From: Vitrella brassicaformis CCMP3155
Taxonomy: Eukaryota > Protista > Chromerida
Assembly (NCBI GenBank): GCA_001179505.1
Contig: CDMY01000285.1
Location: forward strand, 62,001-126,000
DNA: 64,000 bases
Direction: 5' to 3'
In this document: in pieces, positions 1 through 64,000 of the stretch
Layout of the letters: every line of letters starts with the position of its first letter
Position numbering within the stretch: position 1 is the first letter of the stretch
Program-made: the position numbers and the translations under genes
The notes under the pieces: model-generated
The model's input: only the letters and a program-made list of their open reading frames with translations
Database searches by the model: none
What the model was told of the DNA's origin: nothing

Positions 1-1004
1 GTCGGCCGGGAGGGGCGGGGGCGAGGCGGGCACATGACATATGGAGGGAATGAGGGTTGTCGCGTCAAGGCATACAGACAGACACAGACAGACAGAGCAC
101 CCATCCGGTCTATCTAAGTGAGTTGCTTCTCGACAGCTGACTGTTGGGTTGCCGTCTTGGTATCTTGGTATGTTTTCTCAGTCCGCCCGGCCCTGTGGGT
201 GGTGTGTGGGCTGGGGCAAGGCGTGGAGCTGTCCAGACCATGACAGCTGTGGGTGCGGGAGAGTGTGTGTGTGTGTGTGTGTCAGCCACCTCTCAACGGC
301 GCGACTGCCGTGTGCCTGTGCCTGCCTACGGTAGTATTTTTCCCCTTTTTGTAAATGCCTGTGCCAGAGAGGGGGTCGTTGTCTCCAAGAACGAATGAGT
401 GAATGGAATGGAATGATGACTCTCGCTCGGTGTTGGTCAAAACATCTGTCTGTGTCTGTCTGTCTGTCTGTCGGCTTCAAAAAGTGGAGTCACTGGAATC
501 ACTGGAGAGAGAGATAGAGAGAGAGAGAGAGAGCTCCCAAAGAGCTCGCGGCAGGCAGGCCACATGTCAAAGGCATCACATCACACCACATCACACCAAG
601 CCACAACACACACATGCATCCGTCTCTACGACACGCAGCGCTTAAAACGCCCCCTCCCTCCCTCCCTCCCTTTATTCGAGCAGGCAGGCAGGCAGGCAGG
701 CGTCACATCCAGACAGACCATTCGCCGCTCCAAAACTGCCCACACACCGCCCCCTCCCTCTCCCCCCCTTGATCCCTGTGTGGTACCTCATGCAGGCAGG
801 GCAGGGCAGGCTGCACATGTGCATTGCAGCCAGCAATGCACTCACACACACACACGCAGCTGGCTACCTAGTATACCTTCACACATGCCCTCACACACGC
901 ACCCACCCTCTCATGATCGACAGACACCCCACCCCAGAACGCCCCCATGACCCCATACACCCACCCGGCCGCGTGTGTCTGTCTATGGCGTGTGTGGGCG
1001 CCTA

Positions 1005-4000
1005 CTACTGTTGCTGCTGCTGCTGCTGTGGTTGCTCTTGTTGCTGCTCTTGCTGCTGCTCTTGTCCGTTGGTTCCCCAGTAGTGTGTGTGTGTGTGGTC
1101 GACATAGGGGTTGCCGTAGAAGGGGAAGGCCGGCGACGGGCCGTGGGGGTAATTCGCATACAGAACGGGAATCGCAATCGCACCCTAAAAGAGGGAGGGA
1201 GGGAGGGAGGGATGGATCAATGAATGAATGAATGACAGAGAAACATATATGGATGGCGTCGATGACGTGTGTGTGTGTGTGGACGGTTTGTTGATGTCTT
1301 ACCGGTGGAACGGTGAAGCTGAGGTCCATGCTCCCGTCTTGCTGCTGCTGCTGCTGCAAGTCGCCAGCCATTGTCTCGTCCTTGGCTGCCACCTCTCCCT
1401 CCCCCTCCCCCTCAGTGCCGCCCTCCTCCCCTTCAGCAGCCATTTTCTCGTCCTTGGCTGACGTGCCACCCTCCTCCTCCGCCGCCTTTGGTGATGATGC
1501 CGCCTCCTGCTGCTGCTGTAGCTGGTGCTGGTGCTGCTGTGCGATGGCGTGTGCCCACTCCATGGCCGCCGGCGCCATGATGATGGGCATGCCCGTGTGG
1601 GTGTCGTAGCCGATGACGGGCATCTGCATGGCCCCGCTCATGGCCTGCTGGTTGTTGAAGGCCATCTGCGCCATCGTCAGCTCGTCGGGGAAGTATCCTT
1701 GCCCGGTAAAGACGCCACCGCCCGCGGCCACGTAGGGGTTGTGGTACTGCTGCTGCTGCTGCTGCTCGTCATAAGGGCCACCACCAGCACCACCGCCAGG
1801 CACAAACTCTGGCGCATCGGCAGAGAACAGACTGGTGGTGGTCTTGGGCGCGTCGTCGGTCATGCTGACGTCGGTTTCGGCTGGCTGCTCCCCCTCGCGC
1901 TCTCTCTGTTGTGGCTTGTCGGCATCGACGTCCTGCATGGCGACGTCTGCCTCCACTTGATGTGTCGTGCCCTCGTCTTTAAATTGGGGTACTCGCAGCG
2001 CTGTGGCGGGGGCGGCGTCTGTGTCCTTGTCGGTGGGTTTGTCGGTGTCGGTGGCTGTGGTGATGGTGGTCAGGGGGATGAAGCTCTTGATCAGTGGCGA
2101 GCGCTTGCGGGTGGCCTTGGCTGCCTTGTCCTTGTCCTTGTTCTTGGCGGCTCTCTTGGACTGCACCGAGGCCTCGTTGTGCTGCATCGCACCCTAAACA
2201 CCCACACACAGACACACCGGCCTTCATGTCACGTGCGTGTTTGAGGGGAGGGGAGGGGAGGACTGGCTGACCTGGTGGTCTCTGTATTCGATGTCAACGT
2301 CTTGGTTGAATCCGTCATCTTTGCCAAAGATGCTCCGCAGCTCCAAATCAACCACCTCAAACAAAGACGAATCAACCTGCCACACCACACGCACACGCGC
2401 ACACACAGGGAGAGATGAGCAGGCAGGCAGGCAGGCATATCGTCTCTTGCCTACCGTAGCATTCCAGAGGGCGATGGTGTTGCCTCTGGGGCGGATCGAC
2501 AGCACCGCGCCGTTCTGACAAACACAGCCAGCCAAGATCAACCACCACACCAGAGAGAATGCCTCCTCTCCATCACGGGATCTCTCTCTGTCCCGCCCAC
2601 CCCACGTAGTCATCATACCTACCATTTCGTCGTGTCCTGTGAGTTGCATGCCGATCATGCTGAGAACCAGTCGCGTGTAGAAGTCCTGGCTGTCCTCGGC
2701 GGAGAAGGCCCGGATGACCCACCGGCCGCCATCCTCGTTGTGCTCATCCTCCCATATCGGCTTCACACCGTCCCTGCACACACACACACACACACAGCAG
2801 ATGGGGTGGGTGGCTCGGCTCATGTTTGAGGGCCCTTCCTTCTGTCCGTCTGTCTGTGTGCTGGTGTCACTGGTGTCACTCACCTGAAGACGCTGATATT
2901 AGAGAATTTGGGCAGTTTTTTTAAGTCGATGTTGTTCCAGAACCGCCAGTAGTCCTCCACCGTCTCGAACGACCCCATCTCGCACAGATTGCTCTCGTAT
3001 CTCGACGCGTCGTGACCAACCTTCTTCGACTTCGCCCCGGGGTCGAACCTACAGCCACACAACACAAACACAGAGAGCCACACAAACAAACACACTCACG
3101 CACACTATACTGCAAACGGGTTGGTTTCATCTTCCTCTCTGAAGCCACGTTCTCACCAGATGGCCCACTTCTGCTCCAGCCTGATCCGCCTGAGGATCAG
3201 AGCCCCCGCGCCCCTGCCTCCCTCCTGCTGCTGCTGCTGCTGCTGCTGCTGTGCCGTGTCCGCCTCGTCACCACCACCCGCCGCCTTGCCACCCTCACCC
3301 TCGTCGGCCATGGTAACACTCTCTGCTGCAGCCGGCTCCCTGTCGCCACGTGTGGGGGACCTGGTCGATGCGGCCGTCTCGCGCGTCGTCATGGGCGACC
3401 GGCTGGTGGTGGATATGGACATCTCGGTGTTTGACGTCACGGGGGTGTTGGCGGGCGGAGCGGGTGGGGCGAGGGGCGAGGGGATCTCTGGCTGCTGCTG
3501 CTGCTGTGTCACTGCTGGTTGTTGGGAGTTGGGTGGGACGGGTGTGTCGAAGGACAGAACGAACTCAACTTCTTCCTCGTTGTCCTGTGGAGACACGCAC
3601 ACACACACACACACACACACGTGTATTCGATGCGAGTGGACTCGTCTCGTCTCGTCCATGCGGTTCGGTGCGGTGTTTGTGGTGTTGTCACTCACTCACC
3701 GACACGTCAGAGCCCGCCGTGGCCCACCGTATCCGCGGCTTGGACAGTGGTGAGAGCCGGGTCTGGCTGGCTGCCTGTGCCTGTGCCAGTGGTGGTGACG
3801 ACGTCCGGCTGGAAACCGTGAGGTCCTTGTCGTCAGCCCCCTGCTGCTCGTGCTGCACCAGCGACATCTCCGTGTCAGACAACACAGTGTCCTCTATAGC
3901 ACACATCATCACACAGAGCACGCACACCACACCACAACACGTGAAGGCCAGGCCCCACGTCCCTCCCCCCTTCCATGCTCTCCCTCACCTGGCACAGCGC

Positions 4001-5225
4001 AGATCTGTGGTGACCTCTGCGGGCTCACCCCCGGCGACGGGCCGCCGATGCTCGCCGAGAGCATCGGCGACCGCCGAGGGAAAGCCGGCCGCGGCACCGC
4101 CCAGCTGATCGCTCCCCTCGACGGAGCCGACCCGGGTGTGCCGCCCCCAGACCAGTCAGCCCGCCCGGTAGCGAAGCCAATGGTGAGGTCCGACGGCCGG
4201 CTCGTCACAATCAGCGAACTTGTCCTCCTCCTCGCCCCTGCCAGTGGTGGCGAAATGTGGTGAGCCGATGGAAGACGGAGGCTGTTGGCGTTGTTGCCGC
4301 TGCTGATGAGTGGCGAGGGGCGGTTCTGCAGCTGTGGTGACGTCTGCAGGGGGGTGGGTGGGCATGACATTGAGATGACGCCGGGAGAGGGCGGGGGGCG
4401 GGAGGTGGTCTTGGGGACGACGTGGCGCAGGAAGATCATGGCCTGCTGCGGGGACCGTCGGTGCGCCTGACTCTCGTCCGACACCACCTTGGCGGGCCGC
4501 TCGGACAGCGACGGCGAAGCAATCACCACCCGCCCCTCCTTGATGCCTCCACTGATGGCGTGGCCACCAGGAGTCGACAATACACCCGGCGACGGAGGCG
4601 GCGCACACAGACCACCAGCAGGGCCACCACCAGCGGCCCCGCTGACCATGACCAAGGCCGGTGAGTCGGGCAGCGAGCCTCCATGTGACGACGATCGGGC
4701 CACAGACGGGAAAAGGGGCGACCCAATGCTCGGAGGCCGATAGTCCTTCAGCACATACAGATGCCCACTCGCCGTCGGTGCGTGTGCGGGGGTCTGGAAC
4801 CGCCCTGCCGGTGGGCGCGGCGGCCTGCTGCTCGCCGAGTCGCGGAACCTCTCGTATCCGTCTGGTGTGGCGGCGTGCGGGCCGGAGAGGTAGAGAAGCG
4901 ACCCCTTCTCCCTGCCGCCTCCAGGGGACGAAGGCAGGTCATCACGCCCTGTCGATGCTGATCCCGATGCCGTCACAGCAGCCGTCGCGATGAGTGTCCG
5001 CTGCCTGTCGTTATTGGTGCCGGTGGCGTCCTCCACCACTCCCTCTGTCGGCTCGGGGATGGGTGTGAGGGAGGCATCTTGGTGGGAGGTGGTGCCGTTG
5101 GTTGCTGGGTCTTGCAGGTTGGAGAGGGTCTGTGCGAGGAGCGGCGAGATGCCTTTGGGAGGCTTGGGGATGACTGCAGGCTGGCTCCCGGGACTCGGAT
5201 CCTTGTCGTCTTTCGCCTCTTCCAT
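1005..5225 (-). CDS. eIF4E: Very large eIF4E-family cap-binding protein (about 9 exons, ~1,100 aa). The eIF4E domain (~2272-3175) is flanked by long low-complexity N- and C-terminal extensions.
   Basis: Spliced exons give LEQKWAIW / FDPG..RYESNLCEMGSFETVEDYWRFWNNI..FSNISVFR / DGVKPIWEDEHNEDGGRW / GAVLSIRPRGNTIALWN / IEYRDHQ, which are the canonical eIF4E motifs. GT-AG introns join these in frame to ORF 3909..5225 upstream and ORF 868..2187 downstream. The last exon (1184-1005) ends QQQQ-TAG. Confidence 0.9.
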
Positions 5226-5508
5226 GTGGATAACCCCAGATCCACCTAGTCTTCGGCTGTAGACAGTTCAGGGCGGGGATCGGCGGCTGACGCTGATATG
5301 AACGTACGTTGGCCTCTCTGTGCAGTCGGTTGGAAGCGATAATAGAGATCTCGCAAGTGTCGTCCAAAGGGTCCTCAGTCGGAATGCACTCCCTTCACCA
5401 CCACCAAGGAAGGCGAGCACAATCCGTGTAACTAACTGCCCTAACCACTGATGGACGAACAGGGAGCAACCTTATCTACGTTGATCTTGCCGTAGCTGAC
5501 GTGTTGTG

Positions 5509-8500
5509 ATGAATGTGGACATCTCTCGGCCGTCTGCCGCAGCCGCGGGCGAGGGCGACCCTGCGCCATCTCCGACGCCATCGACGACTGTACAGCAACG
5601 TCAGCAGCAGGTGCATTATCTCCTGAGCAAGCTCTACCGCGTGACGTACTTCCACGACCAGCAGCTGGCCGGCGGCGGTGCGGGTAATGGGAGTTTGGTC
5701 ATCCAGGAGTTGTGCGTGTCCCTGTGGAACTCCAAGTTCGACAAGCCGCTGGTGCTGCATTGCCTCGGCGCCTCCCTGGCGCCGCCCACCGAGAGCGTGT
5801 CGGCGTACCTTGCGGGACAGGCCGACAGCCCTCATGAGATGAGCAAGAAGGACCTCTACCTCCCCAGGGAGCTCTATGAGGAGCAGTACAGGGCCAGCAG
5901 GGACTTCCTCGCAGACCTACCAAAGCGAGAGGGTAGGGTGTGTGTGTAGCGGTGTAGGCAATAGGGGAGCGATCGATCGGTTTGTTTATGGGTGGTTTGG
6001 GTGGCTTGGCCAGCTGGTGATGGTTTATGTGCTGTCTGTCTGTCTGTTGTGGTGCACTATAGGTTCGTTGTCGCACTGCGATGCCGTGTGGTCTGGTCCG
6101 CACTTTGCGTACCGGTGCTTCACGTGCGGGACCTCCACGTCATCCTGCATCTGTGTCAAGTGCTTCGAGAACTCTAACCATGTAAGGCCACACATGACGC
6201 GCTACGGACACACGTGTATGTGTGTGTGTTTGTGTGTGTAGGTGGGTCATGATTTCATTATCTACCGGTCTGACTGCGGCGGCTGCTGTGACTGCGGGGA
6301 TCCCGGTGAGCAGGCAGCGTAAGCTTAGGGCCCAAGTCAGTCAGTCAGTCGATTTGAGTGATACCTACGATGAGTAAGTGTCTTGCGTGGCTGCATTGCA
6401 TTTGTGTGTCATTCCATTTCAGATGCCTGGTCACCGTCGGGCTTCTGCCGCTTCCACCGAGGCCCCGACCCCTCCAGAGACCCCACACACCTCCTGCCCA
6501 TGCACACTCGGTAGGTACATGACATGCGCAGCCACACGCAACCACAGCACTGCTCCTCCCACACACACTCACCCCTCTCCCTTCGCACCCTTCGGGCGCC
6601 TGTGTGGTGTGTATATATGTGTGTCATCCATCAGTCGTCGTCTGGACGAGTACGGCCGTGTCCTGGTGCGTGAGCTGCTCTACCTCACCTTCGAGCCGAT
6701 GCTGCACGAGCCACCACCGCCAGACACACAACCTGAGCCACAGCCCCAGCCACTGCCCCAGCCCCCCCAACAGCCCCCCCCAGTGACCCCCCCGCTGCTG
6801 CCGCACACCAGCTCGGCGAGCCCCGGCCCCGCGGCCGACGATATGCCGCCACTCGAGGGGGGCGACGTCACCATGGAGGAGGCTCACGCACAGGAGGCCG
6901 GCGGCGACGCGCAGGGCGAGAGCGAGGGAGGTGAGGGCGGGGGCCCCGAGAGTGAGTGGGAGAGTGAGGAGGGCACCAGGTGGATCACGCAGGCGGGGCC
7001 GCAGCTGCACCGGTGGGGCACGCCGACCGTCACGCCGTTCGTTGAGGACTTGAGGCGGTCACACCGACTAAACAAGAGGGCTGCACTCATCAACGGTGCG
7101 CACGTAGTGTGTGTAGTGCAGTGCAGGGAAAAGCAGAACAACAGCCTTACTGCCTAGTTGGGTCTGGTCTGTCTGAGTGCTCGCAGGATTTTTCCTCAAG
7201 ATGTGTCGACTGCACGACGGCATCCGTCGCAAGTTCGGTCAGATGATGACCGAGTCAATCGTGCTGCCGCCCCAGACCCTCTCGCCGCGGGCTCTCGACA
7301 AGCTCCGGCGGCTCGTCGACCACGAGCTGCACGTGCCGTCGCCACAGATATTCTTCGGCTCAAACGAGACCAACCCATTTGAGTCAGTCAGTCAGTCAAA
7401 GCAGACAGACCACTGCACACCACTGCACCGAAAGACACACATGCTGATGTCATGTCGCTGTGGTGCTCTCTGTGTCTGTGCGCGTGTGTATTGCTTCAGG
7501 TTTGGGTATCCCCAGCAGCGTGACCGTGTGGTGCTTCCGAGCGACCAGATGGTGCCCCAAATTGAGGCCCCTGACCCCACCACTGCCGTCGATCAGATCA
7601 CATTTGGTGGCGAGGGCTGGGGGGAATTAGATCCCATTACATTTCTCCCCATGAGACCTACCCCTGTGGTGACGAGGGACGATCTGCCGCTGACAGTGCT
7701 GGACGTGTTGCTGCGCCACGGCCGGCTGCTGGCGTCTGGGGTGGGGACCGAGGTGACCAACCTGTGGCTGGAACTCATGTTTGACGTCTGGTTCAAACAG
7801 CAGTTCGCCGTCGTCTTCGTCAGGCACTTCAAAAGGTCAGCCAGTTCGGGAGGGAGGGGCGGGAGGGCACACAAAGGGAGAGGAGGGACGATTGTGGAGT
7901 GTGTGTGTGTGTCTAGTTTGGTTGAGGTGGACGACACGGCCTTGGATCGTGTGACGGTGCAGCTGTTCTCCGTCAGAGACCTCACGCGCAAACTCATGAA
8001 TCAACACAACCTGTGAGTAGTGCGGGAGGGACTCAGGGACTCAGGGAGGCAGAGAGGCAGAGATGCAGGGAATGGCACGGATTGACCCGAGTGTGTCTGG
8101 TGTGGTCTGGTCTGGTGTGGTGTGGTGTGTCATCAGGCTGGAGGTGCTCTTCAAGACGCTCTTTGGGCTGCTTGACAGGGCCACCATCACCCCAGACGCC
8201 GGCTGCGAACGGCTCGATGTGCGTAGCGTCGATCAAGATAACCACCAGACACCCATCCTCCACGTGTGTGTGTGCATGAGTGTCTGTGTGTCTGCAGATG
8301 AACCACCCGATCTTCCGGCTGCGTCTGTACGTCCACAGCCTGAGCACCCTCAAGCTGCTCAACGACCACCCGCTGCTGCTGGACCAGGTCATCCGGACCC
8401 CACACATGCGGCTGCAGATGTGGGACAACGGGTGGCTCGAGGCCGTCCAACGCGCAGAGGGGATCAACCCACACACACGCAAGACCGACCGGTGGGCAAG

Positions 8501-11033
8501 GCCAGTGCGTGGGTCGTGTCCTCTTAAGTGATGTGTGTGGTTGTGTGTCGGTGTGGTGTGATGGTCTGTCTGTCTGCAGACACATAGAGTACGACAACCC
8601 GCAGTGGTCGAACGCTCTGTTGTTTGAGGAGCAGATCGCGTCCACGCTCTACCCCATCCTCTACAGATGGAGCAACCACGGTAAGTAAGAAACGGCACGC
8701 TCAAAGGCAGCAAGCTCGGTACCGAGGCACCGAGGTTGTTCCTCACCCTCACCATCTCCCTCTCATCGTGTGTGGGTGCGTGGGCGTGTGTTCGGGTGGC
8801 CATGTCAGAACCTGAGGGCCGTCTGGAGGGCGAGACGTGGTCAGTCAGGCTGGACAGAGAGAGCAGAAGGGGGCCCGAGCTGCTCTGCTCTGCTGACCAC
8901 ATCCATCCGTGTGTGTGTGTGTGTGTGCGTGTGTCAGGTATGCGTTGCTGCGTGCGTGTTGGGGCCGTATGGAGGTCCACCTGTCGAGCACAAAGTTCTT
9001 CAAGGCACCCAAGGAGGGGCAGCGGGACATTGTCGACATCAAAGGCGACGGATGGAGTGAGCAGTGCACCCGCCACCCACGCCACATGGTCCACACGACA
9101 CGACCCCTGGGCGGGGCGGGGTGTGTTGTGTGCAGATGGGGATGTGCTGAGTGAGGCTGAGGAGCGCGGCGGCAAAGACTCGTGGGCGTGCGTTGTCAAC
9201 CGGCACTTCAAGGTAGGGTAACGACAGGCACTGCACTCACTTATGGCTAGCTCTCATGTCTCTCGCCTTTGTGCCTGCAGGTGTCGCGTGACAGTGTGTC
9301 GTTCCACCACCCGCTGTCCCGCCTGACGGCCTACCTCCTCTACGCCACCGCATCGCAAACCGGCACCGCCATCTATGACATGATCGTACGCTCCCCCTCC
9401 CCTCTCCCTCATGCACCCCACCACACCCGCCCCCTCTCTCCCTCTCTCTACCGCTCTTCGAGCGAGCGATCTGGTCCCGTGTGTGTGTGTGGTCTTATGC
9501 ATGCAGGCCCACACGGGGTTCCGGTGTCTGTGCTGTGTGCGTGGTGAGGCGGAGAGGCCTGAGCACATGTTCGTGTCGCCCTCGTCGGCTCTCCTGCTGG
9601 CGGTCGATGGAGCCATCCAAGCCCTGGTCTTCCACCACCAGGTCGGTCGGGGTGGGGTGGTGGCTCCACAGTGCCGCTGAGGTGTCTTTCTGACGCCAAC
9701 ACGTGTGTCTGTGTCTGTGTGTCTGTCTGTGTGTGTGTCAGGTGGTGACGTGCGGCATGTGGCGCCGCAATGGGCCTGATGTGTTCCAGGAGGCCACCAT
9801 CTACACACGCACCGGCAGAAACGCCGCTTGGTACTACCAACCTGAGAGAGAGAGAGAGAGAGAGAGGCGTTATGGTTGTGTGGGTCTCTTCTGCTGTCAG
9901 GCACTCTTACTTATATGACATGGACTTGCTGGCCCTCCGGCTCGCCACGCTGGGATGCCCAAAGGCGGAGACACTCATCTGGTATTCCCCCCCCCCCCCC
10001 CNNNNNNNNNNNNNNNNNNNNNNNNNNNNNNNNNNNNNNNNNNNNNNNNNNNNNNNNNNNNNNNNNNNNNNNNNNNNNNNNNNNNNNNNNNNNNNNNNNN
10101 NNNNNNNNNNNNNNNNNNNNNNNNNNNNNNNNNNNNNNNNNNNNNNNNNNNNNNNNNNNNNNNNNNNNNNNNNNNNNNNNNNNNNNNNNNNNNNNNNNNN
10201 NNNNNNNNNNNNNNNNNNNNNNNNNNNNNNNNNNNNNNNNNNNNNNNNNNNNNNNNNNNNNNNNNNNNNNNNNNNNNNNNNNNNNNNNNNNNNNNNNNNN
10301 NCCCCCCCCCCCCCCACACACACACACACACGATACACACGCGGGAACTCCCACACGCTGCCTCTTCTGGTGTGCGTGTGTGATGTGTGCAGCACGTTGC
10401 TGTATCGCTTTGAGGTATTGCTGGGTCAGCAGGGCGACTACGACTTCAACCTCTACCGCAACGCCCAGGACAAGGCTCTCCGGCGGCACCACCTCGACCT
10501 GGACGTCTACCTCAGCCGCGTGCACGGGCTGCTGCTCACGCTGTGCCACCTGCTGACCTACTCGCACCCACAGCCTCTCGCCGGGCCCATCAATTTCCCT
10601 GCCAACGTCAGAGGTACACAGACCTGGGTGTGTGTGTGTGTGTGTGGGTGTGTGGGTGGACTGGTCGCGGCATTGGTGTGCCTAATATGTGTGTGTCTGT
10701 GTGTGTGTGTGTAGCGATGCTGTGTCACTTCTTGTTTCTGAAGCCCCAGCCACACAGCTCTGTGCTGGACTACCTTCCCAAGGAGGCACAACCACTGCTG
10801 GACGGCCTGCTCAAAGAGGTCAGTCAGTGGCCAGGGAGAAAGTGGGAGGGAGAGGGAGCTTCTGCGATGTCATTCCACCTGTCTCTCTCTCTCTCTCTCT
10901 CTCTCTGTGTTGTGCTGTGTGAAGGTGTCTGACTTCAAACCGTCAGTTGAGAGCCGCAGCCCGGGTCTGTTCCACCCCAAGCCGCACATATGGGCCGAAT
11001 GCGACACACTCTACCCCAACTACAGCTGGTCCG

Positions 11034-11064
<31 letters not shown>

Positions 11065-14000
11065 TTAGTCGCATCGATTTGTGTCATTTCTGTGTGCAGG
11101 AGTGAGATGCAGACCGTCGAGGAGAAGTTGGTAGAGCTGCTGGAAAAGAACAAGGTCAGCCCTCGACCCACAGCCATCCATCCATCCATCAAATTGCCGA
11201 TGTCTGTGTGTGTTGTGTGTGTCCGTCACCAGGGCGGGTCAGATGGTCTGTCGCTGGAGGCGTGTCTGCCCCCTCGGCGTGCCATGCCCACCCTGCTGCC
11301 GCCCTTCGAGGAGGCCTTCGGCGCGTGGGCCACCAGCAAGCCGCTGCAGGCCTTGGGGCTGATGCTGGGCTTCTCCCTGGTCTTTGACGTGGTGGAAGAC
11401 GAGAGCAAGCGGCTCGACACTCGCTCGACGCAGCTCATACTGCACCTCATCCTCAGGCTGCTCATTCATGGTAGGGGGCGCATTGCATTCATCACCCAGC
11501 GGCGTGTGTATTTCTCTCTTGGTGTGTGAGGTCAGATGGCGAGTCTAAGGAGCTGGAGTCGCCCCCGTCGTCTGTGTCGCTGGACCACTGGTCCTTCCCC
11601 CACCTCGCGGGGCACCTGCCACACAAGTCCTTCCTCGCCAACATCGCCACGCCGTTCAAGCTGCCTATACACCCCATCCACCAAAGGTGCGTCGCTTGGC
11701 GCCATCCATCTGTGACGTGCACGCGTGTGTGTTACGCGACACGGGCGACCGGCCGACCCACTAGGTTGTGTTGATCTAATCTAGCTGTGTTGGCTGCGTT
11801 GTGTTGGTGGTTGTGCTTGCTCATGGCAGGCCCGGCCCCGAAGACAATGGCGACCCATTCCCCAGGTCACCACACCACACCACACCACACAGACAGGCAG
11901 CCCCACCAGCTCTCGAACGTGTGTGTCTGTTGGTGTGCTGCCTGTCTGTCTGTCTGTCTGGTGGGGGCTGCCAGTTCTCTGAGCGGCGAGACGGTGGTGT
12001 TGCTCCGGAAGCTGCTCGAGTACGACGCCAATCAGCGCGGGCAGGGCGGGGGCGGCTATGTCACACAAGCCATATTCCACAAGGCGGCCGAGAAGCCGGT
12101 AGGTGCACAAAACTAAACAGAGCACTGCTGGACCTTCCATCTATCCATCCATCCATCCCATCCGCACCGATCAGGTTGGTCGAGCGGTGTTGGATGCGTT
12201 TGCCGCGGAGCGCCGCGGTGCCTCGCCAGCCGCTGGGGAGGCGGCCGAGAGGGCTACTGGTGCAGCGGGCGCTACTGCAGAAGGAGCACCGAGTCCAGGC
12301 GCCGAGGGCACCACCCCGGGGCTCCCCGACCGACAGGCCTGGAAAGAGGTGAAGACGCGCGTGCAGGTGTCAGTCAGCTGACATAAGCATCTTGTTGGGT
12401 GTGGTGTTTTTGTGGTCCAGTCTGTGCGGTCTCGCCAAGCGGCTGTGCTGGAGAGGTTCCGGACGCAGCAGCAGAAGTTCCAGGACACCGACCTCCACAC
12501 AGACCTGCAGAATGAATCAGACCTCTCAAGGGTACCCAAGACGACACGACGGCCACCTGCCCACCCCCTCGGGTGTATCTCTCTCTCTCTGCTGTGCTCT
12601 GTGTCGGTGTGTCGGTGTGGCTGTCTGTGCAGCAGGAGGGCGACGAGGGTCAGCACGAGTGTGTGTTGTGTTTCCAAGTGGAGCCCAACCCCTACAACTC
12701 CTCCAACCCCCTCGGCACCGTCGCCCTCCTCCAGCCCATCGGCACCGGGCCATACCCCAGGTACCGATCCCGGACGCCTCCACCGCCACAGTCGCTGCCC
12801 GGCGGCAAGACCACCGCCGGCAGCGCGCCATCTGGCCCTCCCCCTGCCGCCATTGCCGCGAGTGCGGGCGCCGCGGCCCGAGGACAGAGCGGGCGAAGGT
12901 GGGCGGATGGGCGGGCGGGAAGAAAACGCGTTGGTTCACTGTCTGCCTGTCCGTCTGTCTGTCTGTCTGTCTGTGTCTGTGGTGCCGTTGGTAGTGATTG
13001 GGACATGGAGTGGGCTGCGGCTGACGGCAAGGCTCGTGGGGTGGCGGGGGGCGGGGGATCCGCCAAAGGCACCGTGGCAGAGGACGTAAGCAAGCACATT
13101 TACTCATTGCCACTGGGAAGGGACGGGAGGGTCGGATGCTCTTGAGTGTGTGTGTTTGGTGGTGTGGTGTGCAGCTGTCGGACATGCTGGAGCTGCCGTG
13201 GCGTGTGGAGCCGCGAACCAACTACTACGGCGTCAAGCTGTGGAGCTGCGGCCACAAGATGCACCTGAGCTGCTACCTCAGACACAAAGCCACCGCCGGC
13301 AGGGGCAGACCCACTCGCGAGACGCTCACACCAGAGGCCGTCTTCAACTGCCCCTACTGCGCCCGGCCCGTCAGCTGCCTGATGCCCCTCACACCCTCCG
13401 CCCTGCACACCCCTCTGGCGCCGCCTGAAGCCCCGTTTGGCGAGGCCATGTGTGACGGCGATGTGCCGATGGACCAGGCCACAGAGGAGGGCGACATCGG
13501 CTGGATGGATCTGTTTACCACACTGTGGAAGAGGCGGGCAGAGATTGATCGCTCTGGTGCGTGTGAGGCGCTGTTGGGTCTGGAGACTTTCACGTCGCTG
13601 ATGCAACTGATGCCCGCCGCCCACCGACAGGCACTCCGGGCCGTGTACCACTCCTATAGAAGGGCCAGGTCACTCAAATGCGGTCAACCTGACTGACACC
13701 CTCTCATCCAGCCGATTCTCTCCCTCTCTCTCTCTCTCTCTTTCTCTGTGTGTGTGTGTATCAGTTACGTGTATTACCCGAGTGTGTTGGCCGAGGCGGT
13801 GTTCCTGCGGAGCGAGGCCGACTATGACATGACCCGGGAGGCTCTCATGGATAAGGTCAAGGGCACCGGCAACGTCCTCTACAAACAAATGAGCGGCGCC
13901 AGTGGACTCCCGTCATCGCACAACAAACCACTCGCGGTACATCCGCAAAGACCCGTAGACAGACACGCTGACGGTTGCTCATTCACATGTGTGTGTGTGT

Positions 14001-17000
14001 GTGTGTGTGTCTCATGCAGGCGCATCCACTGGCGCTTCTCGCGAAGGTCTTCAGCGACAATATCGGTGCGTGGCTTTGGATGACACAGACTCTGATTGAG
14101 ACGTGTGTGTGTGCGTGTCTTGATGTGGCTGCAGTTCAAGAGGAGATGGTGATGCGTCGCGAGAAGCTGACCCAGCCGCCCAGGGCCGACCTCATCCGGG
14201 AGCTGCTGGGGCTGTACAACACGGTGCGCAACGCGGCCCAGCAGCTCGATGTGGACACCAGCGATCGCATGAAGCAGCAGATGACCATCGACCACCACTA
14301 CACCCTCTCCCTCGAGGCCGTCGTCCTCGGCGCCGTCGCCACACACTCCCTCTCCCAGTACCTCCAGGCCCACCCCTCCAACAGGCAGCCGGCACACCTC
14401 TTCCACTGCCTGCCGCTGCTTTCGTCGCCCTCTCTCCGGACCTACCTGCTCATTTCGCTCTTCCTCCAGCTGCACCCCAGCGGCGACGCCTCACTCTTTC
14501 CCGCATATGTGCGGCTGTTCTTCGTCCTCGAGTGCATCGCCATTCTCTACACCTTCGCGGCGCCGGGTCAGGACAAGGGAGTGGAGGGCAAGGACGACAC
14601 GGCGCCGCTGGCGTGTGTGCGTGAGGCGTTGGAGAGCGAGATTCGACGCGAGCGCGAGGCTGCTGCGCGGAGGCTGCACGTGATGGAGGTGAAGGAGCGG
14701 CCGAAGCCGCCCACCAACAAGAAGGTCAAGGTGGCGTCGGGCCGGGCACGGCAGACCGCCAGGAAGGCGCTGAACCTGCCGCTGCATATGCCGTTCTCGG
14801 TGCCTGGGGGGCTGGGGATGGTCACCGGCATGACGATCGCCATGGAAACATCCACCAATGCGGCGCAAAGTAAGCAACACTCGACACATAGCAAGTATTG
14901 GACGGAGTCGACGACCTCATATTAATATGTGTGTGGCCCACACCCTGCCCTGTGTGCTGTGCAGCTCCTGCGTCCCAGGGTGCGGTCACAAGTGGCCCGG
15001 CCCCCCCGGCCCAGCCCCCTGCTGGCCCTGGGAACGTCCCGCCGGCGGCCCTCTCGCCCAGCGTCCATCTGGACATCATGGGCACAGCCGGACCACCCCC
15101 AAGCACTGCTGCAGGCGCAACCACTCAGGTCAGCTTGTCTTGTCACCGAGAGAGAGGAGAGGGAGGGTGAGGGCTTGGATGCGTCTGTCTGTTTGCCGTC
15201 CGTCTTGTGGCATTGGTATGTGTGTGTGCAGGGTGCTGCGCCTGGTGGAGGTGGAGGTCCCCTGCTGCCCCCTCCCCTCCCCCCAGGATTCCTCTTCCCG
15301 CAGGGCCCCCCGCCGCCCTGGCTGCAGCAGAACATCAGCAACCTGATCCAGCAGCTGTCGCTGCAGAACCCCCAAAATATCTCCATCACCTGGGGCACCG
15401 GACCCCCACCCTTCATGCCCGGTGGCATCCCCGGCATGCCCGCAATGCCCGCACAACAGATACCGCTGGGACTGCCACCACCACCACCTGCAGCAGCAGC
15501 TGACGGCACGGCCTCGACACAGACACAGACAGGTTCTCCCGCCACGGGCGCACCTCCAGCTGCGGCGGGAGCCATCATGGGTCCGCCCTTCACGGTGCCC
15601 TTGGGTCCGCCGGTTGGGGGCCCCCCATTCCCCCTCCCTGCTGGCCTCCCGCCAGCCGCATTCCCACCTCTCCCAAGCACCACTCCACAGACGGCGGGGG
15701 CCCAGACACAGGTGGCCAGCCAGCCGGGGACAACCGCGGCAGGCACCACTGCAGGTGGCACCGAAAGCGGGACGAGCGCGGCCACCACCACGGCTGGGGC
15801 GCAGACCGGACAGCCCGTCGGTGAGCAAGGGGCAGCAGGGAGGGAGGGAGAGAGGGAGGGAGGGAGGATGGGTTCAGTCCAGTCACACAGGTCAGGTGTG
15901 TGCCACTGCTCTGCACTGCACTGGTCGTGTGGTGTGTGTCCACCAGGTGAGGTGTGGTCGACAGGTTGGACGACGCTGGGTCCGCCGATGATGATGGACG
16001 ACTACATGGATCCTGAGGCGGAGGCCGCCATCGAGGAGGGCGGGCTCGACTGGGACGGACTCAACTCCTCATGGGCTGGCAACTTCAACTCGCTCCAAAA
16101 CGTCACACTCAATGCTCTAGAAGGTAGGTAAAAGAAGAGCGAAGCGACCAGCCCAAGGGGAGAGGAGAGGAGAGGTGCTGGCCATGGGGATGTGTGTGTG
16201 TGTATGTGTATGTGTGTGGTGGTGAATAGGTCTTCTGGAGGCGATGCCGCCCGAGGTGCTCGGCACCGCCGCCACTCACACACAGAGCGCACCCACGTCG
16301 CCCACCAATGGTCAGCAAACTGACGGGACGGGAGGCACGAACGTGAGTGAAGCCTCCCTCACCGTGTTGATGTGCCTGCCCTGCTGTTCAGTGGCTCCCT
16401 CGACCGGTGCGGCGATGGCAGGTCCCAGCGCCCCCTCCAGCCCCATGTCCGGCCCCAGTGCGGGCACCACCACCATCACGGGCAGCGCCACCGCCCCCGC
16501 CCCTGCCCAGGGGCTGCTCTCTCAGCTCCAGTCGCTCTTCCACCTCCCAGGGATGGGCGTCACCCCCCCTGCACCCCCCCCCACCGCACCGGTCACTGCT
16601 GGTATGTATGCTGACAACCAACTAGCACACAAGTGGGTCTGTCTGTATGTGTGTGTCTGGTGGTTGGTTGTCACGTCAGGCCCATCGGGTGGTGGTGAGG
16701 AAGCGTCGACCACCGATGGTGCCGGTGCCGGTGCCACCACCACGACGACCACCCTCAATGCCACGCCGCCCATGCCATACGGGCCGGGCTTCGTCCAGGT
16801 CATGTATGGCACCACAACTGTACCCGTATCAGGTCAGTCAGGTACACACACAGAACAGAAAGAGAGACCGACCGGACCCATCGGGTTGGTTCCTTCCTTG
16901 TCTGTCTGCAGCAGCGGCAGGTTTGGTTGCGAGCGGTGGTGGGGGCGGAGGCGGCGGCGACGGCGACGGTGACGATGGGGACGAGGACAACGACAACGAC

Positions 17001-19505
17001 TGGGACGCCCTGCTCGACGAGGTGCCGACAGGCCCTCCCGTCCCGCCACAGTCGGACGAGCAGCAGGCACAGGAGGGCGGGGACGACACCGTGGCTGTGG
17101 CTGCAGAGGAGAGGGAGGAGGGGCAGCCTGAGGAGGAGAGGGAGGAAGAAAAGGACAAAGAGACCTACCACATCTACATCGACACGGAGGTAAAGCAGAG
17201 TAGTGAGAATGAAGACGTCTCCGTGGCGGCCCACCCCCCACAGTGGCCGCCGCCGCCCCCACTCGCCAAGCCCCCCGGGCCTTTCAACGGCGCCATGAGG
17301 ATCGAGGACCAGGGCGTCCTCTCGGCCATGCTCCACGGCAGGCGGGGCCTGCTGTGCGCCAACCTCCCTCTCCCCCCCACCATCGCAGCGCCGCCCCACG
17401 TCCCCTCGCCGGCCATTGGCGTCATACCGGCCGACGACCAGCAGCGGCTTGCAGGCATCCTGCAGCTGGGGCTGATGCCTTTCTTGCGGCGGCTGGCGAT
17501 TCTCTGCACCATCGCAAAAGTCTCCAGGGGAGGCGGGGAGGGGCAGCAGGGCGGAGGAGACCACCCTGACACGTACGTGGCTGGCTGCACAGAGCGCAAC
17601 AACGTGTGGAATCTCGGCTGTCGACTTTTATTGCGTGTGTTTCAGGGTTGATGTCTTCGACGAGGCGTATTTTCTGCTGGGCAAGCCAAGCGACGACGAC
17701 CCCCTGCGATCCACCAAGGTAAATAAAGTACACACAGACGCGCCCCAGCGACAGCTGCAGTGACAGAAGATCCCTCGGCAAACGAAGCGACCAGACCAGC
17801 CCCTCACACCGCATCTCTCTCCTCTCCTTGCTCCCTCTCTCGACTCATCAATCAGGAGCAGAGTGGTCAGGTGGCCGACGAGGTGGCCCTGCTGCTGGAG
17901 AAGTTCGCCCCCATGTTCGGCCTGCCCACGTCGCTCGACGCATTCCTCGCGCGCATCGCACAGCCCGACGACGACGCAGCCGCAGGCGCGTCGGGCGACG
18001 CCTCACCGGTGGGCAGCGAGGGGATGAGGAACGAGGACGACGAGAGTGCCGTGGTGGAGCCATCCGTCAAGCCCAAAACGGCGCTTGAAGCGGCGCACAA
18101 GCTCTTCAAATGGGTATATGGGAGAGGGAGGATGGATGGATGGATTGATCGCACGGTGTTGACTGTGTGTGTGTAGATGGTTCACCGTGTGGTTCGTCCC
18201 CTCGGTTCGTCGTGCGACATCCCCCTGACGGAGCTGCTGCCCTTCGTCCTGCCGCCGTCGGACGACCAGGGGCCAGAGGAGGCATTCGAGGCCTATATGC
18301 GGGCGTGCTCAGGCCAGCCGGAGCAGCCAGAGCCCGACTACAACGCACTCAAGGTCAGCCAGCCTGAGAGAGAGAGAGACAGCACCACACACAGATGGGC
18401 AGTCTCAATCCGTTTTCCTTTCTGATGTGTCAGAAACACTTTCGCAAGCACGGCCCGCCTCCGAATGTGAATCGTCCGTCGGCGGTGCGTGTGTGGGGGA
18501 GGGTGCACGTCGTCGGGGGCAGGCGACCGACACACGAGGGAGGCGTCATCAGGGAGCCGCTCGTCAGAGTCGCCAACCAGCAGACATTCAAACAAATCGT
18601 GCAGGTGGGGGAATGACATACACAGACAGACGGGGCGGGCACACTGCATGCCTTATTGCTCTGTGTGTGGTGTGTGTGTGTGTGTGTGTGTGCGCCAGCA
18701 CTCTGGGATGCCGTGGGTCGACATGGGCACGATCGAGCCCCCCGCCCCGTCTGATTCGAGTGCTCCCGGGCCGTCGTCGCCGCCGCGTGTGCGTCTGGTG
18801 GTGGGGACGCACCTGCCACATCTGGTGCCCTTGCCGCAGCTCTACCAGACCCTCTTCACAAAAAACATACAGAGAAAGTCAGTGGAGTGAGCACAGACAG
18901 GGGAGGGATGAGTCCAACACAAGAATGAATCAATGGATGGATGGCTGTATGGATCGTCGTGTGTGCAGGCTGACCACCCCCACCGGCGAGCTGCACGTGT
19001 CGCGGCGCCCCGGTATCTGCCTCGGGTGCGGCACACGGCTGTGCTTCGACAAGTGCTGCGCCACCTCCATCGCCCGGCGAGACGACACGAAGCGGCCCCA
19101 CTTCAGACACAAATCCATCATCAACGAAGTCAGTGAGATCTCCCCACACACAACACCACACAACCCTGAGAGCCAATCCATACCCACTCCCACTGCATGT
19201 GTGTGTGTGTGTGTGTGTGGTTGGATGCGATGCAGCACTGCTCGTCGTGTGGCGTGAGCAACATGATGCTGCTGGAGCTGCTGGTCTCGGTGAGCTACAA
19301 CCTGCACCCGCCGCGGATTGCCAACTGGGGCGCCCTGCACCTCGACCGGTACGGCGAGGAGGACCGCAACATGACTCGCGGCAAACCTCTGTGGCTCAAC
19401 TCGCGGCGGCTGACGCAGCTGGTGGGCGCCGTGACGCACCAGAACTTTCCCCTCAACGAGAAGGCCAACCCGCGGCTCGTCTGGGTGCACTCGCCGTTCG
19501 AATGA
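5509..19505 (+). CDS. UBR1: UBR-box N-recognin E3 ubiquitin ligase (UBR1/UBR3/PRT6 family), many exons; one intron contains an assembly gap
   Basis: UBR box CDAVWSGPHFAYRCFTCGTSTSSCICVKCFENSNH/VGHDFIIYRSDCGGCCDCGDP/DAW (6063-6460). Family motifs LMFDVWFKQQFAVVFVRHF and VQLFSVRDL. RING ECVLC...WSCGHKMHLSCY...FNCPYCARP (12655-13380). C-terminal ALHLDRYGEEDRNMTRGKPLWLN ending at TGA 19503-19505. The exact subfamily is uncertain. Confidence 0.92.
10002..10301. other. Assembly gap (300 N) flanked by poly-C, inside a UBR intron
   Basis: N run directly visible, with C runs on both sides. Confidence 0.99.
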
Positions 19506-20107
19506 AGGCAATGCGGGGGACTGACTGACAAGACAACTACCGACGGCCGCCGCTCAGTGGGGAGAGTGGAGAGGGATGAGGTGTGGATGAGGAGGGGAGG
19601 GGAGGGGAGGGGTGGGTGTGGCGAATTAGGGTGTGTGTACCATGCATCCGTCGGTCCATCAGGTCCTTCTTCATTCTTTCCCTCCCTTGTTGTACCATGG
19701 CACTCACTCACTCACTGACTCACTGCTATACCTGCCTCTCTCTCTCTTCGTTGGTGTGTCAGTCAAAGGACGGACGGCGTATTTCAGCAATCATCCGTCT
19801 GTGTGTGTGTCTGCATGCGTGCGGGCGTGTGTGTGTGAGTGTGTGCGTGTCGTGTCGTGGGTGAGTATTTATTTATGACAAGAGACCTTCGACGAGTGAG
19901 TGAATGTTTGTGTGCGACAGAGCGATCTGTCATCTCCTGGTTGATCTGTTCACTGGCCGAGGCTACATAGAAGCCCACTCAGCCAGACAGGGCGTATTCA
20001 CCTTTCTCCTTCACACATACGCTTTACAGCCCGACAGAGAACTGGGACGGGCTGGGGTCAACAAACCCTTCGCGGCTGGATTAGCTCGCAGACCTTTGCC
20101 CTTCAGG

Positions 20108-20630
20108 ATGAACTTCGTTTCCGCTCCTCTTCTCATTATCGGTGTCCTGCGCAGTTGCAGTGCGCAGGGGCAGATATGGAAGGACGCCATCGCCCGTGCG
20201 CATGCACCCATCGCCAACCACTCGCTCACGCCGGTGATGAATCAAACAAAGCAAGCACACGCAGACGGATCCGCATTGCATTGGCATGAGCACTCTCTCC
20301 CTTCTTGCCGTGTGCCTCGCCTTCACTGCAGGTCGGCCCGTCTTCACTCGGCGTCGCAGATGAGGTCAGGCGGCTGGAGTCGTCGGCTCACGTGCGGGCC
20401 GTCGCCAAAGTGACTGGGGAAAGGGCGAGCGAGGTCTTCACGGGCGACGGGTGGATTGCTGAGCTGCCAAAACACGGCAGGAATGAGTCTGCAATGGCGA
20501 GCATCGATTTCATCTTCAAGAACATCAGGCCGACCAACAGAGTGTTTGTTGAGGTCGGCTTTCACGCTGAGAGCGGCAATCAATCCGACACAGATGAACT
20601 GCGAAGGTGAGAAAGAGAGAGTCTGAATGC

Positions 20631-20661
<31 letters not shown>

Positions 20662-21392
20662 GGCATGTGTGCTTGTGACAGGCAGAATTGGACTGGCGTG
20701 GTGCTGGATGCCGTCAGTCAGGGTGGCCAGAGCCGCAATGTCTCCTCCCCTGGGGTCATCAACCTGCACGACGAGTCTCGGCTGAATCACTCCCTCATTG
20801 ACGTCCTCAAGAGTCACAGACTTCCGCACAAACCCGACTTTCTGTCCATCGACACGCGAGCCCTCGATTTGTTTCTCTTCCGAGCCCTCACAAACAGCTC
20901 TTACCCGAAGGCTCGTGTCGTCAAAGTGGCGTATAATCCGAATTTTCCTCTCGCCATTGCAGCCAGTGCTTCTCAAGACTACCAGTGGAGTAAGCAGACA
21001 GGTGCACTCACATCCATGAGGGAGACATCACTTTGTTGTGTCTCTGTTTGTGTGTGTGGTGGTCGGCAGGAGGTGACAAGCTGTTCGGCGCGTCGCTCAA
21101 AGCCCTCTATGACTGCGGCAAGGCTTTTGACTACACGTTGATAGGCGCGATGCCCGGCAGAAGCCTATTCTTCCTCCACCAAAGCGTTATCGACGCCCGG
21201 CCGCCGTCATTAGAGTTATTCAAGGAGGCCACATGTCTCGACGTCGGGAACTCTACTGTGGACAACGACAACACACTGGTCGATTATGGCGTGTATGAGA
21301 AGACTGGCAGCTATGATGAGGCCAGGAAGGCTGCTGAGAAGGTGCCCAGGTTGGTCTTGGAGACATGTGGCTTTCGGCTTGTGCCGTCGTGA
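20108..21392 (+). CDS. FkbM/Methyltransf_21-like protein with N-terminal signal peptide (4 exons)
   Basis: MNFVSAPLLIIGVLRSCSA start. Spliced motifs NRVFVEVGFH / NWTGVVLDA / INLHDE..KPDFLSIDT..KARVVKVAYNPNFP / KLFGASLKALYDCGKAFDYTLI resemble the algal/bacterial FkbM-like family (FVEFG..W.G..D..DLLSIDID..PRVVV.EYN..GASL.AL). Family assignment is by recognition only. Confidence 0.7.
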
Positions 21393-21575
21393 CATACTTA
21401 CTCTTTCGACTTCTTTCGACTTGTTTGTCATGTCTATGAAAATCTCACGCACTCGTCCGCTCACACTGGTTGGTTTTTTGGTCTGTCTAGTCACATCCAA
21501 TTTGTCGAGTGTCTGCTGCACTGCAGCTCTCCTAGGCAGCTATCTAGATGGCTGGCCGTGCTGGACTAGAAAAGT

Positions 21576-21632
21576 ACAGAAGTGGTGCATGTGCCACAGA
21601 TCTGACAGAAGTGGTGCATGTGCCACAGATCT
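21576..21632 (+). repeat. Tandem duplication of a 28-bp unit (ACAGAAGTGGTGCATGTGCCACAGATCT x2)
   Basis: Identical copies start at 21576 and 21605, in intergenic DNA. Confidence 0.9.
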
Positions 21633-22135
21633 AGATGTGTCGATAGACAGACAGACAGGGGTCTCTCGCAGATTGGGAGAACGCAATGTCAGAGAGCTCG
21701 GCGGACGGACAGAGAGAGGACGGACGGAGAGAGAGAGAAAGACAGATCGAGGAAAGACAAGACAGGCAGGCAGGCGCACACAGCCCTCAAAACTCATAGG
21801 GATGATCACCGATCGGCATTGAGAGGGAGGGAGGCACGTGGCTAGGATACACACATGTACACGGACACTCTTACACTTGCCAAGTTATGCACACAGAGGC
21901 TCCAGCTGCTCTCTTAACTGATGTACATATCTATCTCCATCTGTGCTCTCGCCCGTCTCTCTGACTGACATAGCCCGCGGAAGGAAACAAAGAAACAAAG
22001 AGAGAGAGATGCCCAAGCAAAGCAGCGCCCGCCCACAAAACCTGTCCCCTATGTCCCTGTCCCCTATGTCCCTGTCTCTATCTCTCCATCTCTATGTCTC
22101 TCTACCACTATGTACAGCACCCCCCCCCCCCCCCC

Positions 22136-22435
22136 NNNNNNNNNNNNNNNNNNNNNNNNNNNNNNNNNNNNNNNNNNNNNNNNNNNNNNNNNNNNNNNNN
22201 NNNNNNNNNNNNNNNNNNNNNNNNNNNNNNNNNNNNNNNNNNNNNNNNNNNNNNNNNNNNNNNNNNNNNNNNNNNNNNNNNNNNNNNNNNNNNNNNNNNN
22301 NNNNNNNNNNNNNNNNNNNNNNNNNNNNNNNNNNNNNNNNNNNNNNNNNNNNNNNNNNNNNNNNNNNNNNNNNNNNNNNNNNNNNNNNNNNNNNNNNNNN
22401 NNNNNNNNNNNNNNNNNNNNNNNNNNNNNNNNNNN
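22136..22435. other. Assembly gap (300 N) flanked by poly-C
   Basis: Directly visible. Confidence 0.99.
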
Positions 22436-22781
22436 CCCCACCCGGCAAGTACGTATCAATCAATGGATCGATCGGTCTAGTCACCCACCGGCATAAAGGT
22501 ATCCGTGTGGACAGACAGATAGATGGACAGCCCCCTGTGTACACACCACACCACACCACACCACGCCACACCCTCTCTGCACCCCATTTCATGGCGACCG
22601 ACGGCCGTCTGGTCCTTCCCCTCACTGACCCCTCACCCTCCGCCCCTGCAAGCAGCCATCCCAGGCACACTTCCATGCCGGGGAGGCTTCTTTGCACAAA
22701 CAGAAGGGAAGGGGACCGCAGAGGGGTACACCAGGCCCAGGTCACACATCACCAGCACCCCCCCTCTCTCCACCCCCCCTC

Positions 22782-24988
22782 TCACAGCCTCGCTCGTTTC
22801 CTGCTGGCCTCGAGTATCAGCTCGGACGGGCGGACGACCTCTCGGGCGTTGCTGTACCACAGGTAGTCCGCCAGCGGCAGCGGGAAGGGGCCACGCGTCT
22901 GAACACGGTCACACAGAGAAGGGCGAGAAGGGGGGGATGGGGATGGGGATGAGTGCGTGAACCCTTGTGTGTGTCGCTCATGCGTTCGTTCCTCTCACCA
23001 GTGCGAGTCTCATCTGTGACGAGTCGGACACACTGTCGATGGGCGTCGGGTTCAGCAAGATCGACCACACCTGTGCACACACGTGCGCGCGAGAGACCGA
23101 TCAATTGGCTCGCTGCGATGTGTGTGGCTGCCTGATCCGGGTCATACTTGAAAGTCCGGCAGCTTGTAGAAGGCGCCCAGCCGAGCGGCGCGGTCCTGGC
23201 ATCCATAAGTGTACTTGACGTGGTCCGACCCCACCAGCACCACCATCAAGCTCCCAGGATTGTCACGGACGTGCTGCACTGCCTGCAGCCATAGCGCAAG
23301 ACAGACAGACAGAGGTCAGACGCCCACCGACACCGCTGCTCTGCCTGTCTCTCCCTCACCCCAGCGGCCATGGCTTCGTCGCGCACTATTCGTGCCTGCA
23401 GACAGACAGCAGACACAGCGGCCATCCATCCATCCATTCAGTGGCTGCACACTCACTCACCGCAAAGAAGTTGGCAGGAGTGGGGTTGTCGCCGAGCAGG
23501 CCCGCGTTGGCGTGATAGCCGTATGAAGGCAACACCACCTCATCAACGTACATCTTGAACCCAGGCCGCCGCGTCTCTGCAAGAGGGATCCAACATGCAC
23601 CAGCAGACAGACATCCATGTGTACGTGTCCGTGTGTGTGAGAGAGGGTGTTCGTTTCGTACGGTCTCTGAACCCCAGTGGGTCGGGTATGAATTTGTCTC
23701 GAGCCTGCTGTCCCAGGCCTTCCAGGCCACTCGAGACCACCGCTGATGTGTCCTCGGTGGACGGATTGAGAGCAATCAGATGCAGACCTGCACAGACAGA
23801 CGGACAGACAGAGAAGGCGCGGCGTGCTGTGTGTGTGGGGGGGGGGGGTGTGAGTGATCGGCTGGCTGAGTGGGTGACTGACCGCGCTTTTTTGCGAGTT
23901 GGAAGATGGGTAGGTATGCGTCGAACGGCCAGGCCCACCGGGTGGCCCACTCGGTCTTGGTATACAGATCAACGTCGGTGTATTTGCCGCTCAGGTAGCC
24001 GTCAAGGATGGGCTGGAAATCCACCTGAACCTGCACACACACACACACACACAGAAGGCATACATGAGTGCATCGATGTGTGTGTGGTCTGTTTGGTGAG
24101 GTCACCTACCTGTTCCAGTCCGATGGCGATAGGCGGCAGCTTGCCGTTGCTGCCCTTCTGGCGCTCCTCCTCCATCTGGGCTATGAGGGCGGCCTGCAGC
24201 CGATGGTCCTCAGGCGCGTTGTGGTGCTCCCCCATCAACACGATCGTGTTGCCGTCACGCACCGACCATCGCTGGACACACAACACAACACAACACAACA
24301 CACCCACAGGGAGAGAGGAGACAGAGACAGCCACTGAGGTGGCGACGGGGCTGCGGTGGTGAATGCCTGACTCACTGACTGACCCTGAGGGCGTCGGTGC
24401 GTTCGTCCTGGCTGAGAGGGGTGACAATGACTGGGAGTGAGGAGGGCTGCTCCCAGCTTCGCGTCTTCACCTGCACCACACAGACCCACACGCGTGTGTG
24501 AAGCTCCTCGCTCCTGCACGCTGCGGCTGGCTTGCCTCGAATGCCTTGCTGGTGTCAAGGGAATAGGGGGGGAGGTCCAGCGTCGGCCGCTGCATGGAGG
24601 CCGCATCGGCCGAGAGGGCAGGGAGAGACAACAAACCACCTGCAGCCATGCAGCACACACACACACGACCCACAGGAAACGCATGCAACCACATTCAGTG
24701 AAAGGTGCCCCAGCTATGTTGGTCCTTCCTACCTGCTAGAGCTGCCGCATACTGCAGGTGCCCTCGACGGCTCTCCGCCTTCGCAGAGCCGCCTTCCCCG
24801 AGATCCAGCGCCGCATCCCGCAGTTCACCATCGGCCGTCGGTGCCGCGAATCGGCGATCAATCAGCTGCCTGGGTGCGCTGCTGTGTCTTGGTGTGCTGG
24901 AGAGATGCTGCAGGTGAAAGGATGGCCGCCAGCCATGCGCAACCAAGATGGCAAAAGACGCCAGCAAGATGCAGACGAGAATCGACAT
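22782..24988 (-). CDS. ChaN-like (Cofac_haem_bdg/Tiki superfamily) protein with signal peptide, transit peptide and twin-arginine segment; probably plastid thylakoid lumen
   Basis: Spliced motifs IVLMGEHHNAPEDHRLQAALI..IAIGLEQ / VQVDFQPILDGYL..TEWATRWAWPFDAYLPIFQLAK / LIALNP / RDEAMA / MVVLVGSDHVKY are typical of ChaN. N-terminus MSILVCILLASFAILVAHG-WRPSF...SRRGHLQYAAALAGGLLSLPALSADAA. Last exon ends SRKRARL-TGA at 22782-22784. Confidence 0.85.
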
Positions 24989-25182
24989 CTTCAGGAGATC
25001 ACGCTGCCGCTCAGAGCATACCCAAGGGGAAGGAGACTGGATGTGGGCAAAGCAGCAGGATATTCCGCGAAGGTTTGCGAGCTCAGCGGGGATGGCGAGC
25101 TTGAAAATTCGGCTCGAAAATTCCCGACGTTTGGGCGGTTTAGAGGCAGTGAGCGCCTCGCCAGAGTCCGTCATCTCTCATC

Positions 25183-26207
25183 CATGAGTCGTCTTCGCTG
25201 CCGCATGTCGGTTCTCCCGCCCTTCCTGCAGCATTCACGCGGCCTCTTTCGCTCATTCGCCACGGCCGCAGCCGCAGCTGCCCGTGCCCAGACCCTCAGC
25301 GCGCCAGCCTCCCAGGGCTATGCCAGATCTCCCTATTCCCCACAGCAGCAGCAGAGGAACACCATCCCTCGTCTGAACGGTGAATCGGTCCGCAGCCCCT
25401 ACCGGGCGAAGCTAGACCGGCTCGAGACCCCCACTGATGTGCTCAATTGGCTGGCCAAGGAGGAGGGGAGGAGTCAGCCGCTGGACGTCGACGACCTCAC
25501 GGCCGTCGTAGAGCGGGTGTTCGTGACGATGAAGGGGCGGACCGACAAGAAGGAGCAGGTCCTCGCCAGCGACGACTTCCAGCACCTCCTGGGCAAGTTG
25601 GAGACGGCCATAAAGGACGCGCGCGCCTCATCCCTCGCCGAACTAGCCGGCGCACTGACCAAGTTCCGCAACACGGCACTGGGGCCTCTCATGATGGCCG
25701 TTTGTCATCGGTTCCTGGACGTCCAGTCGACTGAGGGCAGCCTGACTACTGTGCTTGAGGCCATGGTGGGTGCCCGGTTCGACCGCAGCATGACAGATGA
25801 GGTGCACCAGATGAATGCCGCACTTCTGGGCCACGTGCGGGAGGCCATGAGCAGGATCAGGTCGCCGAGGCAGCTGGTGAAGCGGCTGCGTGCTGTGAGC
25901 CACCTGGAGCTGGAGAGAGGGGCCGAGGCCGAGCGGGTGGACACCATGAGAGAGATCCTGAGTGGTGAGCAAACAACGCAACGTACATCGACGAGAGGCA
26001 CCGAGTCCCGACGAATGTGGGTGTGTGTGTGTGTGTGTTTAGCGGTGGTTGGCCAGGCTCATGACCTCTATTGGCAGGAAGCCCTGACGCTGCTCGAGGG
26101 CATGGCGGAGACCCGAGTGTACGAGCCTCAGTGCGCCGCACAATGCCGCCAGAAGCTCATCAACGACCTTGACAGGTAGGTCAACCAACCCCCCCCACAC
26201 ACACAAC

Positions 26208-26240
<33 letters not shown>

Positions 26241-28838
26241 AGCGCAATTCTCTCTCGGCGTCACTCTCTCCGTGTCACGTGTCACGTAGGCTGAATTTCG
26301 CCCAGCTCTCCAAGGCCATTCTCTGCCTCAGTCAGCTGCACGCTCTGAGCATCCGGCACCTGGCCGCTTTCCTCAATGAGGTGTTTGTGCGCCTGCCGAA
26401 CCCGCCGGCACGGCTGAAGGGCAGGGGCCAGCGGCGCAGCGAGGACGTCCGGTTCGGTGACCTTGTCAACGTCCTGTACGCTGCCGCAATGGGCGGCCGG
26501 AGGGCAGGTGAGCGGGCTGAAAAGAGGAGGGCGCAGCGCGAATGTCGGTCGGTCGTTGTTGTTGTGATGGGCATGGTTGTCTATCTATCAGCTCGTCTGG
26601 AGAATCTGCCTGCTGCGGTGTTGTCGCGGGCCGGAGACTACCTCAATCAGCCCCTCGTCCTGTCAGAGGTGAGGGACCCACGCCACACGATAGACTGACG
26701 ACCTGACGACTCTGTCATCTGCCCGGTCGTCGCCCTCCTCTCCTTGTGCAGACTGTCCACCGTCTGGCGTGGTCCATCTGCGCTCTCCAGCTCTACACAG
26801 CCACGCCCTACGTGGTCTCCATCAAGCAGCAGATAGGCAGCGGCCAAGACCACGACCTCCACCACTTCGACAATGAGTCCCACACAGAGGAAGGCGAGAG
26901 CGAGGGCAGCAGCGCGGCGCCAGAACGAGAGGAGTCGTCGGCGGCAGAGAGGCCCAAGCACGATACTGCCTTGGCGTGCAAGGTGCTGGACGATGCGCTG
27001 ATCTACCTGGCGAAGCTGGGACCGAACAGGACCAAGGAAGAACTTCTCATGATGCAAGTACGTGTGCACGTGGGCAAGGAGGGAGGGAGGGGAGGGATGA
27101 AGAGCTTGTCTGTCCGTCTGTCTGTCTGTCTGTCTGTCAGGACATCACCGCAGCATATCTCGAGGAGGTGTCGGTGCCAGGAGCCGCAACCAACTTCAAG
27201 GCAAGAAGGCTCACGGATCCATCACCCATACCCACCCACCCAGAGCACATGCATCCCGTTGTTGTGTGCAGTTCCCGAAGCGGAGGGACCCCGACAACCC
27301 CGAGCGCACGCCCGTCTGGTGGCGCAACATCGGCGAGTCGCACGACGTGGAGGAGCGGATCTTCATCAACTCGAAGCTGCTGCAGAACATCAAGCTCGAG
27401 CTGGAGAACAGGGGTCACGCTCTCATGGTCAAGATACCCGTCGGCAAGAAGGCAGAGCCCGCGAAAAGGACAACTGAAGAGGAGACACAGGATGGGCAAG
27501 AGGGGGATGGTGGCGTGGATGTCGCGACGCAGCGAGAGGCGGGCGACGAGCAGAAGCCGCCAGCAGGAAGGCCTGACTTGCCGGATGTGACAAGGGACAT
27601 CCGAGGGACCGAAGACAGGCCTGTGTGGTTCCACTCAGTCAGCCTGGGTGAGTGAATGAGTGAATGAGTGAGTGGCTGAGGGAAAAGAGGGGCAAGACAC
27701 ACACGCCGTCGCTTGTTTGTCAGGCTTCCACCAGGTGGCGCTGTACAGCCCGGCACTCAAGACGGCCATCGACATTGAGAGCATCAAATGCCCTGGTAGG
27801 CCGGTACACTGTTTATTCCAATACACACACATAGACACATGCTCTGTCGGCGTCTCCCCCNNNNNNNNNNNNNNNNNNNNNNNNNNNNNNNNNNNNNNNN
27901 NNNNNNNNNNNNNNNNNNNNNNNNNNNNNNNNNNNNNNNNNNNNNNNNNNNNNNNNNNNNNNNNNNNNNNNNNNNNNNNNNNNNNNNNNNNNNNNNNNNN
28001 NNNNNNNNNNNNNNNNNNNNNNNNNNNNNNNNNNNNNNNNNNNNNNNNNNNNNNNNNNNNNNNNNNNNNNNNNNNNNNNNNNNNNNNNNNNNNNNNNNNN
28101 NNNNNNNNNNNNNNNNNNNNNNNNNNNNNNNNNNNNNNNNNNNNNNNNNNNNNNNNNNNNCCCTCCCAACCATTGCAGTGAGTCGCGTGCTGAGGTCCCG
28201 ATTGCTGATGAGGAAATACGGCGAGCAAGGTGAGGTCTCGTCAACTGGTCGTGTGTCTGTGTCCTGAGGCCCTTCCTGCGTGCCATGTATTCTCTCGATT
28301 CTTTTTGACTAGGGCTGCGGTACATTGTGGTGGACGCCAACATGTGGAACAACCCCGGATTCTTCTCGCGAGGAGGGGGGGATCACCAAGGTACGCACAA
28401 ACGCCCACGCACACGCACGCACCTCCCGTCCCCACCCGTCCCTCTGTGGCTGTCTGTGGCTGTCATCAATCAGATCTGATGGACCGGCTGCTTGAAACAA
28501 GTTCGTTTGCTCTGACCCCCACACAAGTGGTGTCGCTGGTCCAACAGCAGCGGGCGAGAGCTGCGCAGCGGCGAATGGCCAACTGGCGAATGCGCCAGGG
28601 AGGAGGGGGGGCCGGCAGTTACAACCGGCGGGGCGTCCGCGGAGGGGAAGGGGGAGGGGGAGGGGGCGGCTACAGGATGCAGCAAGAGAGGGGCGGCTAT
28701 CGTGGGCGCACCACGGGCCAGCAGAGAGGGGTCTACGGGCAGCAGCAGGGAGCAGGGAATCGACCGCTGCGCAGAGGAGTTGGTGTTGGGGGCGGATACA
28801 GGGGGCAGCAGCAGAGAGGAAGGGCAGAGAGGTACTGA
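25183..28838 (+). CDS. Organelle-targeted (probably mitochondrial) helical-repeat protein with probable C-terminal RAP domain and RGG-rich tail; one intron contains a gap
   Basis: N-terminus MSRLRCRMSVLPPFLQHSRGLFRSFATAAAAA is basic, lacks acidic residues and looks like a mitochondrial presequence. Helical repeats (LTAVVERVF, LAELAGALTKF, LVNVLYAAA). RAP-like VALYSPALKTAIDIES..SRVLRSRLL..GYIVVDANMW. The C-terminus is Gly/Arg/Gln-rich. Confidence 0.72.
27861..28160. other. Assembly gap (300 N) flanked by C runs, inside the RAP-like gene
   Basis: Directly visible. Confidence 0.99.
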
Positions 28839-28860
28839 GCTACTTGCTTCGACTGGCTGA

Positions 28861-29129
28861 GTGACCGGTAAACGTGGCTGCCTGTCTGTCTCGAGGACGC
28901 GATACATGAGACGATGTGTCGATTGGCTATGCGATAGATAAACGGACTACGTGTGTCTCGGTCGGTCATGCAACCATTTATTGCCTTCGCAGCGCAAGAC
29001 ACACACACACACTCACATAGACGAACACACACACGTCGCCCATCGGCCGATCACTCACTCAGTCACTCAGTCACTGACGGGCAAAAAGATCACACACACA
29101 CCACTCAAAGAGTATCTCACGGCGCACCA
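28861..29129 (+). repeat. Diverged direct repeat, copy A (~265 bp); copy B at 31540-31805
   Basis: Shared collinear blocks GTGACCGG, CTGTCTGTCTCGA, TTGGCTATGCGA, GATAAACGGACTACGTGTGTCTCGGTCGGTCAT, CACGTCGCCCATCGGCCGA, ACGGGCAAAAAGA, CACACCACTCAAAGAGT, CACGGCGCACCA. Confidence 0.92.
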
Positions 29130-29220
29130 CCCGACATCGGGAAGGATGGCCAACTGCAAGGCAGACGTTCCGTGGTGGGAGAACCAGCTGCACACCGCGA
29201 GAACCGACCTTTCCAACCAG

Positions 29221-29283
29221 AACCAGTTCTCTGCAGTGCAGAACCACTTCTCTGCAGTGGAGCACCAGTTCTCTGCAGTGGAG
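29221..29283 (+). repeat. 21-bp minisatellite x3 (a/cACCAg/cTTCTCTGCAGTGc/gAG)
   Basis: Units start at 29221, 29242 and 29263. Confidence 0.9.
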
Positions 29284-29438
29284 CACCCGTCAATGCCACA
29301 CTTGCCAAAGACACTCGCCACGCTCCTGCACCCACAGGGGGCGAGACCAAAACATCCCCATCTGCAGTGCCGTGCAGTGAAGGAGGCGGATAGGAATGGA
29401 TCCTCTCTTCCTCCTGTCCTACTAGTACATTTGGAGTA

Positions 29439-30085
29439 CGTGTACTATTATTTCTGCAGCTGCAGAGAGAAAACAGAGAGCTTTCGGAGAGCTCCCGAGC
29501 GGAGACCGGCAAGCAACCAAGTAGCGTTGCACCTCAGTCCTTCGTCACTGTCCTCCAGGCCGCAGATCTTTGTGTGGCGAGCAGCCCAGCCGTCTTCCGC
29601 GACAGACAACAAGGTGCGTGGGCAGGCCCAGAGAGGAGGAAGGCCGTCGTGGGGATGGAAGGGCCCTCATTCCCTCTCTGTGTGTGTCCAGTGCTGCAGG
29701 TGGTCAAGAAGTGCTCTGTCGGCCACTTCGCTTTGGTCAGGGAGCTCCTCACGGATGGCCACGCGTCGAGAAGCAGCACCTGAGGAGCACCAGGAGGGCG
29801 GTGCGGGGCCCCTCAAGGACGGCGAGAAATTGGAACAACAGGACCAGGGCGGCAATGAGGCTGACGGTCAGCACCGAGCAGACAGCACGAGAGGAACACT
29901 CACTCATTCTGTGTGTCGATGTGTGTGTGTGTGCAGGTGAGCAGCAGCATGAGAGGGAGGGCAGTGGGATGGCCAGCAAGATTGAGGAGGAGGCGGAGAG
30001 TGACGAGGAGGACGACGAGGACGACTCTTGCGGCTGCCATGGCTGCCACACACACACACAGATAACACACAATAGGAGCACATGA
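29439..30085 (+). pseudogene. Truncated, inverted paralog of the 5' part (upstream region, 5'UTR intron, exons 1-2) of the ankyrin-family gene at 38883-41105
   Basis: 29439-30010 is a near-identical reverse complement of ~40790-41430, and the ORF-track translations match (MATRREAAPEEHQEGGAGPLKDGE..QGGNEADG). ATG at 29755, intron 29867-29936. It degenerates into (CA)n after the acidic exon and has no ankyrin domain. Confidence 0.8.
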
Positions 30086-30656
30086 CACGGAGGGCAACGG
30101 TGGCGGCTCTTTGACTCACTCAGGGTAGATGGTGCGTGTCTGCCCTCCGTTGTTTGGCCACTGCCTTCGTTCGTTTGTTAACAGACAGCCAAGTAGACCA
30201 ATTGAAGAGAGGGGCGTCAGGCAGGCTGAATATTAAGTAGCTCATCGGCGGGCCACCAGGCCAGCCGCCATCGACTGACTGATCAGAGAGATAGGGGCAG
30301 GTAGACAGACAGACGGACAGACAGATGGACGCGTGGATGAATGCAATGCGTGAGCGAAGGGACGGCAGGGAGATGTACACATACATATGTGGGCCTGGCT
30401 ATTGACTGACTAATCCCTGGGCAGCACACCCTCTCCCTACTGACGTTTTGATCCGTACCTGCACAATTAATGCATACGTATGCCTGTAGAAACCGGGGAG
30501 AGATGCGTGCACATGCACCTTACTAACCGACCAACTGACTGAGTAGACGACAGACTGACTGAGTAGCGAAACGAGCTGACGCACGGCCGCACAACTGTAG
30601 GACTCATGACAGGAGACGACTCGATGACCTCACGACACCACCACCATCCCCCCCCC

Positions 30657-30956
30657 NNNNNNNNNNNNNNNNNNNNNNNNNNNNNNNNNNNNNNNNNNNN
30701 NNNNNNNNNNNNNNNNNNNNNNNNNNNNNNNNNNNNNNNNNNNNNNNNNNNNNNNNNNNNNNNNNNNNNNNNNNNNNNNNNNNNNNNNNNNNNNNNNNNN
30801 NNNNNNNNNNNNNNNNNNNNNNNNNNNNNNNNNNNNNNNNNNNNNNNNNNNNNNNNNNNNNNNNNNNNNNNNNNNNNNNNNNNNNNNNNNNNNNNNNNNN
30901 NNNNNNNNNNNNNNNNNNNNNNNNNNNNNNNNNNNNNNNNNNNNNNNNNNNNNNNN
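30657..30956. other. Assembly gap (300 N) flanked by poly-C
   Basis: Directly visible. Confidence 0.99.
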
Positions 30957-31539
30957 CCCCCCATCTTTTTTTTCTGCGAGAGAGCTGCCGAGGAGGGACG
31001 GTAGACAACATATATATGCGCACCCCTGATAGTTTATAGTAACCCGCAGTTTGACTGACTGATTGAGTGATTGGTTTTGCTAGCTAGACTGCCGGACCTG
31101 TACATATTCTTGATGCCACGCGCGAACGAGAAGATAGGAAGAGCGCTGCAATCCTAGCTACGCGATGAACAAACAAACGATGTGTACGACGAACCGCATA
31201 ATGAATGTCTCAAACGTCCAACCACGCACACCACCACCAGAGGAGAGGAAGGAGGAGAGGCAGACAGAGAAGGACACTTACCTACACACACAACGCGAAC
31301 AGCAAGCGCGAGACAGACACGTACACGCACCCCCACAGCATATGCCTGGCACACCACCTCGATCCCCCGGCCCAGGGGAAGTATACAAGCCGGGCGGCCC
31401 TCATTAAGACAACGGTCCTCATGTGGGGCCGAGTGAGTCAGCGATTGAGCAGCGAGGCGGACAGATTTAGGTGAAGGGCTCTGAATGGCGTCACGATAGC
31501 TGTGACGCAGCCAGAAGGGCGGAGGGAGTGAGATGTCAC

Positions 31540-31805
31540 GTGACCGGCTCTGTGTATGTGGCTGTCTGTCTCGATGAAGAGGTAGAAGAGACGTTGTGGC
31601 GGTTGGCTATGCGATGATAGATAAACGGACTACGTGTGTCTCGGTCGGTCATACAACCACGCACTCACTGCCTCCGCAGCGCATACACACACACACGTCG
31701 CCCATCGGCCGACCACTCACTCACTCACTCAGTTACTGAGTTACGGGCAAAAAGAAGACACACACACCACTCAAAGAGTCTCTCTCACACACACACGGCG
31801 CACCA
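31540..31805 (+). repeat. Diverged direct repeat, copy B of 28861-29129
   Basis: Same collinear blocks as copy A, with indels. Confidence 0.92.
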
Positions 31806-31931
31806 TGCGCCTCCGCCTCCTAGATACTATGATTGATATTTACAGACCACCACCTCAGTACGCCATACATATCACGAGGGTCCATCAATCGCTCAGGCCG
31901 CCCCGCCCCGCCCCCGGCCGGCCTCTCGCCG

Positions 31932-34900
31932 TCAGCTCAATCCCAAGTCCTCCTCCTACACACACCACCAAGCACACACATCGAGCAGATGAATTCATCG
32001 GCTGCCGTCCTTGCCCTCCAGATGCTCACGTGCAGTTCATCGGGTATGTGTATGTTGACCTCTCCCACCACATCTCTGTCGCCCTCCGGCTCGTCGACCT
32101 GCTCCTCAGGGTGGCTGTGGTGGTTGCTGGGCTGTGGGGGTGGAGGGGGCGCCATGACCTGGCCCTCGGGCAGCACAGTCATGGTGGTGGGCGAGGAGGC
32201 GACATTGACGGGCGTGTGTGCGGGGGAGGGCGGCAGGGAGACGCCCATGGGGGTGTTCAATAAAGTGGCTGCAGAAAGGAGGAAGGAGGAAGGAGGGAGG
32301 AGGAAGGAGGCGACAGCCGTGGGTGGGTGGGTCCATTGATTGACACTCATCTATCCCCTGTCTGTCACTCACCTTTGAAGGCATGCAGGTAGTCTGACCG
32401 CCGGATGACCAGCAGACGGGCGCCATCGTCTGACAAAAGACAGGCAGACAGACAGGCCAGCCAAATGGTGTCTGTCTGTCTGTGTGTCTGTGTGTCTGTG
32501 TGTCGGTGCATACCGACGGTAACCGCAGTGAAGTCGGGCACGAAAGTGACCTCCCACCCGCTGAGCTCAACGCTCTTGTCAGCCGACACCTGGATCACCT
32601 TATTCGAGGCCTTGAGAGCCGTCACGGCCCGCTGCATCGGCGGACTCGCCGGCACGGTGCCATGCTGCTGCTGCTGCTGGTCCTTCCGGAACCCGCCGAA
32701 CAGCCGCATCCTCGCCCTGTCCTTGTCGGGCATGGCAGCCGGCATGGGCGGCGACAGGCTGGCGTCGGTGTGTGGGTGTGGCGTGTGTGGCGTGTGTAGG
32801 GATATCTGGGGGTCGGAGATGTTGGACCGGTGGCCGGATGGGTCGAATGGGGGGTGGGAGGGCGAGGAGGGGGGCGGCTGAGGCACCACGGAGGAGGAGG
32901 AGGCCGCGGTGGTGTCGGTCACCAGCTGGGGGGGCTTCAGGGCCTGAGCAGGCGAGATGGACGACGGTTGTGTGTGTGCGTCGATGTGTTGTGCTTCCTG
33001 TCTGTCTGTCTGTCTGTCTGTCTCGGTCACGTACCCTCATGCCGAGTGTGCACCATGGCCCCAAGACACACTCGAAAGCATCGCGGCCAACCTGCACCTT
33101 CACCTTGCCCTGACCACAAACACACACACACACACACGCACTGTCTCCGTGCGTTGGCCATCCCTCCCTCCCTCCCTCGCTGCCTCCCCGACTCTCACCG
33201 ACCTGTAGGATGAGGTAAGCCGTGTCGCTCTTCTCGCCCTTTTGGTAGAGCACCGTCCCCTTGGGGGGCTTGATGACCAGCAGCTTCTTGACCAGCTGGT
33301 CCAACACGTGACCATGGATGTACCCGGCGGTCGCAGAGAAGGGCAGCTGGGTCGCCGACAGGAAGGAGGCAACGGCAAGGGCCTCCGGCTCGCTCAGAGG
33401 CTGGATGCCCCGCTTCCTGTCGCAAGGGAGCGTGTGTGTATGCCTGTGCCTGTGCCTGTGAGATTGTGTCTATGTGTGGGGGCGGGTGTGTGTGTGTGTG
33501 TGTGTGTTGTACCTGTCGAAGAGTTTGAGCCTTCCGACCAGCATCATCGAGTATCTGTCCATCTCGCCGCCACTCACAGGCGCACTGATTGAAGGAGCCA
33601 CACACACACATGTCAGACACACACACACACATACACATACAAACATTCACTGCCTGTGTCTGTGTCATGTGTGTGTCTGTGTGGGTGTGTACCCTGCCGC
33701 GTGCTGCTGGACGAATTTGTAAGCGGCGAGAGAGCTGCTGGAGAGCGACCGCCGCTTGAGGCCCTTGTCGATGGGCAACGCCACATGCTGCCCGCCGCCC
33801 TTGTGTGTGGAGTCGAGCGACTCCGTGGACCCCCCCTTGTGAATGCCACCGCCACCCTCGCTTTCTTTGTCGTCTTCCACCTCGGCGTCATGCTCGTCCT
33901 TTATCTCGTCCTGGGTGGGCGCACAGCACAAAGGCAGACATACACATGAAGGGAGGGGGACGAGAGAGGGTCCCTCCCTGTCTGTCCGTGTTGAAGAGTG
34001 AGGTCGGCAGATAAGGTACCTGTATGATCTCCTCGATGATGTCCTCGAGGGTGATGATGCCGACGTGCACCCAGTAGGGGTCGCCATCGGTCTCGGTCAC
34101 CACCTCACGCACCACTGCCAAATGAGTCTTGCCTGACACGCGCCCAGCCGCACACACACACACACCGCTCCCTCTGCCCGTGTGTCTGTGTGTGGATCGG
34201 TGGGCGGCACACACCTTTTTTGAAGTCTGTGAGGAGGTTGAGCAGGGAAGTGTCGCTGTCGACGGCATAGATCTCCCTCCCGAATAGGTGTATAACGTTG
34301 ACGATGGGCACCTCGCTGGCAGGGTCGATGATGGCCATGTCCTTGACCAGCAGCAGACCCACGATGCAGCACGGCTTGGTGCGGTCAAACACGGGAATGC
34401 GCGAAAAACCTTCCAGCCATTGCATTGCCACACAGAAATGAGGAATGCTCTATATTCGTGTGTCTGTCGACAGTACCTGATTCGAGAATGGCCGATGCCA
34501 AGTCGAAGTTGAGTGTGTCGTTGACGTCCACCCCAAAGACGCGGTCGATGGGCGTCATGGCCTCCTTGACACTGCGGCCAGAAAAGTCCAAAGCGCCCTC
34601 GAGAATCTGCGCCTCGTTGCTCGTTATCACATGGGCCTGCAACACACACACATCCATCCATCCACGTGCTTCTCATTCCCACCGACACAGGCATGCCCTC
34701 ACACACAGACACACACCTGTTTCTCATGGTGAGCGAGCAGCGCCTTGAGCTGCTTCCTGTTGAGCACCGAGCCCATCTCCTCTCCCAGGATCCAGTCCAG
34801 CAACAAGGCAATGGGCTTGGCTATGGGGTACATCAGAAACACGAAGATCCACACGATCCACACCGTGTAGGCGCCCACGGCCAGCCCGTATCGCGAGCAG

Positions 34901-35259
34901 GCCGCCTGGGGCGCTATCTCGCCGAACAGCACGATGACCGTGGTCGACAGCACCAGGCCCAGGATGAAGCCCTGCTCCGCCATCAGGATGGACAGACACG
35001 AGTTGACGGCCACATTGCCGAGCAGCAGAGTGCAGAGGAGGAGGTTGCCATCCCGGCGGACGGGCAGGATCCGCCGGGCGTACCACGCCTGCCGCTTGGC
35101 GTTGAGGTCAGCTTTGTCCTGCTTGCCGACGTCGATGAGTATCTGCAGCTGCACCTTGTCGAGCGACATGAGGCCGAGAGTGAGGCCCGAGAAGAGCGCC
35201 GAGAAGCATGACAGGACGCAGATCAGGAAGATGTCCACGCCAGCGTTCAGAATCGCCAT
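31932..35259 (-). CDS. CNNM: CNNM/CorC-family metal transporter (DUF21 transmembrane domain, CBS pair, cNMP-binding-like domain)
   Basis: MAILNAGVDIFLICVLSCFSALFSGLTLGLMSLDKVQLQIL..ARRILPVRRDGNLLLCTLLLGNVAVN..VLFGEIAPQA; AQILEGALDFSGRSVKEAMTPI; FSRIPVF; THLAVV..GIITLEDIIEEII; GTVLYQKGEKSD. The position of the 3' end is approximate. Confidence 0.93.
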
Positions 35260-35514
35260 GCACCGATGGGATCAGATCGACTGACCAATGATCCTCCGCG
35301 CTTCACGACGATAGATCAGATGACCCGCAGCAGACAGCAGGGCAACACGGAAACGCCTGCGACTTCTTCTTTCGCTTTCGCGAGCTCAAGCTCGCCAATC
35401 CGCCTCCGATCGGGCGAGAAAACCAAAGGAACTGAGCAATGGAGACCATGGGCAGGTAGCCGACCAACGTCCCTGTCAAGATCTGCTGAAAAGTCGGCTG
35501 ATTGGGCCTTCGTC

Positions 35515-38500
35515 ATGGCCTCATACCGTCGCTCGTCCAAGGCGTCTGACGGCAGACCAGCAGCAAGTGACAGCGACCCCAAGTCCGTCATGATGGAGGA
35601 GAAGACGCCGGCTGCAGCCAGATCACCGCAACACGGCACGAAGGGGCCGTCGTCGGTGTCATCATCGATATCTGCGGTGCTGGGAGGCGATGTGGGCAAC
35701 ATCGCGCTGCTGCTGGTGCTGTACACGCTGCAGGGGATCCCTATGGGACTGTCGGCGAGCATTCCCTTCCTGCTGCAGGACAGGGTCAGCTACAAGCAGC
35801 AGGCGCTCTTCTCGTGCGTGTCGCTGCCATTCAGGTACACACACACACACAGGGAGGTAGGGAGGGGCAGATCCATAGGTGCGCGTGTGTTGGTCCTTCC
35901 ATGTGTCATGTGTCAGCTTGAAGCTTCTGTGGGCGCCTATCGTTGACTCGATGTACTGGAAGCAGATGGGCAGGAGGAAGTCATGGCTCATCCCTGTCCA
36001 GGTGGGGTGGGTGGGCGTCAAAGGAAAGAAAGGAATGCGCCACACCACAACCAGCAGACACACACACACACACGCACACACACACACACACGCACAGGCG
36101 CCCTCCTCTGTCTGTCTGTCTGTCTGTTTGTCTGTTTGTTCGTTTGTCTGCGGGGTCGGTGCATCCAGTTGGGCTGTGGTCTGCTGATGGTGTGGGGCAG
36201 CTATGCGGGCCGCATCGACCACTGGCTGGGGTCGCCCGAGGAAAAGCCCGACGTGCTGACACTCACCGTCTACTTCGTCGCCCTCTACTTCCTCATGTCC
36301 ACACAGGACATCGCAGTCGACGGCTGGGCCCTGACGATCCTCTCCAAGAGAAATAAGGGGTACCTGATGCCCGCTCGCCATGTTTGTTGTGACTATTGGT
36401 GCGTGTCTGTATGTGTGTGTGGTGCCTGGCATCAGATATGCCTCGACGTGCAACACCATCGGCCAGACGGCCGGCTACTTCATCGCACACGTGGCATTTC
36501 TCGCACTCAACGACCCAGGTAGGTCCACAGTCAACAGAGCCAGCACAAACAGACAGAAGGGCAACAGCCGCCGTGTTGTAATGTCCAATGCACCGCAGCC
36601 ACGTGTAATACCTTCTTTCGGTCGACCCCTCTCCCCCACGGCCTGGTCACCCTCGCGAGCTTCCTGCACTTCTGGGGGCTGGTCTTCCTGGCAACCACCA
36701 CCTTCATATGGGCCTTCAAGCGCGAGAAGCCTCCCGGAGCCACCACCACCAGCCGCAAGGTCGAGCCAACCACGGCGCAGTTCGTCATGTCCGTCGAGGA
36801 GACCACCACACGCAGCACCGCCACAGCCATGGGCGCCAGTCCCAGCACCGGCACCAACCGTGGTGCGGGGCCGTCCTCTCAGTTCACTGGGGCGGCAACC
36901 ACCAGTGCAGCCGACAGGCCGCCCTACCCCCCTCCCAACTTCACGCCTTCCCCTGAGCCATCCCCAGCACCGTCACCCGACCCTTCTCCTGAGTCGAGGC
37001 GGGGCTCTCTGGCAGACGATCGGAAACACTCGCTCATGACGCAGACGGACGGAGACGGCGTTGAGTGGGAGGGAGAGGGCGGTGGTGGTGGGGGCGGTGG
37101 GGGGAGTGGCGGTGGCGGGGCGGTGGGTGGAGACTGGGATGAGATTGACGGCGAGAACCCTGGGAGTGTGGCTGAGACGTATGGCCACCTGTGGAAGGTC
37201 ATGTGGCTGGGGCCGGTGCAGACGGTGGTGCTGGTCCTCATGACATGCAGGCTGCCGTTTGCCGTCACAGACAGCTCCACACACCTTAAGGTGCGTGGCG
37301 GGGATATGTGGGTGGCGAGACAACAACAGGACACTCGGATTAATGGTGTGTTGTGTTTGGCCAGCTGGTTGAGTACGGCATGTCCAAGGAGGAGCTGGCC
37401 TTCCTGGCGCCACTCCTCATTCCATCGGGCATACTCACACCCATGGCCGTCAGGAAACACACACGAAACGCCGCATCCAATCCAATGGTGGCCATGGTGT
37501 CTTTGTCTTGTGTTGTCTTGTCTTGTGCTGTGTCGTGGTTCAGCTGGGTCGGTACACCGCCGGCGCCCGACCCATGAACATCTTCCTCCGCGGAATGCCT
37601 TTCCGGCTCATCATCGGTGCCCTTTTCGCTGGTACGACACACAGCACACTAAGAGAACGACCACATCAATCCAATGAGTAAGTGTGTGTGTGTATGTGTG
37701 TGCTGTCATGTCGTTTCAGTGTTCCTACCGCTGACGCGTGCTGTGTATGCGACTAAGACGGCCGGCAGCCCCCCCTATGTGTTCTACGTCTTCATCCTGC
37801 TCGTCGGCGTCCTTTACGACGCCGCTTCTAACTGCATGTTCGTCGCACAGGTACCAAATGACATGGGCATATGGGCACACACAGCACAGCACAGACAAGG
37901 CGGCCGGACCAGTGTGTATGCGTCTCTCTGTGTGCCGTGTTCTCTGTGTGTGTGTGTGTGTGTAGATGGCATTCTTCGCCAAGATCAGCGATCCTTCAAT
38001 CGGCGGGACCTACATGACCTTCCTCAACACCATCGCCAACCTCGGCGGAAAGGTGCACCAACACACACATCCGACATCGGGCCATCGGCAACACTTGGAC
38101 CTCTCTCTGTGTGTGCGCTGTGTGTATCTCATGACCTTCAGTGGACGACCACGTTGAGTCTGTGGCTGATGGACCCCCTCACCATCCGCCGCTGCCCCGA
38201 CGACCAGCCCCTACCCATCCCCCTCCCCATCGCAGACGACAGCACGTCACCAGACGCCCAGCAGTGCCCGGTGCTGCTGGACGGCTACACGGTCCAGCTG
38301 GCCATCTGCTTTGTCATCGGCGTCTTGTGGATGTGGGCGCTGGGGAGCAAGGTCAAGCGCCTACAGGAGTTGCCCGAAGAGGCGTGGCACATACCCAAGA
38401 CCACCACCACAACCACCGGCACAGCAGCTCAGGAGAAGGATGGGGTGGTCAGGGAGGGAGATGTTGGGCGTGGTGGGGTCATGAACGGGACGAGTGGGGA

Positions 38501-38519
38501 CACTTACAGGGGAAGATGA
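35515..38519 (+). CDS. SLC33A1: Acetyl-CoA transporter 1 (AT-1/SLC33A1, MFS)
   Basis: NIALLLVLYTLQGIPMGLSASIPFLLQ..SLPF/SLKLLWAPIVDS..GRRKSWLIPVQ; FLMSTQDIAVDGWALTILS; YASTCNTIGQTAGYF; FFAKISDPSIGGTYMTFLNTIANLGG; LDGYTVQLAICFVIG. Confidence 0.94.
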
Positions 38520-38882
38520 GATGAGATGAGATGAGGGGTTGCGGTGGTTGATCGCTGTCTGTCTGTCACACTGCGAATGTGGGTGAGCTGGCAGTCTAAT
38601 TAATTAAGCTATTGGATGACTGGATGGATGACGGGAGGACAGATCACTGTGATCTGCGCGTGCGCTTGTGCGTGAGAGAGAAAGGGACATACAATGTTTG
38701 CCCAATGAAGATCGCTCTGTTGGTTGATGGATCAATCAAGATGCGTGTCTTTCGATCAGTAAGTAGCATGTGTGTATGTCTGCCGGTCACTCTCATCATC
38801 GGCACATCTCATTAACAGTCACGTCCCTCAGCCCCTCTCGCCGCGTCTCAGCTGCAGTGACGAGGTGATTCACCAAAATCTG

Positions 38883-41105
38883 TCAGACAAGGTGCAGCCG
38901 TCTGAATGTCTCCCTCCCGTCCCGCCCCTTGTCGACCCACCCCACCGCTCCCCAATCGATCGCCGGCACATCCTTGGTGAAGCCGTTGTCGATCTCCCCC
39001 ACCAGCCCCCACTTGGCCGCCTCGTCCAGAATGGCCCGCTGCACCACCTCACGCAACTCCATCTTGCGGCCACCCACACCGCCCACCACAAAGCACTGCA
39101 GCTGTGGCGTACGCACCACCTGGCCGCCCACATCGGCCATCCCGCCCACCACCTCCCTGTTGCTGCTGGCCTTATACACCGCCAAGTGGACGAAGTGCTC
39201 CGCTGCCGCACACACACGCCGGACGAGGACACTGTGCCGCATGCCGATGGCCTCGGTGATGGCCTCCTGGGCGGCAGCCATGTCAAGGAGGTATGACGCA
39301 ATGCGCCAGCCGAAGACGGGGGCCTCCTGCGGTCCACCGCGCAGCCGGGGGGTCAGGAGGGCTGACAGTGACCGATGGGGGGCGAGGGCGGCGTTGACGG
39401 CCGATATGCTGGCCGGGCCCATCTCCTTTAGCACCGTCGAGTACTCGTTCAGGACTGCCGGGAAGGACAACTCCCCCTCAAAGAGCATGTAGCTGGTAAT
39501 GTCCGCCCCCGCCCGCAGCAGAATACGAATGGTCAGCTCGTAGTCAGGAATCTTCCGGCGACACCACAGTTTTATATCATGGAAATCATCAATACAGTGC
39601 AGCTCGAAGTGGCGCTCATCAAGCTCTGAGACAGCCGTCGAAAGAGCTGTGGAATCGCCCCTTATGCGTCTGTTGATGTCGTCAGCAGTGGGCAGCTTGC
39701 GGCACAGATATTCGACCACAGGGGCAGAACCATTGTGTGCCGCCCTGTTCAGTGGCGTCCATTCACGGCAGTTCCACCCAGTGGATGTCCCGTGGATGTC
39801 GGCCCCGTGCTGTATGACGAGGTCCAGGTAGCTGGCGATGAAGGACCTCGAGTAGTGCTCCCGATACCGGCTGGCTGCCAGATGCACCAAGTTGCTGCCC
39901 TGCTCGTCTCATTCGGTGGCGAGGGTGGGGTCGCGCTGGAGGAGGCGCTGGTACATCGACAGCAGCACCGCCTCGTACGTTGCAGGGTGCGGACGACGCA
40001 GACGGGGCAGCATCATCACCATGAATCTGCGGAGGTCGATGCCATCTTGCGCCATCAGCAAGTCGAATGCCGTCAGATTGCCCCCTCGGATCGCCACCCA
40101 GATGGGCGGGGGGACTTCGTCGTCATGGCCTGTCGCGTTGATGTCGGCACCTCCGTCGATCCGTGCGGTGAGGACAGCCGACTGCAGCTCATCAGAGGGC
40201 CACTGCGGCAGGGCGACGGGCCGGGCTTCACAAAAACGTTCTGGCCTGGACAGCGCGGAGGGGATGGTACAGTCTGCATTGTTATCAATTGCGAGGACGA
40301 CGAGCGGATAGCTGCACCCGGAACGACCAGTGTTGCCCTTCCTACGCAGCCGAGGAATGACGCTCAGGTCAGCGCCCTGCTCGATGAGGCGAGTCACTTG
40401 CTGTGGGCTGGTGACGGTGCGGTCGATGATGCCGAGGGTCAGCTCCCCCGTCATATCGTTGGTGCCGCGGGGAAACCGAGCCACGATGTCATCGGCGCTC
40501 AAGCGGCCATCCGGCACAGTAGCTAGAGTATCTATCGCTGCATCCAAACATGACGTGGCCAGGCAACCCCACGACACAAGCAGTGAGTGAACCTGTACGC
40601 CCATCTATTCTCTCGCGTCTGTCTGTCTGTGTGGCCTACCTTCTTCCTCGTACTCGACCTCCTCATAGCCCGTGAAGTCACCGTCTATGGAGCTACGATT
40701 GTCCTCACTGTCATCCTGCGTGCCACCAGAGAGATGCGGGCGTGAATGTGATGCGTTGTCGTAGTGAGTGAGCCTCACCGATTCGCTCTCCTCCTCGTCA
40801 CTCTCTTCGTCCTCGTCGTCCGCCTGCTCCTCCTCCATCTCGTCCTCCTCCATCTCGTCGGCGATCCCACTGCCCTCCCCCTCGTGCAGCTGCTCACCTG
40901 CACCCACACACACACACACACACACACACATCGACACACATCGACACACAGCCTGAATGAGTGTTCCTCTCGTGCTGTTTGCTCGGTGCTGACCGTCGGC
41001 CTCGTTGCCGCCCTGGTCTGGTTGCTCCAATCCCTCGCCGTCCTTGAGGGGCCCCGCACCGCCCTCCTGGTGCTCCTCAGGTGCTGCTTCTCGACGCGTG
41101 GCCAT
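38883..41105 (-). pseudogene. Lineage-expanded ankyrin-repeat family gene with acidic N-terminus; probable pseudogene
   Basis: ORFs 39909..40604 and 38883..39890 are in the same frame, separated by a single TGA (GCC ACC GAA TGA GAC GAG CAG). Ankyrin-like motifs: GGADINATG..PPIWVAIRGGN, HGADIHG..TPLNRAAHNGSAPVVEYL, LLRAGADIT. Three upstream exons from ATG 41105 splice in one frame off the main ORF, implying a frameshift near 40500-40600. Confidence 0.75.
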
Positions 41106-41563
41106 CCGTGAGGAGCTCCCTGACCAAAGCGAAGTGGCCGACAGAGCACTTCTTGACCACCTGCAGCACTGGACACACACAGAGAGGGAATGAGGGCCCT
41201 TCCATCCCCACGACGGCCTTCCTCCTCTCTGGGCCTGCCCACGCACCTTGTTGTCTGTCGCGGAAGACGGCTGGGCTGCTCGCCACACAAAGATCTGCGG
41301 CCTGGAGGACAGTGACGAAGGACTGAGGTGCAACGCTACTTGGTTGCTTGCCGGTCTCCTCTCCTCTCCTCTCCCTCAAAACTCCGAAAGCTCTCTGTCT
41401 TCTCTCTGCATGCAGAAATAATAGTACACGGCAAACTCCTTCGCCGTTGGTGGTCAGCACTCGAGCGCCGTTAGCTTCCACTTCTATCTCAGGCCTTGCC
41501 CTTGACCTCCCACACCTTCTTTCTCCCCTTTTCTCCCTCTCGCTTCCAACCAACACTGCGACG

Positions 41564-42261
41564 ATGAAGGCTGCTCTGTGGCTGACACTTGCCCTGGCCC
41601 TGCTGGTGGTCGCCACATCACGCCAGGCAGACACACAGATCGATGACGACCCCAACCGGCCCTGCAACGGCCACACCCAGCCCAACTGCCCAAAGCACGA
41701 AGACGAGGCCGAGGGCAACGAGGCCACCGCATCACAAGAACAGCCCAGTGCCGACAAACAGGACACCCAGAAGCCCGTTGAACCCCGTCCCTCTGTCGGC
41801 CGCCTCCTCCAGAGGACCCGCAACGTCAGAAAGGACCCCCGGGCTTCGCAAGTCATCGCACGCTCGGGCTTCCTTGCGCGGCTGTGCCCCCCAATTGGCG
41901 GTAAGTCAGACAGACGCTGTCCTCCTTGCCGTCGTAGTTCGTTCATCGTCTGTCTGCCTGTCTGTCTGCTGGTGTGTGTGCGTTTGGTCGTGCAGGTCCC
42001 GGCTGTCCCAATGCGGCCTTCACTCAGCGTGCCGGCATCCGCCAACAGCCGATCCGTTCGGGCGACAAGAGGCCCCAGAAGATATCGGCTAACAGCTTCT
42101 TCATCCCCTACCGGCAGTGGCCCAACAACGGAGGACAGACGCGCACCATCTACCCTGAGTGAGTGGACGGACGGCACCGCCAGCATGAGACAGACAGACA
42201 GACAGACACATCCACGGCAGAGCCGTCTGCCCTTCGCATCATGGCTCCTCTCGTCCGTTGT

Positions 42262-42293
<32 letters not shown>

Positions 42294-42407
42294 TGCAGCC
42301 AAGGCAGCAAGAGTCGTGCTCTGAAGCAGACCACCAAGGCCAAGGACAAAGCCAAGGCCGCAAAACACAAAGACGAGCAGCCGCGTGAGCAGCTGATGCT
42401 GCAGTGA
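41564..42407 (+). CDS. Orphan small secreted protein (3 exons, ~200 aa)
   Basis: Signal peptide MKAALWLTLALALLVVATSRQA. GT-AG introns (~41901-41995 and ~42159-42298) join exons in frame to ..CPPIGGPGCPNAAFTQ..FFIPYRQWPNNGGQTRTIYPDQGSKSRALK..QLMLQ-TGA. No family recognised. Confidence 0.7.
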
Positions 42408-42690
42408 AAGAGATACGTACGTACGACAGTTGGGCCGGGCCGGGCTGGTGGTGTGGCGTTTTGAGTGAGGCTGGGCTGGGCTGGGCTGTGGTGGGGGGTC
42501 GTGTGCATGCTGCTGCCCTGGCTTTTCTCTGCTGCTGTACACACAGACGTGGCTGTGGATAGTTGTGTCAACTCCTTTCTCTGGGTGGGTGTGGGTGGGT
42601 GTGGGTGGGTGGGGGTGGAAATTGTTTCTCCTCCGAAGGGAACAATGGCATGAGTGAGTGAGTGAGTGAGTGCGTGAGCGGACGACATGT

Positions 42691-42756
42691 CTGCTGCTGC
42701 TGTTGCTGCTGTTGCTGCTGTTGCTGCTGTTGCTGCTGTTGCTGCTGTTGCTGCTG
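42691..42756 (+). repeat. (GCTGCTGTT)n 9-bp minisatellite, intergenic
   Basis: About 7 units directly visible. Confidence 0.9.
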
Positions 42757-43376
42757 TGTGTGTGTGTGTGTCTGTGATGGATGGATACGCTGTCTGTCTG
42801 CCGCGTGTGCTGTTGTGCTGTATATACGCATTCCATGACAAACAAAGTCTGTGGTTTCATACATACATACGTCCACATGGTACATGTGGATGGACGGCTG
42901 GCTGGTTGGCTGCATCGATCTGTGTTGTGTGAGTGTCGGCGGGGCCGGGCTGGGCTGGGCACAGGGCGTGTGTACGTGCCGGGCTGCGGGGGGAGCGGTG
43001 ACTGATATTCATGTGTTCCACCTCAACGGCATTCGCAAGAATGAATGTGCACAGCTCTCTGCTTCACTGACGAACCCAATCGCATCAGGATGCTCAAACC
43101 TTGAGCCTTTCGGCTTGAGGTCGCATCGCGTTTCACGGAATCCACGGAGGGAGAGAAGTTGGAGAGGCAGGCAGAGGTGTCCACCGAGCATCTGTGCTCT
43201 CGAGCTCGAGTTCTGCGCACTCTCAGCACATTCCGTCGAGGGAAAGATGAGCAGCAACACGTGTGGCGACATGTATGCTTCTGAGGCTCAGCCTGTTCGC
43301 GCTCGGCATTCTTCAGCTGAGCTTCGCGTTGCCTTTGGTGGTGTCTTTCTCGAGCAATGGGCGCAAGCCGAATCGG

Positions 43377-44935
43377 ATCAACATCTTCAGGCTCACTGCA
43401 TGGGGATATGCTCTTCCTGCTGAGCATCCTCCTGCTGCTCTGGAAGCTCAGAAAGAGCAAGAGCTGCGTCGGTAAGGGAGAATTTCGCTCCTGCCTGATC
43501 TGATAGATCTGATCTGGCGCGGTGTTGCAGGCCTATCTTGCCGGATGCAGGAGTGCTACTTGATTGTCTTTTGCCTTCGGTACCTGGACCTTCGTCTACA
43601 ACACAGGTGGGTGTTCACTCACTCACTCACTCACTCACGGCATCGCATCGGATGCATCGCATCGCTTTGCTTTGCTTCCTGTGCACACGCGCTGCGCATC
43701 TCGCCTTGTCGGTATGCCGTCCTGATCAGCCGTGAAGGCGGTGTACATCTCGGGCACTTCCTTGCTGATCTACCTCATGAGATGCCACCCGTCAAGTGAG
43801 CTGAGCTGCCTTTGGAGCAGCGCAACACACACACACACGTGCAGCACCATCTGTTGTCCACCCCTCTGTGTGTGTGTGTGTGTTAGTCAGCGAGACGTAC
43901 GACATGCAGAGGGATAGTTTCCCGCACCTTCGGTGTCTGCTGTTACCGGCACTCCTGCTGGGCTTCATAACGGCAGAGGAGTGGACCATAGTGGAGGTAC
44001 AGACAGCCAGCCAGCCAGCCAGCCAGATGGCCAGCTGGACGGTCACCGCTTGTTGATGCTTACAGGTCCTTTGGACGGCGTCGATCTGGCTGGAGAGTGT
44101 CTCCGTCCTGCCGCAGCTCTTTCTGCTGCAGCAACTAAGAAAAGTGAGTGTGAGTGAGACAGTGTCAGCCGTTCGTTGCCCTCACTCACTCACACGCACC
44201 GGATTATAGGACGGACGGCGAGGATGGATAGCCTGCCCCCCNNNNNNNNNNNNNNNNNNNNNNNNNNNNNNNNNNNNNNNNNNNNNNNNNNNNNNNNNNN
44301 NNNNNNNNNNNNNNNNNNNNNNNNNNNNNNNNNNNNNNNNNNNNNNNNNNNNNNNNNNNNNNNNNNNNNNNNNNNNNNNNNNNNNNNNNNNNNNNNNNNN
44401 NNNNNNNNNNNNNNNNNNNNNNNNNNNNNNNNNNNNNNNNNNNNNNNNNNNNNNNNNNNNNNNNNNNNNNNNNNNNNNNNNNNNNNNNNNNNNNNNNNNN
44501 NNNNNNNNNNNNNNNNNNNNNNNNNNNNNNNNNNNNNNNNNCCCCCCCCCCCCCCCCCCTCCCCGCCTCATTCAGGTCGACAGCTTGACAGCAGCGTTTT
44601 TGGCAACGAGGGGAGCCTGGAGGTTCTTCTATATCCTCAACTGGGTGGGTGGGTGGGTTGGTGGGAACATCCAGTGCACACACAACTAACTAGTGGGATT
44701 GCGTGTTGTATCTATCTGGTATCTATCTGTCAGATATACCGGTACTTTGCCGAGCACTACGTCAACCCCATAGGATGGGTCAGCCTCCCTGCCTGCCTGC
44801 CTGCCTGCCTGCCTGGAACACCGAGCCGTTTGCGCATTCTTGCCATCCATCCTCTGTCTCTCAGGTGGGCGGTATTGTCCAGACGGGCCTGTACATCTTT
44901 GTCTTCTACCGGCTGCGCTCCCATCGCTGGTGCAC
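43377..44935 (+). pseudogene. ERD2: ER lumen protein-retaining receptor (ERD2/KDEL receptor) pseudogene
   Basis: Fragments INIFRL / GDMLFLLSILLLLWKLRKSKSCVG-LSCRMQECYLIVFCLRYLDL / YNTAVKAVYI / ETYDMQRDSF..LLLPALLLG / VLWTASIWLESVSVLPQLFLLQ / AWRFFYILNW-IYRYF..GWVGGIVQTGLY follow ERD2 in order. The start codon reads ATC, and there are frameshifts at ~43398, ~43595 and ~44610. Confidence 0.88.
44242..44541. other. Assembly gap (300 N) flanked by C runs, inside an ERD2 pseudogene intron
   Basis: Directly visible. Confidence 0.99.
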
Positions 44936-45735
44936 TGAGTCCTCAACCACGGCCACCGGCCAGCGACCCTCCCATTCGTCGCACCGGCAGGTGCGCGTCG
45001 AGGTGCCAGCCCCCGAGTGTCCGCCGCTTCTCCAAGCGCACTTATCGGCCGGCGAGAGGCAGCCGGCAGTGCTATGCCAGCCGCCGAGTGGCCTGCAGAC
45101 CACAGGAGAGAATGCTGCTGTGTTGGTCTGAGCAATGCGGTGACGCTGACGAATGAGTCTGTTCTGTGCGTGTGTCTATCGATGTTCTTTCTCTCAATGC
45201 GAGAGGCTCAGGTATAATCGGCTGCCAGTGGGGTTTAGTGACAGCGGGGATCCGTGTCGCGTGCGGGGGGGAGCGATGTCCAGATGGGTGGGCACACACA
45301 TGGATGGATGGACGTGACTCGTGTCTTTATCCAGACAGTAAGTAGTGTGGACGGGTGTAGTGTCCCTCACAACAACATGAACAACATGCACCCGTTGGTT
45401 GAGCAGTTTTCGCTTCATTGGCAGACCACAATGAATGCACGCACGCACGCACGCACGCACGCACCCAGCTGCCTCTGCCTGCCCACTATGTCGGTAGTGG
45501 GATGAGTCGGCCGGCCATGGATGCGTGCCACACATGTGCATCTATCGGAGAGAGAGACACAGACAAGAGAGAGGGCCGCTTCGCGAGCATCCGTCAACCC
45601 ATCCATCCATCCACCCACCCACCAATGACACGGAAAAAGCGTCATCACCCCCCGCACCATTCATCTACCCACACATCTTCACTGTGGTGTCGTCTCGGCG
45701 CCAGGCAACAGTATGGCCAGGCCATTACCCACGGA

Positions 45736-45940
45736 TCACTTATCCTCTCCGCCCTCCTCCTCCCCCTCCTCGTCTTCTTCCTCCTCCATTTCGGTGCCGT
45801 GCAGGAGGGTGACGAGCTGGGATGCCAGCTGGTTGGCGCGACTCAGCTCCGTCAGGCACTCCTCCTTCTGCTCGGGCGTCCACTTGTCAGCTATCACGTC
45901 CAACGTGGCCTGAGTGAAGGATGGACGCCCACAGAGCCAC

Positions 45941-45971
<31 letters not shown>

Positions 45972-47272
45972 TTGAGAGAGATTGAGAGGGATTCTTGCAC
46001 TTTTGTGTGCGTGTGTGTGTGTGTGTGTGGATGCGCACCGCGATATTCCAGCTGTCGCCGTCCCTTCTGGCCAGTTTGAAATTCCTGGGTATGTTGAGGC
46101 GCGCTGCAGTGCTCTTGATGACCGTCCGGCCGCCCATGTCCCACTCCTTGTAAAAGTTATACAAGTGACCCAGCACACCTGACATGCCACACACGTAACA
46201 CACAGAGGAAAGGTAGGTTACCATCCAGCCTCAGTGGGCTGGCTGTTTGTGGGTGGTCGGTGTGTGCACATGAGCACCTACCAGGTTGGCTGCGTGCAGC
46301 GATGGACTTGATCTCGTCACCATAGCCGGCGCCCACCTCTGAGGGCTCGGGGGCGTCCACCTGCACACAAACAACGCGCCCACCACCACCACCAAAGGAC
46401 ACACATCCATTAATGAGGCAGGCGTGCATACTGCAGACACCCCATTCCACTGGCTTCTTGATTGCTTACACCCATGAGTTCGGTGAGCGCGTCGATGTCC
46501 TCCTCGAGGTATGCCCATCGCGTCATGGGGCCGGTGGCTTGCAGGGGGGCCAGCATCTCGTAGTTGTCAATCACGCTGTCGTAGGCCTCATACACGTGTT
46601 TCAAATCCACCAGGGACTGCAGGAAATCCTGAGGGACAAAGGGAAGACACGGCAGGAAACGGAATACCTGTCTGTGGCTGGCTGGCTGGCTGCCGGGCTG
46701 ACTGACCTCTCTGGTGAGTTGCCTGTCGACGTCGTCATAGAAGGGTGCCAGCACCGGGTCGCTCTTCCTGTCCTCCTCGGTCAGCTTGTCCTCCTCCAAC
46801 TCTATCCGAGCCATCACGGGATGCATCTCAGACTCCACAAAAGACCTGCACCCACGTCACACACACACACACACACACGAGAGACGGTGTGGTGAGTGAG
46901 CCCTTTGCTTGCTTGAATTCTCTTTGCCTGTCTGTCTGCCTCATTGCACTGCACTCACTGTTCGGGGACATAGGTGGACACGGGCCAGTCCTTCCTCGAT
47001 ATGTCGTGGAAGGCGTCCACCTGCTCCTTGGTGAAGATCCGCATCCTCTTCATGATCTGGTACTCCTTCAAACCCACGTTTATCGCACCCATACGCAGCA
47101 CCGACACCGACGGGGGTGATGACGGTGACCGCCTCAGTGACGACAAGGAGCGGCGAGAAAGAGGGGATGATGGCGGGGAGAGGGTCTGGCGAAGGTGGGA
47201 GGGGAGGGGGAGAAAGGACTCGCCTTGGCCCAGCAGTGCGCATAGCACTGCGGCAAAGATCTCCGCCGTCAT
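45736..47272 (-). CDS. Plant/algal-type heme oxygenase-like protein with bipartite plastid presequence and altered catalytic residues
   Basis: MTAEIFAAVLCALLGQGES-FLPL followed by an S/R/P-rich transit peptide. SFVESEMHPVMARIE..DFLQSLVDLKHVYEAYDSVI..RWAYLEEDIDAL..GHLYNFYKEWDMGGRTVI..LDVIADKWTPEQKEECLTEL aligns by eye to plant HO1 (FVEEMRFVAMRLH..FLVDSKLVY..HFYNIYFAHSAGGRMIG..WTREEKNHCLEE). Confidence 0.85.
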
Positions 47273-47342
47273 CGTTATCTCGTCGATTGCGAGCTTATTT
47301 GGAAATCTCTTCTAAGCTTGCACACCAGACCAGGTCGCCAAA
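47273..47342. promoter_or_regulatory. 70-bp spacer between the divergent ATGs of the HO-like gene and RPL4; putative bidirectional promoter, contains GCGAGCT at 47289
   Basis: Start codons read at 47272 (-) and 47343 (+). Promoter function is inferred. Confidence 0.6.
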
Positions 47343-49685
47343 ATGACGATGCGGTAAGCTGGGAGGGTGTACAGGGTCACACACGAGGCAGGCGCGGTCG
47401 ACATCTGCCATTTCACGGCTACACATCGGAGCCAGTAGCGAAGGACGGGCAGATCTGGTGGAGGGAGGGAGGGCAGACAGCCAGGGATGGGAGCACCACA
47501 GACAGCAAGGGAGGAAGGGAGAGGGCGGCGGCAGCGTCAGATCAGCGTGCAGCCCGCTTTCTGGGTGGCCGACATTTTCACGAGCTGATGTGCCCTCTCT
47601 GTCTGTGTGTGTGTGCCCCATGCCCTGCAGGCCAACGGTGACGGTGTACGACCTCTCCGGAGAGTCGCTCGACAAGACGGTCAAGACCCCCGCGGTGTTC
47701 GGTTCGCCCATCCGTCCCGACCTTGTGCGTGAGGTCCACCGTGACGTCAACAAGAACAAGCGTCAGGCCTACGGCGTGGTGCTCGATGCCGGCTACGGCT
47801 CGTCGGCCGAGTCGTGGGGCACTGGCCGTGCCGTGGCGCGCATTCCCCGTGTGCCGGGCGGCGGGACCCACCGCAGCGGTCAGGGTGCGTTCGGCAACAT
47901 GTGCCGCGGTGGAGGGATGTTCAATCCCAACCCCACCTGGCGACGATGGCACCGAAAGGTACAGGAGGGAGCAATCCAGGAGGAGAGGGGAATGGGATGT
48001 GGTGTGTTGTCTTGTGTGCGTCAGGTGAACGTCACCAAGAAGCGTCACGCGGTGGCTTCTGCGGTTGCTGCCACCGGTGTGCCGCCCTTGGTGATGGCCC
48101 GAGGACACCGGATCGGCGACATCCCAGAACTGCCACTCGTCATCGCCGGTAAGCAACCACTCCCAGAAGGCCACACACACACACACACAGACAGACAGAG
48201 AGAGAGAGACGCAGAGAGACGCAGGAGCAGACAGACAAGCTGGATTGGTGTTGGTGGATATCACACACCTGAATGTTGTGTGTGTGCGCTTCAGACAAGG
48301 TGCAGGACGTTGCCAAGACCAAGACGGCGATGGAGTTCCTCAGCAAGGTGGGCGCCACCAACGAACTCGACAAGGTCAAGGAGTCCAAGAAAGTCCGAGC
48401 GGGCAGAGGTAGGCACACACCCCAAACACACACACACACACACATGCGGTCGTTCGTTGTGTCAGGCAAGCTGCGCAACCGTCGCTATGTGCTCCGTCGC
48501 GGCCCCCTGGTCGTCTACGAGAAGGACAACGGCATTGTGCGAGCCTTCAGGAACATCCCTGGTGGGCAAACACACACACACGCGCGGCACCAGCCCACCT
48601 TGTGCCCATGTGGTCTGTCTGTCTGTCTGTCTGTGTGTGCAGGTGTTGAGTTGTGTTCGATCGACCGTTTGAATCTGCTCCAGCTCGCACCCGGCGGCAC
48701 CATCGGCCGATTCGTCATCTGGTTGGTCCATGCATGCGACAGAGGCAGACACAGACAGACAGACAGACGGACGGACGGACGGATGTGTGTCGGCTGCAGG
48801 ACGGAGTCTGCCTTCTCCAAGCTGACACCTCTGTTCGGCACCTACAGGTGAGCCGCCACAACACAATACAACACAACACACCACACGGCACCACACAGTA
48901 CACTCACCGTCCACCTACGCCTTCATGCGTTGGCTGCGTGCGTATGTGTTGTCACTCAATCAGGTCTGGTAGTGTGCTCAAGAAGGGTTACCACCTGCCC
49001 CGTCCGGCTTTGGGCAACGCCGACCTGGCCCGCCTGATCAACTCGAGCGAGATCCAGTCGGTCGTCAAGCCCATGCGGATGGCGCCCAAGCGCACCGGCA
49101 TGCGCAAGAACCCCCTCAAGAACCTGTAAGCCACACACAGGGTGGATTCGTGGATGGATGGGCCATGGTTGGCTGTGTGTGTGGTTCGTTCAGGAGCGTG
49201 CTGGCTCGTTTGAACCCTGCGGCTCTGGAGAAGAAGGCCCTGGCCCGCCTGCAGCAGACCGAGGGCACTCCCGAGGTGCGTGCGCACCCACACACACACA
49301 CACTCTGAATGGCATCGGACCAGCCAGGAGGGACACATCGCAACACATTGCCTATGTTGTGTGACTGCGTGCCTCTTGTTTAGCGTGAGGCGTTGCTGAG
49401 CCAGAAGCGTGCTCGCGAGGAGGCCGCCAAGGAGTTCGACGCCGTCGACGAGAAATACCGACAGGAGGTGCGTACCTAACCTACACAGATGCACAGACAG
49501 ACACACTGACGGACACGAGGGTCTTCATGTGTGTGGGTGTGTGTCTGTGTGTGTGTGTGCAGATGATGGACGCCTTCAACACCTATGCAGAGGGCCTGCC
49601 CCTGAAGAAGCAGAAGGCCGGCCCGGGCGAGGCCGCCGAAGAGGCCGACGAGGAGGGCGACCAGGAGGAGGAGGACGAGGAGTAA
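47343..49685 (+). CDS. RPL4: 60S ribosomal protein L4 (uL4)
   Basis: [92 protein letters not shown]. Acidic tail ends at TAA 49683-49685. Confidence 0.98.
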
Positions 49686-50605
49686 ATCAATCGATCAAGC
49701 AAGGAATGAACCTCACTCACAGGCACACACCCATACATGCAGACAAGACGGCCAGCGCACATACCGACAGCACCTCTACTCGGGGATGCTCGGCGTGCAG
49801 CTGGTCCTCGTCCTCTGCATGGTGGGTGGGTGCAGTGGGTGGGTCGGTGGTTGGTCGTCTGGCTGTCTTGTCCGTGTCGGGGCGCCCACCTGTATCGGCT
49901 GACCAGGGGACGTCGTAAGGGAAGGGAAGGCGCCTCGCCGTCTTCTCCTTTACTTGCGGCAGTGCAGGGTCACCGTTGCTGGTGGGTGCCGTTTGTTCGG
50001 CTGCGTGTGCGTACGTGTTTGAGTGAGTGCTCCGCCGCTCACATGACCCCCGTGATGGGACCAAACAGTTGCGTGATTGCATGGTGTGGATGTGACAGAC
50101 GTGATGCATTCGTCGTGAGTGAACGGCTGGCGATTTTCCACCAGAAAGGCGTGTGAGCACTGTGTGTGTCCCCCTCCAATTCTTTCCATTTCCCCGCCAG
50201 CAGTGCAGTACACACATACCATTTGCTGTGTGTGATTTTCAACCACCCGTTGGCCTTTGTTGCAGTGAATCACATGATCCCCCACGAGGACTGACTTGTT
50301 AAAAGGTGCAACTGAGAAGCACCTGACAGACATGCACTGGACAAGGAGAAACAACGGGCGGAAAAAAAACCATGGATGGATGGAAGAGCCTGACATGAAG
50401 CCGAGTCTCACTCACTCAAACATCACACTACCCTACCACCAATCCACGTCCAGTCATCACTAACACCCGCCCGCCACCACCTAACACCGTCTCTCTCGCT
50501 ATCACACACACATCCAGCCGGGCCGGAGCAAGAAAAAAGCCGTACACATAACATACATTCCCGCCTGGATGTGTGTGTGAGAGAGACAGACGTGATTGTG
50601 TCTCC

Positions 50606-51302
50606 CTATGGATACACGCCGAGGCAGCACACGTCAGAGAAAGAGAGAGAGGCCTTAAGGTCATAGGGCAGGGTAGAGTGGCTGCACGTTGTGTAGCAGT
50701 GGGCGCTGCTCGTCCGGCACACGTGACTGAGTACCGTCCGGTTCACGCGGTTGGGGAGGTGACGGCAGGGCGGCAGGAGGCTGTAGTGTTCGCAGTCTTT
50801 GCTGTATCGTGGACAGTGTTGTCTGTATCGTGGACAGATCCGCGCGCACAGCTTGAACCTCAGCCGAAAAAACATCTGAAAGGGAAAATACACGGTGAAC
50901 ACAGCATCCATCGGTGCCCGGTGTGCTTTACGGGGTGGGATGGGCATGTCAGGTACGTCTTGGTCCGGCACGCGTGGCGGAGCGGCGGCCGCTGCACCAG
51001 CACCCTGAGGGGGAGTTGTGAGCGCTCTCAATCGAGCCTGACGCTTCCTGATTGATGGACGGCAAAATAGACACACAGACAGACAGACAGTGCTTGTTCT
51101 GTGTCGTGTTGTGTCGTGCAGTTGTCTGCCTGCCTCCGTGCATGTCTTTCAGTCTGGGTGCCCAACTCCCTCCTCTCTGTCCCGTGCGTACTGCCAGTCG
51201 ACGAGGTATTCCACTATCCCCCAATGCTTCTTTGAGGGCCGGTAACACTCATGGACCTCACTCAGATGGCGAACCATAGGAAGCGTGTTCGTGTTGCCCA
51301 TG
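50606..51302 (-). CDS. Hypothetical protein (2 exons, Cys-rich C-terminus), low confidence
   Basis: ATG at ~51302 (MGNTNTLPMVRHLSEVHECYRPSKKHWGIVEYLVDWQ) can splice via GT-AG across a (CTGT)n-type intron into ORF 50606..51076 (KRQARLRAL..CARICPRYRQHCPRYSKDCEHY..). No homology recognised. Confidence 0.35.
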
Positions 51303-51730
51303 GCGGCGGGTTCTCTCGTCCCCTCCAAGCTCCGAAGTCACAGCCAGTCAGTCAAACTGTTAAACCACTTCCTTCTTACCTCGCTGTGTCGGTTGTGTGG
51401 TTTCAGGACACGAGGCAGGCCGCCTGGATGGATGCGTGCTGCAAGGAAGCTGCATGAATGAGGAAGGCAGAGAGGTGACGAAATGAAGCGCTTCCTTCGC
51501 CAGTGGATCTGCGTGTTACCTGCCGGGCGACGCGTGTGGTTTTGGTGCGGAGATCTGTCTTCTGCAGCGACCTCTGCAAGCTTAGCTCGCGATCCGCTGA
51601 GATCTTTCCCCGAAATGGCTTTTCGCGGCGCTTCCGCCGGTTCTGGTGCATAGGCTGATCATGCGGCTTTCTTCTCTGCGAGATGTCGAGCTTGCGAAGA
51701 AGCTCGCCTCCGTGTAAATACATCCGGTCC

Positions 51731-53625
51731 ATGATTTGCGACGACGATGGCCGTTCTGATGAGCCGCAGGAGTTTCAGGAGATCCGTTGGCCATCGTGGT
51801 GGCGGTCTCGCCCCGCATCAGACATCGCGGCGCACGTACCGGCACTCTACAGACCAAGGCAAGGACAGATCTGGCCAGATCTGCGTCTTGGATGGATGGA
51901 TGGATGAATGGTGGCCATGCTGGTCTCTCTTTTTCTGCGGCAGAAAGAAGCTGGCCTTCGGCGTGAGGGCCATCGACCAGATCCTCCTGTGAGCGAATGT
52001 GGTGTGTCTAAGGCGCTCATCTGGCCGGCTGTTTGGTGTGGTGTGGTGTGTTGCAGGGGTGGGATCCCGTCTGGATGCATCGCGGAGATCACGGTGAGGT
52101 GCAGCTGCGGCCTTTATTCCACTGGCCATCTGCAGTGGGAACCATCAATGTGTTTGTCTGCGCTGCCATGCCCACAGGGGGAGGCGGGCAGCGGCAAGAC
52201 GCAGACGGCAATGCACCTCACGGCGCAGGTCCACTCCACATGAGCCAGCCTCATGCCAGTTCTCTCACTTCTCTCGGTGTGTTGAAATCCCTTTCTTGTG
52301 TGCAGGCCTTGGTATCTCAGCTGGACGTGCCTTCGTCGGGTCGGCAGCCCACAGATGCGGCCGTGTACTACATCTACACCGAGGGCTCGCTGCCTGCCGA
52401 AAGACTTTCGCCCATCGTCGGTCGGTGACATGGATGGATGGCAACCACGGAGGGAGAGAACACAAGGCTTTGTTTGTTTGTTGTGCTGGTGGGTTGTGTG
52501 CGTTTCATGCATATGTCAGAGTCGTCTGTGCGGCGTCACTATGCCAGCCGGGGTGTTGCGGGTGGTGAGTTGGAGGAGAGGGTGCAGCACTGTGTGGGGA
52601 AACTGATGGATCGCATCTATGTGGAACACGTCGAGGACGAGGGGGTGAGATGAGCGGGGAGCGAGGGAGGGAGGGAGGGAGGGAGGGGATGCCCGGAGAG
52701 GGCAGACGGGGCATGAAGGCCTTAGATTAGCACATCTGTCTCTCTCTGATGTGTGGCACCTTTGCAGCGTTTGTCGTATGTGCTGAGCAGCAAGATACCC
52801 CTGCTCATGAGTGTGTTCAAGGTAAGTCCTTCCCATTCGTCTCATCTGCAGATGCCCTCCCTGCCCGTTTGCTTGTGCGTCAGGTGGTGCTGGTGGTGAT
52901 CGACTCCATCGCAGCCATCTTCCGAGTCCCACAGCGGGGGCTCAACAGGGAGTCAGTGAGAGAGAGAAACACCCGCCACGCCCGCCACGCCCGCCACGCC
53001 ACGCCACGCCAACATTCCCCTGTCTGTCTGTCTGTCTGTGGTTTACGGCATTCAGCGGTCTGGCGGCTCGGTCTGAGTCTCTGTTCATCTTGGCGTCGCT
53101 GCTCAAGCGCATCGCCGCCAACCATTCGGCGTGGGTCGTTGTGACCAACCAGGTGTCCCTCGCACAGCTGCCCAGGGGATTCAGAGGCGACGCCAACCAA
53201 TCACACGCTATGGTAGACTCGTAGGCAGGCAGGCAGGCAGCCATCCATCCATCTGTGTCGTGTATTGTTCTGTGTTGGTTGTGATGTGTGGCGTGGGAAG
53301 GTGCGTCCGACGCTGGGCATGGCGTGGTCGACGTGTGTCAACTGCCGGATGATGCTGTCCAAGGCGCGCTGGAGTGGCGGGCGGGAGGTCGCACCCCGAC
53401 AGTTCCACCTCGAGTTCGCACCACACGCGCATCCTGAGAGGTACCTGTACACCCAACCAGACAGAGACAGACTGAGGCACATAGCAGTGTCTCTCTCTCT
53501 CTCTCTCTCTCTCCTCTCTGTGTGTTGACTTCTACTGATCTATCCATCCATCTATCCATCCACGGGTCATTAGGTGTGGGTTTCGCATTGGAAATGGCGG
53601 TATAGAGGGCGTGGAGGAGGCATGA
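51731..53625 (+). CDS. XRCC3: RAD51 paralog, XRCC3-like
   Basis: KKLAFGVRAIDQIL/GGGIPSGCIAEIT/GEAGSGKTQ (Walker A); VYYIYTEG; VVLVVIDSIAAIFR (Walker B); AWVVVTNQV; PTLGMAWSTCVNCRMML. The first intron appears to be GC-AG. Confidence 0.85.
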
Positions 53626-54013
53626 GACATGAAAGAAAGGGACCTGTGGTCTTGCGTGTGGTGTGGTGTGGTGTACAGCGGCGTGTTGCTTGCATGTCTG
53701 TCTGTCTGTCTACTGACTCATTCTTCAACTCGATCATGCTCATGTGACGAAGATATGATTCTCACTGACACAATCTCTCAGTCCATCAAGCAAGCAGTCA
53801 ATGACAACGAAGCAACTCAAACACTGCCACTCGGCAGGCAGGCAGGCAGGCAGGCAAACACCCTTCTGGCCCATCCATCCATTCATCCATTCATCCACCC
53901 ATGATCCATCTAATCTGCAGCAGTCAGTCGGTCGGGATCGATCAGTGTGACAAACAAACACCAACCAGGTAGGCATCAAGCAGCGCAGGCCACAAACAGA
54001 CGTAAAAGGCATC

Positions 54014-54781
54014 TCAGTCGACGGTTTTGCCGCCCCCGCAGCAGCCGCCGCCCTCCTGCGGCCGGCTAATGTGTGCCTTGAGCGGTGGGGGGGTGAACTC
54101 GCCGCCCTGGCCCTTGCCGCTCATTTCCTCGTCCGCCACAAAGCACTGAAGCGTCGTGTCTATCGACATCGCCAACACGTCCTGTCACACACAACACACA
54201 CGCACACGAGAGAGAGAATGGGTGTGGGAGTGCAGCTGGGTGTGGACCATGATGGTCGCCCCGATGACGAGTCCCATGAGGCAGTAGACGATGGTCGGGA
54301 AGATGGGCGACGAGATCTCGTCGCCCTTCCACGCCTCAGTGATGAAGAAACCGACCACACCCGATGCCGCGACGATGCCCAACAGACCCAGGTACCTTCA
54401 CAAGACCACAACACACAGCACACAAAGAGGGAGACCTTCCCTCCCTCTCTCCCCTTGGTTGTGTCTCCCTCTCTCCGTGTGTGTGAACAGGTTTTCTCTT
54501 TTGAAGCTTCACCTGAGTCCCCTGCCGACGACTGCGAGTACGGCGATTCGGAATGCGTTGCGGAGGATGAGGCAGAAGGCGGCCCACGCTGATCTGCAGA
54601 AGTTCTTGCCGAGGAGGGCCACCTGGATGTAGGCGTTCTTGTTGAGGAACTTGATGCACCGCTCGAAGCACGCCACCAGGTACGCCATACAGAGCAGGAG
54701 CTTGACGTACACCATGTTGGCGATGCTCACGCCGCTCAGCAGCTTACCGATGCCGCACGGGCTGCACGCCGCGCACGCCTG

Positions 54782-54813
<32 letters not shown>

Positions 54814-56824
54814 AGAGGCCTCTCTCCCTCCCTCCCTCTCTCTCTCTCTCTCTCTGTCTCTTTCTGTCTGACCTTTGAAGGGTTTTTCTCGGCGTATTGG
54901 GCCTGTCTGGCGAGGTACTGGAGGTAGTACTTGATGAACTGGATGATGGCGAGGATGAGCGACCCGAAGGCCACGCTGCCCATGTGGTAGAAGCAGGCGT
55001 TCCACGCCGCCCTCTTGACGGCCCCCCGTGGCTTCTTGTTGCCGTTGGCGTCCGGCGCCGTGAAGTACCAGATGCCCACCGCACCCGCCAGGATCATCTG
55101 ATTCATGCCGATCAGGAAGGCGTTCGTCCACAGCAGCGAAAAGAACACAAAGGCGAACCCCCGCTGGGTGTCGGTATTCCAGCTGTAGCGCTTCCCTGCC
55201 CACACAGGGAGAAAGAAAGAGAGAGAGAGAGAGAGAGACAGGGAGAGACACAGGTGTGGGTGTGTCCAGGAAGGATGCGAGAAGCCGACCTTTGTTAGAT
55301 TCCTCGAGGTCGACGCTGCTCATGATGAAGAGAGTGATGGTGAGCCAGACGGCGTAGAGGACGATGGTGAGCAGGAAGAATGTGATCGGCAGCAGCAGCA
55401 CCGTCGGCACGTTGTAGATGAACATGGCCGCCGTCTTGACGATCCCGATGCCCAGCCGGATCTGCTTGCACAGGCACAGCGTGATCAGGAATATTATCGC
55501 GCCGATAGCCCACACGACGTAGCCCGTCCACAGCAGCATATCCTGGTACGCCTTGCCGTCCATCTCAGGCGAGTACACGTAGCACGCCGCCCCGCCCGCG
55601 GCGAACATGGCGAACACCAGGAGGAGTGCCACCCAGACGATCACGCCAGCGCAGTACCGGAGGAAGATCAGGTAGAGCATACCGATGATGAGGGCGATGA
55701 TGCCGCTGATGGCGAGGATGGGCCAGGTGACGATGATGTCGCCCACGAAGTTGGTCCACGAGTCGACCAGGCCGGACGGCAGGTAATCGGCGACGTCCTT
55801 GGCCTCACCCGCGTCAAACAGCTCAGGAACGCAGTAGCTGTGGGCAGAGAGACACGAAACAGGAGAGATGGACGCCATTCAACAAGCAGGTAGGCAGGCT
55901 CACCGGCCTGCGATGGAGATTGTGGTTGAGGGCACCGGTACGCAGTATTGCTCAGCATATGGGCAGAGGGACTCATCGAGTGCGGGGAGCTCGGGCTGAC
56001 CGGAGACACCCCAAAGAGTGTAGTTGCGAAATGACGTCACCGTCTTGGATTTGCTGGGGCAGTCAGGCGTCTCCGTCTCCGTCTCGTTGTTTGTCGAATC
56101 CTTCTCTATCTGACGAACAACAACGAGACGCAAGACCATGGTAATGAAGTGTCTCCATCGGAACCCTCCCTTTCGGTCAGTTACCGGAACGTCTTTGAAG
56201 CAGGGGCATTTCTTGACGCAGACGGCTCTGAAGAAGGTGGAGAACTTCGTGACGTCGATCTCGGGGGTGGAGGCCCACTTTGAGGGCTCATTGTACGGGA
56301 AGCCACTGCCGAGCTCTTCGGTGTTGAGGGTGAAGTAGAGGAGGGGGTAATCCGCCTTGTCATCATCAATGTTCTTGTCCTTGACCCCACAGAAATTGTT
56401 CTCGAAGTCCTAACAGACAGACAGACAGACGGACGGACAAAGGGGGCCATCTATGTGTTGTGCTGGTGTTGCCCGAGCGTTACTTGTCCAGCAATGAGTC
56501 TGTTTGGGTTTCCCTTTGAGAAGGCCACGCTGGCGATGGCGATGACGCCGACCACGTGTGCGATGAACAGGAGACAGCAGAGGATGTCGGTGCAGTGGCG
56601 CTTCTTGACGGGGCCGTTGCTGACATCGTTCTTGCCGCCCTTGCGGAACTCCTCGCCGTCCTCTGCGCTCGTACCGACGCCTGCATGCCACCACACAGAC
56701 ACACATACAGACAAAGGGAAGATCACACATGGGATGATGCATGGCGTGTTTCGACAAGACCTTGGCGGCCGGGCTTTTCGTCCGTGACGACGACGACGGT
56801 TGTTGGCGCCTGGTTGTGTGCCAT
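54014..56824 (-). CDS. SLC44A: Choline transporter-like protein (CTL/SLC44 family)
   Basis: GPVKKRHCTDILCCLLF..GNPNRLIAG/DFENNFCG; DIIVTWPIL; IRLGIGIVKTAA; FYHMGSVAFGSLILAI; CFERCIKFLNKNAYIQVALLGKNFCRSA; DTTLQCFVADEE. Stop at 54014-54016. Confidence 0.94.
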
Positions 56825-57148
56825 CCCGTCTCCCCCTACTTGAGCAACGTGTATCTGATAAACACACACACAGCAAGGGAGGAGAAACAGACGAACAACC
56901 GACGCGTGAGCTGCGCTTTTGAGCGCAGCACGAGAGCGTGGAGGACTCTCTACATGCAAACCAATTCAGCTCTCTTGACGCTGGCGGAATATCCTCACTT
57001 TCGTAATGGTTGCTGAAGGGACGCACACCACAGCCGACACGCAATGCGGTCGGCGTTTGCGACAACTGCCGCTGGCAGTCCTCTCGAGACTGCGGGCCCC
57101 ACACCCCGCCCCCGAGACGGCGAGCTCGGAGCTTAGCGCAGATCTCCC

Positions 57149-58716
57149 ATGCAAATGTCATTCAGCGATGCGGACGTCCTGGCGCGCCCACTAGTGATCA
57201 TCGACGACCTGTGGAAGCGCTGCCCGAGGGATCAGAACGGCAAACCAACACACGGTCGGGAAAGGCACATTCGCAGATCTGGTAGATCTGATGACTGTGA
57301 TGGGTGGATCTGTGGGTGGGTTCGTTCAGGGGGCGAGTGTGGATGGTTCTCTGACCGGCTGCAGCTGGATCAGCCACAGAATTGGGCAGATGTGCCATTT
57401 TTCAGTTCGACGAACGAGGTGGTAACGCACCGTGTTGGCACAAAGAAGGATGGATGGATGGATGGATGGACGGTATGTGTTGCCGGCCACACACACAGGT
57501 AGCCGACGGCACGTTGGTGCGTTTTCGTGGCATGGCTTCCGACATCGACTCGAACACCCGCATCTTCGTGACGGCCTACCCATCCGCCGATGGCGACGGC
57601 TACAAGGTGGTCAAGTACAGGCACGACGACGCCTCCCGTCACTGGTCAGGGGCCGCCCATTCGCTGCGGGACTGCTGCGTCACGCACATGCAAGCACACC
57701 ACCTCATCCCCATCCCTGGCCAAACACAGTGGGCCAAGCGCCGAGACGATGAAGGTGCGTATGCCATGGCAGGGAGGGATTCATGAATTATCTGTTCCTC
57801 CCTCCGTCGCCTTTTGGGTTTGGGGATGGGATGCGATGCCCACAGGTGCCGGTAGTGGTGACACGAGTGGGTCGTCGTGTGTGGTGCTGGTGGACAGGGA
57901 GCCGCAGGAGAGCCACCCCCTCGTTCGGGCCGGCCTGCAGCTGCATGAAACCGTCGAAGTCATCGGTAGGTATAGGCAGGCAAAGCAAAGAGGGAGAGGG
58001 GAAAGGTCGCCGCTTGTCGCCCTCGAACTACGTTTCTCGACCTACGCAGGTGTCTACGAGAAGAAAACTGTGGACCTGCCGGACACGTACGTGCGAGAGG
58101 AGACCCATGGTGCCAACAAAGACCTTTTGCGTTTGTGTGTGTTGCCTGCCTGCAGGAGCGGTGGGGAGTGCGTCAAGGCGTCGTGGAACCCATGGTACCA
58201 GCCCTTCATGACAGCAGACGTCGACGGCGGCGGCAGCAGCAGCAACCCCGAAGACACCTCTGGGGAGGACGGCAGTTATGGCAACAGCAGCAGCAGCAAC
58301 AAGACCTACCGGCACGTCATCCACGCCATCGCTGTGCGGACGCTGCAGCACTACTCGCCCATTCTGGCATACACACCGACGGCAGATGTCGAGGTGTGTT
58401 GTGTTGTGTTGTGTTGTTGGTGGACGCACAGAGAGAGAGAGGGAGAGAGGGACGAACGACCAAAGTTCGGCCTGTGTGTGTGTGGCGTCAGGCCCGTAGC
58501 AATGGGTTGGATTTCGCCATGATGCGTCGGAGGATCATCAAACACATAGCAGGGTAGGGGGGGCTGGGAGGCGAGACATCACCTCTTGCCGTGTTCCCTT
58601 CTTTGTGTGTCTCTGTGGCGCTATAGGTGTCTGGGTGGCGACGAGCTGGCCGCCACCTACGTGCTGTGGAGCCTCGCCGCAAGGTGCCTGTCTGTGAACA
58701 CACAGACGGCGTGCCA

Positions 58717-58750
<34 letters not shown>

Positions 58751-60277
58751 TGCAGTTGGTACAAGAATCGTCGTGGCGAGAGGGTCAACCCCTTCTCGCT
58801 GAGCATCCAACACCCCACCATGGCCAACACACACACAAAGTCTCGCCTCATCAACTCCATAGAGCAACTGGCAAGACACACAGACAGCCACACAGAGAGG
58901 GTGAGGGCTCATCCTTGGTGTCGGTCATGCAGGTGTGTCGCGTGGTGAGGTTGCCGATGTCCCGTGAGGCTTTGCAGAAGATGCGTGTGGCGTCGGCCAA
59001 GCACGACGGGCTGGACACTGACGACATGGTGCCGGGCGTGTTGGCCTTGGCCGATGGCACGTTGGTGCTGCTCGACGAGACACTCATGACTGAAGGTGTG
59101 TGTGTGTGGGGGTGCGGGCGGAGATGGATGGATCGATGGGGTGGATGGGGCGGCTGGGATGGCTTGTCTTGTCAGGCACGCTGCACCCCCCTGGGCTGTC
59201 CAACCTCATGGCCCTCGACAGATGTGTACGTCTGTGTGCAAACACGCAGAGGATAATTATTGTGAGAGAGTGTCTGCACCTGTATGACCAGGTGTCTCAG
59301 GGCCTGGTAGAGGTGGACTACGGCGTGTATCGGAAGGACTACAGCGTCGACCTCAACTTTATTGCCATCGCCACAGGTAGGTATGCTACCGATTGGATTG
59401 GTGCACACGTGTCGCGTCTCTGGCTGCCCGCCGGTGGCTGGCTATAGGTTCGTCGCTGCTCAAGTTTGTGGACGTCGCGCTGCCCATAGAGCCGCTGCCC
59501 GTACACACACACACACACACACACAGGAGTCTCAACGAACCATCCCTCCAGCCATCAACGCCGTTATTGTATGTATGTGTCTCGTGTCAGGGCTATGACA
59601 TCGGCAGGGACGTCAGCCCGTCAGTAGTAGAGGTTGACGAGTCGATGCTGGACCAGATGCGGTAGCCAAGAAACACGGACACAGGCTCATCGTTGTGTAA
59701 TATGTATGTCTGTGTGTTGACGAAATGAAATGCAGCTTCTACCTCACAGTGGTCAAGTCCCGCTCCCACGACAAGCCCCTCAACCTCACACAAGACGTAA
59801 GCCACCAAAGGAACGAGACCGGCCGACACACGCCGGTTGGTATGCTCATGTCTCCGATGTATGGCGGTGTATGTGTCATGTGTCATGTGCAGCAGATGGA
59901 TCGCATAGCAGCCAAGTTCGCCGAGGAGCGGGGCAGGGACAGATCCATCCCAAGTGAGCAGAGCACCTGCCAACCAGCCACAGCCACATCATCTTCCTGT
60001 GTGGTGTCTGTGCTGTGCTGTGTCCATCCATGCGCAGCCGACACGCTGCACCTGTGGCTCAAGCTGGCAAGGGCCAACGTGGCCACCTACGGCAGGACAG
60101 AGTGCGAGCACCACTCGTGGTAAGGCGTATCTCTATCTGCTGCACTGGGTGGTGGGTGGATGTCACCATCACCATGATGACGACGACGTTCGGTGCAGGT
60201 TTGACGATGTGGTTGCGATGGAGGACGAGAGGCGCAGGCGCGTCAAGGCGAAAAGGGACACCCCGCAGTGCAACTAA
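57149..60277 (+). CDS. MCMBP: Mini-chromosome maintenance complex-binding protein
   Basis: GTLVRFRGMASDI; ETVEVIG; RHVIHAI; CLGGDELAATYVLWSL; GVLALADGTLVLLDET..GTLHPPGLSNLMAL; VDYGVYRKDYSVDLNFI; LHLWLKLARA. Confidence 0.88.
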
Positions 60278-60415
60278 CTAGTCAATGACGGACGAATCAC
60301 GACTTAGTCGACGGACCGGCCGACTGACTGACTGACCATGTGTGTGATGGATGTTTGGTGTGTGTTGGGACATACGGCGTTCATTCAACGCACACAGACT
60401 CACTCACTCACTCAC

Positions 60416-61636
60416 TCACTCGGTCCTCTTAGTCCACTGGGCGTGCAGGTGGTGCAGCAGAATCCCACACGCCACACCCACATTCAGACTGTCCAGCAAC
60501 ACACCCCCACCCCCACCACCACCATCCCCCCTGTGTAATAATGGTGCCCCCCTGATCTCCACCAAAGTATCGCAGCACCCCAAGACGCTCCTCCGCACAC
60601 CACTGCCTTCATTGCCCAGCACCAGCAGCACAGGACGGCTGTCGTCCAACTTTCCCCAGGACACCTCATCCACACCAACTACGCTAACACCCGGCAAAAG
60701 TCCACCATCCACCCTTGTCCTCCCCTCATCACTCCTTCCCCCATCCTTCTCTCCCTCGCTGTCAGTTTCCCCCTCGCTCACCGCCGCCCCGATGAGCCGA
60801 AAGCCCCTGGCCTGGGACTGCTGCAGGAACCGACCGATATTCTCTGTCTGCGTCAGCTGGATCAGCTCCATCGCACCAGCCGAGGCCTTGGAAGCGGCCG
60901 GGGTCGGCCGGGCGGACGAGGACGACTGCAGCACCACTGAGGAAGCGCCGAAGAAGTAAGCCGACCTGCAGATGGAACCCAGGTTGCCCACGTCCGCCAC
61001 CTGGTCCAGCACTATGTGCAGGGGCATCGTTTGGGTTTGGGTGGTGCCGCTGTCGTCATGTGGCTGCGGTGTGAGCCATGGGATGGCGGGGAGGGGGAGG
61101 GGGGAGGCGCACAGAGCCACCCCCTGGTGTGCGCGGTCGCCTGTCAGGTCGTTCAGCACCACCCTGGGGCACCACCTCACCGCCACGTCAGCCTCCTCAG
61201 CAGCTCCCAATAGATCGACCAGGCCACCCCCGCTCTCAGCTGACGTGCCACTGTAACGGAGGCTGTCCTGCACCAGCAGCTCATAGGCAGTCCGCCGCCG
61301 TGCCCGCAGCGCCGCATACACCACGTTCCGCCCATATAGCAGCTCCGTCCCAGCGGGGAAGGGCGAGTCACCACCACCACCACCACCACCAGGGTGCGAA
61401 TCCTCCTCTCTCCATCTTGCTGAGCCTCTCGCGTCGTCGTCCTCCTTCCTCCTCTGCTGAGATCTCCTCCTTTGCACACCAGCTGGCCTTGCATCATGCT
61501 GCCGTCGGAAGGCGCGGAGGGGCGGCGATGGGTCAGGGGTGCGGTGCCCCAGCTGAGAGGGCAGGAAGGCCTCTCGTGACGAAGCCACAACTGTCACGGC
61601 TGCCATCGAAGCGCTGAACAGCGCCTTGATCGCCAT
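60416..61636 (-). CDS. SpoU/TrmH rRNA 2'-O-methyltransferase (RlmB/MRM1-like), single exon, putative plastid presequence
   Basis: ELLYGRNVVYAAL..HQGVAL..IVLDQVADVGNLGSICRSAYFFGA..SKASAGAME..LLVLGNEGSGVR..CDTLVEI..DSLNVGVACGILL. The start is chosen at MAIKALFSASMAAVTVVASSREA-FLP; the ORF is open further upstream. Confidence 0.92.
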   Translation of the reverse strand: MAIKALFSASMAAVTVVASSREAFLPSQLGHRTPDPSPPLRAFRRQHDARPAGVQRRRSQQRRKEDDDARGSARWREEDSHPGGGGGGGDSPFPAGTELLYGRNVVYAALRARRRTAYELLVQDSLRYSGTSAESGGGLVDLLGAAEEADVAVRWCPRVVLNDLTGDRAHQGVALCASPLPLPAIPWLTPQPHDDSGTTQTQTMPLHIVLDQVADVGNLGSICRSAYFFGASSVVLQSSSSARPTPAASKASAGAMELIQLTQTENIGRFLQQSQARGFRLIGAAVSEGETDSEGEKDGGRSDEGRTRVDGGLLPGVSVVGVDEVSWGKLDDSRPVLLVLGNEGSGVRRSVLGCCDTLVEIRGAPLLHRGDGGGGGGGVLLDSLNVGVACGILLHHLHAQWTKRTE

Positions 61637-61879
61637 CAAATGTGCCGTTTTCTTTCTGCTCGTCACCGAGCACTCAATGCCACACTCATTCAATGAGTCG
61701 GTAGCGTCTTTCCTTCGGTAACAAAGCTCGCATTGCTCGATCCTGCGAGAGTCGTGAGATCTGGAAGCCGAAGGGGTGGAGGCCTCCTCAGGCCCTCTCT
61801 GTGTCGTGCGTCGAGCCGTCTGCTGACTAGTTTGGTTCTCGAGCTCTTTCTTGTGGCGCTTCAATCCGGTGTTGTGAGA

Positions 61880-62061
61880 ATGTCTGGAGGCGGGAGGGAG
61901 GGTGAGGTGCCGCACATCGACCGACTGCTGCGGGAAATCAACGAGTGGAAGTCGCAGGTGGAGAGGGAGCGGGCCGACCACATATTCGAAAAAGCTGAGC
62001 TAGAGGTAGGTACCCACACGACGGGAATGCATCGACGATGGATGGATGGATGGATGGCGCG

Positions 62062-62112
<51 letters not shown>

Positions 62113-64000
62113 TGGGTGTGATGCTGTCTGCGCTGTGTTGACGGCAGCGAGGCAAAGAGATAGATAGCTTCTATCGTTTGTCCATGCTGGTCTCCGGTCT
62201 TGTGTGTGTTGTGTTGTGTTGCGTTGTGTTGTGTTGTGCGTCTGTCTGTTGTGTGTGGCTTACATATTCCCTTCCTTCCTCCTGCCAGCACCAGGTAGCC
62301 TTCCTTCGGGGTCGTTTGAACGGCCAGCAGAGCCTCAACGCCGACTTAGTCAGGCGAATACGCATGCTCGAATTCGCACTCAGACAGGAAAGGTGGCAAA
62401 GGGACACAGGGACACACACCGACGCGCGTGCTGACGGGATGTCGTATCCATCGTCGCATCGTCCCTTTGGTGGTTTCTTGGTGTCTGTCAGGGTCAAGTA
62501 TGCGCGGCTCGCTCAGCACTTTGCAGAGCGCGAGAGGGGCGCCTTCCCTCCCGTAAGCAGCCAAACAAACCAAACCAAACCAAACCACACACGAGAACAG
62601 ACAGACAGACAGACGGGCATCGATCGTTCCCACATAGACGCATTTTTTCTCTTTCTCCCCCCTTGTGTGTGCTGTGCGTCAGAGTGACCCTGGCCCGTCC
62701 TCTGGTCCCCCCCGTCCGCCGCGACCCGACAGCGACAGCGACCACGACGGACACAACGGCCCCCGGCCGTCCCGCACCTCTCTCACACACGCCAGACCCG
62801 CCAAACAGACTCAGCTGCAGCCCAGGCCATCACCCGCCACACACGGTGGTCACGCGGCGGCAGGCCCAGCCACAAAGGCCGCCACCCCCAGCGGCCCCAG
62901 TGGTGCATCGGTGGACGGTGAGCCTGACGGCGGTACTGCTGCTGCTGGTGGTGGTGCTGGTGGTGGTGGTGGTACGGTTCCTGTGCCTGGCGAGGGCGAG
63001 AGTGAGGGCATGGAGGTCATTGAGCCCGGCAGCAAGCAGCTGCAACAGCAGCTCCAGCAGCAGCAGGAGGACCGGCGCGTCCCACTGAGTGGTCTTGGTG
63101 GCGGTGGGGTGGATGAGGACACACACGACGAGGGTGAGAGGCTGGACGGCGACACGATGATGGGTCAGCAGGAGAGAGAGGGGCAGCTGGAGGGTGGTGG
63201 AGGTGACCGTGATCGTGATCGTGAAGACGATGGGCCTCACCCGCACTCCCACCCTCATGAGCATGAGCATGACAATGGCGTCGAGGACGACAATGGCGTG
63301 GCTGAGGGGGAGGGCCTCCGGCGCCAGTTTGACGAGGCCTGGGAGGAGGTCGCACGGAAGGTCCCGCAGATGGCCGATACGCTACGTAAGCTGGGCGGAC
63401 CAACGACGTGCTTGTATCTCTCTCTCTGCGTCCTGTCTTGTCATTCCCTCGTTTCTCTGTGTCGGTCGGTCGGTCGGTCCGTCTGTCAGAGTCTCTGAGT
63501 TTGTTGCGGTATTTTAAAGGCCTGCTGCCGACGAAGCGCTGCCGTAGCAGCCTGCTCATACTCAGAAAGTGCGCACCCCACCGCACACACACACGGACAC
63601 AGAAGCCGACACACACACGACACGACAGGAGGCCGCTGTGTGTTGTGTGTGGTCATTCAGTTTCCTGCGCAACGATGGCAACTTGGACAATGACGAGCTG
63701 CTCAAGAAGCTGCTCGAGAGCATCAAACGTAAGGGAGGGAGCCGGCAAGGCAAAGGGCAGAGAGGGATGGTGTGTGGTGGTGGATGTGATGTGTCTGGCT
63801 GGTATGGTTGGTATGGTGTAGAGGAGTTTGAGGGCGAGATCCCCGAAGTGCTCACCTGGAGCGAGGAACAACGAATGTACCCAGAGCACCAAAGCACCCA
63901 CCCGCAGCACCAAAGCCACAGCGCTGATGCAACACTGTCTGTCTGTCTCCCTCTGAACCCTCTGTGTGTCGATCGTATCTATGGATCAGCCGCAGCGCCG
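61880..64000 (+). CDS. STRN: Striatin-family protein, N-terminal part; the gene runs off the window
   Basis: EWKSQVERERADHIFEKAELE / QVAFLRGRLNGQQSLNADLVRRIRMLEFALRQER / VKYARL matches the striatin N-terminal coiled coil. The WD40 repeats lie outside the window. Confidence 0.85.

What the first reader, a model, noticed from the sequence alone, without database searches (positions are those of the whole stretch)
1005..5225. Giant eIF4E carrying a PAM2-like PABP-binding motif: a candidate direct cap-to-poly(A) bridge
Seen: a complete eIF4E domain sits inside a ~1,100-aa protein, with ~600 aa of S/P-rich N-extension and ~350 aa of Q/E-rich C-extension. The C-extension contains SLFSADAPEFVP (1798-1833), which matches the PAM2 consensus (L-N/S-x-x-A-x-E-F-x-P) except for F at the L position. 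Known: PAM2 binds the MLLE domain of PABP, and trypanosomatid EIF4E4 uses PAM2 motifs in its N-extension to bind PABP1. Inference: this alveolate may have independently evolved an eIF4E that closes the mRNA loop or nucleates granules without eIF4G, here with the motif C-terminal to the domain. I do not know of this architecture in alveolates.
Basis: partly seen in the sequence, partly recalled or inferred. Interest (0 to 1): 0.75.

Follow-up and report, generated by a model that had tools for sequence, protein, structure and literature searches.

The report
Giant eIF4E with PAM2-like motif
This Vitrella gene encodes a 1,136-residue cap-binding-type protein (eIF4E) whose disordered tail carries a short motif resembling the one that docks proteins onto poly(A)-binding protein; the motif recurs in related alveolate eIF4Es, so a direct cap-to-tail link is plausible but no binding was tested.

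Summary
A 9-exon, all GT-AG, minus-strand gene (5225..1005) encodes 1,136 aa. It is identical to the public Vitrella brassicaformis protein CEL99637.1, which is listed as uncharacterised. Intron-less contigs from three studies remove all eight introns, so the region below 2194 is coding sequence of the same transcript.

Only residues ~610-810 fold, as an eIF4E (Pfam 127.6 bits; TM 0.85-0.87 to solved eIF4Es). The cap-contact and eIF4G-contact positions are mostly kept (W56 to Y, K162 to T). Both extensions are predicted disordered.

SLFSADAPEFVP lies exactly at 1833..1798. It scores 13-17 bits on Pfam PAM2, below the cutoff of 20.

The motif is not a private invention of Vitrella. The protein belongs to a well-supported clade of extended eIF4Es (Perkinsus, Chromera, Colpodella, marine metatranscriptome ORFs). 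PAM2-like motifs are strongly enriched in their C-extensions and absent from their N-extensions. One Colpodella site passes the Pfam cutoff. Chromera and two Perkinsus gene models lack the motif.

Binding to PABP is untested, and "without eIF4G" is not supported. An eIF4E with a PAM2 motif is known in trypanosomatids, and giant eIF4Es have been noted in Toxoplasma. Verdict: a new variant of a known kind, of moderate interest.

The parts
1005..5225 (-). Complete CDS of the extended eIF4E gene (9 exons, 1136 aa, stop TAG 1007-1005)
   Evidence: Splice model and translation. Identical to CEL99637.1. All 8 introns are removed in cDNA-type contigs.
5226..5414 (-). 5' UTR (minimum extent)
   Evidence: Spliced contigs reach 5387 (X6 record 6) and 5414 (X7 record 9).
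3201..5225 (-). N-terminal extension, residues 1-605, S/P-rich, predicted disordered (exons 1-3, two introns inside)
   Evidence: Composition and 29 SP/TP sites. pLDDT below 50 almost throughout. No Pfam family.
3531..3738 (-). Conserved N-extension block (residues ~465-495): basic R-x-R-W-[AGS]-[ST], then an acidic/Ser run, then an F-x-L motif. Intron 2 (3585-3699) lies inside this span.
   Evidence: The R/K/Q-W-[AGSH]-[STE] motif was found in the N-extensions of 14 of 33 clade members, including Chromera. The family consensus contains F-x-L-P-P-P-V-V.
2164..3200 (-). eIF4E core, residues 606-790 (exons 3-8, five introns inside)
   Evidence: Pfam IF4E 127.6 bits. AF2 pLDDT above 90 over ~610-810. 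Foldseek TM 0.85-0.87 to solved eIF4Es. phmmer E 1e-23 to human eIF4E and 4EHP, with residue mapping.
1008..2163 (-). C-terminal extension, residues 791-1136, Q/A/G-rich, predicted disordered apart from a helix continuing from the core (intron 8, 1185-1302, lies inside)
1798..1833 (-). PAM2-like motif SLFSADAPEFVP (residues 901-912)
   Evidence: Pfam PAM2 13.3-16.9 bits, cutoff 20. It is the best match in the C-extension to the validated Leishmania EIF4E4 PAM2 peptide, p=0.027 against shuffles. Homologous-position motifs occur in relatives.
1579..1611 (-). Short block G-Y-D-T-H-T-G-M-P-I-I (residues 975-985), shared with the Chromera orthologue (F-Y-D-S-H-G-F-P-L-L)
   Evidence: Read by eye from the sequences printed. 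Not tested statistically.
1008..1184 (-). Exon 9: aromatic (Y/F/P/G) then Q/E-rich tail
   Evidence: Y/G-rich tails are the most widely shared feature of the clade's C-extensions in an unbiased 10-mer comparison.

Best explanation
The gene encodes a regulatory paralogue of the cap-binding protein eIF4E. It belongs to a clade of extended eIF4Es found in Vitrella, Chromera, Colpodella and Perkinsus and in marine metatranscriptome ORFs of unassigned origin.

Shown: the gene is one spliced transcript. Its product is a compact eIF4E fold flanked by about 600 and 350 residues of predicted disorder. The cap-sandwich and phosphate-contact positions are largely kept (Tyr for Trp-56, as in 4EHP and dinoflagellate clade-1 eIF4Es; Trp-102, Glu-103, Arg-112, Arg-157 and Trp-166 kept; Lys-162 is Thr). 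The dorsal eIF4G/4E-BP contact motif is kept.

Inferred: the C-terminal disordered tail presents a PAM2-type linear motif (F-S-A-D-A-P-E-F-V-P) that docks onto the MLLE domain of cytoplasmic poly(A)-binding protein. One polypeptide would then hold the cap and the PABP-coated poly(A) tail of an mRNA, as Leishmania EIF4E4 does with a PAM2 motif in its N-terminal extension.

Three features point to a selective or storage/repression role in mRNP assemblies rather than general initiation: the Ser/Pro-rich N-extension with a conserved basic-then-acidic motif, the Q-rich and Tyr/Gly-rich tail, and the weaker-type cap pocket. The direction of the effect, activation or repression, is not determined.
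For: - Gene model and transcript continuity.
- eIF4E identity and fold.
- Residue mapping onto human eIF4E and 4EHP.
- The motif is recognised by the curated PAM2 model, and PAM2 is the only Pfam family reported for those pieces: Vitrella 16.9 bits, P. marinus 14.1, Colpodella 16.3 and 21.9 (the last above the cutoff of 20).
- Enrichment in 38 relatives: [LF][NS]xxAxx[FW]xP gives 6 hits in 5 members against 0.01 expected. The hydrophobic-xxxAxx[FW]xP form gives 10 hits in 8 members against 0.18 expected. No shuffle out of 2000 reaches either count. The equally long N-extensions have none.
- Independent seed: with the crystallographically validated Leishmania peptide MNPNATEFMP (PMC6379680), the best C-extension match is the same site in 9 members. 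Six reach p<0.02 and three more, Vitrella among them (p=0.027), lie between 0.02 and 0.03. No N-extension reaches p<0.02.
- In an unbiased 10-mer comparison, the top window that is not Tyr/Gly-rich is a PAM2-like L-K-A-N-A-A-P-F.
- Motif carriers lie in both halves of a clade with 100/99 support.
- The motif lies in a region with pLDDT below 50, as expected of a linear motif.
- PABPs with four RRMs and the C-terminal PABP domain are reported as general across eukaryotes, and a Vitrella PABP sequence is in that data set (PMC5862402). Plasmodium PABP1 has an MLLE domain (PMC5760745).
Against: - The Vitrella motif is below Pfam's gathering score. It has Phe for the consensus Leu-3 and Ser for Asn-4.
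- The motif is patchy. It is absent from the Chromera orthologue and from the P. olseni and P. chesapeaki gene models. P. chesapeaki genomic DNA keeps only the first half, then diverges.
- The environmental variants are not reported by Pfam.
- My regular expressions were written after I had seen the sequences. The Leishmania-seed and 10-mer tests reduce this bias but do not remove it. Family members are related, so hits are not independent events.
- No binding data exist. The MLLE domain of Vitrella PABP was not checked.
- Toxoplasma's extended eIF4E2 did not bind m7G resin or eIF4F components, so cap binding by extended alveolate eIF4Es cannot be assumed. Its relationship to this clade is untested.
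Confidence: 0.5

Rival explanations
1. The eIF4E paralogue is real, but the PAM2-like string is a non-functional or differently used piece of a fast-evolving low-complexity tail. The protein would act through its core and its prion-like Q/Y/G-rich regions, for example as a non-cap-binding mRNP or stress-granule component like Toxoplasma eIF4E2, without direct MLLE docking.
For: The score is below the Pfam threshold. The motif is missing in Chromera and in two Perkinsus gene models. The most widely conserved tail feature is the Tyr/Gly-rich segment, not the PAM2-like motif. Toxoplasma eIF4E2 has N- and C-extensions, does not bind m7G resin and joins stress granules.
Against: Enrichment is 50- to several-hundred-fold over shuffles, only in the C-extensions, and across both halves of the clade. 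One Colpodella site passes the Pfam cutoff. The key anchor positions (hydrophobic-3, Ala-7, Phe-10, Pro-12) are the ones conserved.
Confidence: 0.3
2. The protein is a general translation initiation factor that replaces eIF4G as the scaffold. A cap-eIF4E-PABP-poly(A) closed loop would form without eIF4G.
For: There is a precedent in Leishmania EIF4E4 (PMC6379680). Cap-contact residues are mostly kept. A PAM2-like motif is present.
Against: The dorsal eIF4G-binding motif is intact, so nothing suggests independence from eIF4G. In Leishmania, eIF4G3 still binds EIF4E4. Tyr-56 and Thr-162 predict a weaker cap pocket. Chromerids are reported to have several eIF4E homologues (PMC5862402 supplement), so a canonical factor probably exists. 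The long disordered, Q/Y-rich extensions are unlike those of housekeeping eIF4Es.
Confidence: 0.12
3. The motif binds an MLLE domain (or another peptide-binding domain) of a protein other than PABP, for example a HECT E3 ligase of the UBR5 type. It would then control turnover of the eIF4E paralogue rather than mRNA circularisation.
For: From general knowledge, MLLE domains also occur in UBR5/HYD-type ligases.
Against: No such ligase was identified here. PABP is the abundant and universal MLLE protein.
Confidence: 0.05

Closest known systems
Trypanosomatid EIF4E4 (and EIF4E3), e.g. Leishmania EIF4E4-PABP1 (PMC6379680)
   Same: Both are eIF4E family members with a long disordered extension that carries a PAM2-type motif (Leishmania M-N-P-N-A-T-E-F-M-P; here F-S-A-D-A-P-E-F-V-P). 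Both retain the dorsal eIF4G-binding surface. In both, eIF4E would itself touch PABP.
   Different: The motif is N-terminal in trypanosomatids and C-terminal here. The protein here is about 1,100 aa with two extensions. Binding has been measured and crystallised for Leishmania and is untested here. No common origin is evident, so it is probably convergent, but that was not tested by phylogeny.
Toxoplasma gondii eIF4E2 (TGME49_315150, 50 kDa) and eIF4E3 (TGME49_312560, 214 kDa) (bioRxiv 10.1101/2023.10.09.561274)
   Same: [quoted passage not shown] TgeIF4E2 is described as having an insert between the 2nd and 3rd conserved aromatic residues, and this clade also has 16-22 residues there against 9 in human. 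TgeIF4E2 relocates to stress granules together with PABP.
   Different: Orthology is not established, because the Toxoplasma sequences could not be retrieved with the tools. That paper reports no PAM2 motif. TgeIF4E2 did not bind m7G resin. TgeIF4E3 has degenerate aromatic residues, whereas the Vitrella core is well conserved.
Alveolate eIF4E clades 1-3 of Jones et al. 2015 (PMC4330643)
   Same: Tyr at the Trp-56 position, as in dinoflagellate clades 1 and 2. Dinoflagellate eIF4E-2a has a C-terminal extension of 200-270 aa.
   Different: This protein lacks the 12-13-aa insertion between W73 and W102 that marks clade 1. It lacks the deletion after E103, the R112-to-Cys change and the K162-to-Val/Ala change of clade 2. 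It lacks the Trp-56 of clade 3. I found no mention of a PAM2 motif in the passages searched in those papers.
Metazoan 4EHP (eIF4E2, Class II) and Class III eIF4E (PMC1260017)
   Same: Tyr at the Trp-56 position, as in 4EHP. The W43-kept, W56-to-Tyr pattern matches the residue rule for Class III. It is equally similar in sequence to 4EHP and to eIF4E1 (E 1e-23).
   Different: Those proteins are about 200-250 aa without PAM2 motifs. 4EHP reaches mRNAs through partner proteins. Class III is described only in Metazoa.
Canonical PAM2 proteins (Paip1/2, ataxin-2, eRF3, LARP4; consensus LNxxAxEFxP, PMC7356810)
   Same: A short motif in a disordered region with Ala-7, Glu-9, Phe-10 and Pro-12 identical to the consensus.
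   Different: Phe replaces Leu-3 and Ser replaces Asn-4. The Pfam score is below the cutoff. The host protein is an eIF4E.

Membership tests
eIF4E family (Pfam PF01652) | Profile match above the curated cutoff | tested here: met
   127.6 bits against a cutoff of 28.7, E 4.8e-37. Single exons also hit.
eIF4E family (Pfam PF01652) | Cupped-hand alpha/beta fold | tested here: met
   AF2 pLDDT above 90 over ~610-810. Foldseek top hits are all eIF4E, with target-normalised TM 0.85-0.87 and rmsd 2.2-2.4 A.
eIF4E family (Pfam PF01652) | Cap-contact residues (W56, W102, E103, R112, R157, K162, W166 of human eIF4E) | tested here: inconclusive
   By alignment, W102, E103, R112, R157 and W166 are kept, W56 is Tyr and K162 is Thr. 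This is compatible with cap binding, possibly weaker. No biochemical test was possible.
eIF4E family (Pfam PF01652) | Dorsal eIF4G/4E-BP contact motif (S/T)VxxFW ending at W73 | tested here: met
   T-V-E-D-Y-W aligns to human T-V-E-D-F-W.
PAM2 motif (Pfam PF07145) | Profile match above the curated cutoff (20 bits) | tested here: not met
   13.0-13.3 bits in the long context and 16.9 bits in a 36-aa context. A relative's site (Colpodella) reaches 21.9 bits.
PAM2 motif (Pfam PF07145) | Consensus L-N-x-x-A-x-E-F-x-P with hydrophobic anchors at positions 3 and 10 and a small residue at 7 | tested here: inconclusive
   F-S-A-D-A-P-E-F-V-P: A7, E9, F10 and P12 are identical, position 3 is Phe (hydrophobic, not Leu) and position 4 is Ser (not Asn). 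The consensus is taken from PMC7356810.
PAM2 motif (Pfam PF07145) | Located in an intrinsically disordered region | tested here: met
   pLDDT is below 50 across 887-974.
PAM2 motif (Pfam PF07145) | Conservation in orthologues | tested here: inconclusive
   Present in P. marinus (two copies or alleles), Colpodella (two sites) and at least 7 environmental relatives. Absent from Chromera and from the P. olseni and P. chesapeaki models.
PAM2 motif (Pfam PF07145) | Binds the MLLE domain of PABP | not testable with these tools
   No complex prediction or binding assay was available. The MLLE domain of Vitrella PABP was not retrieved.
Trypanosomatid EIF4E3/EIF4E4 group | PAM2 motif(s) in an N-terminal extension | tested here: not met
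   There are no PAM2-like hits in the N-extensions of this clade. The motif is C-terminal.
Dinoflagellate/alveolate eIF4E clade 1 (Jones 2015) | 12-13-aa insertion between W73 and W102 | tested here: not met
   W654 to W682 is 28 residues, against 29 in human.
Dinoflagellate/alveolate eIF4E clade 2 (Jones 2015) | Small deletion after E103, R112 to Cys, K162 to Val/Ala | tested here: not met
   W-E-D-E-H-N-E-D-G-G-R-W has the same length as human, with Arg-112 kept. Position 162 is Thr.
Dinoflagellate/alveolate eIF4E clade 3 (Jones 2015) | Trp kept at position 56 | tested here: not met
   Tyr is at that position.
Class III eIF4E (Joshi 2005) | Trp-43 kept and Trp-56 replaced by Cys or Tyr | tested here: met
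   The residue rule is met (rule). Class III was described only in Metazoa, and no phylogenetic link was tested, so this is a resemblance and not a placement.

The most novel reading that the evidence does not exclude
A clade of extended eIF4Es (Vitrella, Colpodella, Perkinsus and unassigned marine relatives that are probably of the dinoflagellate lineage) docks directly onto the MLLE domain of PABP through a C-terminal PAM2 motif. This would be a second, convergent origin, after trypanosomatid EIF4E4, of an eIF4E that itself links cap and poly(A) tail. Here it is coupled to a prion-like Tyr/Gly/Gln-rich tail that would place such looped mRNAs in granules.
Probability: 0.4. Interest if true: 0.7.

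Novelty: new variant of a known kind. Interest (0 to 1): 0.58.

Why it matters
In the standard closed-loop model, eIF4G links cap-bound eIF4E to PABP. The only documented exception is trypanosomatid EIF4E4, described as unique (PMC6379680).

A second, independently evolved eIF4E-PABP contact would show that the architecture of the cap complex is more plastic than assumed. [quoted passage not shown]

It would also give a concrete hypothesis for the unexplained extended eIF4E paralogues of alveolates, such as Toxoplasma eIF4E2 and eIF4E3. The claim can be tested directly with one peptide and one domain.

If the motif does not bind, the gene remains an ordinary, already annotated, divergent eIF4E paralogue with low-complexity tails.

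Tried and rejected
- Word-index protein searches returned only Perkinsus and unnamed environmental relatives. Named dinoflagellate or apicomplexan orthologues, including Toxoplasma eIF4E2/3, could not be retrieved. Their membership of the clade and their motif status stay open. In one search my E-value limit was too strict. One search repeated the search at 0.001 with no gain.
- Organisms of the environmental ORFs: cluster look-ups gave no names. Two ORFs come from runs ERR1719191 and ERR1719424. From memory, these look like Tara Oceans metatranscriptome accessions.
- Pfam scans of full-length proteins or whole C-extensions under-report PAM2 because of HMMER's filters. Short pieces were needed.
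- phmmer of the 30-aa motif region against PDB chains found nothing useful, because PAM2 peptides shorter than 20 aa are not in that set.
- The ESM Atlas feature search gave only generic eIF4E clusters.
- Looking for the second half of the motif downstream in P. chesapeaki and P. olseni genomic loci found none. The P. marinus motif lies in one uninterrupted last exon, so a missed intron is not an obvious explanation.
- Vitrella PABP: a fragment is printed in a paper's supplement, but no tool could take it to the full-length protein, so MLLE presence was not verified.
- Rejected: a separate gene or UTR below 2194 (refuted), and placement in dinoflagellate clades 1, 2 or 3 by diagnostic residues (see membership test).


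Full report
**Observation**

The minus strand between 5225 and 1005 can be spliced into nine exons with GT-AG introns throughout. This gives a 3411-nt reading frame of 1136 codons. An exhaustive HMMER search with an ORF covering exons 5-7 returned a 1136-aa protein as top hit. It is identical, residue for residue, to my model. It is CEL99637.1 / UniProt A0A0G4EP99 of Vitrella brassicaformis CCMP3155, listed as an unnamed or uncharacterised protein.

Contigs of three public runs from three studies (X6, X7, X1) lack the introns. Five joints are listed explicitly: 2193/2272, 2376/2455, 2514/2623, 3048/3157 and 3893/3989. The other three follow from the record coordinates of a 4754-nt and a 1953-nt contig: 1184/1303, 2773/2884 and 3584/3700. 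The two contigs are separated only by the CAG repeat inside exon 3 (~3214-3258), where short-read assembly breaks.

Exon 8 is joined in frame to exon 7. The 5' UTR reaches at least 5414.

**The protein**

Pfam IF4E matches with 127.6 bits. An AlphaFold2 model built on 35 relatives is confident only over ~610-810 (pLDDT above 90). It is below 50 nearly everywhere else. The folded part superposes on solved eIF4E structures with target-normalised TM 0.85-0.87.

Alignment to human eIF4E and 4EHP (E about 1e-23 for both) gives these equivalences:
- W43, W46, V69, W73, D90, W102, E103, R112, W113, R157 and W166 are kept.
- W56 is Tyr, W130 is Tyr and K162 is Thr.

[quoted passage not shown] A clade-1 member, A. 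carterae eIF4E-1a, binds m7GTP (bioRxiv 10.1101/2024.02.20.581179). The pocket is therefore plausibly functional but possibly weaker. The eIF4G/4E-BP contact motif is intact (T-V-E-D-Y-W).

The N-extension (605 aa) is S/P-rich with 29 SP/TP sites. The C-extension (346 aa) is Q/A/G-rich.

**The motif**

SLFSADAPEFVP is residues 901-912, nt 1833..1798, as stated. The published consensus is LNxxAxEFxP, with hydrophobic anchors at positions 3 and 10, a turn-stabilising Asn-4 and a small Ala-7 (PMC7356810). The Vitrella motif keeps A7, E9, F10 and P12. It has Phe at position 3 and Ser at position 4.

The curated PAM2 profile is the only Pfam family that reports on exon 8: 13.3 bits, E 0.071. On a 36-aa piece it gives 16.9 bits, E 0.0048. 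Both are below the cutoff of 20 bits.

**Relatives**

The nearest proteins by eIF4E core are:
- Perkinsus marinus XP_002777115 and XP_002776448 (626 and 627 aa).
- P. olseni and P. chesapeaki homologues.
- Chromera velia Cvel_11644 (1121 aa).
- Colpodella angusta (1189 aa).
- Many unnamed ORFs of 450-800 aa from marine metatranscriptomes.

A maximum-likelihood tree of 73 cores places all of these in one clade with 100/99 support. Amoebozoan sequences lie outside it. Within it, Vitrella and Perkinsus group at 98/87, and Chromera and Colpodella join them at 98/94.

By the diagnostic residues in Jones et al. 2015 and the 2024 preprint, the clade fits none of the three described alveolate clades. 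It has no W73-W102 insertion, no deletion after E103 and no R112-to-Cys change, and it does not keep W56. I could not map the paper's GI numbers to these accessions. Some members may therefore already sit in its trees.

**Is the motif more than chance?**

PAM2-like strings occur C-terminal to the core in these relatives:
- P. marinus: F-N-A-D-A-P-E-F-C-P.
- Colpodella: two sites, F-S-I-N-A-T-P-F-T-P and F-N-V-N-A-A-P-F-V-P.
- Environmental members, with forms such as L-S-A-N-A-A-V-F-M-P, M-K-A-N-A-A-T-F-T-P, L-R-P-T-A-A-P-F-Y-P and L-K-A-[NT]-A-A-P-F-x-[FY].

Pfam PAM2 scores them as follows:

| Site | Bits |
|---|---|
| P. marinus | 14.1 |
| Colpodella site 1 | 16.3 |
| Colpodella site 2 | 21.9 (above the cutoff) |

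In the C-extensions of 38 relatives (6358 aa), the shuffle test gave:

| Pattern | Observed | Expected from composition-preserving shuffles |
|---|---|---|
| [LF][NS]xxAxx[FW]xP | 6 hits in 5 members | 0.01 |
| Looser hydrophobic-xxxAxx[FW]xP | 10 hits in 8 members | 0.18 |

No shuffle out of 2000 reached either observed count. The N-extensions (6849 aa) have none.

I wrote those patterns after seeing the data, so I added two less biased tests.
- The crystallographically validated Leishmania EIF4E4 peptide served as seed (PMC6379680). It picks the same site as the best C-extension match in nine members. Six reach p<0.02 and three more, Vitrella among them (p=0.027), lie between 0.02 and 0.03. 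No N-extension reaches p<0.02.
- In an all-against-all 10-mer comparison of the tails, the leading windows are Tyr/Gly-rich. The first window that is not Tyr/Gly-rich is a PAM2-like L-K-A-N-A-A-P-F.

Motif carriers lie in both halves of the clade.

Evidence against constraint:
- Chromera has no convincing copy.
- The P. olseni and P. chesapeaki gene models lack it. P. chesapeaki genomic DNA keeps the first half (V-E-F-N-A) and then diverges into a purine-rich tract.
- In P. marinus the motif sits in one uninterrupted last exon.

**Interpretation**

The most economical reading is that a PAM2-type linear motif is an old but frequently lost or remodelled feature of the C-terminal tail of this eIF4E clade, and that Vitrella retains a good copy.

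It is also changed in three ways.
- The motif is a clade trait rather than a Vitrella invention.
- It does not imply independence from eIF4G. In Leishmania too, EIF4E4 binds both PABP1 and eIF4G3.
- Very long eIF4Es in alveolates have been noted before. Toxoplasma eIF4E3 is 214 kDa. Toxoplasma eIF4E2 is 50 kDa, has N- and C-extensions and an insert between the second and third aromatic residues, does not bind m7G resin, and is found in stress granules with PABP.

Three observations make me favour a selective or storage-type mRNP role over general initiation. The cap pocket is of the weaker type. The Tyr/Gly/Gln-rich tail is the best conserved tail feature. Chromerids are reported to have several eIF4E homologues. 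This preference is an inference.

**What is missing**

No tool here could model or measure peptide-MLLE binding. The MLLE domain of Vitrella PABP was not verified. PABP with its C-terminal domain is reported as general across eukaryotes, and a Vitrella PABP fragment is in that data set. Plasmodium PABP1 has an MLLE domain.

Full-text searches combining eIF4E, PAM2, PABP and MLLE, or PAM2 and MLLE with alveolate names, returned the trypanosomatid work but nothing on alveolate eIF4Es. This is absence in a partial library, not proof of novelty.

**Verdict**

It is a new variant of a known kind (eIF4E with a PAM2 motif) that can be tested with simple biochemistry. Interest is 0.58.

The scan's earlier notes on this genome did not bear on this locus.

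Noticed in passing
window 3531-3738 (-), residues ~465-495; also P0004 375-395 and other clade members: The N-extension carries a conserved short module: basic R-x-R-W-[AGS]-[ST], then a Ser/acidic run, then F-x-L-(P/S). It is seen in 14 of 33 clade members, including Chromera (family consensus). It looks like a basophilic-kinase site next to a casein-kinase-type acidic cluster. Its function is unknown.
   Followed up: partly
window 1008-1184 (-) and the C-termini of most clade members: A Tyr/Gly-rich (prion-like) tail is the most widely shared feature of the C-extensions, with windows such as Y-G-G-D-Y-x-Y-Y-G. The Vitrella version is Y/F/P-rich followed by a poly-Q/E run.
   Followed up: partly
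window ~5500-7200 (+): The divergently transcribed neighbour has a UBR-box zinc finger (Pfam zf-UBR, 25.0 bits against a cutoff of 25.2, E 2e-5, on ORF 5876-6241). It is probably an N-recognin-type E3 ligase gene. The two genes share an intergenic region of about 100-300 bp.
   Followed up: partly
window 1-1004: The spliced contig X6 record 5 (4754 nt) continues 2807 nt beyond position 700, towards and past the window start. Either the 3' UTR is very long or the assembler merged an overlapping neighbouring transcript.
   Followed up: no
introns of the gene, e.g. window 3600-3625, 2776-2800, 1265-1290, 2385-2400: Several of the short introns (78-118 nt) contain (GT)n or (CA)n dinucleotide tracts close to the acceptor site (sequence). 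The reads tool skipped several of these stretches as repeats.
   Followed up: no
L003:5150-5330 (Perkinsus chesapeaki JAAPAO010000112.1): The homologous last exon keeps Y-Y-Y-Y-T-H-S-V-E-F-N-A and then runs into a duplicated purine-rich tract encoding K-G-N-R-G-K-G-G-G-E repeats. This replaces the second half of the PAM2-like motif. It could be real divergence or an assembly or annotation artefact.
   Followed up: partly
window 1579-1611 (-); P0004 ~948-960: A short block, G-Y-D-T-H-T-G-M-P-I-I in Vitrella, resembles F-Y-D-S-H-G-F-P-L-L in Chromera, in otherwise unalignable tails. It may be another linear motif.
   Followed up: no
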